Positions 1-61,035 of a stretch of 61,035 nucleotides of DNA are shown here, one piece after another (position 1 is the stretch's first letter; each line of letters begins with the position of its first letter). Source of the DNA: Vicinamibacteria bacterium (GTDB lineage: Bacteria; Acidobacteriota; Vicinamibacteria; Vicinamibacterales; UBA8438); assembly GCA_022821235.1 (NCBI GenBank), contig JAJEEA010000534.1, positions 1 through 61,035 on the forward strand, written 5' to 3'. The notes below the pieces were generated by a model. It had not been told where the DNA came from. It did no database searches and saw only the letters and a list, made by a program, of their open reading frames with translations. The position numbers and the translations under genes are program-made.

Positions 1-499
1 CGGAGCCGGTCGCCCCGAGGCCGCCGGCCTGCGCCGCCCGCCGGCGCGCCTGCGCCGCCTCGGTCAGCGGCGGCCGGCGCCCGTTCGGCAGATCGATGAT
101 GAGCGACGTGCGGTTGTCCAGCGTCCGCTCGACCAGCCAGACCGCATTGTAGTTGCCGGTGACGACGTCGAAGTCCTGGAACTCGGCGTTGCCCAGGGCC
201 TGCTGAATCAGCCGGTCGCCGAGCAGGTCGCCGGCCTGCTCGGCGTCGCGAAACTCCTGGATGCGTGCGGTCAGCTCGGCCAGCTCCTCGTCGGTCAGCC
301 GCGCCTTGTCGCCGAGCTGCTCGGGGCGCTCCATCGGGGTGGCGCTGTTGTTGGCCCAGATGCCCTGCAGGTCGGGATGCCCGTCGGCCGTCCGGGGCAC
401 CGCCCAGCCCTCGGGCGCCTGCCCCGCCGCCGCCAGCGGCAGCATCGCCACGCCCAGCACCGCCATCACCGACACCCGCACCAACCTCTGCTTCCTCAT
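1..499 (-). CDS. Secreted hypothetical protein, N-terminal part only (the gene runs off the window start). Paralog of 35298..36323.
   Basis: Absent from the ORF track because it has no in-window stop. My translation from the ATG at 499-497 gives MRKQRLVRVSVMAVLGVAMLPLAAAGQAPEGWAVPRTADGHPDLQGIWANNSATPMERPEQLGDKARLTDEELAELTARIQEF... It has a signal peptide followed by the same DGxPDLQG(I/V)W block and acidic helix as the 35298..36323 protein. Confidence 0.6.
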   Translation of the reverse strand, partial: MRKQRLVRVSVMAVLGVAMLPLAAAGQAPEGWAVPRTADGHPDLQGIWANNSATPMERPEQLGDKARLTDEELAELTARIQEFRDAEQAGDLLGDRLIQQALGNAEFQDFDVVTGNYNAVWLVERTLDNRTSLIIDLPNGRRPPLTEAAQARRRAAQAGGLGATGS

Positions 500-581
500 G
501 GCCGCTGCTCCTTGCTACTTCTTCTGCGGTCCCGGCCGGATCGTCCTTGCCGGGAGTATCGTCGGGGAACGGCCGACGAAC

Positions 582-788
582 CTACGTCGACGGAGACCGA
601 AAGTAGTATCCGACAATCGCCCCCATCAGGGGGCCGAGATAAAGAACGCATCGCTGCAGGATGGCTCCCATGTCGGCAGGGGCAATATAGCCAAGAACCA
701 GGAGCACTACCGTGAACACCAAGATGCCGACAAAGACGCAGGTGAAAATCAGGGCGATCCAGCCGCGGATCCTGGCGTCGTAGGTCAC
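582..788 (-). CDS. Small two-helix membrane protein, hypothetical
   Basis: The 68-aa ORF has two hydrophobic stretches (WIALIFTCVFVGILVFTVVLLVLGYI and LYLGPLMGAIVGYYF). Its start overlaps the upstream gene's stop by 4 nt. Local GC is lower. Confidence 0.5.
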   Translation of the reverse strand: MTYDARIRGWIALIFTCVFVGILVFTVVLLVLGYIAPADMGAILQRCVLYLGPLMGAIVGYYFRSPST

Positions 789-1261
789 GGTCCGACACTC
801 AGCCTGCCGTGGATCATGCCGCCGACGCCAGGTCCCGTGTAGAAACCCGGTATCGCTTCTTCCTCGACGTGCCAGGCGCCCCAGGGCGCCTTCAGCGAAG
901 TCGATCCGTCCGCGCTCAGGACGAGATACAAATCCGTGCCAATCTCAAGAAGCTCGACGTTCGCGACGTGCCGCTGATCCCACTTCCGCCGAAGGATCCC
1001 ACGGCCTTCGGACGTCTTCGTCGTCATTTGCATGGAAAGGGAAACCACCGTCGCCCCGTCTTGTCCACGCTCCCTGGACAGGTCGATCTCGACAGAGCCG
1101 AGCTGCGTCCGAAGGTCATCCCAGCTCACGGCGTGCGTGGACCGGTCCGCCAACCACCCGGATGCCAACCCTTGGACTTCCTCAGGCTGTTCCTCCTGCC
1201 CGGCCTGGGCGCTGGCGGGCGCTACGAACAACAGAACAGCCAGAATCCTGAAGAACATCAC
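785..1261 (-). CDS. Secreted hypothetical protein
   Basis: The 158-aa ORF has an N-terminal signal peptide (MMFFRILAVLLFVAPASAQA) and non-shadow amino-acid composition. It is translationally coupled to 582..788. Confidence 0.6.
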   Translation of the reverse strand: MMFFRILAVLLFVAPASAQAGQEEQPEEVQGLASGWLADRSTHAVSWDDLRTQLGSVEIDLSRERGQDGATVVSLSMQMTTKTSEGRGILRRKWDQRHVANVELLEIGTDLYLVLSADGSTSLKAPWGAWHVEEEAIPGFYTGPGVGGMIHGRLSVGP

Positions 1262-1450
1262 ACCGCCTCCCGTCCACGGGAATCTCTCCCCGCACCCACC
1301 GCTACGTTAGCACGTCCACGCCCGACTTCGGCTCATCGGTCGTTTGCGGCCGGCGTGGCGATGCAGGCCATGATGGCGTACCCGGCACGGGCGCAGACAC
1401 CGTTCCCTGCTGCCGTCGGATCGACGCGCTGCCCCCTGCTCGCCTCGTCA

Positions 1451-2722
1451 TCACGCATCGTCGTCCTCCGGCATGATCACGAACTCGGGGTACGCCTCCA
1501 TGCCGAGCTCCGCCACGTCCTGGCCGAGCTGCTCGACCCGGTCGGACACGCGGACGCCGACGGTCTTCTCCAGCCCGATCCACAGCAGCCAGGACAGGAC
1601 GAACACGAACGCGCCGACGGAGACCACCCCCAGGAGCTGCACGCCGATATTGCCGCCGGCCGCGATGCTGACCGCGAGCGTGCCCCACACCCCGGCGAAG
1701 AGGTGGGCCGGCACCGCGCCCACGACGTCGTCCACCCGCAGGGTCTCGAGCAGCCGCATGGCGGCGATGCAGACGACACCGCCGATGGCGCCGATGACCA
1801 GGGCCCAGGGGTGCTGCACGATGTCGGGGCCGGCGGTGATGGCGACGAGCCCCCCGAGGGCGCCGTTCAGGCCCCCGAGCAGATCGACGCGGCCGAGAAT
1901 GGGCCGCGAAAGGGCGAGGGCGGCGATGAAGCCGGCCGCGCCGCCCAGGTTAGTGTTGACCAGCACGTTGCTCATCGAGACCGCCTCGGCGACGCTGCCG
2001 AGCGCGAGCACCGAGCCCCCGTTGAACCCGAACCAGCCGAACCACAGGATGAAGACGCCCAGGGTCACGGTCGGGATGCTCGACGGGGGCGTCGCCCGGA
2101 CCGTCCCGTCCTTGCGGAACTTGCCCCGCCGGGGGCCCACCACGAGGAGGCCGGCCAGCGCCGCCCACCCCCCGGTGCCGTGCACGATGGTCGACCCCGC
2201 GAAGTCCTGGAACCCGAGCTGGTAGAGCCAACCTTCGCCCCAGGTCCAGGCGCCCACGATGGGATAGATGACCGCGGTCAGCACGAGGGTGAACGCGAAG
2301 AACGACCACAGCTTGACCCACTCGGCGAGCGCCCCCGAGACGATGGACGCGGCGGTGGCGACGAAGACCATCTGGAAGAACCAGTCGGACATCACCGAGT
2401 AGCCGTTGGCGACGACCGCCGCCTCCGCCTCGGCGTTCCCGCCGAGCAGGGCGATCTCGTCGGCCGAGGGGCCGTAGAGGAACCGCACCGAGCCGATCAC
2501 GCTCCCTACGTCGACGTACATCAGGTTGTAGCCGATGAGGTAGAAGGCGATGCCCGCGACGGAGTACAGCCCGACGTTCTTCAGGCAGATGACCGACGCG
2601 TTCTTCGTGCGGACCGAGCCGGACTCGAGCATCGTGAAGCCGGCCGCCATCCACATGACGAGCCCGCCCCAGATGAGGAAGGAGAACGTGTTGAAGATGA
2701 ATCGGACCTCGTCACTGACCAT
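1451..2722 (-). CDS. amt: Ammonium transporter (Amt/MEP family)
   Basis: The 423-aa polytopic protein shows typical Amt sequence, including FIFNTFSFLIWGGLVMWMAAGFTMLESGSVRTKN, GGWAALAGLLVVGPRRGKF, FGWFGFNGGS and VPAHLFAGVWGTLAV. Confidence 0.95.
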   Translation of the reverse strand: MVSDEVRFIFNTFSFLIWGGLVMWMAAGFTMLESGSVRTKNASVICLKNVGLYSVAGIAFYLIGYNLMYVDVGSVIGSVRFLYGPSADEIALLGGNAEAEAAVVANGYSVMSDWFFQMVFVATAASIVSGALAEWVKLWSFFAFTLVLTAVIYPIVGAWTWGEGWLYQLGFQDFAGSTIVHGTGGWAALAGLLVVGPRRGKFRKDGTVRATPPSSIPTVTLGVFILWFGWFGFNGGSVLALGSVAEAVSMSNVLVNTNLGGAAGFIAALALSRPILGRVDLLGGLNGALGGLVAITAGPDIVQHPWALVIGAIGGVVCIAAMRLLETLRVDDVVGAVPAHLFAGVWGTLAVSIAAGGNIGVQLLGVVSVGAFVFVLSWLLWIGLEKTVGVRVSDRVEQLGQDVAELGMEAYPEFVIMPEDDDA

Positions 2723-3165
2723 TCCCTCGCTCCTTCCTCCCCCGCTGCCTCGCCGGCGGCGCGGGGACCGGTGGCACGGGGACCGGCGGCACGGGGCGCC
2801 GGACCTGGCACGGGGGTGCGGCGGGGCGGTCTCGCCCCCGCGAAGTCAGCGTGCGAAGCCCGCCCGGGGGAAGGCTCGCCCGGGGATCGTGGTCTCGCGG
2901 CTCCGCTCCCCGCACCAGCCGGCCCGCCGTGAGCCTGCGCCGCCAGGGACAGCGATCGACACCACCTCGCCAACTGCAGCCCCACGCAGTCCGTCTCTGC
3001 AGTTCTCGAGCGCGGCACGTGGCGACGTATTCCCGTGGCCGTCCTGAAATGGCGCAGACATCAGGACGGCCATCGAAGATGAAGTTGCCCACTTCGCCCG
3101 CGCGCAACCCGTTTTCTGCGGCTTCCTGCGCTCGGCGCGCGGCAAGGTGATTCCGGTCAGCGTCT

Positions 3166-4752
3166 CTACTGCTCCGCCGTACGCGGCACGTCGCGCAGGC
3201 GCTCCTGCAAGGTGCCGGGAATGCCGAGCCGCGTGTTGGCCCCGAGGCGTGCGAGGAGGGCGGCGGTCTCGGGCCAGCTCTGGAACTGGAACGACTGCTT
3301 CGACCCCTCGGCCATCCGGTACGCGGTGCGGCCGCGGAAGTCGCGCGCGTCGATGTCGGCGCCGTTGGCCACCAGATACTCGACGACCTCGTTCAGCCCG
3401 CGGAACGCGGCCCCGTGCAGGGCCGTGAAGTCGGCCTCGTTGACCGCGTCGATGTCCGCCCCCGCCTCGAGGAGGATGCGGACCGCCGCCTCCGCGCCGG
3501 GCGACCGGACGCCCCGCGGCTCGCGCGGGGTGTAGGTCGAGCGGCCGAGCCCCGCCGCGGCCATGAACGGCGTCGTCCCGTCGACGGTGGTCAGGTGCTG
3601 GTCGGCGCCGGCCGCGAGCAGCGCCTCGAGAATCTTGCCGCCGCTCGGGGTGTAGCTGCGTGCGCCGGAGTAGCGGGGGGCGGGGCGGTTCAGCTCGAAC
3701 GCCGCGACCCACAGCGGCGTGGCCCCCCGGAGGTCGCCGGTGCCGCAGGCGAACGGCTCGAACGCGCCCTTCCGGGGATAGCCGATGTAGTTCATGATCA
3801 TCGCCGAGGTCGTGATGCGCCCGTTCGGGTCGGCGCCGGCCGCGAGGAGGGCCTCGACGAGGCGCAGCCGACTGTCCGAGTCGAGGCCGCTCCGGCCGAA
3901 CTGGGCGTAGCGGTCGATGTCGTTGTGCCGGCGGTTCCAGTCGGTCATCCACGTGAAGATGCTGCCGGCGGCGGCGTGCAGGGCCGGCACCCCCGCCATC
4001 GTCCCGTTCGGGTCGGCGCCGCGCTCGATCAGGAAATGCGCGAACGCGTCGTGGCCGGAGACGATGGCGTAGGGCAGGGCGTGGGTGTCGTCGGTCCCCG
4101 TCTCGTCCGGGTGGACGCCGGCCGCGAGCAGCGTCCCCGCCATCGCGACGTCGCCGTTGCGGGCCGCGTAGAGCAACGGCGTGAACCCCTTGGCGGTCGA
4201 CGGGCGGGGGTCGGCGCCGGCGTCGAGGAGCGCGCGCACCACCGCGGGATGCGCCCCCGCCACCGCCCACATCAGGGCGGTGCTCCGGGTCTCGCGGGTC
4301 GCCGCGTTCGCGTCGGCCCCGTGCTCGAGCAGCGCCTCGACCACGGCCGCGCTGCCGGTCCGCGCCGCCGTCATCAGCGGCGTCAGCCCGCTCGTGCGGG
4401 CGACGTCCGCGCGGGCCCCGGCGGCCAGCAGGCGCTCGACCATCGGCAAGCTGGCGTTCTCGGCCGCCCGCTCGAGGGGCGTCACACCGTGGTCGTCGGC
4501 CGCGTTCACGTCGGCGCCGGCTCGGATGAGCCGGCCCGCGAGGTCGCCGTCGTCCCAATGGGCCGCCCACAGCAGCGCCGTCGCCCCGTCGGCGCGCGAC
4601 GCGTTCACGTCGGCGCCGGCCACGAGCAGGTCGTGCACGGCCTGCGCGTCCTGGGCCGCGACGGCGTCGACGAGCCGGACGTCCTGGCCGGAGGCCGCAC
4701 CGGCCACCAGCACCATCCCCGCAACGACGACGGCGACGGACACTCGCTGCAT
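3166..4752 (-). CDS. Secreted ankyrin-repeat protein
   Basis: The 528-aa ORF has a signal peptide (MQRVSVAVVVAGMVLVAGAASGQ). Repeated G-TPL--AA--G----V--LL--GAD-NA ankyrin units run throughout. Confidence 0.85.
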   Translation of the reverse strand: MQRVSVAVVVAGMVLVAGAASGQDVRLVDAVAAQDAQAVHDLLVAGADVNASRADGATALLWAAHWDDGDLAGRLIRAGADVNAADDHGVTPLERAAENASLPMVERLLAAGARADVARTSGLTPLMTAARTGSAAVVEALLEHGADANAATRETRSTALMWAVAGAHPAVVRALLDAGADPRPSTAKGFTPLLYAARNGDVAMAGTLLAAGVHPDETGTDDTHALPYAIVSGHDAFAHFLIERGADPNGTMAGVPALHAAAGSIFTWMTDWNRRHNDIDRYAQFGRSGLDSDSRLRLVEALLAAGADPNGRITTSAMIMNYIGYPRKGAFEPFACGTGDLRGATPLWVAAFELNRPAPRYSGARSYTPSGGKILEALLAAGADQHLTTVDGTTPFMAAAGLGRSTYTPREPRGVRSPGAEAAVRILLEAGADIDAVNEADFTALHGAAFRGLNEVVEYLVANGADIDARDFRGRTAYRMAEGSKQSFQFQSWPETAALLARLGANTRLGIPGTLQERLRDVPRTAEQ

Positions 4753-5218
4753 GGTCCTTCTCCTCGAGGCGGAACGCGCGGTGTTCGCGCCGTCCCGATC
4801 ACTAGCGGCGAATCACGGGCAGTATAGGGCAGGCTGGCGGCGAAGTCACCACGACCGGCCGGGCAGTGAAAGCCGTGCGTTCCGGACGACCGCCACGCGC
4901 CGCCACCACGCACGACGCGCCCCCGCCGGCCTCCTCCCGGCCGACATCTCCGGCGAGTCGCCGAACCGGGTCACAACGGACGCGGCCTTGAGTCGGAACC
5001 GTCCCCGCCACGCCACGGCTCGCCCGCGCGTCCCACTCGGGTGCGGTTCCCGGGATCGCCGATGCCCCGAGACTCCGTCGCGGTTGCCGCGTACGCTCGT
5101 CCCGCACAGGCGGCATAATAGGGCAGGATTTCGCATGAAGCAGGACTGGCGCGACCCGGCACGAGAGACCGCGGTACCACGGTCGCCGGAGACCGGCGCC
5201 GAGCGAAGGAGTCGAGGA

Positions 5219-6790
5219 ATGCGAGCCATCGTCGTCTGCCTGATGTCCCTGGCCGTCGCCGCCGGCGCCGCGACCGACGCGGCCGGGCAGGGCCCGAGCC
5301 TGGTCGACGCGGTGGCCGCGCAGGACGCCGACGCCGTCGAGGCGCTGCTCGCGGGCGGCGCCGACGTGAACGCGCTGCGTCCCGACGGGGCCACCGCCCT
5401 GACGTGGGCCGCGCACTGGGACGACCTCGCCCTCGCGGCGCGGCTCCTCGAGGCGGGGGCCGATCCCGATGCGGGCGACGACCACGGGGTGACGCCGCTC
5501 GAACGGGCGGCCGAGAACGCCAACCTCGCGATGGTCGAGCTGCTGCTGGACGGCGGCGCCGACGCCGGCGCGGCCCGGACGAGCGGCCTCACCCCCCTGA
5601 TGACGGCGGCGCGCACCGGCGACGCCGCCATCGTCGAGGCGCTCCTCGACAGCGGGGCGGACGTGAACGCGGTCACCGCCGAGACCCGGAGCAGCGCGCT
5701 GATGTGGGCGCTCGCGGCGCCCCATCATGACGTCGCGCGCCTGCTGCTCTCACGCGGGGCGGACCCGACGCTGGAGACCTCCGCCGGGTTCACGACGCTG
5801 ATGTTCGCGGCGCGCAACGGCGACGTGGCCATGGGCCGCGCCCTCGTCGAAGCCGGCGTCGACGTCAACGCGCCGGGGTCCGACGGGACCCAGGCCCTGC
5901 CGTTCGCGATCATCGCGGGCCAGGCCGGGTTCGCCCGGTTCCTGCTCGACGAGGGCGCCGACCCCAACCACCGGGCCGGCGGGGTCGCCGCCCTGCACGC
6001 CGCCGCCGGCGGCGTCGGCACGTGGCTGGGTGACTGGTACCGCCGCCACGGCCGTGTCGGCGGCCGGCTCCGCGCGAGCGAGAGGCTGGAGCTGGTCGAG
6101 GCCCTGCTCGCCGCCGGGGCGGACCCCAACGCGCGCATCACCTCGTGGGCGATGCTGATGTCCTACATCGGCTATCCGCGGAAGGGCGCCTTCGAGCCGT
6201 TCGCCCCCGGCACCGGCGACCTGCAGGGCGCCACCCCCCTCTGGGTGGCAGCGTTCGACCTGAACGGCGCGCCCAGCCAGGTGTTCAGCGTCATCCCCAG
6301 CTTCACCGGCAGCAGCACCGAGATCCTGACGCGGCTGCTCGAGGCCGGGGCCGACCTGACCCTGACCACCGTCGACGGGACCACGCCGCTGATGGCGGCG
6401 GCCGGCCTGGGCCGGGCCACCTACACGCCGCGCCAGCCACGCGGGGTGCGGTCGCCGACGTCGGAGGCGGCGGTGCGGCTGCTCGTGGAGGCCGGCGCCG
6501 ACGTCGACGCGACCAACTAGGCCGACTTCACCGCCCTGCACGGCGCTACCTTCCGGGGCCTGAACGAGGTCATCGAGTACCTCGTGGCCCAGGGCGCCGA
6601 CATCGACGCCCGCGACTTCCGCGGCCGCACCCCCTATCGCATGGCGGAGGGGGCCAAGCAGTCGTTCCAGTTCCAGAGCTGGCCCGAGACGGCCGAGCTC
6701 CTCGCCCGCCTCGGCGCCGACACCGACCTCGGCATTCCCGGCACCGTGCAGGAGCGCCTGCGCGACGTGCCCGTCGACGCGGTTCCCTGA
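5219..6790 (+). pseudogene. Ankyrin-repeat paralog of 3166..4752, interrupted by an in-frame TAG at 6518-6520
   Basis: An ATG at 5219 gives MRAIVVCLMSLAVAAGAATDAAGQ..., collinear with the paralog. At ...DVDATN*ADFTALHG the paralog reads ...DIDAVNEADFTALHG, so the change is GAG to TAG. ORF 6584..6790 continues in the same frame (5219 and 6584 are both 2 mod 3) with the conserved C-terminus DARDFRGRTPYRMAEGAKQSFQFQSWPETAELLARLGA. Confidence 0.7.
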
Positions 6791-6901
6791 CGACCGGAGG
6801 GTAGAGGAGGGTCGGCTGGGTACACCCGTGCGCGGCGCCCGAACTCGATCGGCGCGGCGGGTGTCCTGCCGGCCGGTGACACGCCCTCCAGCCCGACGGG
6901 G

Positions 6902-8785
6902 CTACCGCGCGAGGTCGGCCAGCGTCTTGTCGATGAGCTGGGGGACGTAGCTCCGGTACTGCGGCCGCATGCCGTCCCGCCCGCGCGGCAGGGCGCGGAT
7001 GGCGTCGACGGCGCCGCGGGCGCGTTCGTCGAGGTAGTCGAGGGCGTTCAGAGCCAGCACCGCCGTGAACAGGTCGTTGTCGTCGAGGTTCGCCCGCGCT
7101 AGCAGCACGTTGAGGGCGGGGGCCAGGTCCTCCGCCGCCCCGAACCGGCCCAACGCCTCCGCCGCCGTCACCTGAACGCTCGTCGACGGGTCGTCGAGGG
7201 CCGCGCGCAGCCGCAGACGCGCCGCGCCGACGGCCGACCCGCCGCGGGCGAGCAGACCGACCGCCCCCCAGTACCGCACCGCGCCGTCGGCATGGCCGAG
7301 GGCCGCCGTCATCTCCGGAACGGCGGGGACGCCGGGCCGCGTCGCCAGATCCGCCATCTCGACGATCTCGGCGAGGGGATAGCGGTCGTCGTCCTGCCCG
7401 AGGTCGTACGGCGCCCCGCCGCCGCTTCGTGCAAGCAGCTCCGGCTCGGGCAGGAAGCCGAGGTCGCGAATGGCGAACAGGTGGTCGCGCAGCGCGCCGC
7501 GCAGCCGCGCCAGGGTCGCCGCGTGCCCAGGATCGGCGGCGAGGTCGTTCACCTCGTCGGGGTCGGCCTCGAGGTCGTACAGCTCCTCCGCCGGCTTCGT
7601 CTCCCAGAAGCGGCGCTGCGCCGGCTCCAGCCGTCCCGCGTCGTACAGCGCCTTCCAGACCCGGGTGGTGGGCGTCTGGAACATGTAGGCCACGTGCTGG
7701 CCATAGACGCGGTGGGGGGCGTAGTTCCGCACGTACAGGTACCGCTGGTCGCGCACGCCGCGGACGAAGTCGTAGCGCTCGTCCATGCGGCCGCGGAACC
7801 CGTACAGGTACTCCGCGGCCGGGTCCCGATGCGGTCCCAGCCGCGCCCGCCCGTGCATGTGATCCGGCGGAGGAATGCCGGCGAGGCTGAGCATGGTCGG
7901 CGCCAGATCGACGAAGGCCGCAAGCTCGGCAGTGCTCTCGCCGGCGCGGTAACCGTCGCCCGCGAGATCGCGGAAGCGCGGCGGCACGTGGACGATCAGC
8001 GGCACCCGCAGCCCCGAGCTCAGCAGCGACCGCTTGCCCCGCGGCAGGCCCACGCCGTGGTCGCCGAAGTACACCACGACGGTGTCGCCGGCCAGCCCCG
8101 CCGCCTCGAGCTCGGCCAGGCGCTCGCCCACCTGCGCGTCCATCTCCGTCAGCCGGTCGTAGTACTGCGCCCAGTCCCGCCGCACCTCCGCGGTGTCCGG
8201 GTGATAGGCGGGGACCCGCACCCCGGCCGGGTCGTGCACCGCCCGGTGCGGCCGCTGGCGGATGCGGCTCTCGTGGGTGACGCCGAGGTTGAACACCGCG
8301 AAGAAGGGCGCCGCCCCCGGCCCGCCGTGCCCCGGACGGTTGCGCCAGTGCGCCTCGTTCGACGACTCGTCCCACACCCGGCCCGGCTTCTCGACGTTGT
8401 AGTCCTCCTTCGCGTTGTTGGTCGCGTAGTAGCCGGCCGCGCGCAGGAGCTGCGGGAACATCGGCACCCCGTCGGGCAGGCGCACCAGGCTGCGCATGTG
8501 GTGCGCCCCGACGGCCGGCGGATACATCCCGGTGATGATCGCGGTCCGCGCGGGCGCGCACACCGGCGCGTTCGACCACGCGTTCAGGTAGACCGTGCCG
8601 CGCTCGGCCAATCGATCCAGGTTCGGCGTGTCGGCGTACGCGTCACCGTAGGCCCCGAGGGCGGGCCCGTTGTCCTCGCTGCTCAGCCACAGGATGTTCG
8701 GCCGCTCCTGCGCGTGCGCCGCCCCGGCTCCGGCGACGACCGCAGCTCCCAGCACCAACGCCGCCACGATTGCCCTTGTGCGCAC
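6902..8785 (-). CDS. Secreted sulfatase (formylglycine-dependent) with a C-terminal HEAT-like repeat region
   Basis: The ORF has a signal peptide. The N-terminal sulfatase signature is NILWLSSEDNG ... APVCAPARTAIITG (a C-x-P-x-R formylglycine motif). The C-terminal ~170 aa carry HEAT-like repeats (AVRYWGAVGLLARGG, DPSTSVQVTAAEALGRFG). Confidence 0.9.
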   Translation of the reverse strand: MRTRAIVAALVLGAAVVAGAGAAHAQERPNILWLSSEDNGPALGAYGDAYADTPNLDRLAERGTVYLNAWSNAPVCAPARTAIITGMYPPAVGAHHMRSLVRLPDGVPMFPQLLRAAGYYATNNAKEDYNVEKPGRVWDESSNEAHWRNRPGHGGPGAAPFFAVFNLGVTHESRIRQRPHRAVHDPAGVRVPAYHPDTAEVRRDWAQYYDRLTEMDAQVGERLAELEAAGLAGDTVVVYFGDHGVGLPRGKRSLLSSGLRVPLIVHVPPRFRDLAGDGYRAGESTAELAAFVDLAPTMLSLAGIPPPDHMHGRARLGPHRDPAAEYLYGFRGRMDERYDFVRGVRDQRYLYVRNYAPHRVYGQHVAYMFQTPTTRVWKALYDAGRLEPAQRRFWETKPAEELYDLEADPDEVNDLAADPGHAATLARLRGALRDHLFAIRDLGFLPEPELLARSGGGAPYDLGQDDDRYPLAEIVEMADLATRPGVPAVPEMTAALGHADGAVRYWGAVGLLARGGSAVGAARLRLRAALDDPSTSVQVTAAEALGRFGAAEDLAPALNVLLARANLDDNDLFTAVLALNALDYLDERARGAVDAIRALPRGRDGMRPQYRSYVPQLIDKTLADLAR

Positions 8786-9156
8786 GATCGCCTCCAGTCG
8801 GCTCGAACGCGACCCGAGCCTGCCTGGCCTGCCGCAGGCATTCGGTGCAACTCGCCGGCATTCTACCGCGGTCGGGACGCTCGGACTTTCGGCCGATGAA
8901 ACGCAACGGCCGGACCGATGGACGGCGTCAGCGCATAACCGCGCCTGATCAGCGTCTTCACCGGCGATGAGCGCAACCGATGGGCAGCGTCAGGGGGACG
9001 GAGTCGCTGCTCAGGAAGCCGTGCCGCTATGGCTTCGGCCCGGGCGGTTGCGGGATCGGCTTCGGCTCCGGTGGCGCCTTGGGTGGCCGCGGCGGCGGAT
9101 GACCGATGCTCTGCTTGACTCTCACGAAGTCCGCTTCCGATCCCGTTCCGGCGCAA

Positions 9157-9657
9157 TCACCGAGCCAACGCGTACGCCTCGGCCTGGTCGAAGCACTGCG
9201 TGAGGACTCTCGTGTTGACGCGATAGCTGATGGACTGCAGGTCGATGGGCTCGATGCGGCGCTGGATGGCACGCAGGGATGCGCGGACCTCGTCGTGCGA
9301 CAGGCTGCCCCGCTCGCTCTCCGTCCAGAGATCGAGCGTCTCCTGATGAATCCGGCTCCAGTCCACGGCGAAGCCGGTGTGCTTCATCGCCACGGACCCG
9401 AGCTCGAGGGTGGACGACACGGCGGCCAGAATCGCCGTCGACAACGCGAAGAGGCCCGGGCCCAGCCCCAGGTCGCCGACGGCGGTGACGCCGGTCGCGC
9501 TCGACGTGAAGAAGATGGCCACCCGGAGGGCGCGATCCCGGACATGCGCGCGCTCGGCCATCCGCGAGAAATAGCGCTGGCGCATGTCGGCCTCGACGCG
9601 AGCGTTCCACAGCTCACGGCGCAACTCGGCGGACGCGGTTTCGCCGGCCATGGCCAT
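9157..9657 (-). CDS. Two-TM hypothetical protein, possibly SLATT-like
   Basis: The 166-aa ORF has an N-terminal amphipathic helix (ELWNARVEADMRQRYFSRMAERAHVRDRALRV). Two adjacent hydrophobic helices follow, then a helical tail. This layout resembles SLATT pore-effector domains, but the family call is by eye only. Confidence 0.5.
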   Translation of the reverse strand: MAMAGETASAELRRELWNARVEADMRQRYFSRMAERAHVRDRALRVAIFFTSSATGVTAVGDLGLGPGLFALSTAILAAVSSTLELGSVAMKHTGFAVDWSRIHQETLDLWTESERGSLSHDEVRASLRAIQRRIEPIDLQSISYRVNTRVLTQCFDQAEAYALAR

Positions 9658-9875
9658 GAATCAAGTATACGCGGATTGCCGATGGCCGCGCGGACCGCCG
9701 GCCGCCTCCTGCTCGGGCCACGGCAAGGGGCGGATCTGTGATTCGTCCGGGACCGTCCAGCCGTTCCGGACACGCTTCCGCACTCTCGGATAGCGGCGTC
9801 GGCGCGTGGAGAGTATCCTCTTGCCGCGGGTCACCGTGCGACCACGCTAGTCGAACCTCCCCTGCCGCACCCGTC

Positions 9876-10766
9876 ATGGGCCGACTGGAGGAAACCGTCG
9901 TGGGCTTTGTCGAAACCGCCGCCGATCCGTGGGGACGCGAGGTGCTGACGCATGTCGCGTGGAACGCCCTGTGGGTGTCGATCTTCGTCTTCATCACCTT
10001 TCTCGTCGCGCACGCGTCCTACGTCATCCTGTCGGCGCACCGGGTCAGGGCGAAGGCGGAGACGGACGCCCTCGAAGAGAAGCACGCCGGACTGCCGAAG
10101 CGCGTCAAGCGGCACTCGTTCATGGCGCGGCTGTTCCACTGGGTGATGGCGGGGTCCATCTTCACGCTGCTGGGCACCGCGTTCTTCCCGATCATGGGGT
10201 GGCGGTTCGACTGGGTCGGCATCCACTACACGGCGGGGCTGGTGCTGACCGGGGCCATCGTCTTCCACATCTTCCACACCGTGTTCTTCCTCGACTTCTG
10301 GTCGATCTGGGTCGGCCCGAAGGACATCCCCGAGTTCAAGGCCGAGGTCATGCGCGAGGCGGGCCACGAGGTGCCGGGGCCGCACCCGGCCAAGTACCCC
10401 ATCGGCAACCGCCTGTATCACCTGGTGCTGACGTTCGTGGGGTGCACGGTGGCCCTGACCGGGATGGTGATGCTGTGGCGCATGGGCACGCCGTTCATCA
10501 CCCCCAACCCCTACATCCTCCCGGAGGGCGCGTGGGGATGGATCTACGTCTTCCACGGCATGACCGGCCTGTCCCTCGCCGGGCTGAGCCTCGCCCACAT
10601 CATCTTCGGCGCCCGGCCGAAGAACTGGTGGCTGACGAAGTCGATGATCGTCGGCTCGGTCTCCCGGCGCGAGTACCTGGAACACCACGAGCCGTCACGC
10701 TGGCCGGTCAGGGCCCGCTCGGCCGGTGCGGCGGACGACTCGGTGCCGGAGACCGGCGACGCGTAG
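9876..10766 (+). CDS. Cytochrome b-like membrane protein (Ni/Fe-hydrogenase or formate-dehydrogenase gamma-type b-cytochrome fold)
   Basis: I chose the internal ATG at 9876 of ORF 9738..10766 because the N-terminal extension looks like a shadow. The protein has multiple TM helices with conserved-looking His residues (RLFHWVMAG, AIVFHIFHTVFF, LYHLVLTF, YVFHGMTGLSLAGLSLAHIIFG). Confidence 0.7.
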   Translation: MGRLEETVVGFVETAADPWGREVLTHVAWNALWVSIFVFITFLVAHASYVILSAHRVRAKAETDALEEKHAGLPKRVKRHSFMARLFHWVMAGSIFTLLGTAFFPIMGWRFDWVGIHYTAGLVLTGAIVFHIFHTVFFLDFWSIWVGPKDIPEFKAEVMREAGHEVPGPHPAKYPIGNRLYHLVLTFVGCTVALTGMVMLWRMGTPFITPNPYILPEGAWGWIYVFHGMTGLSLAGLSLAHIIFGARPKNWWLTKSMIVGSVSRREYLEHHEPSRWPVRARSAGAADDSVPETGDA

Positions 10767-11017
10767 AGGCATCGGTAGCGCGTGGCGAAAGGCCCGGCCG
10801 CGTTTCGGAGCGACTCGCAATCGCCAAGGACTTGAAGGAAGCCTGCACCGCCCCCGCAGCCGAAGGCGTGCGGCAACCCCCGGCGGCGCGCTCGGACAGG
10901 GCTCAGGCCGTGGGTGACTACCTCCGGGGGCAGCGGCACGGAAAGAGAGCAGGCTGTCCGGTACCGAGGCCGGTGGCGCGCTGACGAGCACTCGTTCCGG
11001 CTCGCGAAGCTGCGCGA

Positions 11018-12013
11018 TCAGGAAACAGGCGGGTGATACCGCCACTCACCGTCCGACTCCCGGACCGTCTGTCCGCCGTTGCCGTGCGTCCTCCAGGGTC
11101 GCCCGTCGAGCACGTCTTCCGCGATGCCGATCGCCGACAGGGTGGTCGGCGCGGCCAAGTCGGCCAGGTATTGCACGAAGCGGCGCAGGTCGCCGCCGTC
11201 GGCCCACTCCAGGTTCCTGATGTAGTCGTCGCGCTGTGCCGTCGAGATGACGGGAGGAAACTCCCCGGCACGGGCGAAGACGTAGGCCATCAGCAGCCGC
11301 GCCATGCGGCCGTTGCCGTCCTGGAAGGGATGGATGCGGACGAAGCGGTGGTGCAGCCATGCCGCCTCGACCTCGGCCGGCAGGCCGCGGTCCGCGTGAC
11401 CGTGGTGCATCTCCAGCAGCCGATCCATCTCGCTGCGGGTCTGCTCGGGCGGGCAGTACTCGTGGACGACGCCGTCCGGCCGCCGGGGGTTGTTCGGCCA
11501 CACCTTGTAGTCGCCGCGGCGCAGCTCGATCAGCACGCGCCGCCCGTCGCGCACACCGGCCGCGTGCTCCTGGTGGCGGGTCAGGAGCTGGTGCCAGCTC
11601 TTCATAGTGTGGTGGGACAGCCGGCGACGGCCGGCCGCGGCCTCGAAGACCAGATCGACGGCGGCGTGCTGGTCCTCCAGCAGGCCCTTCAAGGTCTGGT
11701 CCGACAGACCCGGCTCGAACGCGTGGGCGGCGCGCACTCCCTCGAAGCCCTCGGCGATCAGTTGCTCGGTCACTCCGCGCCGCAGCGTGTAGAGCCCCTC
11801 TATCTGGCCGGTCTCGATGGCGAACGCCCGCGCTCGCTCGCGCAGCCAGATGTCGAGCAGCGTGCGATCGACAGCCCGGTCCTGGAGCCGGCCGCGGACG
11901 TCATGCCAACGCCGGACGCGCTCCCGGTAGTCCGAAGATCCCCAGGAAGCGGCGTCGGCCGGCAGGTCCTCGACAGGCTTCCAGACAGCCTCGGGCGGCT
12001 TCCCGCTTCCCAT
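11018..12013 (-). CDS. Fic-family protein (AMPylase-type), class with an N-terminal inhibitory helix
   Basis: The Fic active-site motif HPFQDGNGRMARLL matches HxFx(D/E)GNGRxxR. The upstream segment IETGQIEG matches the (S/T)xxxE(G/N) auto-inhibition motif. Confidence 0.9.
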   Translation of the reverse strand: MGSGKPPEAVWKPVEDLPADAASWGSSDYRERVRRWHDVRGRLQDRAVDRTLLDIWLRERARAFAIETGQIEGLYTLRRGVTEQLIAEGFEGVRAAHAFEPGLSDQTLKGLLEDQHAAVDLVFEAAAGRRRLSHHTMKSWHQLLTRHQEHAAGVRDGRRVLIELRRGDYKVWPNNPRRPDGVVHEYCPPEQTRSEMDRLLEMHHGHADRGLPAEVEAAWLHHRFVRIHPFQDGNGRMARLLMAYVFARAGEFPPVISTAQRDDYIRNLEWADGGDLRRFVQYLADLAAPTTLSAIGIAEDVLDGRPWRTHGNGGQTVRESDGEWRYHPPVS

Positions 12014-12459
12014 GAGGCCAGCGTAGCACGACGGTCATGCCGCTACAACGCGGCCGGAGAATCGTCACTCGCGGCCGATCCGCGGTCGACCACAGGCATG
12101 AGCCCGAGGGCCGATCTTGCGGCCAACGCGGCGCGAACCACGACCCGCCGCACCGGCCCGGGAGCCGGCCATGAATCCGAGTGCCGGGTCTTGCGGCCAA
12201 CGCGGCGGCGAACCAACCGGCCCGGGAACCGGCCATGAACCTAGTGGTGCGTCACGTCCCAATCTTCGGATACGGACATGGGTTTGGGGCCGGCAATCGT
12301 TGACGAATCACCGCCCACGCACCCGAGCATTCAGTCATGACGCAGCACTAGCCCCCGAGCTCACACCGCGCCATCGGGGGATCGGATCGGCCGCATCCGC
12401 GGTGAATCGACCATGAACCCGAACCCCGGGTTCGACGTAGGAACAGGGCAGGAGGAACC

Positions 12460-13389
12460 TTGATCACGGTCGACGCGCTGCGCAAGAGCTACGGCGAACT
12501 CGTCGCGGTTGACGGGGTCAGCTTCGTCGCCGGCGAGGGCGGCATCTTCGGGCTGCTCGGGCCCAACGGGGCGGGCAAGTCGACGACCATCGGCTGCATC
12601 TCGGGCCTGCTGCCGCCGTCGTCGGGCCGCATCCGCGTGCTCGGGCACGACGTGGTGCTCGACGGGCGCGCGGCGCGTTCGAGCATCGGGGTGGTGCCGC
12701 AGGAGCTGGCCCTCTACGAGGACCTGAGCGCGGCCGACAATCTCGGCTACTGGGGCGCCGCCTACGGCCTGCGGGGGCCGGAGCTGAAGCGGCGGATCGG
12801 CGAGGTGCTGGAGCTGACCGGGCTGCTCGACCGCGCGCGCGAGCCGGTCAAGCGGTACAGCGGGGGCATGAAGCGCCGCCTGAACTTCGGCTGCGGCATC
12901 GTCCACCGGCCGCGCGTCCTCCTGCTCGACGAGCCCACGGTGGGGGTGGACCCGCAGAGCCGGGTGCGGCTGCTCGACCTCGTGCGCGAGCAGGTGGCGG
13001 CGGGCACCTGCGTCCTCTACACGACGCACTACATGGAAGAGGCGCAGGCGCTGTGCGACCGGCTCGCGATCATGGACCACGGCCGCATCCTCGCGGCCGG
13101 AACGCTGGCCGAGCTGCGTGCCATGGTGGGCGAGCGCGACCTCCTGCGACTGACCGGCAGGTTCGACGCGGATCTCGTGCAGGGCGCGGTCGAGGCCCTC
13201 GGCGACGCGGAGATGGTGAGCGCGGATGCCGGCGCCCTCCTCATCGCGGCGGACGATGCCTCGCGCCGGCTGCCCGCCATCCTGGAGACGGTCGCCGGCG
13301 CGGGCGGAGAGGTCGCCGAGATCACGCTGAGCCAGCCGAGCCTCGAGAACCTCTTCATCACCCTCACGGGACGGGAGCTGCGCGAGTGA
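12460..13389 (+). CDS. ABC transporter ATP-binding protein
   Basis: The TTG start is preceded by GGAGGA. The ORF has Walker A (GPNGAGKST), the ABC signature (YSGGMKRRL) and Walker B (LLLDEP). Confidence 0.95.
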   Translation: MITVDALRKSYGELVAVDGVSFVAGEGGIFGLLGPNGAGKSTTIGCISGLLPPSSGRIRVLGHDVVLDGRAARSSIGVVPQELALYEDLSAADNLGYWGAAYGLRGPELKRRIGEVLELTGLLDRAREPVKRYSGGMKRRLNFGCGIVHRPRVLLLDEPTVGVDPQSRVRLLDLVREQVAAGTCVLYTTHYMEEAQALCDRLAIMDHGRILAAGTLAELRAMVGERDLLRLTGRFDADLVQGAVEALGDAEMVSADAGALLIAADDASRRLPAILETVAGAGGEVAEITLSQPSLENLFITLTGRELRE

Positions 13390-14642
13390 CGGGGCGCTTC
13401 ATCGCCGCGACCGCCCTCAAGGACGTGCGGCGGCAGCTCGCGGATCCGGTGGGCCTGCTCATCTGGATGGGTCTGCCCCTGGCCATCGGCGGCCTGCTGG
13501 TCCTCGTCACCGGCGGCGGAGGCTCGCCGCGGGGACGGCTGCTGGTGGCCGACGAGGACGGGTCGTTCCTGAGCGGCCTCGTCGGCGGCGCCGCGGCGCA
13601 GGGACCGATGGCCGAGCTCTTCGACGTCACGCCGGTGGGCCCCGACGAGGGCCGGCGCATCCTGGACGCCGGCGACGCCAGCGCCCTCGTCGTCCTGCCG
13701 GCCGGCCTCCAGGACGCCGTGCTCGGCGAGGGGACGGCGGAGATCCGGCTCGTCACCAACCCGGCCCAGCGCATCCTGCCCGGCATGGTGGAAGAGGCGC
13801 TGGAGATCGCGGTCGAGCTGGCCTTCTACGGCGAGCGCCTGCTCGGGGAGCCCGCGCGCCAGATTCTGGACGGGCCGGCCGACGGCGGCAGCTTCTTCTC
13901 CGACGACGCCGTCGCCGAGCTGACCATCGCCATCAACACGCGCCTGCGGGAGCTCGGCGACACGCTGTCGCCGCCCCTGCTCACCGTCGAGTTCGTCGAC
14001 CCGCCCGACGCCGGCGAGACGGACGGGCCGCCCGGGGCCGTCGACCTCGGCATGATCTTCCTGCCCGGCATGATCTTCATGTCGATCCTGTTCACCGCGC
14101 AGGGCATGAGCGGCGACGTGTGGAACGAGAAGCGGCTCGGCACCCTGCGCCGCGCCGCGTCCGCGCCCCCGCCGATGGCCGCGATCCTCGCCGGCAAGCT
14201 GCTCGCGGGCGGGGCGGTCGTCGGCGCGGTCGCGGTGGTCGGGGTGGCGCTGGGCCTGGTCCTCCTCGAACTGCCGCCGCTCCACGCCCCGCTCGCGGTC
14301 CTCTGGATCACGTTCGCGGGCGCGGTGATGCTGAGCTTCTTCGTGCTGCTGCAGTTGCTCGCCTCGGGCCAGCAGGCCGGCGGCATGCTCTCGAACCTGG
14401 TGCTGTTCCCGATCGTGATGCTGGGCGGCTCGTTCTTCCCCTTCGAGGCGATGCCCGAGTGGATGGCCGCCGTCGGCCGGTGGACGCCGAACGGCCTCGC
14501 CCTCGTGCGCCTCGAGGAGATCGTCGCGGGCCAGCCGGACGCCGGCGGCCTGCTCGCGGCGGCCCTCGCCATCGGCCTTCCCGCCGCCGCCGCGTTCGCG
14601 CTCTCGGTACGGCGGCTGCGTGGCGGCTTCCTGGTGGGCTGA
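13386..14642 (+). CDS. ABC-2 type transporter permease
   Basis: A GTG at 13386 overlaps the ATPase stop codon (GTGA). The ORF has an N-terminal TM helix, a large extracytoplasmic loop and a C-terminal multi-TM block (FAGAVMLSFFVLLQLLASG..., LVLFPIVMLGGSFFPFEAMPEWM). Confidence 0.8.
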   Translation: MTGRFIAATALKDVRRQLADPVGLLIWMGLPLAIGGLLVLVTGGGGSPRGRLLVADEDGSFLSGLVGGAAAQGPMAELFDVTPVGPDEGRRILDAGDASALVVLPAGLQDAVLGEGTAEIRLVTNPAQRILPGMVEEALEIAVELAFYGERLLGEPARQILDGPADGGSFFSDDAVAELTIAINTRLRELGDTLSPPLLTVEFVDPPDAGETDGPPGAVDLGMIFLPGMIFMSILFTAQGMSGDVWNEKRLGTLRRAASAPPPMAAILAGKLLAGGAVVGAVAVVGVALGLVLLELPPLHAPLAVLWITFAGAVMLSFFVLLQLLASGQQAGGMLSNLVLFPIVMLGGSFFPFEAMPEWMAAVGRWTPNGLALVRLEEIVAGQPDAGGLLAAALAIGLPAAAAFALSVRRLRGGFLVG

Positions 14643-14706
14643 CCATGCGGGGGAACGCCGGGCTCATCGCGGCCCGGCAGGCCAACATGGTGATCGAGGT
14701 GGTGAA

Positions 14707-15873
14707 TTGACCTTGTGGCGGGACGCCCGGCTCATCGCGCGGCACGATCTGCGCCGCATGCTCCTGGCCCGCGAGACCCTGCTGGGGACCTTCGCGATGC
14801 CGGTGATCTTCTTCTATTTCCTCGGCACCGTGACCGGTGGGTTCGGGACCACCGACCCCGACCGGCCCGACCCCATCGCGCTGCAGGGGTCGAACGGGGG
14901 CGGCTTCCTCGTGGCCGAGCTGACCCGCCGGCTCGAGGAGCAGAACTTCGCGGTGGCGACGCCGGCGTCGGCCGACGAGGCGGAAAGGTACGCGCGGCGG
15001 CTGACCCTGCCCGAGCCGGCGGCCGGCCACGAGGACCTGACCACCTCGGTCCTCGCCGGGAACCAGGCCACCCTGACCTTCGACCGCCGCGGCGACGATC
15101 TCAACCGGCAGTACGACCAGCTTCGCGTGGGCCGCGCCGTCTACACGGTGCTGGCCGACCTCGCGGCCGCCTCGGTCCTCGACGGCGGCGCGTCGCCGGA
15201 GACGTTCGCGGCCCTCGCGGCGGCGCCGCGCACGGTGACCCTCGAGGTCAGCTCCGCGGGGCGGCGGGAGGACCCGCCGACCGGCTACGCGCAGGCCATT
15301 CCCGGCACCATGGTCATGTTCACGATGCTCGTGCTGATGACCACCGGCGGCATCACCCTCGTGATCGAGCGGAAGCAGGGCCTGCTGCGCCGGCTCGCGT
15401 CGACCCCGGTCCGGCCCGCCTCGGTCGTGGCCGGCAAGTGGGCGGCGCGCATCGCCCTGGGCATGGTGCAGATCGGCTTCGCCATGCTCATAGGCCGCGT
15501 CCTGTTCGGAATGGACTGGGGCGCCGCGGTGGGCATGGTGGGCCTCGTCCTGCTCGCGTGGGCGGGGCTCAACGCCTCGCTCGCCCTCCTGCTGGGCAAC
15601 CTCGCGCGCAGCGAGGGGCAGATGGCGGGCATCGGGGTGCTGGGCACGATGGCGCTGGCCGCCCTGGGCGGCTGCTGGTGGCCCATCGAGATCACCCCCG
15701 CATGGATGCAGTCGCTCGCCGGCTTCCTGCCCACCGGGTGGACCATGGACGCGCTGCACAAGCTCGTGAGCTTCGGCTACGGCCCCACCGCCGCCCTGCC
15801 CCACGCGGCCGCCCTCGCCGCCGCCGCGCTGCTCTGCGCCGCCGCGGCAGCGCGGACGTTCCGCTACCAGTGA
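14707..15873 (+). CDS. Second ABC-2 type transporter permease
   Basis: Its architecture matches the preceding gene (AIPGTMVMFTMLVLMTTGGITLVIERKQGLLRRL, CWWPIEITPAWMQSLAGFLPTGWTMDAL). The start is uncertain (TTG at 14707 or 14713). Confidence 0.8.
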   Translation: MTLWRDARLIARHDLRRMLLARETLLGTFAMPVIFFYFLGTVTGGFGTTDPDRPDPIALQGSNGGGFLVAELTRRLEEQNFAVATPASADEAERYARRLTLPEPAAGHEDLTTSVLAGNQATLTFDRRGDDLNRQYDQLRVGRAVYTVLADLAAASVLDGGASPETFAALAAAPRTVTLEVSSAGRREDPPTGYAQAIPGTMVMFTMLVLMTTGGITLVIERKQGLLRRLASTPVRPASVVAGKWAARIALGMVQIGFAMLIGRVLFGMDWGAAVGMVGLVLLAWAGLNASLALLLGNLARSEGQMAGIGVLGTMALAALGGCWWPIEITPAWMQSLAGFLPTGWTMDALHKLVSFGYGPTAALPHAAALAAAALLCAAAAARTFRYQ

Positions 15874-15887
15874 GTTTCAAGCGTCGA

Positions 15888-16344
15888 TCACGGTCTGCGG
15901 TCGTATGCAACCAGGTCCCGATCGTGCGACCAGATGGTGACCCGGCGGGCGGGATGCTGCGCGCAGGTTCGTTCCCACGCCTTGACGATGGAGAGATCGC
16001 CCATGCCGGCGCCGCGCATGGCGGAATCCGGGAAATCGTCGAGCCAGCCCGCCAGCTCACGGTCATCGGGCAGCCGAATCGGCGTCCAGGGCGCCTGCCC
16101 TGCCAGTGCTTCACGTACCCGGTCCTTGAACGTCTCCGCATAACGCCGTCGCTGCCGCCCGTCGGCAAGCTGGGCGATGTGGTTGCCCGCCTCGAAGATG
16201 GCGGCGATCGGCAGCAGCAGATTCGCCCCCGCCTCGATGAAGTCGTTGAACCGCGAAAGATCGGCTTCGCGATCCTGATTGAACCCGGGAACGTCGAGCA
16301 CGTTCAGGAAACACGCTGGTGTCGACGATGACGATGCCAGACAT
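15888..16344 (-). pseudogene. PIN-like nuclease gene with one frameshift, downstream partner of the ATPase at 16373..17678
   Basis: The ATG at 16344 gives MSGIVIVDTSVF, a PIN N-terminus. The rest of the domain continues in the 15888..16376 frame: LNVLDVPGFNQDREADLSRFNDFIEAGANLLLPIAAIFEAGNHIAQL...GMGDLSIVKAW...IWSHDRDL. The frame switch is at about 16304-16314 (GTGTTTCCTGAA). Start-to-stop length is 457 nt, which is 3n+1. Confidence 0.55.
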
Positions 16345-16372
16345 TCCGGTGGCGATTCTCGGAAGGGGGTCG

Positions 16373-17678
16373 TCAACCGGCCTGTGTCCGGATGTCGTCG
16401 AGCCAGGCGCGGGCTCGCTCTCTCCGCTGTTCCGGGCCAGGACGGTCCTGCACGAAACGTTCGAGGATTCCCCGTGTCATCAGATGACCGACCGACCCGC
16501 GTGCGATGAGCTCGGGGTAGTCCCGAAGGTCCATCAGGCGAATCAACTTACTCGATCCGTCGTCGTGGCTGCGGTAGCAGCAGACCACGTGAGGCGTGGC
16601 ATCGTCCGGCAGCGCGTCCAGCAAGGCAGGATTGTGGCTGCTGATGAGGACCCGGAGGTTCCGCGACTTCGCGAGACGGGACATGTGGTCGAGCAGGCGT
16701 TCGGCACGGCTCGGATGGACGCCGTTGTCGATCTCTTCGATGACGACCAGACGGTCCTCCGCCGACAGGATCGCTGCCGCGATCGCCAGCACGCGGAGTG
16801 TTCCGTCCGACAACAGGGTGGCGTCGTAGGTTGTGCTCCGTCCGCCGAACGTCTCGGTCAGCGTGACCATGACTTCACCACGTGGGGTCTCGATGAAATC
16901 AATTGCCTTGATGTCCTGCTCCGGCAATGCCCGCACGAATTCGAGCAAGTCGTCCCTGGTTTCCTCGGTTTCGCAGAGGTTGTACAGCGCACCGGAGAGG
17001 TTCGCCCCACTGCCGGTCAAGCGCCGCTCGGTCTTGAAGCTGTACGCCCGCATGAGTGACGGGCGCGGATCAAGCCACGTAATGGTGGAGAGTTGCTGGT
17101 GAAATCGGCTGGTCGTGGCCGGAATCTCCTTCTGCGCCTTCTTGTGACCGCTATAGAATCTCGCCGAACTCATGAGTTGACAGAGCACGGCCATCTGGTC
17201 ACTGCAAGCGATTTGCGGCTTCCTGCCGCCGCGCGCAAAGTTGTTGTAGGCGACGGACATATCGCCAAGGGCGCCCTGCGAAGGCGTCACGACCTCGAAG
17301 AGCGGGGCGAACGAGGCACGTCCGGTTCCCGTCAGCCGCTCGTCGGCGATGTGCAGTTCGTCGTCGTCCCGCACTTCCAGCTTGATCGAGTAGTTGTCCC
17401 AATCCGACGCGTCTGTACTGCAGGCGAGGGAAAAGGCACGCTCCGGCCGGAACCCGAGATCACTCACATTGCCGCGGATCGCGTGCTCCTTCCTCCTGCA
17501 GTGCATTGCGGATCGACGCGAGCCTGTTGCCCGCAGCGATCCAGGACAAGAGGCGCAGCCCCTCGACGACGTTGCTCTTGCCCGCCGCATTCGCGCCGAT
17601 CAGGATCGTCAGCGGCGCCAGCTTCAGCGTTGCCTGCCGGTAGCTCTTGAAGTTCGCGATCGAGAAGCTGGACAGCAT
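16373..17678 (-). pseudogene. ABC/AAA_15-21-type ATPase (OLD/PtuA/AriA-like class) with one frameshift
   Basis: The N-terminus lies in ORF 17460..17678: MLSSFSIANFKSYRQATLKLAPLTILIGANAAGKSNVVEGLRLLSWI, with Walker A. The remainder lies in ORF 16373..17590: HAIRGNVSDLGF..., LSDGTLRVLAIAAAILSAEDRLVVIEEIDNGVHPSRAERLLDHM, with signature-like and Walker B motifs, then ISSHNPALLDAL. The frame switch is at about 17484-17498. Total length is 1306 nt, which is 3n+1. Confidence 0.75.
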
Positions 17679-17821
17679 CCGAAGTTCCCCTTGGGCGGGT
17701 GCGGCACATCGCGCCCGCTCTCTCTACTCTACCCCGACGGCCACACGACGAGTAGACGCGATGTGCCGCCATCCCCGGAGTCGTTCGGCGATCGCGCCGA
17801 ACGTATAGGATCTGGGGACCC

Positions 17822-18706
17822 ATGTCGACCACTGACGCCCATCGCGAAGACTCTCAGCCCATGAGCCCGGCCGGATCGCCGCCCCGCGGGGACGGCCCGC
17901 TCGTGGCCCGGGCTCGCCGGACGGTCGGCGCCGGGTGGTTCCGGCACGGCGTCACCGCCGTCATCGTCGCCAACGCCGTCGTCATCGGCCTCGACACGTC
18001 GGTCGCCCTGGCCGCGCGCTTCGGCGGGGCGTTCGCGCTGGCCAGCCAGACGTTCCTCGCGATCTTCGTCGTCGAGGCCCTGATCAAGATGGCGGCGGTG
18101 TGGCCGCGGCTCCGGGACTACTTCGCGGACGGCTGGAACCTCTTCGACTTCACGGTCATCGCGGTCAGCCTGCTGCCGGCCACCGGCGAGCTGGCGACCC
18201 TCGCCCGGCTCGCCCGCCTGTTCCGGGTGCTGCGGCTCGTGTCGGCGCTGCCCGAGCTGCGGCTCATCGTCGCCACCCTGATCCGCTCCGTCCCCGGCAT
18301 GTTCAACGTGCTCGCGCTGATGTCCATCGTCTTCTACGTCTACGGCGTGGCCGGCTACCACCTGTTCCGCGACATCGACCCGACGCACTGGCGCACCCTC
18401 GGCATCTCGCTCCTGTCGCTCTTCCGCATCGTCACCCTGGAGGACTGGACCGACATCATGTACGCGGCCCTCGACCACCACTGGTGGGCGTGGGCGTACT
18501 TCGTGAGCTTCGTGGTGGTGGGGACGTTCGTCGTCATCAACCTGTTCATCGCGGTGGTCATCAACAGCCTCGACGAGGCGAAGCAGGACCGGCTGCGCGA
18601 GCTCGCGGCGCCCCCGTCGCACAAGGAGCTGATGGCGGAGCTGTCCCGCACGCGGGACACGCTGGCCCGGCTGCAGGAGCGCCTGGAACGCGCGGGGCGC
18701 GGGTAG
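17822..18706 (+). CDS. Single-domain voltage-gated cation channel (BacNav/NaChBac family) with a C-terminal coiled coil
   Basis: The ORF has six TM segments. S4 carries spaced Arg residues (LARLARLFRVLRLVSALPELR). The pore filter is FRIVTLEDWTDIMY. The C-terminal helix is DEAKQDRLRELA...LARLQERLERA. Confidence 0.9.
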   Translation: MSTTDAHREDSQPMSPAGSPPRGDGPLVARARRTVGAGWFRHGVTAVIVANAVVIGLDTSVALAARFGGAFALASQTFLAIFVVEALIKMAAVWPRLRDYFADGWNLFDFTVIAVSLLPATGELATLARLARLFRVLRLVSALPELRLIVATLIRSVPGMFNVLALMSIVFYVYGVAGYHLFRDIDPTHWRTLGISLLSLFRIVTLEDWTDIMYAALDHHWWAWAYFVSFVVVGTFVVINLFIAVVINSLDEAKQDRLRELAAPPSHKELMAELSRTRDTLARLQERLERAGRG

Positions 18707-18870
18707 GCAGGCGGCGGAGCGCGCTCGGAAGCACAAGGCGCGCGTCTGCGCGCCCCGCCGGACGGGCTTTCGTCGGACTCGGGCCGGACGGAACTCCGGG
18801 CCTCAGGCCGGAGATCCCTCCTGCAGCCTGGACCGCCGCCGGCTACACGTCCGGTCGACACCGCAGTCGG

Positions 18871-19956
18871 CTACCGCGGCGCCGGGTAGTCCCGGCTGAA
18901 CCCATTGCGGCTGTTGGTCACGGTGAACGACCCGTCCCGCCGCGCCGAGATGTGAATCCAGTGCGCGTCGCCCATGTGGACGGTCCGGCCGTCGGGCATC
19001 TCGACGCCCTCGTCGAGGTTGGCGATGAACGCCTCGGGCGCGTTGCCGTCGCCGGCGGGGATGGAGTAGTGGTTCTGCCAGATGTCGGGCGGCGACGGCG
19101 CCGCCTTCAGGATCTCGAACGTCTGGGCGGCGCCCCCCTTGCGGGGGCCGTTGTTCATCACCGCGGCCCGCGGAGCGATGGCGTGGGTCAGCGCCTCCGA
19201 GCCGGAAGTCTCCGAGCCGTGGTGCGACACCAGGTAGAGGTCGACGACGCCGATCCGGTCGTCCGGGCACATCAGCTCGTGCTCCCGGTTCCAGTTCAGG
19301 TCGCCCATGATGACGGTGCGGAACCGGCCGAAGCCGACGAAGGTGCTGATCGACTGGTCGTCTTCTGCGTTGCCGTAGCGGCTCGTGATGTCCTCGCCGT
19401 GGAAGGTGAAGCCCTCGCAGAACGGGTTGGCGCCCCCCGCCCCCGGCAGCGGCACGTCGAGCACGGCGCCGGCCGAGGCGATGATGCGGACGTCGAGGCC
19501 CTCCACCGGCACCCGGTCGCCCGGCGCGGCCACGACGTGCCGGGCGGTCTGCCGCAGGTCCACGTACCGCGCGAAGGCGGCGAGCGGGCGCTCGCCCTCG
19601 TCGACGGTGGTCCCGTGGTCGATGAACGTCCCGATAGGCAGCCGCTCCGCGAGCTGATGGGCGCCGCCCATGTGGTCGCCGTGGAAGTGGGTGACGATCA
19701 GGTGGTCGATCGCGTCGGCACCGGCATCCGCGGCGGCCGCGGCGATGCGGGCGGCGTCGCGCCCGTCGAAGCCCGGCCACCCCGTGTCGAAGAGCATCGA
19801 CTCGCCCGACGGGGCGACGAAGAGGGTCGCCTCGCCCCCCTCGACGTCGACGACGTAGATGTCCAGCGTGTCGTCCGCCCCGTCCTGGGCCGCCGTGGGG
19901 ACGGCCGCGAGACCGAAACCGAGCACGAGGACCGAGAGGGTGCCGGCAAGTCGCAT
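18871..19956 (-). CDS. Secreted metallo-beta-lactamase-fold hydrolase
   Basis: I chose the internal ATG at 19956, giving MRLAGTLSVLVLGFGLAAVPTAAQ (a signal peptide). The ORF has an HxHxDH-type motif (LIVTHFHGDHMGG) and later SHHGS and HMGDAH. Confidence 0.8.
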   Translation of the reverse strand: MRLAGTLSVLVLGFGLAAVPTAAQDGADDTLDIYVVDVEGGEATLFVAPSGESMLFDTGWPGFDGRDAARIAAAAADAGADAIDHLIVTHFHGDHMGGAHQLAERLPIGTFIDHGTTVDEGERPLAAFARYVDLRQTARHVVAAPGDRVPVEGLDVRIIASAGAVLDVPLPGAGGANPFCEGFTFHGEDITSRYGNAEDDQSISTFVGFGRFRTVIMGDLNWNREHELMCPDDRIGVVDLYLVSHHGSETSGSEALTHAIAPRAAVMNNGPRKGGAAQTFEILKAAPSPPDIWQNHYSIPAGDGNAPEAFIANLDEGVEMPDGRTVHMGDAHWIHISARRDGSFTVTNSRNGFSRDYPAPR

Positions 19957-20246
19957 GGCGTCGCTCCTGCAATCGAGATCCGGGTTCTCGACATTGACGC
20001 CGACAACGTCGCCTGCGGCCACGCTCGGCGCCCAACCAATTCCGAGGTCCGTCTCTCCGCGACCGCTCAGTGCGCTGGTCCACGCCGAACGGCCGTGCCG
20101 CCCGACCGCGACCTCCGGCGGAACGTCGCCGCCGCGCCGAACCGGACGCGCGGATTCCAGCCGATTATCCCCCATCTCCCGGGCTGCCGGCGGGGCACGC
20201 GATGGTATGGCAGAACGGAAACCGAAGCGATTCACCGGAGGTGACG

Positions 20247-20765
20247 ATGCGATTCGTCCTCGCTCTCCTCGCCGTCCTGCTCGCGCCGTCCCCCTCCTTC
20301 GCCCAGTCCAACACGGTTCGGGGGTGCGTCGTAGAGGGCCCGGAGGGCATGCTTCTCCGGGCGAGCGGGGGCGCCCGCCAGACCTTCGACAGCTACAACC
20401 TCGTGAACGAGGGCGAGCGTTTCCTGCTGGTGGGCGACAATGAGCTGCTGGAAGAGATCGCCCGCCGCGGGGGTCAGGAAATCCAGGTGACCGGCCGCAT
20501 CAACCCGGACCTGCCCGGGGCGGTCGCCGCGCCGCCCATCTTTCGGCCACCGGGCGGCGGCAACTTCCCGGGCACCGGGAGGCCGCCCGCCCCTCGGGGG
20601 CGGAGCCCGTTCAACCCTCGAGTGTCGGTCAGGCAGAGGGACTCGCGGCGCCCGATCACCAAGGACGTGATCCTGGTCGAGGAAATCAGGGCGGTCCGCC
20701 CCACGTGCCGCGACCTCGAGCGCGGCGCCGCTGAGATCCCGTTCCCGGAGCATCGGACGCAATGA
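20247..20765 (+). CDS. Secreted hypothetical protein
   Basis: The ATG at 20247 gives MRFVLALLAVLLAPSPSFAQ, a signal peptide. A structured N-terminal half is followed by a P/G/R-rich linker. Confidence 0.5.
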   Translation: MRFVLALLAVLLAPSPSFAQSNTVRGCVVEGPEGMLLRASGGARQTFDSYNLVNEGERFLLVGDNELLEEIARRGGQEIQVTGRINPDLPGAVAAPPIFRPPGGGNFPGTGRPPAPRGRSPFNPRVSVRQRDSRRPITKDVILVEEIRAVRPTCRDLERGAAEIPFPEHRTQ

Positions 20766-20831
20766 CCCGTTGCCGCGGGACAGGGTCCTACAGGGTCCCG
20801 CGTCCGGCTGCCACGCTGCTACAATGTCGAT

Positions 20832-21051
20832 ATGCGCTTCGCTCCCGGGAGGGTCGTCGGCGGCCGCGTCGAGTTCGTGGGAAACCTGCCGGAGGGCGCA
20901 TCGGTAGCGGTGCTGGCGCTCGAGAGTGACGGGACCTTCTGAAGCCGACGTGGAGACCGAGGACATGCTCCTCCGAGCAATCGCCCAGTGCAACGAGGGC
21001 CGGACCACGCCGATGGCCAGCGTCCTGTCCGAGTTGCGCAACCGCGAGTGA
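20832..21051 (+). pseudogene. Small antitoxin gene (ParD/addiction-module-component-like) with one frameshift
   Basis: MRFAPGRVVGGRVEFVGNLPEGASVAVLALESDGTF runs into TGA at 20940. The expected continuation EADVETEDMLLRAIAQCNEGRTTPMASVLSELRNRE* lies in the +1 frame from 20941. Length is 220 nt, which is 3n+1. Confidence 0.6.
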
Positions 21052-21357
21052 GTCGTCCGCTCGACATCGAGGTCAGCGATCTCGCCAGGGTGCAGATCGT
21101 CGCGGCCGAGCGGTGGTGGCGTGTCAACCGCCCCGTGACGCCGAACGCCATTCGCGAGGAGCTCGAACGCGCCTCGCCTCTCATCTCCCTCCAACCAGGA
21201 ATCGGCGCCCGCGCCCGGAACCTCTCGTTGGCGGGTGTTCGCCGTCTGCATCTCGCGCGCATCCGCTACGACCTCTACCCGCGTGGCCGGAGACCTGCCA
21301 CGGGTCGAGATTCTCTCGTTCTGGCACGCGCATCGAGGCGGCCATCCCCCCCTGTAG
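21048..21357 (+). pseudogene. parE: ParE/RelE-family toxin gene with one frameshift
   Basis: A GTG at 21048 overlaps the antitoxin stop. The reading is VSRPLDIEVSDLARVQIVAAERWW...LHLARIRYDLY. After CTCTACCCGCGTGG (about 21278-21283) the conserved ending VAGDLPRVEILSFWHAHRGGHPPL* is in another frame. Removing one C from the CCC run restores LYRVAGD. Length is 310 nt, which is 3n+1. Confidence 0.65.
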
Positions 21358-21445
21358 GAAGCCCACCAAGACCGCGCTGCAGCCTGAGGCGATTCAGCCG
21401 CAACGTCAGCTTCCCCGCCCGTCGCCGGCAGCATCACCCGAAGCG

Positions 21446-22891
21446 CTACCGACGGCGGCGTCCCGCCACGAACAGGACCGCGCCGACCAGGCGGCGCCAG
21501 ACGAAGAGGACGCTGGTCGAGACCAGGAACAGGATGGACGTGGTGAGGGCGTCGACGGTGACGAGCCAGCGGCTGAACCCGGACCAGAGCGGGACCACCG
21601 ACAGCGCCCCGATGACGAATGCCGCCCACTCGACACGAGTCAGGACCAGCGGTGCGGGGTCCGCCACGGCGCTCAGCCCGAACATCGCCGCGAACATGAC
21701 GCCGGCGTCGGGCAGCGTGTCGGCCCGGAACACGACCCACAGGCACAGCACCGTCAGCAGCACGTAGCCGTGGCGCAACGGGCGCGGCCAGCGGGCGAGC
21801 CCGGCGGCGAGGCCCGCGTGCTCCAGCACCACCACCCCGCCGTGCAGCAGCGCCCACGTCACGACGGTCCAGCCCGGACCGTGCCAGAGGCCGACCCCCA
21901 GGAACAACAGCAGGATGCGCCCGGCGCGGGCGAGCGGCCGGCCGGCGGCGGGGTCGAGCGACAGGCCCGGATAGTCGCGGAACCAGTCGAAGAGAGTGAC
22001 GAACCAGCGGCGCCAGAACTCCGCCACCGAGTCGGCCCCGTACGGCCAGCGGAAGTTCTCGGCGAGCCGGAACCCGAACATGCGTGCGAACCCGATGGCC
22101 ATGTCGGCGTAGCCGGACAGGCTGAAGTAGATCTGCAGCGCGAAGCACGCCGAGCCGAGCCACGCGTGCACGGCGCCGAGCGCACCGGCCGGCAGGGCGA
22201 ACGCGGCGTCCGCCGGCCCGGCGAGGGCGGAGGCCAGGAACGCCACCTTCCAGAACCCCACCAGCCAGCGCCGCACCCCGTAGGCGAACGCGGCCATCGT
22301 GGCCCGCCGCTCGACGAGCTGCGCCGCGACGTCGCGGTACCGGGCCAGCGGGCCCGCGCACAGCAGGGGAAAGAAGAGCAGATACGACGCCGCGGTGACG
22401 GGGTTGGCCTGGGCCGGCGCCTCGCCCCGGTGGACGTCGACCACGTAGGAGACGGCGTGGCAGACCACGAACGACAGCCCCAGGGGCACCAGCAGTTGCG
22501 AGACCGCGAACCCCGGGTCGTCGAGGACCGGCGGCAGCGGCCTCGCGTACTTGAAGACCCCGAACAGCACCGCGCCGCCGGCCAGCGCCACCGTGAGCAG
22601 CGCCTCCGGGAGCAGGCGGAGCCCGCCGGACGCCCCTCCCGCCCGCCGCACCCGGGCCGTCGCGAGCCCCGTCAGCCACGCGAGCAGCGCCAGACCCCCG
22701 AGCCACCGCGCGAACGATCCCGCCCCGCAGTGGAGGAACGCCAGGCTTCCCGCCAGCAGGACGGGATTGGCGAGGACGAAGCGGCGTCCCCCCTCCTTCC
22801 ATCGACGCGGCGTGACGGCCAGCGCGAGGAAGAACAGGGCCAGCAGCAGCGGGAGGAAGCGGAGCAGGAAGGTCGAGTCGGTGAACAGCAC
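21446..22891 (-). CDS. MBOAT-family membrane O-acyltransferase (AlgI/DltB-like)
   Basis: The 481-aa polytopic protein has MBOAT hallmarks: SFVVCHAVSYVVDVHRG, YLLFFPLLCAGPLARY, FWRRWFVTLFDWFRDY and LGVGLWHGPGW (the catalytic His region). Confidence 0.9.
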   Translation of the reverse strand: MLFTDSTFLLRFLPLLLALFFLALAVTPRRWKEGGRRFVLANPVLLAGSLAFLHCGAGSFARWLGGLALLAWLTGLATARVRRAGGASGGLRLLPEALLTVALAGGAVLFGVFKYARPLPPVLDDPGFAVSQLLVPLGLSFVVCHAVSYVVDVHRGEAPAQANPVTAASYLLFFPLLCAGPLARYRDVAAQLVERRATMAAFAYGVRRWLVGFWKVAFLASALAGPADAAFALPAGALGAVHAWLGSACFALQIYFSLSGYADMAIGFARMFGFRLAENFRWPYGADSVAEFWRRWFVTLFDWFRDYPGLSLDPAAGRPLARAGRILLLFLGVGLWHGPGWTVVTWALLHGGVVVLEHAGLAAGLARWPRPLRHGYVLLTVLCLWVVFRADTLPDAGVMFAAMFGLSAVADPAPLVLTRVEWAAFVIGALSVVPLWSGFSRWLVTVDALTTSILFLVSTSVLFVWRRLVGAVLFVAGRRRR

Positions 22892-23187
22892 GGAGCGGCA
22901 GCAGGTGATGCCGATCGCCGACCGCTCGCGAACCCGCGGGCCACCGGACGACGGCCAAAACGCCGCATCCTATCAGGTTGGCCCCGAGGCGCCCGGAGCG
23001 AGCGGCGAGTCGTGGCGAAGAGGCCCGGCGCAGTCGACCGCCGTGCACCGGACGACGAAGACGGTGGCCGCCGAGCCGTGCCCTCTCCCGTCTCGCCGCA
23101 GGCTCGCCGCGAGGCCCCGCGCAGGTGCGCGAACAGCCCGGTCGTGGTAGTGTCCGGTCACACGGCACGAACGACGGAGGAGGCACC

Positions 23188-24693
<1,506 letters not shown>

Positions 24694-24935
24694 AGGGGCG
24701 AGGGGCGCCAAACCCCGGGGAGAGGCCCAAAAGGGCCGTGGCGCGGGTCGAGATCTGAAAGCTGCCCCGTTCTCGACGCAGCCGTGAACCTGCGAAGCAG
24801 GCGCCCACGTGGCCCGGCGCGGTCGAGAACGGTCACGTCTCCGCCGCGTGCGACCCGTTCCGATCCGCCGTCTGCCGCGTCATGGGGCTTGCGCGCCCGC
24901 GTTGACGCGCCACTCTCCGGCGAGACTGGCGGCCA

Positions 24936-25331
24936 TCAAGTCAGCGGCCAGGAGATCCGCACCGAGTACTGCGCAATCAGGCGGTCGGGTGTGAGCAGGG
25001 TCATGCCGTGCTCTATCGCTTGGCATACCAGCATCCGGTCGAACGGGTCCTTGTGAAGCGGGGGCAACCGGTGCAACTGCAGCACGCTCGCCTCGTCCAT
25101 CGGCAGGCTCAGAAAGCCGTGGCGCTCCCGCTGCTCCGGCAGGAACAGCTCCGGGGGTTGCGGAAGGGGCAGCTTGCCGAGATGGTGCTTGACGGAGATC
25201 TCCCAGATCGAAGCGGCGCTCACGTAGACCTCGTGGGCCGGATCGGACACCGAGGCTCGGACCCCCATCGGGAGCCGCGGAGAGTCCTCGGCCCACCACA
25301 GGAAGGTGCAGGTGTCGAGAAGCAGTCTCAT
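24936..25331 (-). CDS. vapC: PIN-domain toxin (VapC-like)
   Basis: The 131-aa ORF reads MRLLLDTCTFLWW...SAASIWEISVK...HKDPFDRMLVCQA, with the typical PIN acidic residues. It overlaps the antitoxin stop by 4 nt. Confidence 0.9.
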   Translation of the reverse strand: MRLLLDTCTFLWWAEDSPRLPMGVRASVSDPAHEVYVSAASIWEISVKHHLGKLPLPQPPELFLPEQRERHGFLSLPMDEASVLQLHRLPPLHKDPFDRMLVCQAIEHGMTLLTPDRLIAQYSVRISWPLT

Positions 25332-25594
25332 TTCCCAGGCAGAACCTCTCCCCCCTCGAACGACTCGATGACGTCGTCGGGCAACGGTTCGAAGAACGAC
25401 TCTGGGACGGTGAACTGCCCGCGCGCCAACCCGATCGGCCTCCGCTCCTTCCGCGCCCGGGGCAGGGCCCGGATTTCCGCGACCGGCTCATTGCGACGGC
25501 AGAGCAGTATCGTCTCGCCGGCCCGAAGTCGAGCGACGTAACGCGACAGGTGGGTCTTGGCCTCGTGCATGTTGAGTCGGATCATGACTTGCAT
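25328..25594 (-). CDS. Phd/YefM-type antitoxin
   Basis: The 88-aa ORF has NMHEAKTHLSRYVARLRAGETILLCRRNEPVAEIRAL, a Phd/YefM-like N-terminal fold sequence. It lies upstream of, and is coupled to, the PIN toxin. Confidence 0.8.
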   Translation of the reverse strand: MQVMIRLNMHEAKTHLSRYVARLRAGETILLCRRNEPVAEIRALPRARKERRPIGLARGQFTVPESFFEPLPDDVIESFEGGEVLPGK

Positions 25595-25778
25595 CCTAGT
25601 TTACTTCTGAACTGTATATCAACGCGGTCGTCTCTCGTCCAGCGAGCCTTCCGGGAATTGCAGGGTCGATTGGGCGGTGAGCGGAGCCCGCAAGGCGGGG
25701 CGAAGGCAATCGCAAAGCCGAGCGACTGGCTGTAGCAGAACTCGGGCGGGGAATCCGACGTGTGCGACTGATGCTCCG

Positions 25779-26264
25779 CTACGGGCGGCCCTCCGACTCC
25801 TGGCTCACCGCGCGGCTCCGCCAAGCCGCCGCCAGCTCCTGGTGGAGGGCGCGCGTCCGGTCGGCATGGGGATAGTTGACGATCACGAACGTGTCCGCGG
25901 TTCGCACCACGAGGTACGGCGGGAAGCCGTCGGTCGTGTACAGCCAGCCGTTCCCCATCTCCACGACCTCGAAGGGTCCGCGCCGCACGCCGTCCGACGA
26001 ACGGCGGCCGTGCCGCCGCCGCACGCGGCTGACCGAATCGCTGGAGATACGCCGCCGAGCCCGCGGCGTCGTCATATCGAGGTAGATGTCCGTAATCCGG
26101 CTCAGCGGCACCTGGATGTCCGGGCCGTCGCGGCTCTCGGGTCTCCCCACCGTCAAGTGCTCGTTCGTCACGACGGCCTCGAACTCCCAACGCCCGGGGC
26201 ACGCCCGTTGACCCAGCATCGCCAGGATGAACAGCAGCGTGACGGCCGCGAAGTAGAGCAGCAT
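25779..26264 (-). CDS. Membrane-anchored hypothetical protein
   Basis: The internal ATG at 26264 gives MLLYFAAVTLLFILAMLGQ (a TM anchor), followed by a soluble domain of ordinary composition. There is no recognisable motif. Confidence 0.45.
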   Translation of the reverse strand: MLLYFAAVTLLFILAMLGQRACPGRWEFEAVVTNEHLTVGRPESRDGPDIQVPLSRITDIYLDMTTPRARRRISSDSVSRVRRRHGRRSSDGVRRGPFEVVEMGNGWLYTTDGFPPYLVVRTADTFVIVNYPHADRTRALHQELAAAWRSRAVSQESEGRP

Positions 26265-26457
26265 GGTGCCTTCCGGAACGCTGCCATAGGGCGACGGTTC
26301 CGAGCTTCCGGTCCGCCCGATGTCGAGACTCGTCACTTCTTGCCGACCCCTGGGGTACCGTCCCGCCACCGTCAGGCCGAGGAGACCGCGGCCGCTCGGT
26401 CCGCATCTCGGCCAGATCGCCCTCCCGGAGCCCCGAGCCCGCGAACTGCAGGATCCC

Positions 26458-27120
26458 TCACGTCAGGGTACTCGCGGCGCGGGCAATCGTGGATACCGTG
26501 AGATCCCAGCGACCGGCCTGTTCCACCAGGTATCGGCGGATCGCCGAGTCGACCTCGGCCGCCTCGCCCTCATCGAAGTACGCCAGGGCTTTCACCGCCT
26601 CCATGGGTGGAAAGCGGTTCCCGTAGAGCGCCGCGGCGGCGCCGAGTCCGTCTTCGAGGGGTACGCCCGCGCGCAGGATGGCCGCGAGGTCGAGGTAGTC
26701 TCTTGCGGCGACGCGCTGCAGGAGCACCTTGAGCTTGGTGCCGAACAGATCCAGCAACGACGCGACCAGGACGACGCCGTCGTCGGTCCGCTGGGGTTCT
26801 CCCACCCGGCCGGTGTCGATGCCGCCGAAGAACGAGACCTTGACAGGCGGCAAGCGGCCGGATGGCTTCGTGGAAACGGTCAGCGTGTCGGGCTGGCGTT
26901 GCAGGACCTCGGCGCCGGCGAGACAGGGCAGCTCGAACAACGCGTCGCCATCGAGCGGTTCCGACGAGAAGAAGTCGAAATCGACCGAGGACCGGTGCCC
27001 CAGCCTCAGCGCGAGCGCGGTGCCGCCGTACAGGACGAGCGAGTCCGGCAGGTCGCCGAGCGCCGGCCAGAGCGCGCGCTGCGCTTCCGGGAGCACGTCG
27101 AGCGCCGGCGTGAACGTCAT
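26458..27120 (-). CDS. Nucleotidyltransferase toxin, AbiEii/AbiGii (DUF1814)-like
   Basis: The ATG at 27120 gives MTFTPALDVLPEAQRALWPALGDLPDSLVLYGGTALALRLGHRSSVDFDFFS... The GG-x-AL...S-DxD nucleotidyltransferase core is typical of type IV TA toxins. Confidence 0.7.
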   Translation of the reverse strand: MTFTPALDVLPEAQRALWPALGDLPDSLVLYGGTALALRLGHRSSVDFDFFSSEPLDGDALFELPCLAGAEVLQRQPDTLTVSTKPSGRLPPVKVSFFGGIDTGRVGEPQRTDDGVVLVASLLDLFGTKLKVLLQRVAARDYLDLAAILRAGVPLEDGLGAAAALYGNRFPPMEAVKALAYFDEGEAAEVDSAIRRYLVEQAGRWDLTVSTIARAASTLT

Positions 27121-27386
27121 CGCGGCAATCGCGGCGGCAGCCGCCGCGCCGGCGGACCCGCGGCCGGATCGAGGCCGAGCCGGCGGCGCCAGAAGCTCCA
27201 GGAGCGGCGGTTGAACACGCCCACCGGGGGATCGTGCAGCACGCGGCGCAAGTCGGCCTCGGACACCCACGCCAACAGCCAGCGGACGTCGTCGACGGTG
27301 CCGAGCGTCATCATCTGCGCGAGCAGGAGCCGCCGATCCTCCAGCGTGCGTGCCGCCGGCTGCCACCAGACGTACTTCGAGGCCAT
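27117..27386 (-). CDS. Small partner protein of the nucleotidyltransferase (putative antitoxin)
   Basis: The ATG at 27386 gives MASKYVWWQPAARTLEDRRLLLAQMMTLGTVDDVRWLLAWVSEADLRRVL... (89 aa). Its stop overlaps the toxin start (ATGA at 27117-27120). Confidence 0.5.
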   Translation of the reverse strand: MASKYVWWQPAARTLEDRRLLLAQMMTLGTVDDVRWLLAWVSEADLRRVLHDPPVGVFNRRSWSFWRRRLGLDPAAGPPARRLPPRLPR

Positions 27387-27607
27387 CGCCTCGCTGCGCT
27401 CATCGCCGGCGAGCCGGTCCCTGCCCGTCACCACTACCAGAATAACGTCTACCCGGGGGATCCGGTTCGACAGCAGCCGAGTCCGGGCATACCATGACGC
27501 AAAGACACGGAGCACTGCCGGGTGCATGGCCATTTGTGGCCATTAGATCCGGTCCGGGCAGTAGATCCGGTCCGGGCGGTGCCGGACCCGTTCGCGGAGA
27601 CACAGAG

Positions 27608-28924
27608 ATGACACGAGACCTGACGCTGCCGACCCGGCGGCGGTTCCTGCAGACGGCCGGCGGGTTCGCGGCGGCGGCCGCGGCCGTCGGAGGACGCACG
27701 ACGGAAGCGGCGGCGGCCGCGGCCTTGGGAAGGCGCCCGACGGAAGCCGGGGCGGCCCGCGCGCAGGGGCCCGCCCTGCGGATACGCGCCGTCGACGCCT
27801 ATCCCATCTACATCAACCAGCGCTCGGACGGGCTGCTCGACGCGCCGACGTTCTCGGGCGACGACGACCCCCGGCGCTGGCGCTGGGGCGGGCCGTTCGA
27901 GCAGTTGCCGTCGGCCATCATTGCGATCGTCAAGACAGACCAGGGGGTGACCGGCTTCGGCATGGGGGCCGGGGGCAGCGCCGCCGTCGAGATCATCGAC
28001 GGGCACCTGAAGCACCTGCTGATGGGCGCCGACCCCCTGAACGTGGAGCAGCTCTGGGACCAGATGTACCAGTCGGCCATCTTCTACGGGCGGCGCGGGG
28101 TGTTCGCCATGGCCCTGAGCGCGGTGGACAACGCGCTGTGGGACATCGCGGGCAAGCACGCCGGTCGGCCCGTGCACGAGCTGCTCGGGGGCGCCTCGCG
28201 CGACCGCATTCCCCTCTACCAGACCGGGGGCGACGTGGCGGCGGGAGCCGCCGAGGGCGTGCGGAACTTCAAGCGCAGCCTGCCCGTGAACCCCCTGACC
28301 CCGCCGGACGTGCTCGACCGGGCCATCACCTCGGTGCTCGAGGCCCGCGACGTCCTGGGGCCGGACGGCAACCTCATGACCGACTGCGTCTCGCGCAACG
28401 GCACCGCCGACTGGGCGGTGGGCGTGGCGGAGCGGCTGCGGCCGGCCGGGCTCTACTTCATGGAGGAGATGCTGTCGCCCGACGACGTGTTCGGCTACGC
28501 CGAGCTGGTGCGCCGCATCGGGGGCGGCGGCCCGGGGTGGACCCGGGTCGCGTGCGGCGAGCACGAGTACACCGAGCACGGCTTCGAGGTGCTGGTGCGG
28601 CTCGGCTCGGCCGAGATCCTCCAGCCCGACATCACCTGGTGCGGCGGCACCACCGCGGGGCGGCGCATCTCGCGGCTCGTCGAGGCGGCGGGGCTCGAGA
28701 TCATCCCCCACCGCGGCGCCAGCTCCTGGGGGCTCCCCATCGCCCTCATCTCGCCGAGCTGCACCATGGCCGAGAGCTTCCCCGCAGGGTCGGCGATTCT
28801 CGACGCGATGTCGCCGCCGGTGGAGAACGGCGCGGTCGTGGCCCCCACCGAGCCGGGCTTCGGGACCACCCTGACCGAGGAGCTGGTGCTCGACCACCGG
28901 CTGGCCGGGCGGACCGTTGTATAG
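27608..28924 (+). CDS. Enolase-superfamily enzyme (mandelate racemase/muconate lactonizing type) with a twin-arginine signal
   Basis: The ATG at 27608 gives MTRDLTLPTRRRFLQTAGGFAAAAAAV, a Tat motif. The ORF has MR/MLE-like blocks: GVTGFGMG, ALSAVDNALWDIAGK, FMEEMLSPDD, ACGEHEY and LQPDITWCGG. Confidence 0.85.
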   Translation: MTRDLTLPTRRRFLQTAGGFAAAAAAVGGRTTEAAAAAALGRRPTEAGAARAQGPALRIRAVDAYPIYINQRSDGLLDAPTFSGDDDPRRWRWGGPFEQLPSAIIAIVKTDQGVTGFGMGAGGSAAVEIIDGHLKHLLMGADPLNVEQLWDQMYQSAIFYGRRGVFAMALSAVDNALWDIAGKHAGRPVHELLGGASRDRIPLYQTGGDVAAGAAEGVRNFKRSLPVNPLTPPDVLDRAITSVLEARDVLGPDGNLMTDCVSRNGTADWAVGVAERLRPAGLYFMEEMLSPDDVFGYAELVRRIGGGGPGWTRVACGEHEYTEHGFEVLVRLGSAEILQPDITWCGGTTAGRRISRLVEAAGLEIIPHRGASSWGLPIALISPSCTMAESFPAGSAILDAMSPPVENGAVVAPTEPGFGTTLTEELVLDHRLAGRTVV

Positions 28925-28965
28925 TGGGGCGTCGTTTCCGGAACACGAATGAACGGAGGCTTTCG

Positions 28966-29844
28966 ATGAGACGAATCACGGTTCTGGCCGCGGTGATCGC
29001 GATCGGCCTCGCGGCGGCCGTCAGCCGCCCCGTGGCGCAGGGCAACGTGGCCGAGATCGAGCACGTCAAGGACAACCTGTACATGATCACGGGCGGGGGC
29101 GGGAACACCGCGGCCCTCGTCACCGGCGAGGGGGTCGTGCTGGTCGACACCAAGAACCCCGGGTGGGGCGAGGCCATTCTCGACCAGGTGCGGACGGTGA
29201 CCGACGAGCCGGTCACGATGATCATCAACACCCACACCCACGGCGACCACGTGGGGAGCAACATCGACTTCGCGCAGCCGGTCGAGGTGGTGGCCCACGC
29301 CAACACCCGGACGAACATGGAGCGCATGCCCGCGTTCCAGTCCGAGAGCGGCCAGGAGTACCTGCCGGGCACGACCTACGAGGACCGGCTGACGCTGCTC
29401 GACGGGGCCAACCGGATCGACCTCTACCACTTCGGCCCGGGCCACACGAGCGGCGACTCCATCGTGGTCTTCACCGGCCTCGGCGTCGCCCACACCGGCG
29501 ACCTCTTCGCGTGGAAGGGCACGCCCTACATCGACGTGAACAACGGCGGCAGCGGGATCAACTACGGCAGGACGGTGCTCGCCGCGGCCGACGGCATCTC
29601 GGGCGTCGACACCGTGATTCCCGGGCACAGCCCGGTCATGGGCTGGGCCGACTTCCGCGAGTTCGGCGAGTTCAACCGCGACTTCCTCGCCGCCGTCGAG
29701 GCCGGCAGGGCCGAAGGCAAGTCGGCGGCGGAGACCGCGGCCTCGCTCGACCTCCCCGAGCGCTACGCGAACTACGCCATGAGCCGGGGCACCCTGACCA
29801 GCGCCGAGGACAACGCCGAGAAGATCTACGCCGAGCTCGAGTGA
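28966..29844 (+). CDS. Secreted metallo-beta-lactamase-fold hydrolase
   Basis: The ATG at 28966 follows GGAGG. The ORF has a signal peptide, the motif INTHTHGDHVGSN (HxHxDH), and later GPGHTSGDS and IPGHS. Confidence 0.9.
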   Translation: MRRITVLAAVIAIGLAAAVSRPVAQGNVAEIEHVKDNLYMITGGGGNTAALVTGEGVVLVDTKNPGWGEAILDQVRTVTDEPVTMIINTHTHGDHVGSNIDFAQPVEVVAHANTRTNMERMPAFQSESGQEYLPGTTYEDRLTLLDGANRIDLYHFGPGHTSGDSIVVFTGLGVAHTGDLFAWKGTPYIDVNNGGSGINYGRTVLAAADGISGVDTVIPGHSPVMGWADFREFGEFNRDFLAAVEAGRAEGKSAAETAASLDLPERYANYAMSRGTLTSAEDNAEKIYAELE

Positions 29845-30246
29845 CGCGCGCGGCGCCAGCCATCCGCCGGACGGAGCCGCCGGAAGCCTGTTTCCCGACG
29901 GGCTCGCGGCCCCGTCCGGCGCGACCGCGGGGATCCGGCGCCGAAACCCTCGAGCAGCCGGTCAGGCGTCTGCGCCGCAGGACGGCGCGGACTCCTCGAG
30001 GGTGGTTGGGCGCCAAGCGGGCCGAAGGCGACGACCGGCGGGCCTCGCAGCGTGCAACGCGGGTCGAATGGCGCGCGGCCGTTGGGGATTGGTCTGGCAC
30101 CAGGCGGAGCCGAAGTTGACGGTGGGCCGGCCACCGTAGCGCGCAACGCGGGTCGGGTATCGCGTGGCCGTGGGCCGCGGGCTCCTGACCGAAGGGCTCG
30201 GGGGAACGACCGGCGGCGGCGCGCGAGCACGGACATCGTCGGTTCC

Positions 30247-31233
30247 ATGGGCACTCAGGTCGCCGTCAACCACCGCACCCGCTACGACTACGACCGGCTC
30301 GTGACCCTGGCGCCGCACGTCGTCCGGCTGCGGCCGGCGCCGCACTGCCGCACCCCCGTCACCCACTACTCGCTCCGCATCGATCCGCCCGACCACTTCC
30401 TCAACTGGCAGCAGGACCCCCACGGCAACCACCTCGCCCGCGCGGTCTTCCGCACCCCGGCCCGCCGGCTCCGCATCGAGGTCGATCTGGTCGCCGAGCT
30501 GACGGCCATCAACCCGTTCGACTTCTTCCTCGAACCGTCGGCCGAACGCTTCCCCTTCGAGTACGAGCCGTGGCTGGCGAAAGACCTGCGCCCATGCCTC
30601 GAGACGGAGCCGCCCGGTCCCGAGCTGCGCCGGTTCCTGGCCGACATCGACACGCGGGCGCGCCCCACCGTGGACTTCCTGGTGACGTTGAACGGAGACC
30701 TCGAGCGGCGCATCGACTACGAGACCCGGATGGAGCCGGGCGTCCGGACCTGCGACGACACGCTGGCGCGGGGCCGCGGCTCGTGCCGGGACAGCGCCTG
30801 GCTGCTCACCCAGATCCTGCGGAACCTGGGGCTGGCCGCGCGGTTCGTGTCGGGCTACCTGATACAGCTCGTCCCCGACGTCAGGCCCCTCGAGGGGCCG
30901 GCAGGGCCGTCCCGCGACTCCGACGAACACGAACGCTTGGCGGCGGCGCGCCGGAACGAGGAGACGGAGAGACCGCCGGGGCCGTCCCGCGACTCCGCCG
31001 AGCTCCACGCCTGGGTCGAGACGTTCCTGCCGGGCGCGGGCTGGGTGGGGCTGGACCCGACCTCGGGGCTGCTCGCGGCCGAGGGGCACCTGCCGGTGGC
31101 GGCGACGGCGGAGCCGGCGACGGCCGCGCCCGTCAGCGGCAGCGTGTCGCCGGCGGAGGTCGAGTTCGACCATGCGGTGACGGTGACCCGCCTGGACGAC
31201 GCCGCCTGCGCCGGGAAGGGCGGCCCCAGGTGA
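30247..31233 (+). CDS. Transglutaminase-like protein (Bact_transglu_N + transglutaminase core)
   Basis: The ATG at 30247 gives MGTQVAVNHRTRYDYDRLVTLAPHVVRLRP... The catalytic Cys block is GRGSCRDSAWLLTQILRNLGLAARFVSGY. The His/Asp block is LHAWVETFLPGAGWVGLDPTSG. A ~40-aa insert between these blocks carries a duplicated GPSRDS. Confidence 0.85.
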   Translation: MGTQVAVNHRTRYDYDRLVTLAPHVVRLRPAPHCRTPVTHYSLRIDPPDHFLNWQQDPHGNHLARAVFRTPARRLRIEVDLVAELTAINPFDFFLEPSAERFPFEYEPWLAKDLRPCLETEPPGPELRRFLADIDTRARPTVDFLVTLNGDLERRIDYETRMEPGVRTCDDTLARGRGSCRDSAWLLTQILRNLGLAARFVSGYLIQLVPDVRPLEGPAGPSRDSDEHERLAAARRNEETERPPGPSRDSAELHAWVETFLPGAGWVGLDPTSGLLAAEGHLPVAATAEPATAAPVSGSVSPAEVEFDHAVTVTRLDDAACAGKGGPR

Positions 31234-31307
31234 ACCGGGCCCCGGGCGACCCGCGCCACGATCGACTCCGAAACCGCGAGGGCCGGGGGCGTGCGCCCGA
31301 GGGCGGG

Positions 31308-31503
31308 GTGTCGCCACACGGCGCCGCGACCGGGATACTGCCACACGACGCCGCGGCCGGGGTGTCACCACACGACGCCGCGACCGGGATGTCGCCACAC
31401 GACGCCACCGCCGGGATGTCGCCACACGACGCCGCGGCCGGGGTGTCACCACACGACGCCGCGGCCGGGACGTCGCCACACGGCGCCACGGCCGGGACGT
31501 CGC
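31308..31503. repeat. 27-bp tandem repeat, 7 full units plus a partial eighth
   Basis: The units start at 31308, 31335, 31362, 31389, 31416, 31443 and 31470. The consensus is (G/A)TGTC(G/A)CCACACGACGCCGCGGCCGGG. The period is exactly 9 codons. Confidence 0.9.
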
Positions 31504-31516
31504 CGGAGGCGGAGCC

Positions 31517-34084
31517 TTGACGCGGCCGCCCGCCTACGCCCCCCTCGCCGGCCACTACGACGAGATGGTGGAACGGGACGGCGCCCGCCGGCCGCACTGG
31601 GAGGCGGTGACCGACGCCCTCGCCGCGGCCGGGCGGCACGAGCTCAACCGCCGGACGCAGGAGGCCCGCCGCCTCATCCGCGACAACGGCATGACGTTCC
31701 ACGTCCACCGGGGGGGCGGCACCCGGGAGCGCCCCTGGCCCCTCGACCTCATCCCGTGCGTGATCGACGGGGCCGAGTGGGCCCACCTGGAACGGGCGGT
31801 CGTCCAGCGCGCCCGGCTCTACGAGGCCGTCCTCGGCGACCTCTACGGCCCGCGGCGGCTCGTCCACGAGGGCGCCCTGCCCGCGGACTGGCTCCACGCC
31901 AACCCCGCCTTCCTGCGGGCATGCGACGGGCTGCAGCCGCCGGCGGGACGCTGGCTCCCCCTCTATGCCGCCGACCTCGTGCGGGCGCCGGACGGGAGCT
32001 GGTGGGTGCTCGGCGACCGCACCGAGGCGCCGGCGGGGCTCGCGTTCGCGCTCGAGAACCGCATCGTCGTCAACGCGGTGCTGCCGGACGTGCTGGTGGC
32101 GTCGAAGGTGCGGCGCCTCGCCGGCACGTTCGAGGCCCGCCGGATGTCGCTCGCGGCGAGCGCGCCGGGGCACCGGGAGAACCCCCGCATCGTCGTCCTG
32201 ACCCCGGGGCCGGCGTCGGAGAACTACTTCGAGCACGCGTTCCTGGCCCGCTACATGGGCTACACCCTCGTCGAGGGCGCCGACCTGACCGTCCGCGACT
32301 ACCGCGTCTACATCAAGACGCTGGGCGGCCTGCAGCCGGTCGACCTGATCCTGCGCAGCCAGCCGTCGGAGGCCTGCGATCCCCTCGAATTCGGGGGGCC
32401 GTCGCAGAGCGGCGTGCCCGGGCTCGTGGAAGCGGTGAGGCGCGGCAACGTGGCCGTCATCAACCCGCTGGGGGCCGGCGTCGCGCAGTCGCCGGCCCTG
32501 ATGGCGTTCCTCCCCGGCCTGTGCCGCCGCCTCCTCGACGCCGACCTGCTGCTGCCGTCGGTGGCCACGTGGTGGTGCGGCGACGAGGCGGCCCGCACGC
32601 ACGTGCTCGAGCGCCTCGACCGCCTCGTGATCAAGCCGGCCTATCCCAGCGTGCGGCGTGAGCGGACGTTCGGGCGGCGCCTCCCCGAGGGGCAGCGGGC
32701 CCGGCTAGCCGACCGCGTCGCGCGCCAGCCCCACCGCTACGTGGCCCAGGAGCAGGTCGCGTTGTCGACGACCCCGGTCCGGGTGGCCGGCGGCCTCTCC
32801 CCGCGCTTCCTCGTCATCCGCGTCTACGCCCTGTCGCAGGGCGACGGCTACGACGTGCTGCCGGGGGGGCTGGGCCGCGTGTCGTCGTCGACCGGCTCCC
32901 TCGACGTGACGCTGCTCGGCGGCGGCAGCAGCAAGGACGTCTGGGTGGTGGGCGAGACGGCCGAGCCCCACCGCTCGCTGATCCCGGCCAGCGTCTCCCC
33001 CATCGGCGTCAGCCGGGCCACGTTCGATCTGCCGAGCCGGGTCGCCGACAACCTCTTCTGGCTGGGCCGGTACTCGGAGCGGGTGGGGGCCGCGGTGCGG
33101 CTGCTGCGCGCGGCGATGCCGCTGCTCTCGGAGGAATCGTCTCGCCGGTCGACGGCGGCGCTGGCCGGCGCCCTGAGCTTCCTCACCGACCTCGACTACG
33201 TGCCGCAGGGAGCGGGCATCGCCAACCTCCCGCCCGTTCGCGCCCTGCAGGCCGCGGTCGGGGCCATGCTGTCCGAACCGGACCGGCGCGGCGGCCTGCG
33301 CTGGCAGGTGGAGCACCTGCGCAACGCGGCGTGGCTCTTGCGCGACCGCCTCTCGGCGGACTCGTGGCGCATCATCAGCCGCCTCGAGTCCGACCTCCGC
33401 TCGGGCCGGTCCGGCCGCCGGGAGCGCGGCGGCCTGCGCCGCACCCTGGACCAGATGGTCATGATGCTCGCGAGCTTCAGCGGCGCCGTCAGCGAGGGCA
33501 TGACGCGGGGTCACGGGTGGCGCCTGCTCGACATCGGGCGTCGGCTCGAGCGCGCGCTGCAGGTGCTCCTGCTCCTGCGGCACGGGCTGACGACGGTGGC
33601 CGAGGACGAACGGGCGCGCATCGAGCTCCTGCTCGACGCCACCGACAGCGCCATCACCTACCGGTCGCGCTATCTCACCTCGCTGCGGGCCAATCTCGTC
33701 GTCGACCTCCTGCTGCTCGACGACGCGAACCCGCGGGGCGTGGCGTTCCAGCTCGATCGGCTGAAGCAGCACGTCGCGGAGCTGCCCGACCCGCCCACGC
33801 CGGGCCGCACGTCGCCGGAATCGAAGCTCGTCACCGCGGCCGTCGCGGCCGTCCAGCTCGCCGATCTCGACGAGCTGTGCGAGGTGCGCGAGGGCCGGCG
33901 CCCCGCGCTGACGGCGCTGCTCGACCGGGTCCGGGCCGATCTGGGCGGCCTCTCGGACGCGCTGACCCGCGACTACCTCACCCACGCGGTTCCGGTCCGG
34001 CACCTGGCCCGTCCATCGTCACCCGGCGACCGCGCCGAACGCCCGGCCAACCCTCCGGGAATTCGCACCGTTCTACGAGGCTGA
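31517..34084 (+). CDS. Fused circularly-permuted ATP-grasp (type 2) + alpha-E domain protein
   Basis: The 855-aa ORF has a TTG start 7 nt after GGAGG. The N-terminal ~480 aa resemble CP-ATP-grasp proteins (YDEM...RPHW, VVLTPGPASENYFEHAFLARYMGYTLVEGADL, VINPLGAG, WWCG). The C-terminal ~330 aa resemble alpha-E (DNLFWLGRYSERVGAAVRLLRA, WRLLDIGRRLERA, ITYRSRY). Confidence 0.85.
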   Translation: MTRPPAYAPLAGHYDEMVERDGARRPHWEAVTDALAAAGRHELNRRTQEARRLIRDNGMTFHVHRGGGTRERPWPLDLIPCVIDGAEWAHLERAVVQRARLYEAVLGDLYGPRRLVHEGALPADWLHANPAFLRACDGLQPPAGRWLPLYAADLVRAPDGSWWVLGDRTEAPAGLAFALENRIVVNAVLPDVLVASKVRRLAGTFEARRMSLAASAPGHRENPRIVVLTPGPASENYFEHAFLARYMGYTLVEGADLTVRDYRVYIKTLGGLQPVDLILRSQPSEACDPLEFGGPSQSGVPGLVEAVRRGNVAVINPLGAGVAQSPALMAFLPGLCRRLLDADLLLPSVATWWCGDEAARTHVLERLDRLVIKPAYPSVRRERTFGRRLPEGQRARLADRVARQPHRYVAQEQVALSTTPVRVAGGLSPRFLVIRVYALSQGDGYDVLPGGLGRVSSSTGSLDVTLLGGGSSKDVWVVGETAEPHRSLIPASVSPIGVSRATFDLPSRVADNLFWLGRYSERVGAAVRLLRAAMPLLSEESSRRSTAALAGALSFLTDLDYVPQGAGIANLPPVRALQAAVGAMLSEPDRRGGLRWQVEHLRNAAWLLRDRLSADSWRIISRLESDLRSGRSGRRERGGLRRTLDQMVMMLASFSGAVSEGMTRGHGWRLLDIGRRLERALQVLLLLRHGLTTVAEDERARIELLLDATDSAITYRSRYLTSLRANLVVDLLLLDDANPRGVAFQLDRLKQHVAELPDPPTPGRTSPESKLVTAAVAAVQLADLDELCEVREGRRPALTALLDRVRADLGGLSDALTRDYLTHAVPVRHLARPSSPGDRAERPANPPGIRTVLRG

Positions 34085-34098
34085 CCCCTCACGAGCCG

Positions 34099-34980
34099 AT
34101 GATCACCGCACCGCCGCCCGGGCGCGAGTACCGTGTGAGGCACACCAGCCGCTACGCGTACGCCGAGCCGGTGTCGCTGTCCATGCACCAGGTGCGGCTG
34201 ACCCCGCGGGCGAGGAGAACGCAGGCCGTGCGCGACACCCGGCTCGTGATCGATCCGCCGGCCAGCGGCTCGATCACGCGCGAGGATTACTTCGGCAACG
34301 CCACCACGACCTTCACGATCCAGGGCGCGCACCGCCACCTGCGGGTGACGGCGGAGAGCCTGGTGTCGGTGTCGGCGCCCGCCCCGGCCGGCCTCGACTC
34401 GCCGTCGCTGGCCGAGACCGTCGCCCGGCTGCGGGCGCGCGACGCGGCGGACGATCTGGCCGCCGTCGAGTACCAGGTGGAGTCGCCGCTCGCCCCGCGG
34501 GGCAGCCTCTACGCCCGCTACGCCGCCCCGCTGCTCGCCCCGCGCCGGCCCCTGCTCGAGGGCGTCGACGCGCTGATGAGGACCATCCACCTGGAGTTCC
34601 GGTACGACCCCGTGGCGACCACCGTGGCGACCCCCGTCTCCGAGGTCCTGGAGGGCCGCCACGGCGTCTGCCAGGACTTCGCGCACCTGATGATCGCCTG
34701 CCTGCGGTCGCACGGCGTCGCCGCCCGCTACGTCAGCGGATACCTGGTGCCGAAGCCCGGCGTCGTCGGCGCGCAGGCGTCCCACGCGTGGGTGTCGGTC
34801 TACTGCCCGGGCGTGGGGTGGGTGGACTTCGACCCCACCAACGACGTCCGGCCGGCCGGCGGGCACATCACCCTGGGGTGGGGGCGCGACTTCGACGACG
34901 TCAGCCCCCTGAAGGGGGTGACGGTCGGCGGGGGAAACCACGACGTGACGGTCGAGGTGCTGGTCACGCCGGCGGGGTGA
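34099..34980 (+). CDS. Transglutaminase-family protein
   Basis: The ATG at 34099 gives YRVRHTSRYAYAEPVSLSMHQVRLTPR (Bact_transglu_N). The core is GRHGVCQDFAHLMIACLRSHGVAARYVSGY ... SHAWVSVYCPGVGWVDFDPTN. Confidence 0.9.
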   Translation: MITAPPPGREYRVRHTSRYAYAEPVSLSMHQVRLTPRARRTQAVRDTRLVIDPPASGSITREDYFGNATTTFTIQGAHRHLRVTAESLVSVSAPAPAGLDSPSLAETVARLRARDAADDLAAVEYQVESPLAPRGSLYARYAAPLLAPRRPLLEGVDALMRTIHLEFRYDPVATTVATPVSEVLEGRHGVCQDFAHLMIACLRSHGVAARYVSGYLVPKPGVVGAQASHAWVSVYCPGVGWVDFDPTNDVRPAGGHITLGWGRDFDDVSPLKGVTVGGGNHDVTVEVLVTPAG

Positions 34981-35110
34981 GAGCGGGCGTCCGGCGCTGG
35001 CGGGCAAAGCCGCCGCCGGCAGGAAGGCGCCCGACTCCTGCGGAAAGGGTCGCGCGGCACGAGGTGTAGGCGAGGCGATGATCGCCGGGCCGCCGACCCG
35101 CGACAGGCAA

Positions 35111-35135
35111 CGCCCCGCGGTCTTCACGCGGGGCG
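35111..35135. terminator. GC-rich hairpin between convergent genes, with a second degenerate copy at 35227-35251
   Basis: The hairpin is CGCCCCGCG-GTCTTCA-CGCGGGGCG, a 9-bp stem. It sits between the stops at 34980 (+) and 35298 (-) and has no clear U-tract. The second copy has one stem mismatch. Confidence 0.35.
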
Positions 35136-35297
35136 CCGGCAGAAAGACGCCGATTCCTCGGAGCGGTCCGGCGGCCGGGGAAGGGGGGAGTCGAACTCTC
35201 GGCGGCCGCCGACCCGCGCCGGGCGGCGCCCCGCGCTCCTCACGCGGGACGCCGGCAGGCCGCGCGGAGAGCGGATCCGCAGGCCATGGTTCCCGCG

Positions 35298-36323
35298 CTA
35301 CTGCTCCTGCTCGGCCGTGTCGAGCTCCGCGACCCTCGCGCCGGTCAGGATGTTGAGCAGCCCGTAGTTCCCCTCGTGGCACGCGTACTCGTACATGCCG
35401 TTGCCGCGCTTCATCGGCAGAGCGGCGGTGAACGGCGCGGTGAACGAGGTCGGGTCGTCCACGGTGTACTCGTAGAGCAGCGTGTCGTCGGCCACCCGGC
35501 TGAAGCGCTCGGTCAGGCGCAGGGTCGACCCGGTCCCGACCGCCGTCGCCACCGTGGGGTTGAAGCTCGCCGTCTTGTCGCTGAAGTTCCTGGTCTCGAC
35601 GACGAGGGTGTCGCCGTCCCAGTAGCCGCGCGAGTCGCCCATCCACTGGGCGAGGCCCTCGGGCAGGTGCTCGCGCCCGTCGAGGGGCACGATGCGGGCG
35701 TCGTGCACCATCTCGTTCAGAATCGCCACGTGGTCCGGGGTCTGGAACACCTGGATGTTCTGGTTGTAGCCGGCGGGCACGATGGGCGGGCCCGAGTTGA
35801 ACCCGAGGATGCACCGCTCGGCGAGCCCGCGGTCCTCGTAGCTGTCGGCCCCGATGCCCGCCGCCCGCGCCCGCACGGGGCGCGTGCCGGGCCGGTCCTC
35901 GCCCAGCGACAGCTCGATCAGCTCCACCCCGGGCTGGAGGGCCGGCAGTCGGCCCGTCGGCGGATCCACGATGAGCGACGTGCGCCCGTCGTCGACGACC
36001 GACGCGTCCTGGTCGACCCAGTAGCGGTTGTAGCCGCCGACGTTGCCGCCCACCGGCAGCGGCTCGTCGCGCACCTCGCTGGGGGCGTTGGCCGCGGCGT
36101 TGTTCTCGGCGGCTCTGGCCTCGATCTCGGCGATCTCCTCCGCCGACAGGACCGCCTTCTCCTGATCCGCGGGCCGCTGGAGCGGGGTCAGCGACTGGAA
36201 GTCCCACACCCCCTGCAGGTCGGGCTTGCCGTCGGGCAGCCGGGGGGGCTCGTAGGTCTGGGCGCCGGCCGAGGCCGCCGCCACCAGCAGCGCACCGACG
36301 ATCGCAAGGCTTCGTACTCTCAT
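35298..36323 (-). CDS. Secreted hypothetical protein (DGxPDLQGxW family, paralog of 1..499)
   Basis: The ATG at 36323 follows GGAGGA. The signal peptide is MRVRSLAIVGALLVAAASAGAQ, followed by PDGKPDLQGVWDF. The 341-aa composition is ordinary and GC3 is high. Confidence 0.75.
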   Translation of the reverse strand: MRVRSLAIVGALLVAAASAGAQTYEPPRLPDGKPDLQGVWDFQSLTPLQRPADQEKAVLSAEEIAEIEARAAENNAAANAPSEVRDEPLPVGGNVGGYNRYWVDQDASVVDDGRTSLIVDPPTGRLPALQPGVELIELSLGEDRPGTRPVRARAAGIGADSYEDRGLAERCILGFNSGPPIVPAGYNQNIQVFQTPDHVAILNEMVHDARIVPLDGREHLPEGLAQWMGDSRGYWDGDTLVVETRNFSDKTASFNPTVATAVGTGSTLRLTERFSRVADDTLLYEYTVDDPTSFTAPFTAALPMKRGNGMYEYACHEGNYGLLNILTGARVAELDTAEQEQ

Positions 36324-36570
36324 CTCGACCATTCCTCCATCTGCGCGGTTCCGCATGCGTCATCCTGGGACCGGCGGCGCCCGGCGGCGCCGACTCCCGT
36401 CCCCGCGTTTCGTATCCGAGCGCCTTCGCTCGGGACGCTGCTCGATATCGACTTCGCCGACTTCAGCCGGGCGCAACCCCGCCACCGTGTTCCTGGAACC
36501 CGGAACACGACCAGGCAACTCTCGCCCGTGTACTCGACCGCTCTCCAGGCGTCCCGGCCCGCGAAGGCCG

Positions 36571-37557
36571 CTACTCGTCCTCGGCGCCGGCGAACTTCTG
36601 CACGCGGCCCGCGAGCTGCGCGACGAACACCTCGCCGTCCTCCGTCACCGTCATCCCATGCCCGCCGTTGCCGCCGGGCAGGGTCGCCACCGCCTCACCG
36701 TCGAGGCTGCGCAGCGTGCCCCCCGTCCACAGGTGCTGATCGTCGGTCATGAACAGGGCCGAGTTGCCGCCGATCTCGGGCCACTCGGCGAGGAACCCGC
36801 CGTCGGCGTCGAAGACCTGAACGCGACGGTTGTCGCGATCGCTGACGTAGACCCGCCCCTCCGCGTCGACCTGCAGGTTGTGGGGGAGGCCGAACTCGCC
36901 GGGGCCGGCGCCCCGGCTGCCCCACTCGAGCAGGTACTCGCCGTCGGCCGAGTACTTCACGACCCGGGCGTTGCCGTAGCCGTCGCTGACGTAGATCGAC
37001 CCGTCGGGTCCGAAGGCGACGTCCGTGGGCAGGTTGAAGGTGTTGCGGCTGCGGCCCGCGACGCCCTTCGCCCCCAGCTCCATGAGCACGCGGCCCTGGA
37101 AGTCCATCTTGTAGACGACGTGGCCGGGCGCGTCGACCACCCAGATGTCGCCGGCGGGGTCGACCCGCACCGCGTGGGCGCCGCAGTTGTGGCAGCCCGC
37201 CGCCCCGTAGACGGCGGTGTAGCCCGACTGCCCGGGCTCGCGGTCGGCCGGCGCGATGCCCGCGACCTTGCCGTTGTCGAAGAGACCGTCGCCCCAGGCC
37301 CGCACGAAGCGGCCGCCGGGGTCGAACAGCATCAGCGGCTCGGCGCCCCGATGCAGCATCAGGACGTACCCATTGGCGGTGGTCGCGACCCCCGACACCT
37401 GCCCGAAGTTCCAGGCGGCCGGGGTGCCCGCGGCCGAGGTCGGCGCGTCGGGCCAGCCTTCGACCTCCGCGTACTTCTCCGTCTGCCCGTGCGCCGCCTG
37501 ACCGATGGCCACCACCAGCAGGCAGCACGCCAGCAAGCTTGTCCACCTGACCGTCAT
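36571..37557 (-). CDS. Secreted NHL-repeat beta-propeller protein (peptidyl-alpha-hydroxyglycine amidating lyase-like)
   Basis: The ATG at 37557 gives a signal peptide. The ORF has repeated NHL-type units (DIWVVDAPGHVVYKMD, SIYVSDGYGNARVVKYS, RVYVSDRDNRRVQVFD). Confidence 0.8.
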   Translation of the reverse strand: MTVRWTSLLACCLLVVAIGQAAHGQTEKYAEVEGWPDAPTSAAGTPAAWNFGQVSGVATTANGYVLMLHRGAEPLMLFDPGGRFVRAWGDGLFDNGKVAGIAPADREPGQSGYTAVYGAAGCHNCGAHAVRVDPAGDIWVVDAPGHVVYKMDFQGRVLMELGAKGVAGRSRNTFNLPTDVAFGPDGSIYVSDGYGNARVVKYSADGEYLLEWGSRGAGPGEFGLPHNLQVDAEGRVYVSDRDNRRVQVFDADGGFLAEWPEIGGNSALFMTDDQHLWTGGTLRSLDGEAVATLPGGNGGHGMTVTEDGEVFVAQLAGRVQKFAGAEDE

Positions 37558-37597
37558 TCGACCTGCTCCTGACATCACGAAACGGCCCCCCAAGGCG

Positions 37598-37798
37598 TCA
37601 CTTGGTCACGAACGACGCCACCACCGCCTGCAACGCGTCCACACGGCCCGTCAGCGCATCTACGCGGCCCGTCAGCGTATCTACGCGGCCCGTCAGCCGA
37701 TCCACCTTGGTGTTGACCAGCAGCACTCCCACCGCCGCCACGAGCGAAATCAACCCCGTGACGACTCCGATGATCAGCGTCAGCGTCTCCTTGTCCAT
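37598..37798 (-). CDS. Small TM-anchored protein with a heptad tandem-repeat tail
   Basis: The full sequence is MDKETLTLIIGVVTGLISLVAAVGVLLVNTKVDRLTGRVDTLTGRVDALTGRVDALQAVVASFVTK. The LTGRVD(A/T) units are encoded by three 21-bp tandem DNA units at 37637-37699. Confidence 0.6.
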   Translation of the reverse strand: MDKETLTLIIGVVTGLISLVAAVGVLLVNTKVDRLTGRVDTLTGRVDALTGRVDALQAVVASFVTK

Positions 37799-38049
37799 GC
37801 CTCCTTCCCTTCTCCGACCTGGTCGCCCCTCAGACTACCACGGGCCGCGCGATGAGCCGCGGAGTCAGCGGCCTCGTTACTGCCGTCCAACGGCGCCGGC
37901 CGGCACCTCCGCGAAACCGCGGCCGCACCGCATCGATGACCGATTCCGACCCGAGCTCTCGGGTTTCCCCTGGATTCAGCCCTGAAGTCGTTTCCGCGAC
38001 GCGCCATTGGCGGATCCGGTCGGATTCTGCGGGGCCGCGCCCTGTCACA

Positions 38050-39336
38050 TCAGACGACCCCGTCGGCGCGAAACGTCCGGATCTCCGCGTCGCTGTAGCC
38101 GGCCGCGCGCAGCACCTCGTCGGTGTGCTCGCCGAGCAGGGGCGGGGCGCGGTCGATGCGGCCGGGGGTGTCGCTCAGCTCGATGGGCTGGCCGATCATC
38201 CGCAACTGCCCGGCCGTGGGGTGCGGGTGGTCGACGACCTTGCCGCGGTCGGTGAGCTGGGGGTTGGTGCAGACCTCGGCCACGTTGCGGATGCGGCCGC
38301 ACGGCACGCCGGCGCGGCCGAGCACGTCCATCCACTCGGCGACGGTGCGCGAGGCGGTCAGCTCGACGATGATCGGCACCAGCACGCCGCGGTGCTTCAC
38401 GCGGTCCGGCGCGGCCGCGAAGCGCGGGTCGTCGCGCAGGTCGGGGCGCCCCACGGCGTCGCAGTAGCGCGCCCACAGCGAGTCGTTGGCGATGCCCAGG
38501 TTGATCCAGCCGTCGCGGGCCCGCAGGGTCTGGTAGGGCACCACCGAGGGATGGTCGTTGCCGCGGCGGGTGGGGCTCTCGCCCGACGCGAAGTAGTTGC
38601 CGGCGTTGTAGGTCAGCAGCGACGCCACCGCGTCGAGCATCGCGACGTGCACGTGCTGCCCCCGGCCCGTCGACTGCCGCGCGTAGAGGGCGAGGAGGAT
38701 GCCCTGGGCGGCCATCATCCCCGCCGTGAGGTCGGCGATGGAGGTGCCGACGCGCGACGGCGGCCCGTCGGCCTCGCCGGTCAGGTCCATCAGGCCCGAC
38801 TCGCCCTGCACGATCAGGTCGTAGCCGGGGCGGCTCGCGTCGGGCCCGCCCTCGCCGAACCCCGAGATCGAGCAGTACACGACCCGCGGATGCCGCGCCG
38901 CCACCGCCTCGTAGTCGAGGCCGAGCCGGGCCACGGCGCCGGGGCGGAAGTTCTGGACGACGACGTCGGCGCCGGCGACGAGCCGCCACACGATGGCCCG
39001 GCCCGCCTCGTGCTTCAGGTTGACGGTGCAGCTCCGCTTGTTGCGGTTGACGGAGAGGAAGTAGGGCGCCTCGCCCCCGAGGAACGGGGGGCCGAACGCG
39101 CGTGACTCGTCGCCGCGGCCCGGCTCCTCGATCTTGACGACGTCGGCCCCCATGTCGCCGAGGGTCATCGTGCACCAGGGGCCGGACACGACCCGGCTCA
39201 GGTCGATGACCCGGATGCCGTCGAGGGGCGCGGGACGGTCCCGGTTCGCCCGCCAATGGTCGCCTGTCGGCTCCGTCCGGCGCCCAGCCAACCCGCCAGG
39301 CGGCGCCGTTCCACGGCGCGAACTCCTACCCGACAT
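38050..39336 (-). CDS. Family III CoA-transferase (CaiB/BaiF type)
   Basis: PLDGIRVIDLSRVVSGPWCTMTLGDMGADVVKIE and downstream blocks (GYDLIVQGESGLM, GTSIADLTAG) are typical. The true start may lie downstream of 39336. Confidence 0.9.
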   Translation of the reverse strand: MSGRSSRRGTAPPGGLAGRRTEPTGDHWRANRDRPAPLDGIRVIDLSRVVSGPWCTMTLGDMGADVVKIEEPGRGDESRAFGPPFLGGEAPYFLSVNRNKRSCTVNLKHEAGRAIVWRLVAGADVVVQNFRPGAVARLGLDYEAVAARHPRVVYCSISGFGEGGPDASRPGYDLIVQGESGLMDLTGEADGPPSRVGTSIADLTAGMMAAQGILLALYARQSTGRGQHVHVAMLDAVASLLTYNAGNYFASGESPTRRGNDHPSVVPYQTLRARDGWINLGIANDSLWARYCDAVGRPDLRDDPRFAAAPDRVKHRGVLVPIIVELTASRTVAEWMDVLGRAGVPCGRIRNVAEVCTNPQLTDRGKVVDHPHPTAGQLRMIGQPIELSDTPGRIDRAPPLLGEHTDEVLRAAGYSDAEIRTFRADGVV

Positions 39337-39432
39337 CCGGCCTTCCCGACCCCGTCACCGCCACCCTCTCCGGCCGGATGGCCACGGGGCGAATCGCCCG
39401 GCGCCGACCCCGGCCGTCACCGCCGCGGGGAA

Positions 39433-39482
39433 TGGCACGCCCGGCAGGACTCGAACCTGCGACCCTCGCCTTAGAAGGCCGA
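39433..39482 (-). tRNA. 3' fragment of a tRNA gene (anticodon arm to CCA, anticodon reads TCT = Arg), putative att site
   Basis: The minus strand reads TCGGC-CTTCTAA-GGCGA GGGTC GCAGG-TTCGAGT-CCTGC CGGGCGT G CCA. The T-arm and 3' acceptor are perfect, and 4 of 5 anticodon-stem pairs form. The sequence 5' of this (AAATAAAAGACTTGCATGCCGGGTAT) has no D-arm and no complementary acceptor strand. Confidence 0.6.
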
Positions 39483-39541
39483 ATACCCGGCATGCAAGTC
39501 TTTTATTTGCAGGCAGTTACGGAGCATGCTAACTTTTCGCG

Positions 39542-40645
39542 CTAACTTTCTGCGCCGAACACTGCGCGCCTTTCCGCGGCGGCCGGTGCGCTCGAAGCGC
39601 CGAGGTGCTCCTCGAAACGGGCCGTCGCCAAGCGCATCGCCTCCGGCACATGGCCGAGAGTATAGCGCTCCGTCGTCCGCGTGTCGGAGTGGCCGAGCAC
39701 ATCCTTGACCAGCCGCGTGTCCCCCGCGGCTCGATACAGCGCCGTTCCGTAGCTGTGGCGGAGGTCGTAGGGGCGTACCCCGTGAATCCCGATCCGGGCT
39801 GCGGCCCGGACGAACGCGCGCCAGACTGTGGATGTCGAGAAGGGGCCAATCGCGCCCACGGCTTCCAGGTCGGCCAGCGCTTCGACCGCGGGGGCGCTGA
39901 GCGGAATCGTCCGCGTGCGTCCGCCCTTCCCCGTGTACACGACGAGCGTCTGCGCCGTCCGGTCCCAGTGCTCGGGCCGGTAGCGCATCAACTCGCTGGG
40001 CCGCAGCCCGGTGAAGGCCAGGACGCGGCACCGGACCTTCGCGGCCGATGCAGCGGCGCGGGGTTTTCCCTTGACCATCGCGCTGCCCCGATCCGACATG
40101 GCCGCGAGGATGCGGCGAACCGTGTCGTAGGGGAGTCCGCGCGCTTCCGGGGCCGGATTCGCGAAGGGCTTGACATCCCTCACCGGGTTCGGCGCGTCGC
40201 GACCATCGAGCGCTTGGTACAGCGAGAAGAGCGCTTGACGGTAGTGGTTGCACGTCGATGCCGCGTGCGTCTGCCGCAGTTCGGCGAGCGCGGTCCGCAC
40301 TTCGCCCGGCTCGATGGCGTCGCGCCGGAGGTGGCCGAGGCGCGCCGACCACCATTCCAGTTGCTGGCGACGCTCGGCTACGAGCCGAGGCCGATCGGCA
40401 ATCTGTCGCAGGAAGGGCTCGATGTCGGCGGCCAGAGTACCCGTGGGAGGCTGGGTCAGCTGCAGGGAGGCCCGGGTGTCGACGCGCCAGCGGCGAACGG
40501 TCTCCAGCGATGTACCGACCGGAAAGCGCTTGAAGCGCAACTGTCCGTCAACGCGGACGTAGGCATGGATCCGGCCGCCGGTGTCACGCCGGATGCCGCG
40601 TTCACGGTGAGGTCGCATGGGCGCTTCTTCCACGAATGTCCGCAC
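39542..40645 (-). CDS. Tyrosine site-specific integrase
   Basis: The 367-aa ORF has catalytic-domain signatures: LAFTGLRPSEL (Arg), YDLRHSYGTALY (HxxR) and VLGHSDTRTTERYT (His and the nucleophilic Tyr). Confidence 0.9.
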   Translation of the reverse strand: MRTFVEEAPMRPHRERGIRRDTGGRIHAYVRVDGQLRFKRFPVGTSLETVRRWRVDTRASLQLTQPPTGTLAADIEPFLRQIADRPRLVAERRQQLEWWSARLGHLRRDAIEPGEVRTALAELRQTHAASTCNHYRQALFSLYQALDGRDAPNPVRDVKPFANPAPEARGLPYDTVRRILAAMSDRGSAMVKGKPRAAASAAKVRCRVLAFTGLRPSELMRYRPEHWDRTAQTLVVYTGKGGRTRTIPLSAPAVEALADLEAVGAIGPFSTSTVWRAFVRAAARIGIHGVRPYDLRHSYGTALYRAAGDTRLVKDVLGHSDTRTTERYTLGHVPEAMRLATARFEEHLGASSAPAAAERRAVFGAES

Positions 40646-41306
40646 GGTCCACTTGATCCCCCCCGATCACGGGCGCGTTGACGGGCCGTGGCGACCGTCG
40701 CCCCTGGGTGTGCTTGTTCGGATTGCCGCTGGCGAACTGCCAAGCCGGGCGCGATCCGGTTGCCGGCTGGCTCAGTAGACCGGGATCGACCAGGAGCGGT
40801 TGGGCTTTGCCTCCATGGACTCGGCGAGGACGTGTGTGCCCAACGGCTTCAGAACCGTCTCCGATGTCCTGCTCCACGCTCAGCCCCGGTTCCACTGGCT
40901 CAGTGTATCAGAGGGTCGCGACCGACGGCGGTCCTGCTCCGGCTGGCTGGTGACGATCGGCGAGGGCGGGCTCGTCGTGCGCACCCGGGGCCCGGGTCTG
41001 CTGAGGCCCAAGGACCGGGACCTGATCCCGGCCGAGCCGGACCCCCGCGCCGGCCGGCGCACCGGCGTCCGATAGCGGCCCGGCAACGGTCTCGGCACCG
41101 GCGAACACCCCGTTCCCGGACGACGACGCGGGCGGGACGGAGACCCCCGGCGGGAACCGGCCAGGCACCGGCCCGGCCGGCCGCGAACAGACCGGCGGCA
41201 CCCCAACCGCCGGTCGCGCGCAACGACTACAACCCCGCCGACCTGCGAGACCTCCGTCGCGGCAGCGAATCCCGAGACGGCCGCCACGCACGACGCCGGC
41301 CTGAAG

Positions 41307-41700
41307 GTGAGGGTCGCCGACGAGCTGCGCGTCATCCGGACGTCGCTCGTGAAGGCGCAGTTGGCGGCGGACTTCGCCGACGCGTTCGACCTCGCGCCTA
41401 CGAGTTGTCGCGGTCCGTCTTCGGACCGCCGCAGGCGGCCGACCGGCACTCGACGTCGCTGCGGATCACCGCGACCGCCGAAGCGCCGGCCGGCAGGCCG
41501 CCGCACCGAGACGGACGCGTTCACGGCGGCGGGCCTCGGCGCCGCGCTCATCGAGGCCAACGCGGGAAACCGCAATCTCGACTGGCTGAACGTAGACGAC
41601 GACCGCGACGGTTCAACGCGTTCTGGCGGCTGAGCCTCGAGGCCCGCCGCAACCTGTTCGCCGCCGCGGTCGGCCGGAGCGTCGTGCCCCAACTGTCCTT
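41307..41700 (+). pseudogene. Eroded remnant of an ICE/plasmid ParB-like large protein (multiple frame switches)
   Basis: Protein-like islands appear in different frames: RVADELRVIRTSLVKAQLAADFADAFDLA, then YELSRSVFGPPQAADRHSTSLRITATAEAP, then FNAFWRLSLEARRNLFAAAVGRSVVPQLSFDP. The layout resembles the C-terminal region of ICE ParB-like proteins. This is a recollection only. Confidence 0.3.
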
Positions 41701-41756
41701 CGACCCCCGGCGCCGGGGCCGAGATCGAGGCGCTGATCGAAGCGCCCGCCGGCGGA

Positions 41757-42330
41757 AGGCTCTCCCTTAACGAGCTCACGAGCACGCGCGCCGACCTGCC
41801 GCGGCTGGCATTCCGCAACCCCGGCGTCACCCGCCACAACGCGGAGACCATCAGCGACCTGCTGGCCGACCTGCGGCCGACCGTCTTCGTCATGAACCCC
41901 CGTTCTCGCGGGCCGCGTCGCGCACGACCCTGCAGACCGACATGGACCTGCGGCACGTGTCGGCCCCCTACCGAACGCTACGGCCGGGCGGCCGGCTGGT
42001 CGCCGTCCCGTCAACCGGCTGGGGCCTCTGGCCCCGCTGGGAATCGTGCAGAAGTCCGCCTACGTCAAGAACGTGCCGAGCGCGCCGATGCGGGTTCGTC
42101 GCCGAGGAGGGGTCTTGTACGGTCGCGTGAGGCGGCTTCGACGGTGCGACTGGAAGTCCCCCGCGCCTCCTCGATTGAAGCTGTCAGTCGGCGCTCGGCC
42201 CCAGCATCGAACGCGACTGCTCCGCCGAAGCCCCTCTCAGGGGCCCGTTGAACGCCAAGTCTGCATTGATGAACTCCATGAGCCGTTGGCCGCGTCGGGC
42301 TCAGCACGCGCGCCGTCCCGTCGCGTCCCC
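41757..42330 (+). pseudogene. Eroded N-terminal methyltransferase part of a strawberry-notch-type methylase/helicase gene
   Basis: The reading is LSLNELTSTRADLPRLAFRNPGVTRHNAETISDLLADLRPTVFVMNP, followed by RSRG. Adding one C to the C-run at 41897-41901 restores motif IV (VMNPPFS). Further remnants lie in other frames (RTLRPGGRLVAV). The helicase part is absent. Confidence 0.55.
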
Positions 42331-42471
42331 GGCCGGAACCGACTACAATAGGGACATCGTGACCACGAGAGATCACGGATACCGTCATGCCCGTCCTCAG
42401 CCAAAGCCAACTTCGCCCGGCTTCACCCTGTCACGGTGCCATCTCGTCAGAGATTCACCCGCAGTCCAAGC

Positions 42472-45400
42472 ATGAACGCCACGACCAATGACGCTCACTC
42501 AGCCCTGGGTGCTTCCTCGCCGGCGGTCGCCGCGACTACGGCGCGCGTGTCCAGTCCAGCCTCCACCGGCGGGGCCGGCACCACGTTCGAGCAGCATGTC
42601 GGGGCCTACTGGCTAGCGCAGCTTCTGGTTGGCGCGATCCCGCCAATCGCGATCGACACCACAGTCGCGGTGGTGAGCTTCCAGACCGAGCGTCTGGGCT
42701 GGCACACCGACGACTTCTTGGTCGTCTCCACGGTCGGTGGCGTATCGCGCAATCTCGCCGGCCAGGTTAAACGCACCTTTACTGTCAGCGCGTCGGACCA
42801 GCAGTGCGTGAAGGCCGTCACTGACTTCTGGAAAGACTTCAACGCCCCTCATTTTTTCAGGGACCATGACCGTCTCGCGCTTGTCACACTGCGCGGTACG
42901 AATACGCTTCTTGAACACTTCCTCGGACTCCTCGATTGCGCACGCGCCGCGCCTAGCGCTGCCGAGTTCGAGCAGCGGCTCGCCACCGCTGGCTTCATCT
43001 CCGACACGGCTGTCCGCTATTGCGCCGAGCTCCGTAAAGTCATCGGCGACGTGGAAGCAAACCCGGTCACGGCAGCCGACATCTGGCCGTTCCTGCGCGC
43101 CCTCCACGTGCTGAGCCTCGACCTCCACAGCTCGACGCGACAGACGGAAGCGCACATCAAGAGCATGCTCGCCCTCACCGCCACGGACGGCGACCCCATA
43201 GCGAGCGCCGACGCTTCCTGGAACGAGCTGGTCGTAGAGGCGAGCACGGCGATGACTGCTAGTCGCAGCCTGCGCCGCGATGACCTGCCCGCCGCCACCC
43301 TGCAGCGCCACGGTGTGATCCCCACGAACGAACGCCGCGTGCTCCAGGCACTTCGCGATCACACCGACCCCGTCCTGCGGGCAATACGCTCGACGCTCGG
43401 GCCCAATCTTCATCTGCGGCGCGCCTCACTCGTGCAGAAGCTCCTCGACTCGATCGAGAACGCTCAGGTCACGCTCCTAACCGGACCCGCCGGCTGCGGC
43501 AAGTCGGCCGTGGCCAAGGACGCCCTCGGCCTGCTCGCCGAAAATCACTTCTTGTTTGCATTTCGCGTAGAGGAATTCGCGAAGACCCATCTCGACACCA
43601 CGCTGGACGCCGCCCAGGTCCCTGCGAACTGGGCGCAACTTCACGCTATCCTTGGTGCGCAACACCGCACCGTCCTCCTTGTCGAAAGCGTCGAGCGCCT
43701 GCTTGAGAAAACAACCCGCGACGCGTTTACCGACCTCATGATGCTGATGGCCGACGACAGCGACTTGCGCATTGTGCTCACGTGTCGCGACTACTCACTC
43801 GAACAGGTGCGCACGAGCTTTCTGCAGCCGCATCGTATCAAACATACCGTTGTCCGCGTGCCGCCGCTCGACGACACTGAACTCGCAGAGGCCGAGGTCG
43901 CGTATCCGGCCCTCGCGATTCCCCTCAAGAGCCCGCCATTGCGTGACATCCTGCGCAACCCCTTCGTTCTCGACAAGGCCCTCGATATCCGGTGGTCCTC
44001 CGAGAAATCCCTTCCGCAGACCGAACGCGAATTTCGTACGCTCTTCTGGCGGGAAATCGTGCGCGGTGGCGATCGTGTGACCCCGGCCATGGGACGGCAC
44101 CGTGAAGAGGTGCTCCAGATCATTGCGGTGCGCCGGGCGCGCGCTCTCTCTGCCCATGTTCCTGTGACCGCCCTCGATATTGACGTCGTCGAGTCGCTGC
44201 GCGGAGACTCTCTCATCACATCCGCTGACGACAATCCCTTGCTTGTGGCGACGGCCCACGACGTGCTTGAGGACTGGGCGATCCTGCAATGGCTCGAGGA
44301 GCAGCATCTTTCTGAAGCATCGTTCAAGACGCTATCCCAGACCATCGGAACGCACCCCGCCGTGCGGCGCTCGTATCGCGAATGGCTGGCGGAACTCGTC
44401 GAGCGCCATGCGGAGGCTGCGGACCGCCTGTTTCAAGCGGCTGTGTCGGAAACTGACATCAGCGTTCAGTTTCGCGACGACACGCTGGTGTCGCTGCTTA
44501 AGGCACCGTCGGCCCCCCGCTTTCTCGCGCGCCACGAGGCTCAACTGCTCGCAAACGACCGCACGCTTCTGAAGCGTGTCATTCATCTGTTGCGTGTGGC
44601 CTGCGTGAAGCCCCCAGACTGGCTCCCCGGCTCCGTCGAGCAGGCATCGATCCTCAACGTGCCGGACAGCTCCGCGTGGCCTGCCGTGCTACGCCTCGTT
44701 CATCGCAATCTCGCGGCCTTCACGGCCAACGAGCGACCGCTCCTGCTCGGCCTTGTGGAGGACGCGGTCCGCGGTGTGAGCTGGTGGGCACCCGAGCTCC
44801 ATGGCGCGCAAGATGTCACTAGCGTCGCCCACTGGCTCCTTAACGGCCTGCACAGCTACGGACGCGACGACTCGCGCAAACGCGTGCTCAAGGTCATCGC
44901 CAAGATCCCCAAGGCCGACGCCAACCGCTTCGAGGCCGCACTGCGCAACCACATTGAGGCACCAACAGACGGCGATGTCGTCGCCGAGGACTTCCAAGAG
45001 CTCATTTACGCGGGAATCGAAGGCATGCCCGCTGCGCGCGACTTGCCGGACGTCGTGATCTCCGTGGGTGCCGACTATCTGCTCGCTTCAAAGGAGGACA
45101 TCGACGACGAGCGCCGTTATGGGCTCAGTCCTCTCGACATCGACCTGTACTTTGGGATCAAGAAGGGATTGCGCCACGACTCGTTCCCGCCGAGCGCAGC
45201 GCGCGGTCCGTGGGGCTGCTTGCTGCGCTACCACGCGGAGAAGGCGCTCGATTTCTACATCAAGGTTTTCAACCATAGCGCCGACTGGTACGTCCGTCCC
45301 CGTTTACCTCGCCGTCTCGAGAAGGCATGGGAGGTCGAACTCACCTTCGCAGACGGTACCACACGCAAGCAGTGGACGAACGGCCGCTTGTGGGGCCTTT

Positions 45401-47622
45401 ACCGCGGCATGACGGTCGGGCCCTATCCACTTATGTCGATGCTGATGGCGCTCGAGAGCTGGCTGATCGAGGTCGCACAGAAAAAACCGGAACGGCTGGA
45501 CAGCATTCTCGTCGACATCCTGCGCCGCAGCGACAACGGAGCGCTCGCCGCTGTCGTCGCGAGCGTCTCGACCGCCTATCCCCACGCGTCCGGCGAAGCG
45601 TTGCTGGTGCTCCTTGGCGTTCCTGAGTACGTCACCGCCGATCGCAGCCGACTCGTAGGTGAGCTGCAGATGGCGGGGATGACTGGCATGATCTCGACGA
45701 TGCGCGCTGACCATCAAGTTTACAAGATGGAACGCAAGCACGCGGACACCTTGCCGCACCGACGGTACGATCTGGAGAGGGCGGTTGTTAAAGTCCAGCT
45801 CGGGCCGTTTGCGCCCCGCGTCCACGGGATCCTCGACAATCATCTCGCGACGTTGCCGCCGAAGAATCAACAAGACAAAGACGACCGCTTGTGGCGCCTC
45901 GCCATCCATCGCATGGATCTCCGTCATTACACTGTTTCCGACACATCTGGCCCCGAAATTCCCGAAACACGAGCAAAGGCGAGCGATTCGTCGCGACGCT
46001 ACGTTCGTCTCGAGCCGACGCCGCCCGAGGCGGACGTGCAGGCCATGGTGGATGAAGACGCCTCCCGTCTGGCCGCGATGAACGCCCGGCTTGGCGTGCT
46101 GATGTGGGGTATCCAAGTCTTCGACCGTGAAGCCGGCCAGTACGACCAGTACGACCCCGCACAGTGGGCGGCGAAGCTCGCCGAAGCGCAGGCCATGGAC
46201 CGCCGAGCGGAAGACGACGAACACCAGGCCGAGGACAGCAGTCGGCGCGCGCCTGGTTTTGTGGCGGCTGTGTGTGTTCGTGACCGATGGGACGACATGA
46301 CGTCGGCGCAAAGAGGCTGGTGCGTCGATAAGGTCTGCGCGGAAGTCATGAGACACGCCGACGACGACGTTCACACGGCTCGCGTCCAGGACAACCCCAT
46401 GGCCGCCGGCCGGGCCTGCGCCTTCATGCTAGCGACATTGCTCCGCAAACCACTCGAGCCAACGCGCGCCGAACGGGTGAGGATCGCGTTTGCCGCCGCC
46501 TTCACGCATCCGGTGGAGCAGGTGCGGTCGTACGCGACATCAAGCATCGACGACACCGTGTGGGCCGCCGACCGCGCGCTCGCCTTGCGCTGCGTCAACG
46601 CGATCGCGGCCGAAGCCGTCCTTGTCCACAACGCGCAAGACGCCGAGGAAGCGCGTCCCTATGCTAAGCGTCGCGATTTGGGCGAGATCACGGCGGAGGC
46701 CAGCGCGAACATTCGGGCGCGGTTCTGGAAAGACGGGGGGATTGCCGAGTCCGCGCACGTCACGCTCGACATCTCGGACGGCTTCGGCGCACATGCACTC
46801 AAGCAGATGCTGGTGATCCTGGGGCGCGTGCCGCAGGACCCGATCGCTATTGCGGCGTTCGGCCGGGCGAGCCGTACGCTCGCGGGCTGGTGGACATCCG
46901 ATGACGAGCGGCGAGGCGGAAGCCGGAGGAATTTCCATACCGAATCCGACGTATCCCAATGCATTCAGAGATTTTTGATGCGCACGTCGCCGGAGGCTGC
47001 GCAACGGGTATTGGCGCCTCTGCTCACGACCGTTGACCGCCACCCTAGCGAGCTTAAGTCTGTTATGCAGGGATTGACCGGCCTCCAGGACGCCGACCCG
47101 AACACGCCCCAGTATTGGTTCCTGTGGAGACTGATCGCTGACGTAGTCAAGAGCGCGGATTGGATTGACCGTCTGGACACGGACCGGCACCCAGATGGCA
47201 TCGACCTATTGTCTGCGATTTTTCTGACGTTGTATTGGAAGGACGACGTTCGGCACTGGCGGTTCCTTGATGGCTACGCGCATCTCGTGCACGCGCTTTT
47301 CGATGCTCTGCCGGCAACATCCGTGGTTCTCGACGACTACGCCCGATTTCTCTTCCACATCGGGGAACGCTCGCTACCCGGTGCGTTTGTACGAGTCGGC
47401 GGTGCTCTGCAGCGCGGAAACACGCGGAAGATGCTCGCCAAGTCGAACACGGTCTTCATGCTCGAGGTATTGCTGCAACGGTACGTCTATGGACAACCGC
47501 TCGAACTCAAGCGCGACAAACGTATCCGTGACGCGGTACTTTTCATCCTCGACTGCCTTGTGGAGGCGGGGTCGTCTGCCGCGTTTCGGATGCGCGATGA
47601 CTTCGTCACGCCAGCGGCATAG
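42472..47622 (+). CDS. Giant STAND/NACHT-like NTPase with an N-terminal PD-(D/E)xK (DUF4297/Cap4-like) nuclease domain and a ~1200-aa helical C-terminus (Avs/bacterial-NLR-like)
   Basis: The ORF is intact at 1716 aa from the ATG at 42472 (an alternative GTG lies at 42436). The N-terminus reads GGAGTTFEQHVGAYWLAQLL...HTDDFLVVS-x13-AGQVKRT, a D...QxK motif. Walker A is LLTGPAGCGKSAV (about 43483-43506), Walker B is TVLLVESVE, and the STAND-type sensor is RIVLTCRDYS, followed by NPFVLDKAL. GC looks lower than the flanks. Confidence 0.75.
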   Translation: MNATTNDAHSALGASSPAVAATTARVSSPASTGGAGTTFEQHVGAYWLAQLLVGAIPPIAIDTTVAVVSFQTERLGWHTDDFLVVSTVGGVSRNLAGQVKRTFTVSASDQQCVKAVTDFWKDFNAPHFFRDHDRLALVTLRGTNTLLEHFLGLLDCARAAPSAAEFEQRLATAGFISDTAVRYCAELRKVIGDVEANPVTAADIWPFLRALHVLSLDLHSSTRQTEAHIKSMLALTATDGDPIASADASWNELVVEASTAMTASRSLRRDDLPAATLQRHGVIPTNERRVLQALRDHTDPVLRAIRSTLGPNLHLRRASLVQKLLDSIENAQVTLLTGPAGCGKSAVAKDALGLLAENHFLFAFRVEEFAKTHLDTTLDAAQVPANWAQLHAILGAQHRTVLLVESVERLLEKTTRDAFTDLMMLMADDSDLRIVLTCRDYSLEQVRTSFLQPHRIKHTVVRVPPLDDTELAEAEVAYPALAIPLKSPPLRDILRNPFVLDKALDIRWSSEKSLPQTEREFRTLFWREIVRGGDRVTPAMGRHREEVLQIIAVRRARALSAHVPVTALDIDVVESLRGDSLITSADDNPLLVATAHDVLEDWAILQWLEEQHLSEASFKTLSQTIGTHPAVRRSYREWLAELVERHAEAADRLFQAAVSETDISVQFRDDTLVSLLKAPSAPRFLARHEAQLLANDRTLLKRVIHLLRVACVKPPDWLPGSVEQASILNVPDSSAWPAVLRLVHRNLAAFTANERPLLLGLVEDAVRGVSWWAPELHGAQDVTSVAHWLLNGLHSYGRDDSRKRVLKVIAKIPKADANRFEAALRNHIEAPTDGDVVAEDFQELIYAGIEGMPAARDLPDVVISVGADYLLASKEDIDDERRYGLSPLDIDLYFGIKKGLRHDSFPPSAARGPWGCLLRYHAEKALDFYIKVFNHSADWYVRPRLPRRLEKAWEVELTFADGTTRKQWTNGRLWGLYRGMTVGPYPLMSMLMALESWLIEVAQKKPERLDSILVDILRRSDNGALAAVVASVSTAYPHASGEALLVLLGVPEYVTADRSRLVGELQMAGMTGMISTMRADHQVYKMERKHADTLPHRRYDLERAVVKVQLGPFAPRVHGILDNHLATLPPKNQQDKDDRLWRLAIHRMDLRHYTVSDTSGPEIPETRAKASDSSRRYVRLEPTPPEADVQAMVDEDASRLAAMNARLGVLMWGIQVFDREAGQYDQYDPAQWAAKLAEAQAMDRRAEDDEHQAEDSSRRAPGFVAAVCVRDRWDDMTSAQRGWCVDKVCAEVMRHADDDVHTARVQDNPMAAGRACAFMLATLLRKPLEPTRAERVRIAFAAAFTHPVEQVRSYATSSIDDTVWAADRALALRCVNAIAAEAVLVHNAQDAEEARPYAKRRDLGEITAEASANIRARFWKDGGIAESAHVTLDISDGFGAHALKQMLVILGRVPQDPIAIAAFGRASRTLAGWWTSDDERRGGSRRNFHTESDVSQCIQRFLMRTSPEAAQRVLAPLLTTVDRHPSELKSVMQGLTGLQDADPNTPQYWFLWRLIADVVKSADWIDRLDTDRHPDGIDLLSAIFLTLYWKDDVRHWRFLDGYAHLVHALFDALPATSVVLDDYARFLFHIGERSLPGAFVRVGGALQRGNTRKMLAKSNTVFMLEVLLQRYVYGQPLELKRDKRIRDAVLFILDCLVEAGSSAAFRMRDDFVTPAA

Positions 47623-47687
47623 TCGCTACGTTGCTCAAACCTGAGATATTAAGTGGTCAGACGGACGCCAAGCCGGTCAACTAGGAC

Positions 47688-48800
47688 TTACGATGGTTCA
47701 GGCGCGACTATCCTTGCGGGTTGCAGCGCGCCGACGGAACGCGTTGTGTTCCTCTTGGCGAAACTGTGGCAACGGCGTGACGGGGCTGGTTCGAGAGGGA
47801 TCCGTCCTGCATCCGCGGTTCTGTGCGATCTCTTGGATCTCCTCGCCTCATGTTGTCGGCGCGCTTGATTTTCCAATAGCTCGCCTAGTGTCCTTTCTGC
47901 CAGCAAAGCGTCGTCCTTCACCTCGACGATGAACTCCGGCGACGTGAAGAGCGGATTGCCCGGCGACCAGAGCTCGACGCTCTCCGAGTGCTCCTCGTAA
48001 TAGGCGGGGTCGGTGGTCACGCGCAGGCGTTCGCGCATTCCCGGCGACAGCAGACCGTACTCGCGGCGGCCGAGGGGCTGGATGTCGGTTCCCGGCGGCA
48101 TTAGATCGGGCGAGGCGATCACCCGGTCGAGGTCCTTCATGGCCACCGGCGACGGCGCCCGCGCCGGCATCGCGACCTCCGTGTCCACCGTCGCGTCGAT
48201 GTCGAACCCCCCGGTCCGGGCGTCCCTGACCTGACGCTCAATGGCGTCGACCACGTCGCCCCGCCCGCCGGCCTGCGACATGGACGCCAGCTCGCCCGCC
48301 GGCCGGCCGGGGCCCTGGTCCCGGCGCGCACCGCCCGCAAGGGCCGCGCCGGCGATGGTGCTCGGAAGCCGGGCGAGGATCGGTTGCAGAGGACCGACTG
48401 CGCATTCCGGTGAGACCGACCACCGACTCGAACAGGTTGATGCGCGTGCGCAGGGCGCGGTAGACGTCGGTCTCGACGGTGCCGGCGTAGTGCAGGTTGA
48501 CGATGCGGATCGCCGGATGCGCCTGCCCGAGGCGGTCGATACGGCCGATCCGCTGCTCGACCCGCATGGGGTTCCACGGCATGTCGTAGTTGATCAGGGC
48601 GCCGCAGAACTGGAAGTTCAGCCCTTCGGCGGCGGCGTCGGTGCACAGCAGCAGGTCGGCCTCGCCCTCCCGAAAGCGCCGCTTGACCTCGTCGCGGCCG
48701 ATCGTGCTCCACGCCCCGTCGGCGGACCGGACCTCGCCGCCCCTGCCCGAGAAGCACATCAGACGCAAGGTGCCCCCGCGGCGGGCCGCGGGCTGCGACC
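47688..48800 (-). pseudogene. 5'-truncated, frameshifted SNF2-family helicase remnant (C-terminal lobe only)
   Basis: The remnant reads LMCFSGRGGEV...LLLCTDAAAEGLNFQFCGALINYDMPWNPMRVEQRIGRIDRLGQ (helicase motifs IV-VI). After NLFESVVG the reading continues in another frame (GPLQPILARLPSTIAG...MSQAGGRGDVVDAIERQ...). No N-terminal ATPase lobe is present upstream, and the 1359-aa ORF ends at 48880. Confidence 0.7.
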
Positions 48801-48879
48801 CGTTCTCTTCCGGCTCCGGCCCCGGCCGGTCGGCTCCCCCGGGGTCCGGAGCCCGCCAATCGCCCGCGGCCTGTCGTGC

Positions 48880-51800
48880 TCACCACCCGAGGCGCCTTCT
48901 TGCGAGCACGTCGCAATCAACCCGCTCCCCGTCGCGGTCGTACATCCTAGCGATGCCCTCGAGGATCGTCGCCACGTACGGGTAATCGATAACCCGCTGC
49001 GCGGCCCAAGCACGATACCGCACCGCCAGCTCCCGCTCCTGTACGCCACCCTCGTCCACGCCACGCCAGCAGGCACCGCGGGCGTTGTACACTCCGATCT
49101 GAAAGCCCTCGGCGACATCCTGGGAGGCCACGCTCTCCAGAACCTCGCAGACCGGCCGGCACGGCCAGGAACCGTCTTCATCCGCAGGCGCCGTGGAAAG
49201 CAATTCACCGACCCGACTGTCACCGATTCCCGCTCGCCCATGCTCTCTACACAGGCGTCGTACCTCCGTGACCCATTCACTGAGCACCCCCGCGTCCACC
49301 CTTCCCTCCGGGTCCACGCCCGGCATGCGTCTGACGTTCTTGAGCAATCGATACGCCGCCGCGCTCAGGACGTTCCGTCGCTCAGGGTCGTCAACCCGCC
49401 ATTGAGGCGGATCCTGTCCATTATCGTCGCGCTTCGCGAGGAGAGCAAGAGCTTCAACAAAGACAACGGGCGACTCCGAGATCCTCCGTTCGAGATTCGG
49501 AATGGCCTTCTTGATGCGGCTCAGTTCCTGGATGAACGCGAACTCGAGTCGCGCCATCTCTGCCACGGTCACTTGCGGCCTGCCACCGAGAGAACTAAGC
49601 GCCATCGAAAGCCGGCATATCTCGCCGTCATGGCCAAACTCCATGCCGGTCTCCGCGACGGCCCACAGGACTCGCTTTAGTCGTGACGTCTCGACCTGAT
49701 CCCAATCGTGTTGAACCGCCGAATAGGCCACTCCCGGACGCCCAACCTTTAGGAGGTTGTCAACCAGTTCCGTTGCCTCGGACTCCGCAAAACGCGCCAC
49801 TTTCGGAGTGACGACCTGCCAGTACTGCTCCCTTATGTGTTCCGGCTGCCCGTCCAGGAGACGCCAAGTCTGGTCACGGAACGGTGCCGACGTGAAGACG
49901 CGAACGATCTGTTCGACGTTACCGACCTTCCCGATGTTCGAAAGGAACACCGAACGCACGTCTTCGTTCACGAACCAGAGGAAGCCACCCATGAAGCCGT
50001 CGATCTTCTCGCAAGAAACCGCATCCACGGACAGACAGGATCGAAGAACGCGCAACGCCGCCGAGGTTTCGCCTGCACAGTACGCCGTGTAGCGCCCTAT
50101 GGTCCACGCGTCGCCGCTCGCCAGCAGCCCAAGCGGACCGTCGAGTCCACGCGCCGACCAGATGCCGGTCATCGCCGCCTTGCGAAGTTCGTCCAACCGT
50201 TTTTCCTGTTCCTCGAAGTCGACATCTTCTCCATCACGCTCGTCAACGGGACCGGGCACCCACTCGTGGGCAAAGAGCCACGAATGGCGACGAACCGGAT
50301 CGCGCGGCGTGAGTTTCTCACAGATGGTCCGTGCTCGGTCGCGCTGATCGGCTCCCAGGGCACGGTGAAACCCGCCGCGGGTAAGAAACATGATGCGGAC
50401 TTTTTCCCGCAACGCAGCCTTGGCTTCTTCGTCGGCATCGCTCTGCGCCCATTCGGCGATGCGCCGCCATACTGACGACCGATCCTCGTTCGACATGGCT
50501 CCGAGACGATCGAGCAGGTGCCCGAGCGTCGTTCCGTTGTGGGTCGGCCACTGGATGGCGAGGTCCAGTGCCTTGCGGACAAACTGGGACCGTTCTCCGC
50601 TCAGTAGCGGTTCGCCGGCCCCGGCAGCATCGTTTCGCCAACGTGGGCGGTCGTTGGGAGAGGCGATCTGTTGACCAGTTTCGAACTGCTGGACGCAGAG
50701 TTGCCATCCGATTTCGGGGAAGCGCCGACACAGCGTCTCGATCGCACGGAGTCTGTCATTGAGGGGCGCGGCGGTCTGAGGCATCCACCAACGAAGTATG
50801 GCGGACAGGCTGTTCAGGGGACTATTGAGCCAGTTGTCATTCACTCTCGTTTGCGAGAGTTCGGCGAGAATAGCGACGACTCGCACGAACGTGCGCGGAT
50901 TCCAGGCCAAACGCTCCAGCGCCCAGAGGACGCCAGTACGCCAGGGCTGCTGCAGCATGCTGGGGCCGGCCGACTTCAGGAGTTCCTGCAGACACGGATT
51001 GGGCTGCGCGATATCGGCTTCCAGCAAGGCGAGGAACGCCTCCGGGGCGGCCTCGGCGTACCCCGGAAGGTCACGGTCGTGTGATTTCAATCTGTCGCTC
51101 GTGAAGGGTGTAAGAAGACGCGTGACGAGCGCCGCGATGTAATCCGCGACGTCGATGCCGAGACGCGCCCGGAACCAGTCGTTCCCGTGAACCGACAGCA
51201 TTGCGAGGCTGTCGCAAACTCCTATGCGCAACGCGTCCGAATGTTCACGCACCCTGCCGTAGAGACCGGCAGCCCATCGTTGGTCGTCCGGGAGTGCCAA
51301 TGACGGGTCGGACTCGGAGAGGACGTACTCGGCGAAATCCACAAAGTCGACAATGTCCTTCCGGGTCATCCATCGACGGATTGCGGACAGGGCGTCGATC
51401 TTGGAGACGACTCCGCGGTACCGATCGACGCACCAGACCGGGCTGTCGTCTCGCTGCAGCAGACCGACGACGTGCTTCTCGACATCGTCGTAGTCGCAAC
51501 GGCCAATCGCCGCCAGGACCTCCCGGTCCGCCCTGGATGCTGCGTGCCATGCGCCAACGAGAACCATCGGCAGAAGACGCCGCGCAACGGACTCCGTGGC
51601 GGCCCATGACGGTTCGCTGATGGCGGGAATCGGGGACAGCCGTCGACGCAGCACCGTCGGCGAACGCCCCGAAGCACTGGCCAGCCGGTCGATCCGCGCG
51701 CGCTCGGTGAATCCCATGTGCGCGAGCGCCTTCCGGAACGGCTCGTGGCCGAGCAGCTCGACGGCGATGTCGGGTCGCCGATCGACCGCGTTGCGGGGCC

Positions 51801-52959
51801 GAACGACGATGCAGCGGCGTTGGCGATAGTGCGAGGCGAGCTCGCGCTCAGCGTCTTCACCATACACGATCGGTATGAACGGCGACGGGGAGCCGGACAG
51901 TGTTCTCAACGTCTGCGCTGACTCGAAGACGACCGGATGGTCTCGATCGGGCGGCGGCGTGTCGCCGTGTCGGAACAGGCAGGCGAGAAACGCCACGGCC
52001 TCCCCCCGGGAGTCAGCGGCCACGGTGAGTGGACCGTCGCCGGGTCTCTTCGTCAGCCACGTCTTGAACCGCTCCCGGTGCGCGGCCACCGACGGTGCGA
52101 AGATCTCGTCGGTCATCGGCGGATCGCTGGCGTAGGCCCAGCGATCCCAGAAGCGGTCGAGCGGCTCGAAGCCCTCGGTGGGAATCCGCAGCTCACCGGC
52201 GAGCCATATCCGTGGGGCGATCGTGTTCTCCAGCCACTGCTCCAGGTCGCTGGCATCAAGCGCCCTTACGGCCTTCCAGTCCCGGGCCGCCTCCTTGCTC
52301 CGGGCCCATTCGTCCTTGCCCGGCCAGTGGCGCGGTGTCACGAACACGAAGGTGCTCTTAGCCCGCTCGTCTCGCGCCAGCACCCCGAGACGGGCTCGAT
52401 AGTCGCGCTCGGCCTTGGCCCTCGGGCGGTGGTCGGTGCCGCACTCCCAGAACGACCGGCCCTCCGGCACCCAGACCGTGGCGGCGTTGGCTTCAACCCG
52501 GCCGTCCCAGCCGTGCCGCTGGGCGTTGTCGAAGCCGGGGAAGTCCACGCGGCGCAGCTCGCGTCCCGTTGCGTGGACCAGCCGCCGCAGCAGTACCGGC
52601 AGACGGTCGCGGGCCTGGATGTTCCCGGTCCCCCATTCCTCGATCTGCCGCGCCTTGATCGTGAGAAAGCTCGGCGCGTACGTCCGCACGGCCACGGCCC
52701 GATCCTCGACATTTCGGCGATCCTGATCCCTGGCGGCCTGAAGCTCCAGCAACCGCGTGCGGTCGGCCCCGAACGTCGCCTCCAGTCGAAGCGCCATGTT
52801 CTGCGACAGCGCCGCCCGGCCGTTCAGGAGATTCGACAACGCCGGCCGGCCCACGCCCAGGCGCCGAGCCGCCTCCGTGACCGACATGCTGACCGGAATG
52901 ACCTGCTGCCTGATGAAGCGGCCCACATCATCCGTGGAACGATTCTCTGATCTTGCCAC
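48880..52959 (-). CDS. Giant (1359 aa) protein with an N-terminal XRE/HigA-type HTH. The remainder is unassigned.
   Basis: The ORF is intact. Residues ~20-80 read VSMSVTEAARRLGVGRPALSNLLNGRAALSQNMALRLEATFGADRTRLLELQ, an HTH. Then comes RLPVLLRRLVHATG..VDFPGFDNAQRHGWDGRVEA..VPEGRSFWECG. The rest is a long W/L/R-rich helical region ending ...WPCRPVCEVLESV...GGVQERELAVRYRAWA... There is no GxxxxGK(S/T) anywhere. GC looks lower than the flanks. Confidence 0.8.
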   Translation of the reverse strand: MARSENRSTDDVGRFIRQQVIPVSMSVTEAARRLGVGRPALSNLLNGRAALSQNMALRLEATFGADRTRLLELQAARDQDRRNVEDRAVAVRTYAPSFLTIKARQIEEWGTGNIQARDRLPVLLRRLVHATGRELRRVDFPGFDNAQRHGWDGRVEANAATVWVPEGRSFWECGTDHRPRAKAERDYRARLGVLARDERAKSTFVFVTPRHWPGKDEWARSKEAARDWKAVRALDASDLEQWLENTIAPRIWLAGELRIPTEGFEPLDRFWDRWAYASDPPMTDEIFAPSVAAHRERFKTWLTKRPGDGPLTVAADSRGEAVAFLACLFRHGDTPPPDRDHPVVFESAQTLRTLSGSPSPFIPIVYGEDAERELASHYRQRRCIVVRPRNAVDRRPDIAVELLGHEPFRKALAHMGFTERARIDRLASASGRSPTVLRRRLSPIPAISEPSWAATESVARRLLPMVLVGAWHAASRADREVLAAIGRCDYDDVEKHVVGLLQRDDSPVWCVDRYRGVVSKIDALSAIRRWMTRKDIVDFVDFAEYVLSESDPSLALPDDQRWAAGLYGRVREHSDALRIGVCDSLAMLSVHGNDWFRARLGIDVADYIAALVTRLLTPFTSDRLKSHDRDLPGYAEAAPEAFLALLEADIAQPNPCLQELLKSAGPSMLQQPWRTGVLWALERLAWNPRTFVRVVAILAELSQTRVNDNWLNSPLNSLSAILRWWMPQTAAPLNDRLRAIETLCRRFPEIGWQLCVQQFETGQQIASPNDRPRWRNDAAGAGEPLLSGERSQFVRKALDLAIQWPTHNGTTLGHLLDRLGAMSNEDRSSVWRRIAEWAQSDADEEAKAALREKVRIMFLTRGGFHRALGADQRDRARTICEKLTPRDPVRRHSWLFAHEWVPGPVDERDGEDVDFEEQEKRLDELRKAAMTGIWSARGLDGPLGLLASGDAWTIGRYTAYCAGETSAALRVLRSCLSVDAVSCEKIDGFMGGFLWFVNEDVRSVFLSNIGKVGNVEQIVRVFTSAPFRDQTWRLLDGQPEHIREQYWQVVTPKVARFAESEATELVDNLLKVGRPGVAYSAVQHDWDQVETSRLKRVLWAVAETGMEFGHDGEICRLSMALSSLGGRPQVTVAEMARLEFAFIQELSRIKKAIPNLERRISESPVVFVEALALLAKRDDNGQDPPQWRVDDPERRNVLSAAAYRLLKNVRRMPGVDPEGRVDAGVLSEWVTEVRRLCREHGRAGIGDSRVGELLSTAPADEDGSWPCRPVCEVLESVASQDVAEGFQIGVYNARGACWRGVDEGGVQERELAVRYRAWAAQRVIDYPYVATILEGIARMYDRDGERVDCDVLARRRLGW

Positions 52960-53191
52960 GGCAGTATTGTATTGCGTAGCGCGACAGTGATCAATAGCTC
53001 ATGCACAGCGGTTTCCCATCATTGCAGGCTGCCGTGGCCGTTTCGTCGCTTGGTAGTGCGAGATCTAGGCGAACGAGAAGTCCATGAGCGCTCGTAGCCG
53101 CGTGAATACCAACGCGAACATCAGCCGGAACACCGTGATCGGCGCGGTCGGTCTGGACTTGGACATTGCATCAGAGCTTGGCGGTTCGACT

Positions 53192-53692
53192 TCATGACCG
53201 CTGTTCCCGCCTCCGCGGGCGAGGCTCAGTCAGCAGCATCCGCAGCGCCGTCAGCACCCGGCGGGGACGGGGGCGATGCATCGCCATCCCGAGCCAGTAG
53301 GCGGCCTCCTCGCGGCCCATCGCCTCGATGCCCTCGACCACCGCCCGCATGTTGTCGCGGCTCCGCATCGGGGCGAGGGCGCGGAACAGCAGGCCGAGGG
53401 TCAGGGCGAGGTCCTCGGTGAGCGTGTAGCCGCGGGTCGTCCGGCGGGCCGGCGAGCCGAGCTTGACGCCGGCGCGGGCGAGGCGCTTCAGCACGCGGTG
53501 CTCGACGAGCTGCAGGTTGCGGCCCGCGAGGCCGGCGACGCGGGTCGGCGCGGCGACGTGGGGCGTAACGGCGGCGGGCAGTTGCCAGATGGCGTACTCG
53601 GCGTCGGCCCGACCGCGCCGGCGCAGCCGCAGCTCGTAGCGCGGCAGGGAGGCCGGCGTCTCGACCGAGGCCGCGCGTTCGATCCGCCCCAT
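53192..53692 (-). CDS. Small conserved-looking protein translationally coupled to the DUF499 gene (possibly the DUF3780-type partner)
   Basis: The ATG at 53692-53690 overlaps the DUF499 stop (ATGA). The sequence reads MGRIERAASVETPASLPRYELRLRRRGRADAEYAIWQL...GYTLTEDLALTLGLLFRAL...EAAYWLGMAM. The family name rests only on remembered operon context. Confidence 0.5.
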   Translation of the reverse strand: MGRIERAASVETPASLPRYELRLRRRGRADAEYAIWQLPAAVTPHVAAPTRVAGLAGRNLQLVEHRVLKRLARAGVKLGSPARRTTRGYTLTEDLALTLGLLFRALAPMRSRDNMRAVVEGIEAMGREEAAYWLGMAMHRPRPRRVLTALRMLLTEPRPRRREQRS

Positions 53693-56600
53693 CACGATTC
53701 GGCCGCGTGCACCGTCGCCGACACGTAGGCGGCCCCTCCCGCGAAACGGGACAGACGTTCGGTGAAGGCCTCGGCCGCGTCGCCGGCCGTCGGCAGGCCG
53801 TCGGCGAAGGTCAGCTCGAAGCCGGCCTCCAGGTTCCGGGCGGTCGCGTCGCGCAACTGCGGCTCGAGGAACTCGCGCACGGGCTGGGCGTCGGTCACCG
53901 GCCCGCGGAATTCGATCTGGAACGAGCCGCCGTCGCGGGTCTCGTACCCGCCGGTGAAGGTGACGACCTTCTCCGCCCGCTGCACGCCGCCGACGCTGCC
54001 GAGGAGCCGAAAGGCGTCGCCGGCCTCGAACATGCGAATCGTCAGCATGCCGACGCGCTCGATGCCCCTGCCGCGCGCCTGCTCCCAGAGCTGCGTCAGC
54101 GCGTCCCTGAGCACGCCCTCCGCCGTCAACGCATCGGGCGGCGGCGGGGGTGGAACAGGCGGGTCGGGTCCCGGAAGCACGGGCGGGTCCGGCTTCGGGG
54201 GCACGGGCGGGTCCGGTTCCGGCGCATCCGGCGCCGGCCTCGGCCAGATGCCACGGTTCTTCGCGAACGCCATCGTGAACACGAGCGACTGCTCGTCGAT
54301 CACGATCTCCGCGAACGGGTCCCCGGGGCCGAGCAGCAGGTCGCCCCGCCGGTAGACGTACTCGCCCTGCTCGACCCCCAGCCGGACCCCGCGGACGAAC
54401 ACGTCGTCGCCGACGAGCATCGGCAGGCCGGGGTCGCGCCGGAACTCGTTGCGCAGCGCCGCGGTCGTGATCTCCCCCTTCTTCAGGGGCGTGCGGTCGC
54501 GCACGTAGGCCGGCGAGTCGGGCTCGTCCTCGGGGTGGCGCAGCTTGTTGAGGTCGGCGAGCGCCCGCGCGACGTGCCGCTGGCCGGCGCCCGGCTGGTC
54601 CGACGTCGAGTGGATGTCGATGGCCGAATGCGCCAAGTCGACGTCGGCCGACTCCACACGGTGGCGCGACGGGTAGAAGACGTGGCGGTAGCACTGCTGG
54701 ACGGCGAGCGCGAGCTCCTGCCTCCGACCGCGCCTCCAGCTCGCACACCTTGTCCCCGCTGGTGCTCGGCCAGGTGGGCGAGCCGGCTCGGGCTTCCTCA
54801 ACTCGCGCAGGGCCAACCGGCGCGACGCGTGCCGGCGCATATCGGCCTTGCGGGCGTCGTCGGCCACCACGAAGACGACGTTGTTGCGCAGGAGCCGCAG
54901 CGCCGACCCGTCCGAGCCCTTGCGCAGATAGAGGCGCCGCACCAGCTCCGGGACATCCTCGGCCGCCCCGACGCTCACCGCGTCGTAGGCGAGCACGACG
55001 AGCTTCGGCCGCCCGTGGCCCACGTCGTCGGGCACGTCGAGGGGCCGCCGGGGAACCGGATCGCGTCGAACGCGCCGCCAAGGAAGACCTGCCCGATGCG
55101 GTCGTTCAGCTCGGCGCGGGCCTCGCCGGAATCGGACATTCTTCTCCTCGCGGCGGATGATCTGGGTGAGGTTGGCCTCGGCGAGGAACCGCATCGGCGC
55201 GCCGGGCCGGTCGTCGAGGTAGGCCGACTCCTGGACGAACTTCTTCCGCGCCTTCCTCGATGAAGCTGACCTCGGACGTCGGCCCCAGCATCGAATAGCG
55301 CAACTGCTCGGGCGACAGCCCCTTCAGCGGCTCGTTGAACGCCAGGGTGTGCATGAAGATGGTGCGCGCCACGTACGCGGCGTAGGGCGGCAGGCCCCCG
55401 TGGTGCTTCGCGTCGATCTCCTCGGCCAGGGCGCGGCCGCCGCCCGAGCCGGCCACGTCGTTGGCGATGGCCGGCACGTAGGCGGACTGCTGCAGCCGGG
55501 TGACGATCTCCTGCCGGACGGACTCGCGGCCGGGGTCGACGTGGTGCAGATGAATGGCGGTGGCGTCGGCGGGCCGGGTCTCCCAGAGATGCGCGATGGT
55601 CCGCGCCAGCAGCCGCAGCATGCCGCGGACGCGCTGGAACGTGTCGAGCGTCGCCGTCTTCGACGTCAGCGTCTGCAGGACCTCGGGGTGCAGCGGATAG
55701 CCCGCCCGGAAGGCCTCGGCCGTCTCCGGCCGGGCGGCGTCGTCGGCGATGGCCTCGCGCTTCGCGGACCACGCCGCCTGATAGGCGGCCACCGCGTCCC
55801 GCGCGGCGTCTTCGTCGATGAATTCGAAGAGGCGCCGGCGCAGCACCTGGGCGGTCTCGTCCTCCTCGGTCGGGTTGAGCAGCGTCGCCTTCCGCGCCGA
55901 GACGCTCTCGGCCTCGGCCATCCGGTCGGCGATGAACTGGTTCTCCGCCGAGTACGCGTCCACCGCCCGGCCCTCCTTGCCGATGGCCAGCCGTGTAGAC
56001 CAGGGCCGCGCGCGGCGTCCCCTCCACCGCCTTGAAGAGCGACGTCAGGAACGCGGTCAACTGGTCGCGCGCCGCGCCGTTCCGCTGCACCTTGCGGAGG
56101 TACACCGAGAGCTCGTCGAGGAGGATGAGCGTCGGCTCGCCGCCGAACAGCTCGCGCAGCGTGTCGGCCCCCGGCGCGACGCCGCCGGCGTCGCTGTTCC
56201 TCACCCGGTCGTAGCCCGCCGCCCCGGCGAGGGCGTAGGCCAGCTCGCCCCACGGCGTGTGCGCGCGGACGCCCTCCCCCATCGTCCGTCCGTTGGCCGG
56301 GTCGGCGTTCTCGCCGTCGAAGGCCGCGAGGCGCACCGGCCCCTCGGGCAGGAGCGACGCGTCGATGAACTCGTCCACCCCGGCCACCCGCGGCAGCCCC
56401 CGCGCCGCGTGCGCCAGGGCGATCAGACCGTGCGTCTTGCCGCCGCCGTACGAGGTGTCGAGTCGGAATGGCGGCCCCTTCGCCCCCGGCGCCGCTCAGG
56501 CGCCGGCAGACATTGGCGAGCAGGTTCTTCAGGCCGCGGGTCGGATAGGTGTTGGCGAAGAACCGGACGGGATCGACGTACTCGGGGCTTCCGCCGCCCG

Positions 56601-56703
56601 TGACCACCTGGGCGAGGTCGGCCGCGAAGTCCGCCTCCGCCACCGTCCCGCGCATGACGTCGCCGCGGGGACGGCACGTGTCGAAGATCGTCGGAATGCT
56701 CAC
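53692..56703 (-). pseudogene. DUF499 (COG1483)-type P-loop ATPase gene riddled with frameshifts
   Basis: The collinear protein sequence can be followed only by switching frames at about 56480, 55990, 55250, 55135, 55040 and two or three times at 54720-54790. The pieces, in order, are:
- SIPTIFDTCRPRGDVMRGTVAEADFAADLAQV...FFANTYPTRGLKNLLANVCRRLSG
- GPPFRLDTSYGGGKTHGLIALAHAA...ALVYT
- LAIGKEGRAVDAYSAENQFIADRMAE...EVSFIEE
- ARKKFVQESAYLDDRPGAPMRFLAEANLTQIIRREEKNV
- SDSGEARAELNDRIGQVFLGGAFDAIRFPGGP
- LDVPDDVGHGRPKLVVLAYD...
The total span is 3012 nt. Confidence 0.75.
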
Positions 56704-57009
56704 GGATGCCTCGGCCCGGCGCCGATGCAGCCCGCACGTGCCGGGGAAACGCAACGTGCCGACTCGTTCATCGGCCCCGCGATATCACGCGCATCGCGGC
56801 TTCGCGGCGCCGTCAGCCCGACGACGACGAGGCGGTGGAGCGGTCCTTCGGAAGCAGCCGCCTCGGCGTGCAACAAGCCGCCCGCCGTGTGCCAGGAGCA
56901 ACATTCCCGCGCCGGACGGCCCGGGCGGGCACGCCGCCGACCTCCACCCGGCAGTCCCCGCACGACCCTGGCCGAGAGCACCTCCGACGAGGCTTGCGAC
57001 CGCCGGAAC

Positions 57010-57048
57010 CGCGCCTGAGTTCCTGCCCCCAAGCGCCTGAGTTCCTGC
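57010..57048. repeat. Tandem 17-nt direct repeat, 2 copies 22 nt apart
   Basis: GCGCCTGAGTTCCTGCC occurs at 57010-57026 and again at 57032-57048, separated by CCCAA. Confidence 0.85.
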
Positions 57049-57197
57049 CACCAGACCGGAAACGCCCGAAGACCGACGTACGCCGTACCCCGGACCCCGA
57101 ATCGCTAGGGAACGAGAGACACCAAGTCCAATCTTCACAGTAGCTTGGCGCGAAACCCAGGCAGCCCGGGGGCTAACCCCGAGAGGCGGTTGAAGTA

Positions 57198-57292
57198 CCC
57201 TGAGCGACCCCGGTCCGGGCCGTAAGACTCCCTGCCCCCACAAGAACAGGGGCAGCGCGTCTCACGCCCGAACCGACCGGGGTCGCTCAGGG
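57198..57292. repeat. Long rod-like inverted repeat (perfect 18-bp outer stem plus nested inner stems)
   Basis: CCCTGAGCGACCCCGGTC at 57198-57215 is the exact reverse complement of GACCGGGGTCGCTCAGGG at 57275-57292. Inside are an imperfect CGGGC(C)GT(A)AGAC / GTCTCACGCCCG stem and a CTGCCCC-N10-GGGGCAG stem. Confidence 0.85.
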
Positions 57293-57820
57293 TTCATTCT
57301 TCCCTGCGGGAAGGCTCCACGGGCGTCGGCTCCGAGGCCCGCCGCGCGGCCGGTCTCGCGGCCGGCGGCGGACCGGCCGTCCCGCCCGTCCTCCACCGCC
57401 GCGCCGTCCACCTCGACAGCTTCACGAACGCCGGCCTCCGGGCCGCGGGTGCGGACCCCGCCCGAAGGGCCGCCGCCAAAAGGCCGGACACTCTGGCCCT
57501 TCGACACGACGGGGATCGCCCCCGGCACCGGAGGGCCGGGCCTGTCAATGGCAACCGAAACCGCACACTTCAGGGGAGAACGTCTGGGGCGGGATCCGTA
57601 CGTGCTCCTGTCAAGTTCCCCATGACGACACCGAACTGACCTCGACGAAGCGGCCCGCCGACCGCCGCCACTACCTCCGGAGACCCGGCCCGTAGGGGAG
57701 CACAGGTGGGGGGCGGGGGCGGAGGTACGATCGGCCCATCATGTGACCCCGACCCCTCGCCCCACGCCCCCGGTCTACCCGGCCGCCCGTCTTCGACAGG
57801 CGGCCGAACGGGAGAAATTC

Positions 57821-57845
57821 GCGCGCGCTATGCGCGCTTTTTTTT
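57821..57845 (+). terminator. Intrinsic-terminator-like element: GC hairpin followed by T8
   Basis: The element is GCGCGC-GCTAT-GCGCGC followed by TTTTTTTT, which is striking in ~70% GC DNA. It is preceded by a second hairpin, GGCCGCC-N11-GGCGGCC, at 57781-57805. It lies 80 nt upstream of the ATG at 57926, with no plus-strand CDS upstream. Confidence 0.5.
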
Positions 57846-57925
57846 GCCGCGCGGTGCGCGGCAACGACGAGGAGCCCGGCCGGCAGGGGGCCGCCACGAA
57901 CCTCCCCCAGGTAAAGGAGAACGCG

Positions 57926-58537
57926 ATGAACGAGGTGACACTCGACCCGCAGCAGGTGCCGGCGCGCGCCGAGCTGCTGCTGGCCGCCGGCTTCGGGCAG
58001 GAGGCCCGGGGCCGCCCGATCTACGGCCGGCTCGAGAGCGAGGACGGCGGCGACGGCGAGCCCGGGCCGTGGCTGAAGCTCGGCGCCGTCCTGACGCGGC
58101 GGCTCGCGGCGAGCGAAGGCACCGCCAGGCCCTCGGCCAGCGCGTACGGCAACCCGCTCCGCGGCACGCGGGACGCCGCCCCGGCCGTCCCCGTCGGCGC
58201 GGCCGTGATCGCGAGAACCGACGTCCCCGACGCCCAGGGATGGCGCGTCTACCGGGCGGCGCCGAACGGGGCCGTCATCTACGACGGGTGGATCGAGCAC
58301 GACCCGGCCAACGCGGAGCTGACGCTCAGCGAGCTGCGGGCGGCCGCGGCGGAGAGCCCCGCGGCGGCGCTGCGGCGCGCCGTCGAGAGGCAGCCCGGCC
58401 ACGCGAGCGGGGAGGCGATCACGCGGTGGCTCGCCGCCCAGGAGACCGAACGCCCGAGCACCCCGGCGAAGCCCCGGTCGCGGGCGGCACGGCGGCGGTG
58501 GCGGCGCGCCCTCGCGCGGAAAGGCGGCCGCGCATGA
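57926..58537 (+). CDS. Hypothetical protein upstream of, and coupled to, radC
   Basis: The ATG at 57926 lies 6 nt after AAGGAG. The sequence reads MNEVTLDPQQVPARAELLLAAGFGQEARGRPIYGRLE... Its stop overlaps the radC start (ATGA at 58534-58537). Confidence 0.55.
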   Translation: MNEVTLDPQQVPARAELLLAAGFGQEARGRPIYGRLESEDGGDGEPGPWLKLGAVLTRRLAASEGTARPSASAYGNPLRGTRDAAPAVPVGAAVIARTDVPDAQGWRVYRAAPNGAVIYDGWIEHDPANAELTLSELRAAAAESPAAALRRAVERQPGHASGEAITRWLAAQETERPSTPAKPRSRAARRRWRRALARKGGRA

Positions 58538-59205
58538 CGCTTCTCACCGGAACCAACCGGCGCACCGCGGGCCTCGTCGCCCGGGAACGCCTCGAGCGGC
58601 ACGGCGTGAGCGCGCTCAGCGACGCCGAGCTGCTGACGATCCTCGCCGGCCCCAACGGCGGCCGGACCGCCGACGCGGTGCTCGGCGAGTGCGGGGCGGT
58701 GCAGTCCCTGCCCCACGAGAGCGCCGACGACCTCGCGCGCCTCGACGGCGTGACGCCCAGGACCGCCGCCGTCATCACGGCCGCGGTCGAGCTCGGCCGC
58801 CGGACCCTGACGCGCCCCGCGCCGCGGGGGATGCGCCTCGGCTCGCCGCGCGAGGTCGCCGAGTACCTCCTGCCGGAGCACGGGACGCACCCGGTCGAGA
58901 AGTTCGGCATCGTGAGCCTGAACACCAAGCACCGGCTCCTGCGGACCGCCATCCTGTCGACCGGCGTCATCGACGCCAGCCTCGTCCACCCGGCGCTGGT
59001 CTTCCGCGCGGCGGCCACCCACCGCGCGTCCGCCATCGTCTGCTTCCACAACCATCCCTCCGGCGACCCGACGCCCAGCCGGGACGACGTCGCGCTCACC
59101 GCCCGGCTCGTCGAGGCCGGGACCCTGATGGGGATCGAGGTCGTCGACCACATGGTCCTCGCCGGGACGGACTACTGCAGCTTCAAGGAGTTGGGACGCC
59201 TGTGA
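58534..59205 (+). CDS. radC: RadC-like JAMM-domain protein
   Basis: The N-terminal helix-hairpin-helix-like region reads LSDAELLTILAG...AVLGECG. The C-terminal JAMM motif reads SAIVCFHNHPSGDPTPSRDD. Confidence 0.9.
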   Translation: MTLLTGTNRRTAGLVARERLERHGVSALSDAELLTILAGPNGGRTADAVLGECGAVQSLPHESADDLARLDGVTPRTAAVITAAVELGRRTLTRPAPRGMRLGSPREVAEYLLPEHGTHPVEKFGIVSLNTKHRLLRTAILSTGVIDASLVHPALVFRAAATHRASAIVCFHNHPSGDPTPSRDDVALTARLVEAGTLMGIEVVDHMVLAGTDYCSFKELGRL

Positions 59206-59489
59206 CCGCGGCACGGACACGGCCCTCCGCCGGGCGCATCCCCGGCCCCGGTCCCGCAGCCCGCGACGCACGCCTCCGCGGGGTCGGCTCCGACCGGCCC
59301 GGGAAACCCCGCCGCCGCCCCGAAACACGAGACCCTCAAGGCCCCCGACCGGACGATCGCCGGCGCGACCAGCACCGCGATCCGGGCCGGAACCGGCACG
59401 GCCGGCCGATGACCCGCGCCCGCACCGTCCGCTGAAGCTCCCACCCGCCGCCGGCATCCCCCGCACGACCGAATCCGGGAAAGACCCGC

Positions 59490-60377
59490 GTGGGCACCGC
59501 CCGCAACCCCTACCAGTGCGCCCAGGAGGGCGTCCGGTTCCTCCTGCACGTCTCCGGCGGCCGGACATCGGGCCTCCTCCTGTACCGCGTGCTCGACGCC
59601 CACGGCGGCCGGCTGCCGCCGAACGTCCGCGCCGTCTTCGCCAACACCGGCAAGGAGCACGAGAAGACGCTGCTGTTCGTCCGCGAGATGGAGCGGCGCT
59701 GGCAGGTGCCGATCGCGTGGGTCGAGTACGTCTACCGGAAGGAGGCCCGCGGGGGCATGGCCGACCCGAAGAACACCTTCCGCGTGGTCGGCTACGAGAC
59801 CGCGTCGAGGCGCGGGGAGCCGTTCGAGATGCTCATCCGAGCGCACCAAATGCTCCCCAACGCCCACAAGCGCATGTGCACCGCGGACCTCAAGGTCGAG
59901 ACCGCCGCGCGCTTCGCCCGCGTGAAGCTCGGATGGTGGCGGCCGCGGCCGCACTCGATCCTCGGCATCCGGTACGACGAGCCCGCGCGCTGGGCGAAGG
60001 CGATCTGGGAGCAGTGCCGGACCGTGTACCCGCTCGTCCTGGACCGCGTCACCGAGGACGACGTGAAGCGCTTCTGGGCCGGGCAGCCGTTCGACCTCGG
60101 CATCAGCCGCGACCTCGGCAACTGCGACCTCTGCTTCATGAAGGGGCGGTGGAAGCTGATGCGCCTCATCACCCAGTACCCCGAGCGGGCCGACTGGTGG
60201 ATCGAGCAGGAGCGGTACCGCCGGTCGGTCGCCCGGACCGTCCGCAAGCCCGAGCTGACGCGCTTCCTGCTGCGCTACACCTACGAGGACCTGCGCGCGA
60301 TGCGGATGATCCCCTTCGAAGAGCTCGAGCGGGACCGCGACGCGAACGAGGGCGTGTCCTGCTTCTGCGGAGACTGA
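59490..60377 (+). CDS. PP-loop ATPase of the PAPS-reductase-like family (mobile-element type)
   Basis: The GTG start gives FLLHVSGGRTSG, a variant of the SGGxDS PP-loop. Later motifs are CTADLKV and GNCDLCFMKG. The ORF is 295 aa. Confidence 0.75.
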   Translation: MGTARNPYQCAQEGVRFLLHVSGGRTSGLLLYRVLDAHGGRLPPNVRAVFANTGKEHEKTLLFVREMERRWQVPIAWVEYVYRKEARGGMADPKNTFRVVGYETASRRGEPFEMLIRAHQMLPNAHKRMCTADLKVETAARFARVKLGWWRPRPHSILGIRYDEPARWAKAIWEQCRTVYPLVLDRVTEDDVKRFWAGQPFDLGISRDLGNCDLCFMKGRWKLMRLITQYPERADWWIEQERYRRSVARTVRKPELTRFLLRYTYEDLRAMRMIPFEELERDRDANEGVSCFCGD

Positions 60378-60381
60378 TAGC

Positions 60382-61035
60382 ATGACCGAAAACCGCCGGC
60401 CGCACCCGCCGCGCACGCGCAAGGCGCCGGCCGATCCCCGGCCACCCATGACCTGGTTCCAGCCGTCCCCGCGGCCGCCGTTCCACGCCGCGCGCGGCCG
60501 CCCCCCCGCGGGCCGAAGCCTCGAGATATCGAGCCGCAGCCGCGACCCGCTCGGCCGCGACCTCAGCGCCATGAACCTGCCCGCCGCGGGCGACCCGCGC
60601 CGACGGCCGGTCGAGGCCGTGTACCAGGCCGCGAAGTGCTACGGCGGCGGCGGGCCCGACGCGCCCGGGTGCGACTCCGGGTACGCCGCGAAACGCCGCG
60701 ACCGGGAGCGCCGGCGGGACGGGCCGCTGGCCGCCTTCGAGCACGAGGGGCGCCGCTGGCCGACCGGGACCGGCTCGGCGTTCTACGACTGGCTCTGGAC
60801 CCGGAGCGCGATCGAGCGGTGGGGGATCGGGGTCGTCGACCGCCTGCGGGAGTACGGCGCCTTCAGCGACCAGTTCCACCACGCCGGGGCGCTGGCGTGC
60901 CAGGCGAAGACCGCCGCCGTGGTCGCGGGCATGGGACGGACGATGGCGCAGGCCGCGATCGAGAGCCCCGAGGCCTGGCTGCGCGAGACGCGGGGAGCGG
61001 CCGACCGGCGGCCGCCGGCCCCGCGCGCGGCGGCG
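60382..61035 (+). CDS. Hypothetical conserved-looking protein, C-terminus beyond the window
   Basis: The ATG at 60382 lies 5 nt after the previous stop, so the ORF is absent from the track (no in-window stop). My translation after a P/R-rich N-terminus gives LSAMNLPAAG...VEAVYQAAKCYGGGGPD...AAKRRDRE...AFEHEGRRWPTGTGSAFYDWLWTRSAIE...YGAFSDQFHHAGALACQAKTAAVVAGM. Confidence 0.5.
   Translation, partial: MTENRRPHPPRTRKAPADPRPPMTWFQPSPRPPFHAARGRPPAGRSLEISSRSRDPLGRDLSAMNLPAAGDPRRRPVEAVYQAAKCYGGGGPDAPGCDSGYAAKRRDRERRRDGPLAAFEHEGRRWPTGTGSAFYDWLWTRSAIERWGIGVVDRLREYGAFSDQFHHAGALACQAKTAAVVAGMGRTMAQAAIESPEAWLRETRGAADRRPPAPRAAA

Follow-up and report, generated by a model that had tools for sequence, protein, structure and literature searches.

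The operon and its spacer

The window, that is, the whole stretch of 61,035 nt that was analysed, belongs to an uncultured sponge symbiont. On its plus strand, tg1 (30247..31233, type-B allele) codes for a short transglutaminase of 328 aa with the Pfam domains Bact_transglu_N and Transglut_core. We corrected its start to the ATG at 30247, from which the product begins MGTQVAVNH like its homologues. It is followed by a TTG-started gene (31517..34084, +) for an 855-aa fusion of CP_ATPgrasp_2 and Alpha-E domains (Pfam). The position of this start was kept in 19 orthologues, with TTG, GTG or ATG as the codon, and a Shine-Dalgarno sequence, GGAGG, was found at 31505-31509, 7 nt ahead of the TTG. 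The third gene of the triad, tg2 (34099..34980, +, ATG at 34099), is a second, small transglutaminase-like gene, which was recognized by a tblastn match to its paralogue at 26-28% identity. The order of tg1, ATP-grasp/alpha-E fusion and tg2, and their matching domains, are those of the transglutaminase-DUF2126 / ATP-grasp-alpha-E / transglutaminase triad, which we take to be the M. tuberculosis Rv2566-Rv2567-Rv2569c type.

The gap between tg1 and the ATP-grasp gene is 283 nt. The initial annotation had described it as 284 bp filled by seven 27-bp units; the units were found as described, and the length was corrected. TRF detected an in-frame tandem array at 31297..31504 (+; period 27 bp, 7.7 copies, score 283) with an additional 81-bp higher-order period, and together with Pfam it confirmed that a 27-bp repeat lies between a transglutaminase and an ATP-grasp/alpha-E gene. 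In register, seven full units start at 31305, 31332, 31359, 31386, 31413, 31440 and 31467, and a degenerate terminal unit occupies 31494-31520. Short-read contigs of the source sample tiled the array with no differences, yet they break within it, so that the exact unit number is less certain than the array sequence. No other copy of the unit was found elsewhere in the 6.6-Mb assembly, nor outside the locus in 21 congeners, and a dispersed repeat family (MIRU, REP or MITE) was rejected because the unit is confined to this locus. One other match, C446, was set aside as an unrelated coding repeat. A pattern scan of metagenomes for GGTGAACCGGRCCCCGG gave 120 chance matches and no relevant locus.

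The gap is spanned by an ORF of 96 codons (31230..31520, +, 291 nt). Its GTG at 31230 overlaps the tg1 TGA (31231-31233) as GTGA, and its own TGA (31518-31520) overlaps the ATP-grasp TTG at 31517 as TTGA; the coupling at both ends, the codon number and the translation were as first annotated. GMSPHDAAAGVSPHDAAAGTSPHGATAGTSPEAEP is an example of the peptide expected from the spacer ORF if it is translated. The ORF was predicted by no gene caller in 13 public contigs, and its product belongs to no Pfam family. An RNA element in the spacer was rejected, since the Rfam search gave no match, the predicted fold was unremarkable (z = -1.0) and the sequence had neither promoter-like nor terminator-like sites.

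Relics of a long transglutaminase-DUF2126 gene

In seven congeneric Vicinamibacterales genomes tg1 is a long gene for a protein of ~1130 aa, which combines Bact_transglu_N, Transglut_core and DUF2126 (1279 bits for DUF2126). In these genomes the stop of tg1 overlaps the start codon of the ATP-grasp gene. The tg1 homologues outside the genus were nearly all of the long form, and the short alleles formed one clade on the tg1 tree. By sequence comparison, the tg1 of the window corresponds to the N-terminal third of this ancestral ~1130-aa transglutaminase and DUF2126 gene. A literature search on DUF2126 found no papers.

When the window was compared with the seven long genes by blastn, three colinear segments were obtained, in the ancestral frame. 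In the first, long-gene nt <=885 aligned up to window position 31206 at 87%, and from 31202/31211 onward the window matched long-gene nt ~1360. The junction of the first deletion is thus located at 31196..31210 (+), with ~478 nt lost, roughly codons 296-452. The second segment (31202..31306, +) corresponds to codons ~453-488 of the DUF2126 region (LHRERRLPVNLAPGDPRLER...EGG); it was 73-78% identical to six long genes by blastn, and blastp matched it to residues 455-490 of the G004 protein at E=2e-9. The third (31481..31520, +) is the ancestral 3' tail of long tg1 (...AGTSPEAEP*), which contains the GGAGG, matched the final ~50 nt of the long genes at 80-83% identity and kept the last ~12 codons. 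The second deletion removed ~1890 nt, and the 27-bp array sits on its junction.

Because the first deletion shifted the frame from 1 to 0, the stop of the present tg1 is a TGA contained in the ancestral codons GTG AAC, and the ~10 codons before it (...AACAGKGGPR*) are ancestral sequence read out of frame. The remaining 291 nt are read in the ancestral frame, from the GTG to the ancestral stop that overlaps the ATP-grasp TTG. At the level of sequence comparison we regard it as shown that the spacer is what two deletions left of the DUF2126 part of a long tg1. Compared with the giant-transglutaminase triad, the window protein lost the whole DUF2126 part, of which two short relics are found in the spacer.

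Judging from its sequence, the array originated in the relic tail left by the long tg1; slippage would have generated the minisatellite there. Arrays were present in only 6 of the 16 distinct spacer alleles, with 2 to 9 units including the degenerate terminal one (8 in the window, 6 in G008, 9 in G017, 3 each in L260 and L248, and 2 in L253). L260, a TARA relative close to G017, has 3 units against 9. The unit variants differ by species (GAC, GGT, ATA). The locus thus has head-to-tail units that are homogenised within a lineage and a copy number that differs among close relatives, as in a minisatellite or VNTR.

In these respects it resembles the MIRU-VNTR loci, being an intercistronic tandem minisatellite in a polycistronic operon with copy number varying among relatives, and sharing with MIRU an ORF that overlaps the flanking stop and start (here GTGA at 31230-31233 and TTGA at 31517-31520). 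MIRU are described as units of 40-100 bp at ~40-50 dispersed loci per genome, possibly MITE-like (Supply et al. 1997 in PMC3184786, PMC3635867), whereas the unit here is 27 bp, at a single locus, and appears to have grown in place from a gene remnant.

Frame and substitution pattern of the spacer alleles

All 16 distinct spacer alleles were multiples of 3 nt in length, started with GTGA, ended with (T/G)TGA and had no frame-0 stop; each is therefore an ORF chained to both neighbours by 4-nt overlaps with its frame kept. Thirteen lengths were represented (111, 150, 153, 177, 198, 207, 225, 252, 264, 288, 291, 300 and 369 nt). Every gap block in the alignment was a multiple of 3, and indels of 3, 6, 48, 72, 75, 111 and 147 nt, among others, were not multiples of 27. 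For ~12 indel events that are all multiples of 3 the chance expectation is (1/3)^12, or ~1e-3 for a conservative 6 events. This number of independent events is sensitive to how the alleles are aligned and to their genealogy, which is unresolved and bears evident signs of recombination. The only exception was one 25-nt unit in the G017 assembly. Contigs of three runs restored the two missing bases 'GA', and we rejected this frame break as a refutation of coding constraint. The remnants in G016 and G023 and a 111-nt duplication in G021 likewise ended on the overlapping stop. In G009 the ATP-grasp gene was present with no overlapping upstream ORF.

The lack of stops carries no information at 79% G+C, where frames +2 and -1 were open too. 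The initial annotation had gone further, taking all six frames as open; this did not hold, as the stop of tg1 lies in the tg1 frame and two stops interrupt one of the minus frames.

An extremely unlikely source of the frame constraint is another reading, namely a minus-strand gene or a programmed -1 frameshift that extends tg1 through the relic. An antisense ORF of 489 aa with a CGD(V/I)PAAAS repeat does run through the spacer (31133-32602, -), and the minus frame was open in 15 of the 16 spacers. It has, however, no Pfam match, lies antisense to the strongly conserved ATP-grasp domain and is broken by stops in four relatives (the spacer-bearing G010 and three others), and we rejected it. A frameshift would be compatible with frame 0 being open from 30570, far ahead of the GTG at 31230, but inspection of the sequence between the junction and the TGA showed no X XXY YYZ slippery site, and this reading was also rejected.

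The peptide sequence was not conserved in the same way as the frame. Omega of the relic ORF, measured on its leader, was 1.17, versus 0.16-0.22 for the ATP-grasp gene and 0.31-0.54 for tg1; the matching segment in the long genes had 0.2-0.6. Variable sites fell on the three codon positions as 11/16/13 (leader) and 5/6/4 (units). The G+C content by codon position was.80/.69/.84 in the ORF, versus.75/.52/.95 in the flanking genes, and is not gene-like. As estimated from these substitutions, the amino-acid sequence of the ORF evolves neutrally.

With such a pattern, and with its origin as a relic, the spacer could be a purely neutral one, untranslated decay junk with an ordinary intergenic VNTR, whose ORF and lengths in multiples of 3 came about by chance or shared ancestry. 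The high G+C that leaves most frames open, the separate Shine-Dalgarno sequence of the ATP-grasp gene, the silence of the gene callers, the fold z value and the lack of an Rfam match all agree with this. We nevertheless consider it unlikely, because all 13 lengths and all gap blocks are multiples of 3 while many indels are not multiples of 27, and because the independent remnants in G016, G021 and G023 end exactly on the overlapping stop.

The initial annotation had proposed the repeat peptide as a substrate of the ATP-grasp/alpha-E/transglutaminase enzymes. As cited in PMC3597751, the triad is part of predicted peptide synthesis or modification systems, with no known substrate in that account. 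A substrate or tag precursor, or in a weaker form a recognised ...PEAEP tail, would suit an ORF that by its position is co-transcribed, that is coupled to both neighbours and whose frame is kept, and a ...PE(A/P)xP C-terminus does occur at the ATP-grasp start in long tg1, type-A tg1 and the relic ORF. We consider this very unlikely. Both comparisons that had been suggested with the proposal went against it: no ORF or repeat was found in the long-tg1 operons (7 species) or the type-A short-tg1 operons (5 species, 14 database alleles), and the substitutions had no frame preference. The ORF, itself a relic of the DUF2126 part of tg1, was also missing from G009. Of the ~35 short alleles of tg1 known from the protein database, 14 were type A, and repeats were limited to the six alleles above. 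Small ORFs of the RiPP and Pup type similarly adjoin, and are co-oriented with, an ATP-grasp enzyme gene. The ORF here differs from them in having no conserved core or recognition sequence and no purifying selection on its peptide, and it is missing from most orthologous operons that have the enzymes.

The C-terminus deserves separate consideration. The type-A tg1 proteins end in ...TRLGG(A/T)(P/S)PEAEP* at the same TTGA, and RimK acts on the C-terminus of ribosomal protein S6. Since the giant tg1, the type-A truncation and every relic ORF end in ...PE(A/P)xP at the ATP-grasp start, the tail might be the ligase target and the relic ORF its minimal, repeat-padded carrier, in which case it would be the first substrate candidate for the orphan ligase system. 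This is highly improbable in our view. The tail residues varied (EAEP, EARP, EAKP, EAEL, GARP) while the Shine-Dalgarno-like GGAG was kept, so that conservation of the tail is explained by the ribosome-binding site.

A possible translational relay

The reading we prefer, at a probability of roughly 0.6, is that the spacer is a translated relay ORF selected on its frame only, translation being deduced from the way in which the frame was kept. After finishing tg1 at the GTGA, ribosomes would reinitiate on the relic ORF and read it to its end at the TTGA, where termination would be followed by a second reinitiation, on the weak TTG of the ATP-grasp gene. The relay would restore the ancestral termination-reinitiation coupling from tg1 to the ATP-grasp gene, and ribosome cover over the 283-nt spacer might also shield it from Rho. 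Selection would act on the ORF solely to keep it open and in frame, and the peptide would drift freely. The array would be tolerated, because 27 bp is 9 codons and gain or loss of a unit never breaks the relay. A counterpoint is that the TTG is already served by a GGAGG of its own and may not need the coupling.

Of 14 gene pairs tested, 13 showed strict termination-reinitiation coupling at 4-nt overlaps (Huber et al. 2019, PMC6728339), and in M. tuberculosis uPPE2-PPE2 the downstream gene relies for its expression on the translation of a uORF that overlaps it (PMC11260477). The spacer shares with these cases the NTGA overlaps and the proposed dependence of downstream expression on upstream translation, not on the product. 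It differs in that two overlaps are chained through a pseudogene-remnant ORF, with a function that is proposed from frame conservation alone.

These results show that the giant transglutaminase-DUF2126 gene was repeatedly truncated in sponge-associated Vicinamibacterales. They also remove an attractive lead, in that the repeat peptide does not appear to be the missing substrate of the ATP-grasp/alpha-E/transglutaminase system. The locus offers a natural experiment, in which all that a decayed domain apparently preserves is a stretch that stays open and in frame from one 4-nt overlap to the other. If the relay is real, it would explain the free expansion of a minisatellite with 9-codon units, and confirmation with a reporter would make the spacer a clear example of a gene remnant that serves as a sequence-independent translational relay.

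Origin of the spacer

In the window, the transglutaminase gene tg1 (ATG at 30247, 328 aa, Bact_transglu_N and Transglut_core) lies 5' of the ATP-grasp gene (TTG at 31517, 855-aa CP_ATPgrasp_2 and Alpha-E fusion), which is followed by tg2, a small transglutaminase gene (34099-34980). The operon is the giant-transglutaminase/ATP-grasp-alpha-E/small-transglutaminase triad of the predicted peptide synthesis/modification systems (PMC3597751). The spacer between tg1 and the ATP-grasp gene is filled by a 96-codon ORF (31230-31520), whose GTG at 31230 overlaps the TGA of tg1 and whose own TGA overlaps the TTG at 31517. On re-reading, this ORF, both overlaps and the 27-bp repeat were found as the initial annotation had described them. 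The order of an MR_MLE enolase-superfamily gene and an MBL-fold hydrolase gene (window 27494-29844), tg1, ATP-grasp/alpha-E and tg2 was kept across the genus and in two further genomes, G023 and G009.

ATP-grasp orthologues of 19 same-genus genomes and one from a neighbouring genus were compared. The position of the ATP-grasp start (LTRPPAYAPLAGHYDEM) was conserved, mostly as TTG, with GTG in some and ATG in two genomes, and the region 5' of it varied. In seven species tg1 was a long open frame of 1030-1371 aa, which in G004 (1130 aa) contained Bact_transglu_N, Transglut_core and DUF2126 (1279 bits). The long genes ended ...LDLRRAAPAGPSPEPAP*, with the stop overlapping the ATP-grasp start as TTGA, GTGA or ATGA. 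The long form is ancestral, because nearly all tg1 homologues of Planctomycetota, Pseudomonadota, Actinomycetota and other Acidobacteriota extend for at least 500 further codons. Five species (type A) had a short tg1 ending ...TRLGG(A/T)(P/S)PEAEP* right on TTGA, and five including the window (type B) had a tg1 ending ...GKGGPR*, followed by a spacer of 142-359 nt. In a tree of the tg1 N-part the short alleles formed one clade separate from the long alleles. In the ATP-grasp tree short- and long-tg1 genomes were interleaved, suggesting that the locus has recombined.

The window aligned with the long genes in three colinear pieces: up to 31206 with long nt to 885 (87% identity), 31202-31306 with long nt ~1360-1463 (codons ~453-488, 73-78%), and 31481-31530 with the last ~50 nt of the long gene plus the ATP-grasp start (80-83%). 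The frame-0 spacer LRREGRPQVNRAPGDPRHDRLRNREGRGRAPEGG also matched the long protein LHRERRLPVNLAPGDPRLERADDRERLRRVLEGG in blastp (E = 2e-9). Therefore, two deletions took out the DUF2126 part, and these deletions and the homology of the spacer to the long gene are established. Deletion 1 removed ~478 nt and shifted the frame, after which tg1 stopped at a TGA lying out of frame within ancestral GTG AAC (Val-Asn) codons. Deletion 2 removed ~1890 nt in frame, and its junction is the exact site of the 27-bp array. The coupling at the two ends thus has its cause in history: the 3' TTGA was inherited from the ancestral overlap of tg1 with the ATP-grasp gene, and the 5' GTGA marks where the shifted frame first meets a stop.

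Other remnants were found. G016 carried an independent one (locus L075, 3323-4180), in which fragments of the N part and of DUF2126 form an open frame together with the tail; this ORF of at least 205 codons ended in TTGA on the ATP-grasp start. In G023, from another genus, a likewise independent N-terminal tg1 relic of ~100 codons (L076, 3618-3935) ended in ATGA on ATG, and in G021 a 111-nt duplication made a 36-codon GTGA...GTGA ORF.

The locus in general is prone to in-frame duplication. Among tg1 alleles, two internal tandem duplications of ~25 aa each (GPSRDS... and ALGKRIWGGIKSDD...STVDFLV) were variably present, so that the proteins measured 303, 328 or 353 aa; the sites were at 30880-31010 in the window and in database alleles P0002, P0008, P0015 and P0021. 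An otherwise intact long tg1 (L072, G013) had a low-complexity insert of ~90 aa (AERGxxTAERG...) in the middle of the DUF2126 part. In some species of the genus the entire triad is in decay. A ~1.66-kb insert interrupted the ATP-grasp/alpha-E gene in G006 (L073, ~4167-5830 in flipped coordinates), the gene was truncated in G011 (L078), and G016 had a second, fragmentary copy (contig C2, 115-117 kb).

Neutral evolution of the encoded peptide

The repeat ORF had been proposed as a substrate peptide of the ATP-grasp/alpha-E/transglutaminase enzymes, to be checked by an ORF or repeat at the same operon position in relatives, by synonymous versus non-synonymous bias, and by variation in unit number. 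Only the last was borne out, with 2-9 units across array-bearing alleles. Variable positions by codon position were 5/6/4 among 19 units and 11/16/13 in the non-repeat leader of the ORF in nine alleles. Aggregate dN/dS of the leader was 1.17. In the same genomes the ATP-grasp gene had values of 0.16-0.22 and short tg1 of 0.31-0.54, and the leader's segment gave 0.2-0.6 while still within the long gene. As judged from these substitutions, the peptide sequence is not under selection and evolves neutrally.

G+C by codon position was.80/.69/.84 in the ORF versus.75/.52/.95 in the flanking genes. The ORF had no match in Pfam, was left uncalled by gene callers on 13/13 public contigs, and in the same-genus comparison was absent from long-form and type-A operons. 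The observation is real, but for all these reasons the substrate hypothesis is not supported. A functional peptide in the spacer is very unlikely, being contradicted by neutrality and patchy presence; its tail also varies (EAEP, EARP, EAKP, EAEL, GARP), with the SD-like GGAG retained.

Reading frame and the 27-bp array

A protein database search with short tg1 gave ~35 alleles, which were sorted by tail, and the DNA of 12 was taken. In 16/16 distinct spacer alleles the spacer opened with GTGA at the stop of tg1 and closed with (T/G)TGA at the start of the ATP-grasp gene, and none of the 16 had a frame-0 stop. Allele lengths (111, 150, 153, 177, 198, 207, 225, 252, 264, 288, 291, 300 and 369 nt) were all multiples of 3, as were all gap blocks in the spacer alignment, and many indels were not multiples of 27 (3, 6, 48, 72, 75, 111 and 147 nt). 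There were ~12 separate indel events; half that number would still have a probability of ~1e-3 under neutral indels. One unit alone departed from this, at 25 nt, in the long-read MAG G017 (L013, 1291-1315). At full depth, contigs from three public runs have an extra 'GA' following L013 position 1308, giving 27 nt and restoring the frame, and the 25-nt unit is probably an assembly error or a rare variant. The remnants of G016, G021 and G023 show this pattern too, in that each ends on the overlapping start.

Openness alone is uninformative at 79% G+C, with frames +2 and -1 open as well, so the case is built on length modulo 3 and the conserved overlaps. A minus-strand gene or a programmed frameshift is highly improbable: the antisense ORF had no Pfam match and contained stops in G010 and three others, and no slippery site was seen. 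On the sequences compared, conservation of the frame is clear, and the frame is apparently under selection. That the spacer is neutral junk is unlikely, since it is hard to reconcile with indels of 3n only.

TRF placed 7.7 copies of a 27-bp unit at 31297-31504 (score 283), with a second, higher-order period of 81 bp. The array was unique in the 6.6-Mb assembly G000, a sponge-metagenome MAG of Vicinamibacterales, phylum Acidobacteriota. The unit GGGA(T/C)GTCGCC... and the relic tail (GGGACGTCGCCGGAGG...) share their opening bases; in G003 this tail is single-copy without repeat. Only a subset of type-B and type-C alleles had arrays. With the degenerate terminal unit included, G008 had 6 units, G017 had 9, locus L248 had 3, L253 had 2, and the window had 8, where the count rests on a short-read assembly with the 81-bp higher-order repeat. 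L260 (TARA), close to G017, had 3 units versus its 9. Unit variants were lineage-specific, which points to concerted evolution. The array behaves as an ordinary minisatellite, and its 27-bp unit, being nine codons long, is tolerated. An unrelated coding 27-bp repeat (DDPAAGAT units) at a contig end of G000 (L062, contig C446, 1-100) gave a weak BLAST match to the array.

Proposed translation across the spacer

The best reading of the spacer is a relay, for which we infer translation of the relic ORF and an effect on the ATP-grasp gene. Ribosomes would finish tg1 at GTGA, start again on the relic ORF, stop at TTGA and then reinitiate on the ATP-grasp gene at its weak TTG; GGAGG lies 7 nt 5' of this TTG, within the 'PEAEP' codons. 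The relay would restore the ancestral coupling of tg1 to the ATP-grasp gene. Strict coupling at such overlaps was found for 13/14 tested gene pairs (PMC6728339), and in M. tuberculosis a downstream gene was shown to require translation of a uORF that overlaps it, Rho polarity being considered as the other explanation (PMC11260477). In L249 (461-1779) a 75-nt tandem duplication spans the tg1 tail and GTGA, and the relay ORF thus holds a second copy of the tg1 stop, out of frame. An RNA element was considered and rejected (fold z -1.0, no Rfam match, no terminator found).

The nearest analogy is MIRU-VNTR, intercistronic minisatellites with ORFs that overlap the neighbouring genes at their ends (PMC3184786), but this locus lacks their defining unit size and genomic dispersal. 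New here are the truncated giant gene and a relic of it that has apparently been kept as a relay for which only the frame matters. Overall, the locus is a modest but tidy example of a gene remnant with an in-frame minisatellite, in which selection apparently acts on the frame alone.

What the first reader, a model, noticed from the sequence alone, without database searches (positions are those of the whole stretch)
42436..47622. 1716-aa nuclease-STAND (Avs/bacterial NLR-like) protein with a very large unassigned sensor region
**Domains.** The domain order matches antiviral STAND NTPases: effector, then NTPase, then sensor. The N-terminal domain has a D80-D81...Q98-x-K100 arrangement (HTDDFLVVS...AGQVKRT) after a GGAGTTFEQHVGAYW start, like DUF4297/Cap4-type PD-(D/E)xK nucleases. 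The P-loop (GPAGCGKS), Walker B (LLVES) and the hhhTxR sensor motif (IVLTCRD) fit a NACHT/STAND core. The ~1200-aa C-terminus shows no TPR or WD pattern that I can recognise, so its ligand specificity is open.

**Context.** It is convergent with, and 1.2 kb from, the HTH giant. It has replaced the helicase half of a strawberry-notch-type gene. GC looks lower than the chromosome.
Basis: partly seen in the sequence, partly recalled or inferred. Interest (0 to 1): 0.6.

Follow-up and report, generated by a model that had tools for sequence, protein, structure and literature searches.

The report
Avs4 phage sensor with Cap4 nuclease
This intact 1716/1728-residue gene encodes a member of the known Avs4 family of bacterial antiviral receptors, whose studied members sense the phage portal protein. 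It carries a Cap4-type DNA-cutting head and sits on a horizontally acquired island, so it is a sound annotation and not a new kind of system.

Summary
The ORF at 42436-47622 (+) is real and intact. It is 1728 aa from the GTG and 1716 aa from the ATG at 42472.

- **NTPase.** A STAND NTPase (Pfam nSTAND1) with the Walker A, Walker B and TxR motifs conserved across 62 homologues.

It is the Avs4 sensor:
- NCBIfam Avs4 gives E 4.6e-141 over residues 298-1722.
- PDB 8DGF (EcAvs4 bound to phage portal) gives E 1.2e-56 by sequence.
- The predicted sensor fold matches 8DGF at TM 0.70 over about 1220 columns, and nothing else exceeds about 0.2.

The likely trigger is therefore the phage portal protein, and the likely output is oligomerisation-activated DNA cleavage.

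The protein belongs to a very large subfamily (1545 clusters at 50% identity) that spans many phyla and has no conserved neighbour gene. Here it lies in a low-GC segment of a genomic island integrated at tRNA-Arg. It sits where the helicase half of a strawberry-notch-type gene is missing.

This scan has already reported the same Cap4-Avs4 family on other DNA in at least 7 genomes. It is a new member of a known kind.

The parts
42436..47622 (+). Complete Avs4-family gene. 1728 aa from the GTG at 42436. The alternative ATG start at 42472 gives 1716 aa.
   Evidence: ORF list and translation. NCBIfam Avs4 E 4.6e-141 and PADLOC Avs4 E 1.8e-134. The database gene call is 1716 aa. No clear promoter or Shine-Dalgarno consensus lies before either start.
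42556..43350 (+). N-terminal Cap4/DUF4297-like PD-(D/E)xK nuclease head (about residues 29-293 from M13). Putative active-site residues are E40, D80/D81 and Q98-x-K100.
43420..43911 (+). STAND NTPase core (Pfam nSTAND1, residues 329-492 from the GTG). Walker A is GPAGCGKS, Walker B is VLLVES, and the sensor-1-like motif is IVLTCRD.
   Evidence: Pfam nSTAND1 E 1.8e-9, 38.2 bits against a cut-off of 27.1. Weaker nSTAND3 and NACHT hits. The motifs align with those of EcAvs4 (GEGGVGKT, VIVVDS, VVFTTRN). Conservation.
44113..47619 (+). Avs4-type all-helical sensor (about residues 560-1728 from the GTG). The presumed ligand is the phage portal protein.
   Evidence: The Avs4 HMM covers residues 298-1722 in one stretch. 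8DGF aligns at residues 302-1171 and 1558-1722. Predicted model pLDDT 84.6. Foldseek 8dgf_B E 1e-32, TMq 0.70 over 1223 columns, with the next hits at TM 0.2 or less.
39432..39480 (-). 3' fragment of tRNA-Arg(TCT). It is the att-type boundary of the island that carries the gene.
   Evidence: Sequence read. 96% identical over 50 nt to the intact tRNA-Arg(TCT) on contig C426 of the same genome.
39542..40645 (-). Tyrosine recombinase (island integrase).
   Evidence: Pfam Phage_integrase E 9.8e-21. Related integrases lie beside the same CoA-transferase gene in two same-genus genomes.
41278..42021 (+). Eroded N-terminal remnant of a strawberry-notch-type gene. The remnant ends just before the Avs4 gene.
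   Evidence: 67-77% nucleotide identity to the interior of a 1994-aa ORF in genome G001 that carries AAA_34 and Helicase_C_4 domains. No intact frame and no Pfam hit in the window.

Best explanation
The gene encodes a single-protein antiviral STAND receptor of the Avs4 family, fused to a Cap4-type PD-(D/E)xK nuclease head.

The proposed mechanism is taken by analogy with EcAvs4 and SeAvs3, and every step below is inferred:
1. In the resting state the head is held inactive.
2. On infection, the large helical sensor binds newly made phage portal protein.
3. Binding lets the ATP-bound NTPase modules oligomerise, probably into a tetramer.
4. Oligomerisation brings the nuclease heads together into active dimers.
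5. The heads cut double-stranded DNA non-specifically and abort the infection.

Shown here:
- Homology of the NTPase and of the whole sensor to Avs4.
- The Cap4-like fold of the head, with conserved acidic and lysine residues at the expected positions.
- Intactness of the gene.
- Stand-alone organisation of the family.
- Carriage on an integrated island.
For: - **Family assignment.** NCBIfam Avs4 E 4.6e-141 over residues 298-1722, equal to profile positions 157-1577 of 1579. PADLOC Avs4 E 1.8e-134, with no other Avs type listed at E up to 1.
- **Solved relative.** PDB 8DGF EcAvs4 E 1.2e-56, with Walker A, Walker B and sensor-1 aligned. The sensor model matches 8DGF at TMq 0.70, E 1e-32, over 1223 columns, while all other hits have TM 0.21 or less.
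- **Annotated relatives.** E. coli and Salmonella plasmid genes annotated 'AVAST type 4 anti-phage nuclease Avs4' match at 22-23% identity over residues 298-1302.
- **Conserved residues.** E40, D80, D81, Q98 and K100 are invariant or nearly so.
- **Self-association of the head.** Predicted homodimer ipSAE 0.55 (three runs 0.60, 0.42, 0.55) against a best control of 0.00. This mark was reached by 20 of 30 proteins solved as pairs of one chain and by 1 of 23 solved as single chains. The runs agree in at least 72% of contacts, and partner pLDDT is at least 85. Similar Cap4 dimers are solved, so the pass may be from memory.
- **Stand-alone organisation.** No neighbour family is shared by more than 3 of 63 loci.
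- **Literature.** Avs3 and Avs4 are phage-activated DNA endonucleases (PMC11564622). The nuclease heads of Avs3, Avs4 and Avs7 mediate tetramerisation (bioRxiv 10.64898/2026.08.25.746987). A Streptomyces Avs4 sensor fused to a PD-DExK head from another Streptomyces Avs4 gave portal-dependent toxicity (PMC12642450). KpAvs4 is drawn with a Cap4 head (PMC13673623).
Against: - The match to NCBIfam Avs4 scores 471.6 bits, far below the equivalog cut-off of 1500. Identity to enterobacterial Avs4 is only 18-23%. Ligand specificity could therefore have drifted.
- The head has no sequence-level match to Pfam Cap4/DUF4297 in any of 40 family members. Its nuclease assignment rests on fold and motif positions only.
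- The equivalence of K100 to the catalytic lysine of Cap4 is inferred from alignment offsets. It was not read from a residue-level superposition.
- No portal protein was tested, and no expression signals were found.
Confidence: 0.85

Rival explanations
1. The protein has an Avs4-derived scaffold but a different trigger. This deep branch of the family has re-targeted its sensor to another phage protein or to several. Its nuclease output is unchanged.
For: - Only 18-23% identity to the characterised enterobacterial Avs4.
- The score is far below the equivalog cut-off.
- The middle of the sensor (about residues 1172-1557) is not aligned to EcAvs4 by pairwise phmmer. It is also the least conserved part within the subfamily (0.42-0.47 column identity).
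- Another Avs family (KpAvs2) recognises several different phage proteins (PMC11564622).
Against: - The family HMM and the predicted fold cover the whole sensor co-linearly with portal-bound EcAvs4.
- A distant Streptomyces Avs4 homologue still responded to phage portals in E. coli (PMC12642450).
Confidence: 0.1
2. The gene is a decaying passenger with no current function. It sits among pseudogenes in an eroded island and may be silent or inactive.
For: - Its neighbours are eroded: the strawberry-notch remnant upstream, a helicase C-terminal stump at 48238-48768, and a DUF499 fragment at 55106-55963.
- No sigma-70-like promoter was found.
Against: - A 5.2-kb frame without a stop.
- Full-length co-linearity with homologues of about 1708 aa.
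- Every catalytic and nucleotide-binding residue is retained.
- The promoter scan covers only one promoter type and found none anywhere in the 6.9 kb scanned.
Confidence: 0.05

Closest known systems
EcAvs4 (AVAST type 4, E. coli; PDB 8DGF bound to phage PhiV-1 portal)
   Same: - The STAND NTPase and the whole ~1200-aa helical sensor are homologous (E 1.2e-56 by sequence; TMq 0.70 by fold).
- Walker A, Walker B and sensor-1 align.
- The architecture is one gene with head, NTPase and sensor.
   Different: - The head is a ~265-aa Cap4-like nuclease, not the shorter head (~170 aa before the aligned linker) described as Mrr-type. Profile comparison found no similarity apart from the linker before the NTPase.
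- Identity is about 18-23%.
- The Walker B acidic residue is Glu here (59 of 62 in the subfamily) and Asp in EcAvs4.
SeAvs3 (AVAST type 3; PDB 8DGC bound to terminase)
   Different: The sensor is of the Avs4 type. PADLOC and NCBIfam listed no Avs3 hit for the NTPase and sensor. SeAvs3 senses the large terminase subunit.
Cap4 (CBASS effector, DUF4297), LmuA (Lamassu) and HamA (Hachiman) nucleases
   Different: Those nucleases are coupled to a SAVED domain, SMC-like partners or a helicase partner. This one is fused to a STAND receptor. No Pfam DUF4297 match at sequence level.
KpAvs4 and Streptomyces Avs4 homologues with nuclease heads (PMC13673623, PMC12642450)
   Same: An Avs4 sensor combined with a Cap4 or PD-DExK head. 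Portal-dependent toxicity is reported for a chimera of a Streptomyces Avs4 sensor with such a head.

Membership tests
Avs4 (AVAST type 4) | Significant match to the family profile across NTPase and sensor | tested here: met
   NCBIfam NF041815 E 4.6e-141 over profile positions 157-1577 of 1579. PADLOC Avs4 E 1.8e-134.
Avs4 (AVAST type 4) | Score above NCBIfam's equivalog cut-off (same function as the enterobacterial exemplars) | tested here: not met
   471.6 bits against a cut-off of 1500. The protein is a deep branch of the family and is not an equivalog of EcAvs4.
Avs4 (AVAST type 4) | Sensor fold like the portal-binding domain of EcAvs4 | tested here: met
   Foldseek 8dgf_B E 1e-32, TMq 0.70, 1223 columns. 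The next best hit has TM 0.21.
Avs4 (AVAST type 4) | Activation by phage portal protein | not testable with these tools
STAND NTPase | Walker A, Walker B and the sensor-1 arginine in an NTPase domain recognised by STAND profiles | tested here: met
   Pfam nSTAND1 at 38.2 bits, above the 27.1 cut-off. GPAGCGKS, VLLVES and IVLTCRD are conserved in 59-62 of 62 homologues.
Cap4/DUF4297-type PD-(D/E)xK nuclease | Sequence match to Pfam DUF4297/Cap4 nuclease | tested here: not met
   No Pfam hit for the head of this protein or of 39 relatives at E up to 10.
Cap4/DUF4297-type PD-(D/E)xK nuclease | Fold shared with solved Cap4-type nucleases, clearly above other nucleases | tested here: met
Cap4/DUF4297-type PD-(D/E)xK nuclease | Conserved acidic residues and (E/Q)xK on the core helix and strands | tested here: met
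   E40 lies on helix 35-53. D80/D81 lie just before strand 82-88. Q98-x-K100 ends strand 91-100. All are invariant or at least 95% conserved. Residue-level superposition on the Cap4 catalytic lysine was not done.
Cap4/DUF4297-type PD-(D/E)xK nuclease | DNA cleavage activity | not testable with these tools
   Needs biochemistry.

The most novel reading that the evidence does not exclude
This very widespread Cap4-headed deep branch of Avs4 is only about 20% identical to the studied enterobacterial proteins and has a variable middle sensor segment. It may have re-targeted its sensor to a phage protein other than the portal, or it may sense the portals of phage groups (including archaeal viruses, given a Methanothrix homologue) that studied Avs4 proteins do not see.
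Probability: 0.12. Interest if true: 0.45.

Novelty: new member of a known kind. Interest (0 to 1): 0.25.

Why it matters
The value is mainly annotation. Pfam recognises only the nSTAND1 core, the NCBIfam Avs4 model scores below its cut-off, and the few source names seen in the protein database read 'hypothetical protein', 'AAA family ATPase' or 'nSTAND1 domain-containing NTPase'. The evidence here types the protein as an Avs4-family receptor with a Cap4-type nuclease head. That gives a concrete trigger hypothesis (the portal protein) and concrete mutants to test.

The subfamily is large: 1545 clusters at 50% identity hold the head. It is spread across Gemmatimonadota, Acidobacteriota, Pseudomonadota, Planctomycetota, Chloroflexota, Bacillota, Cyanobacteria and a Methanothrix MAG at 45-85% identity. 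A dedicated profile for its head would improve defence-system annotation.

The finding does not change what is known about how Avs proteins work.

Tried and rejected
- **Pfam on the head and sensor.** Pfam on the head alone (residues 1-320) and on the sensor alone (560-1728) gave nothing at E up to 10. Pfam on 40 heads gave only scattered chance hits.
- **Head against E. coli Avs4.** hhalign of the head alignment against the head of an E. coli plasmid Avs4 aligned only the linker before the NTPase, at probability 4.7%. The two heads are therefore not detectably related. Pfam gave nothing credible for the two E. coli heads either.
- **Related loci.** I repeated the search with the single protein.
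- **Upstream eroded DNA.** blastn against plasmids found no match, and Pfam on its stop-to-stop frames gave nothing. Its identity came instead from same-genus genomes.
- **Rejected tRNA.** ARAGORN called a 94-nt tRNA-Pro at 41147-41240. Rfam found no tRNA at gathering score in 36-56 kb, so I treat it as a false positive.
- **Primary paper.** Gao et al. 2022 (Science, PMC10028730) is not held in the library. Statements about EcAvs4 and SeAvs3 come from papers that cite it. Supplementary tables of PMC12642450 and PMC13581612 are also not held.
- **Two-gene system.** I considered the idea that Avs4 and the neighbouring 1359-aa HTH gene form one system. Only 1 of 80 related loci (L042) has a homologue of that gene next to the Avs4 homologue, so I rejected it as a rule.
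Full report
**1. The observation**

The window has a single open frame at 42436-47622 on the + strand. Translation gives 1728 residues from a GTG. Neither start is preceded by a clear ribosome-binding site, and a sigma-70 consensus scan of 42000-48900 found no promoter.

GC content is 62-65% across 42-53 kb against 70-76% in the flanks. Third-position GC of the gene is 0.76, against 0.9 or more for the neighbouring core genes.

**2. NTPase and sensor**

- Pfam places nSTAND1 at residues 329-492 (E 1.8e-9, above the gathering score), with weaker nSTAND3 and NACHT hits.
- The NCBIfam model for Avs4 (NF041815) matches residues 298-1722 to profile positions 157-1577 of 1579, with E 4.6e-141.
- PADLOC's Avs4 model gives E 1.8e-134. 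No other Avs type appears at E up to 1.
- Against solved structures, the only hit is 8DGF, E. coli Avs4 bound to the PhiV-1 portal (E 1.2e-56). GPAGCGKS aligns with GEGGVGKT, VLLVES with VIVVDS and IVLTCRD with VVFTTRN.
- Pairwise phmmer left residues 1172-1557 unaligned. I therefore predicted the sensor (residues 560-1728, 33-sequence alignment A2, pLDDT 84.6) and searched the PDB. 8DGF is the top hit at E 1e-32 with TMq 0.70 over 1223 columns. Everything else is a generic alpha-solenoid at TM 0.21 or less.

The "unassigned" C-terminus is therefore the Avs4 sensor over its whole length.

The caveat is distance. The NCBIfam score of 471.6 bits is far below the equivalog cut-off of 1500. Identity to PGAP-annotated Avs4 genes on E. 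coli and Salmonella plasmids is 22-23%.

**3. The head**

Residues 1-300 have no Pfam match. The same holds for 39 relatives scanned one by one.

A phmmer search of 1.84 billion cluster representatives found 1545 proteins with this head at E up to 0.001. Most of those listed are about 1690 residues long, or are fragments.

In a 40-sequence alignment (A1), G33, G36, E40, Q71, D80, D81, D122 and D133 are invariant. Q98 and K100 are at least 90% conserved.

The AlphaFold model (pLDDT 90) puts these residues on the canonical PD-(D/E)xK elements:
- E40 lies on the first long helix.
- D80/D81 lie at the start of the second core strand.
- Q98-x-K100 lies at the end of the third core strand.

|---|---|
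| SeAvs3 head (206 residues, rmsd 3.6) | 13.6 |
| HerA-DUF4297 | 13.3 |
| Cap4 | 13.1 |
| LmuA | 12.4 |
| HamA | 11.9 |
| Ordinary restriction enzymes | about 6 |

The alignment offset to E. cloacae Cap4 (model residue 34 to chain residue 8) would place K100 opposite K74. K74 is the residue mutated in entry 7YIA. This agrees with the assignment, but it is not a residue-level check.

At the sequence level, the head matches only two candidate-defence models in PADLOC: DUF626_VIII in 26 of 40 members and PDC-M54A in 15 of 40.

The heads of two E. coli Avs4 proteins (about 170 residues before the aligned linker, described as Mrr-type in bioRxiv 10.64898/2026.08.25.746987) show no similarity to this one beyond the linker. 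The two branches carry different heads on a homologous body.

A two-copy model of the head gave ipSAE 0.55 (runs 0.60, 0.42, 0.55) against a best control of 0.00. That mark was reached by 20 of 30 proteins solved as pairs of one chain and by 1 of 23 solved as single chains. The runs agree in at least 72% of contacts, and partner pLDDT is at least 85. The interface is symmetric. Cap4-type dimers are solved, so this pass may reflect likeness and not independent evidence.

**4. The family**

Close relatives (45-85% identity over the first 608 residues) occur in 179 species-representative genomes found with six peptide patterns. They come from Longimicrobiales, Vicinamibacterales and other Acidobacteriota, Pseudomonas, Paraburkholderia, Halomonas, Marinobacter, Planctomycetota, Chloroflexota, Bacillota, a cyanobacterium and a Methanothrix MAG.

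Most of these loci hold an intact frame of about 1700 residues. All functional motifs are conserved in 62 full-length members. The subfamily uses Glu and not Asp at the Walker B acidic position. The sensor is co-linear in all members down to 28% identity.

Among 63 loci, no flanking protein family is shared by more than three. The gene therefore works, or at least travels, alone.

**5. Local context**

- The left edge of the foreign segment is a 50-nt 3' fragment of tRNA-Arg(TCT) at 39432-39480. It is 96% identical to the intact gene on contig C426.
- A tyrosine recombinase follows at 39542-40645.
- The adjacent CoA-transferase gene is conserved at 89-96% in same-genus genomes. Two of those genomes have related integrases near it.
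- Between the integrase and Avs4 lies frame-broken DNA. Part of it (41278-42021) is 67-77% identical to the N-terminal third of a 1994-aa ORF in a same-genus genome. That ORF carries AAA_34 and the strawberry-notch Helicase_C_4 domain further downstream.
- Downstream lie a Helicase_C stump on the opposite strand (48238-48768), the convergent 1359-aa HTH gene, and DUF499 fragments.

The Avs4 gene is thus intact cargo in a partly eroded, defence-rich island.

**6. Mechanism and comparison**

Published work describes Avs3 and Avs4 as phage-activated, non-specific DNA endonucleases (PMC11564622). It states that Avs4 senses the portal, and that the Cap4 or Mrr heads of Avs3, Avs4 and Avs7 mediate tetramerisation (bioRxiv 10.64898/2026.08.25.746987; PMC13581612).

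A Streptomyces Avs4 sensor responded to phage portals in E. coli. It also did so when fused to a PD-DExK head from another Streptomyces Avs4 (PMC12642450). KpAvs4 is drawn with a Cap4 head (PMC13673623). The architecture of Cap4-type head plus Avs4 body is therefore already in the literature.

I infer the same mechanism here: portal binding, ATP-dependent oligomerisation, paired nuclease heads, DNA degradation and abortive infection. The portal as trigger and the nuclease activity are inferred. The homologies are shown.

**7. Verdict**

The gene is a new member of a known kind.

The same Cap4-Avs4 family has already been reported by this scan on other DNA in at least seven genomes. I reached the same conclusion independently before seeing those notes. 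Interest is low to moderate.

Noticed in passing
window 39246-39334: An ~85-nt element lies just beyond the CoA-transferase gene. It has dozens of copies at 83-87% identity scattered through this genome and its same-genus relatives, so it is a dispersed REP/MITE-like repeat.
   Followed up: no
window 39432-39480; contig C426 of the same genome (L089 1474-1550): A tRNA-Arg(TCT) 3' fragment lies beside the integrase, and the intact tRNA lies on another contig. The island therefore probably extends beyond the window end at 61035 and is at least 21.6 kb long.
   Followed up: partly
L042 4342-7992 (Gemmataceae MAG): A homologue of the neighbouring 1359-aa HTH gene (30% identity over 1249 residues) lies immediately upstream of the Avs4 homologue in this one locus out of 80. 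It may be a recurrent defence-island pairing or a coincidence.
   Followed up: partly
window 42188-42257 and 55272-55344: An imperfect ~70-nt direct repeat (78-88% identity) brackets the 13-kb low-GC block that holds Avs4, the helicase stump, the HTH gene and part of the DUF499 gene. It may be a recombination scar or a shared gene remnant.
   Followed up: no
window 41147-41240: ARAGORN calls a 94-nt tRNA-Pro(TGG) inside the eroded region. Rfam finds no tRNA there at gathering score, so it is probably a false positive.
   Followed up: partly
same-genus genomes G004 (C3: 6639034-6644068) and G006 (C13: 1651383-1657246): Integrases 85-90% identical in DNA to the one in the window lie 2.5-3.4 kb from the same CoA-transferase gene. 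This locus is therefore a recurrent integration site in the genus.
   Followed up: no
window 48238-48768 (- strand): A Helicase_C (PF00271) C-terminal stump lies between Avs4 and the HTH gene, on the strand opposite to the strawberry-notch remnant. It is therefore probably not the missing half of that gene.
   Followed up: partly
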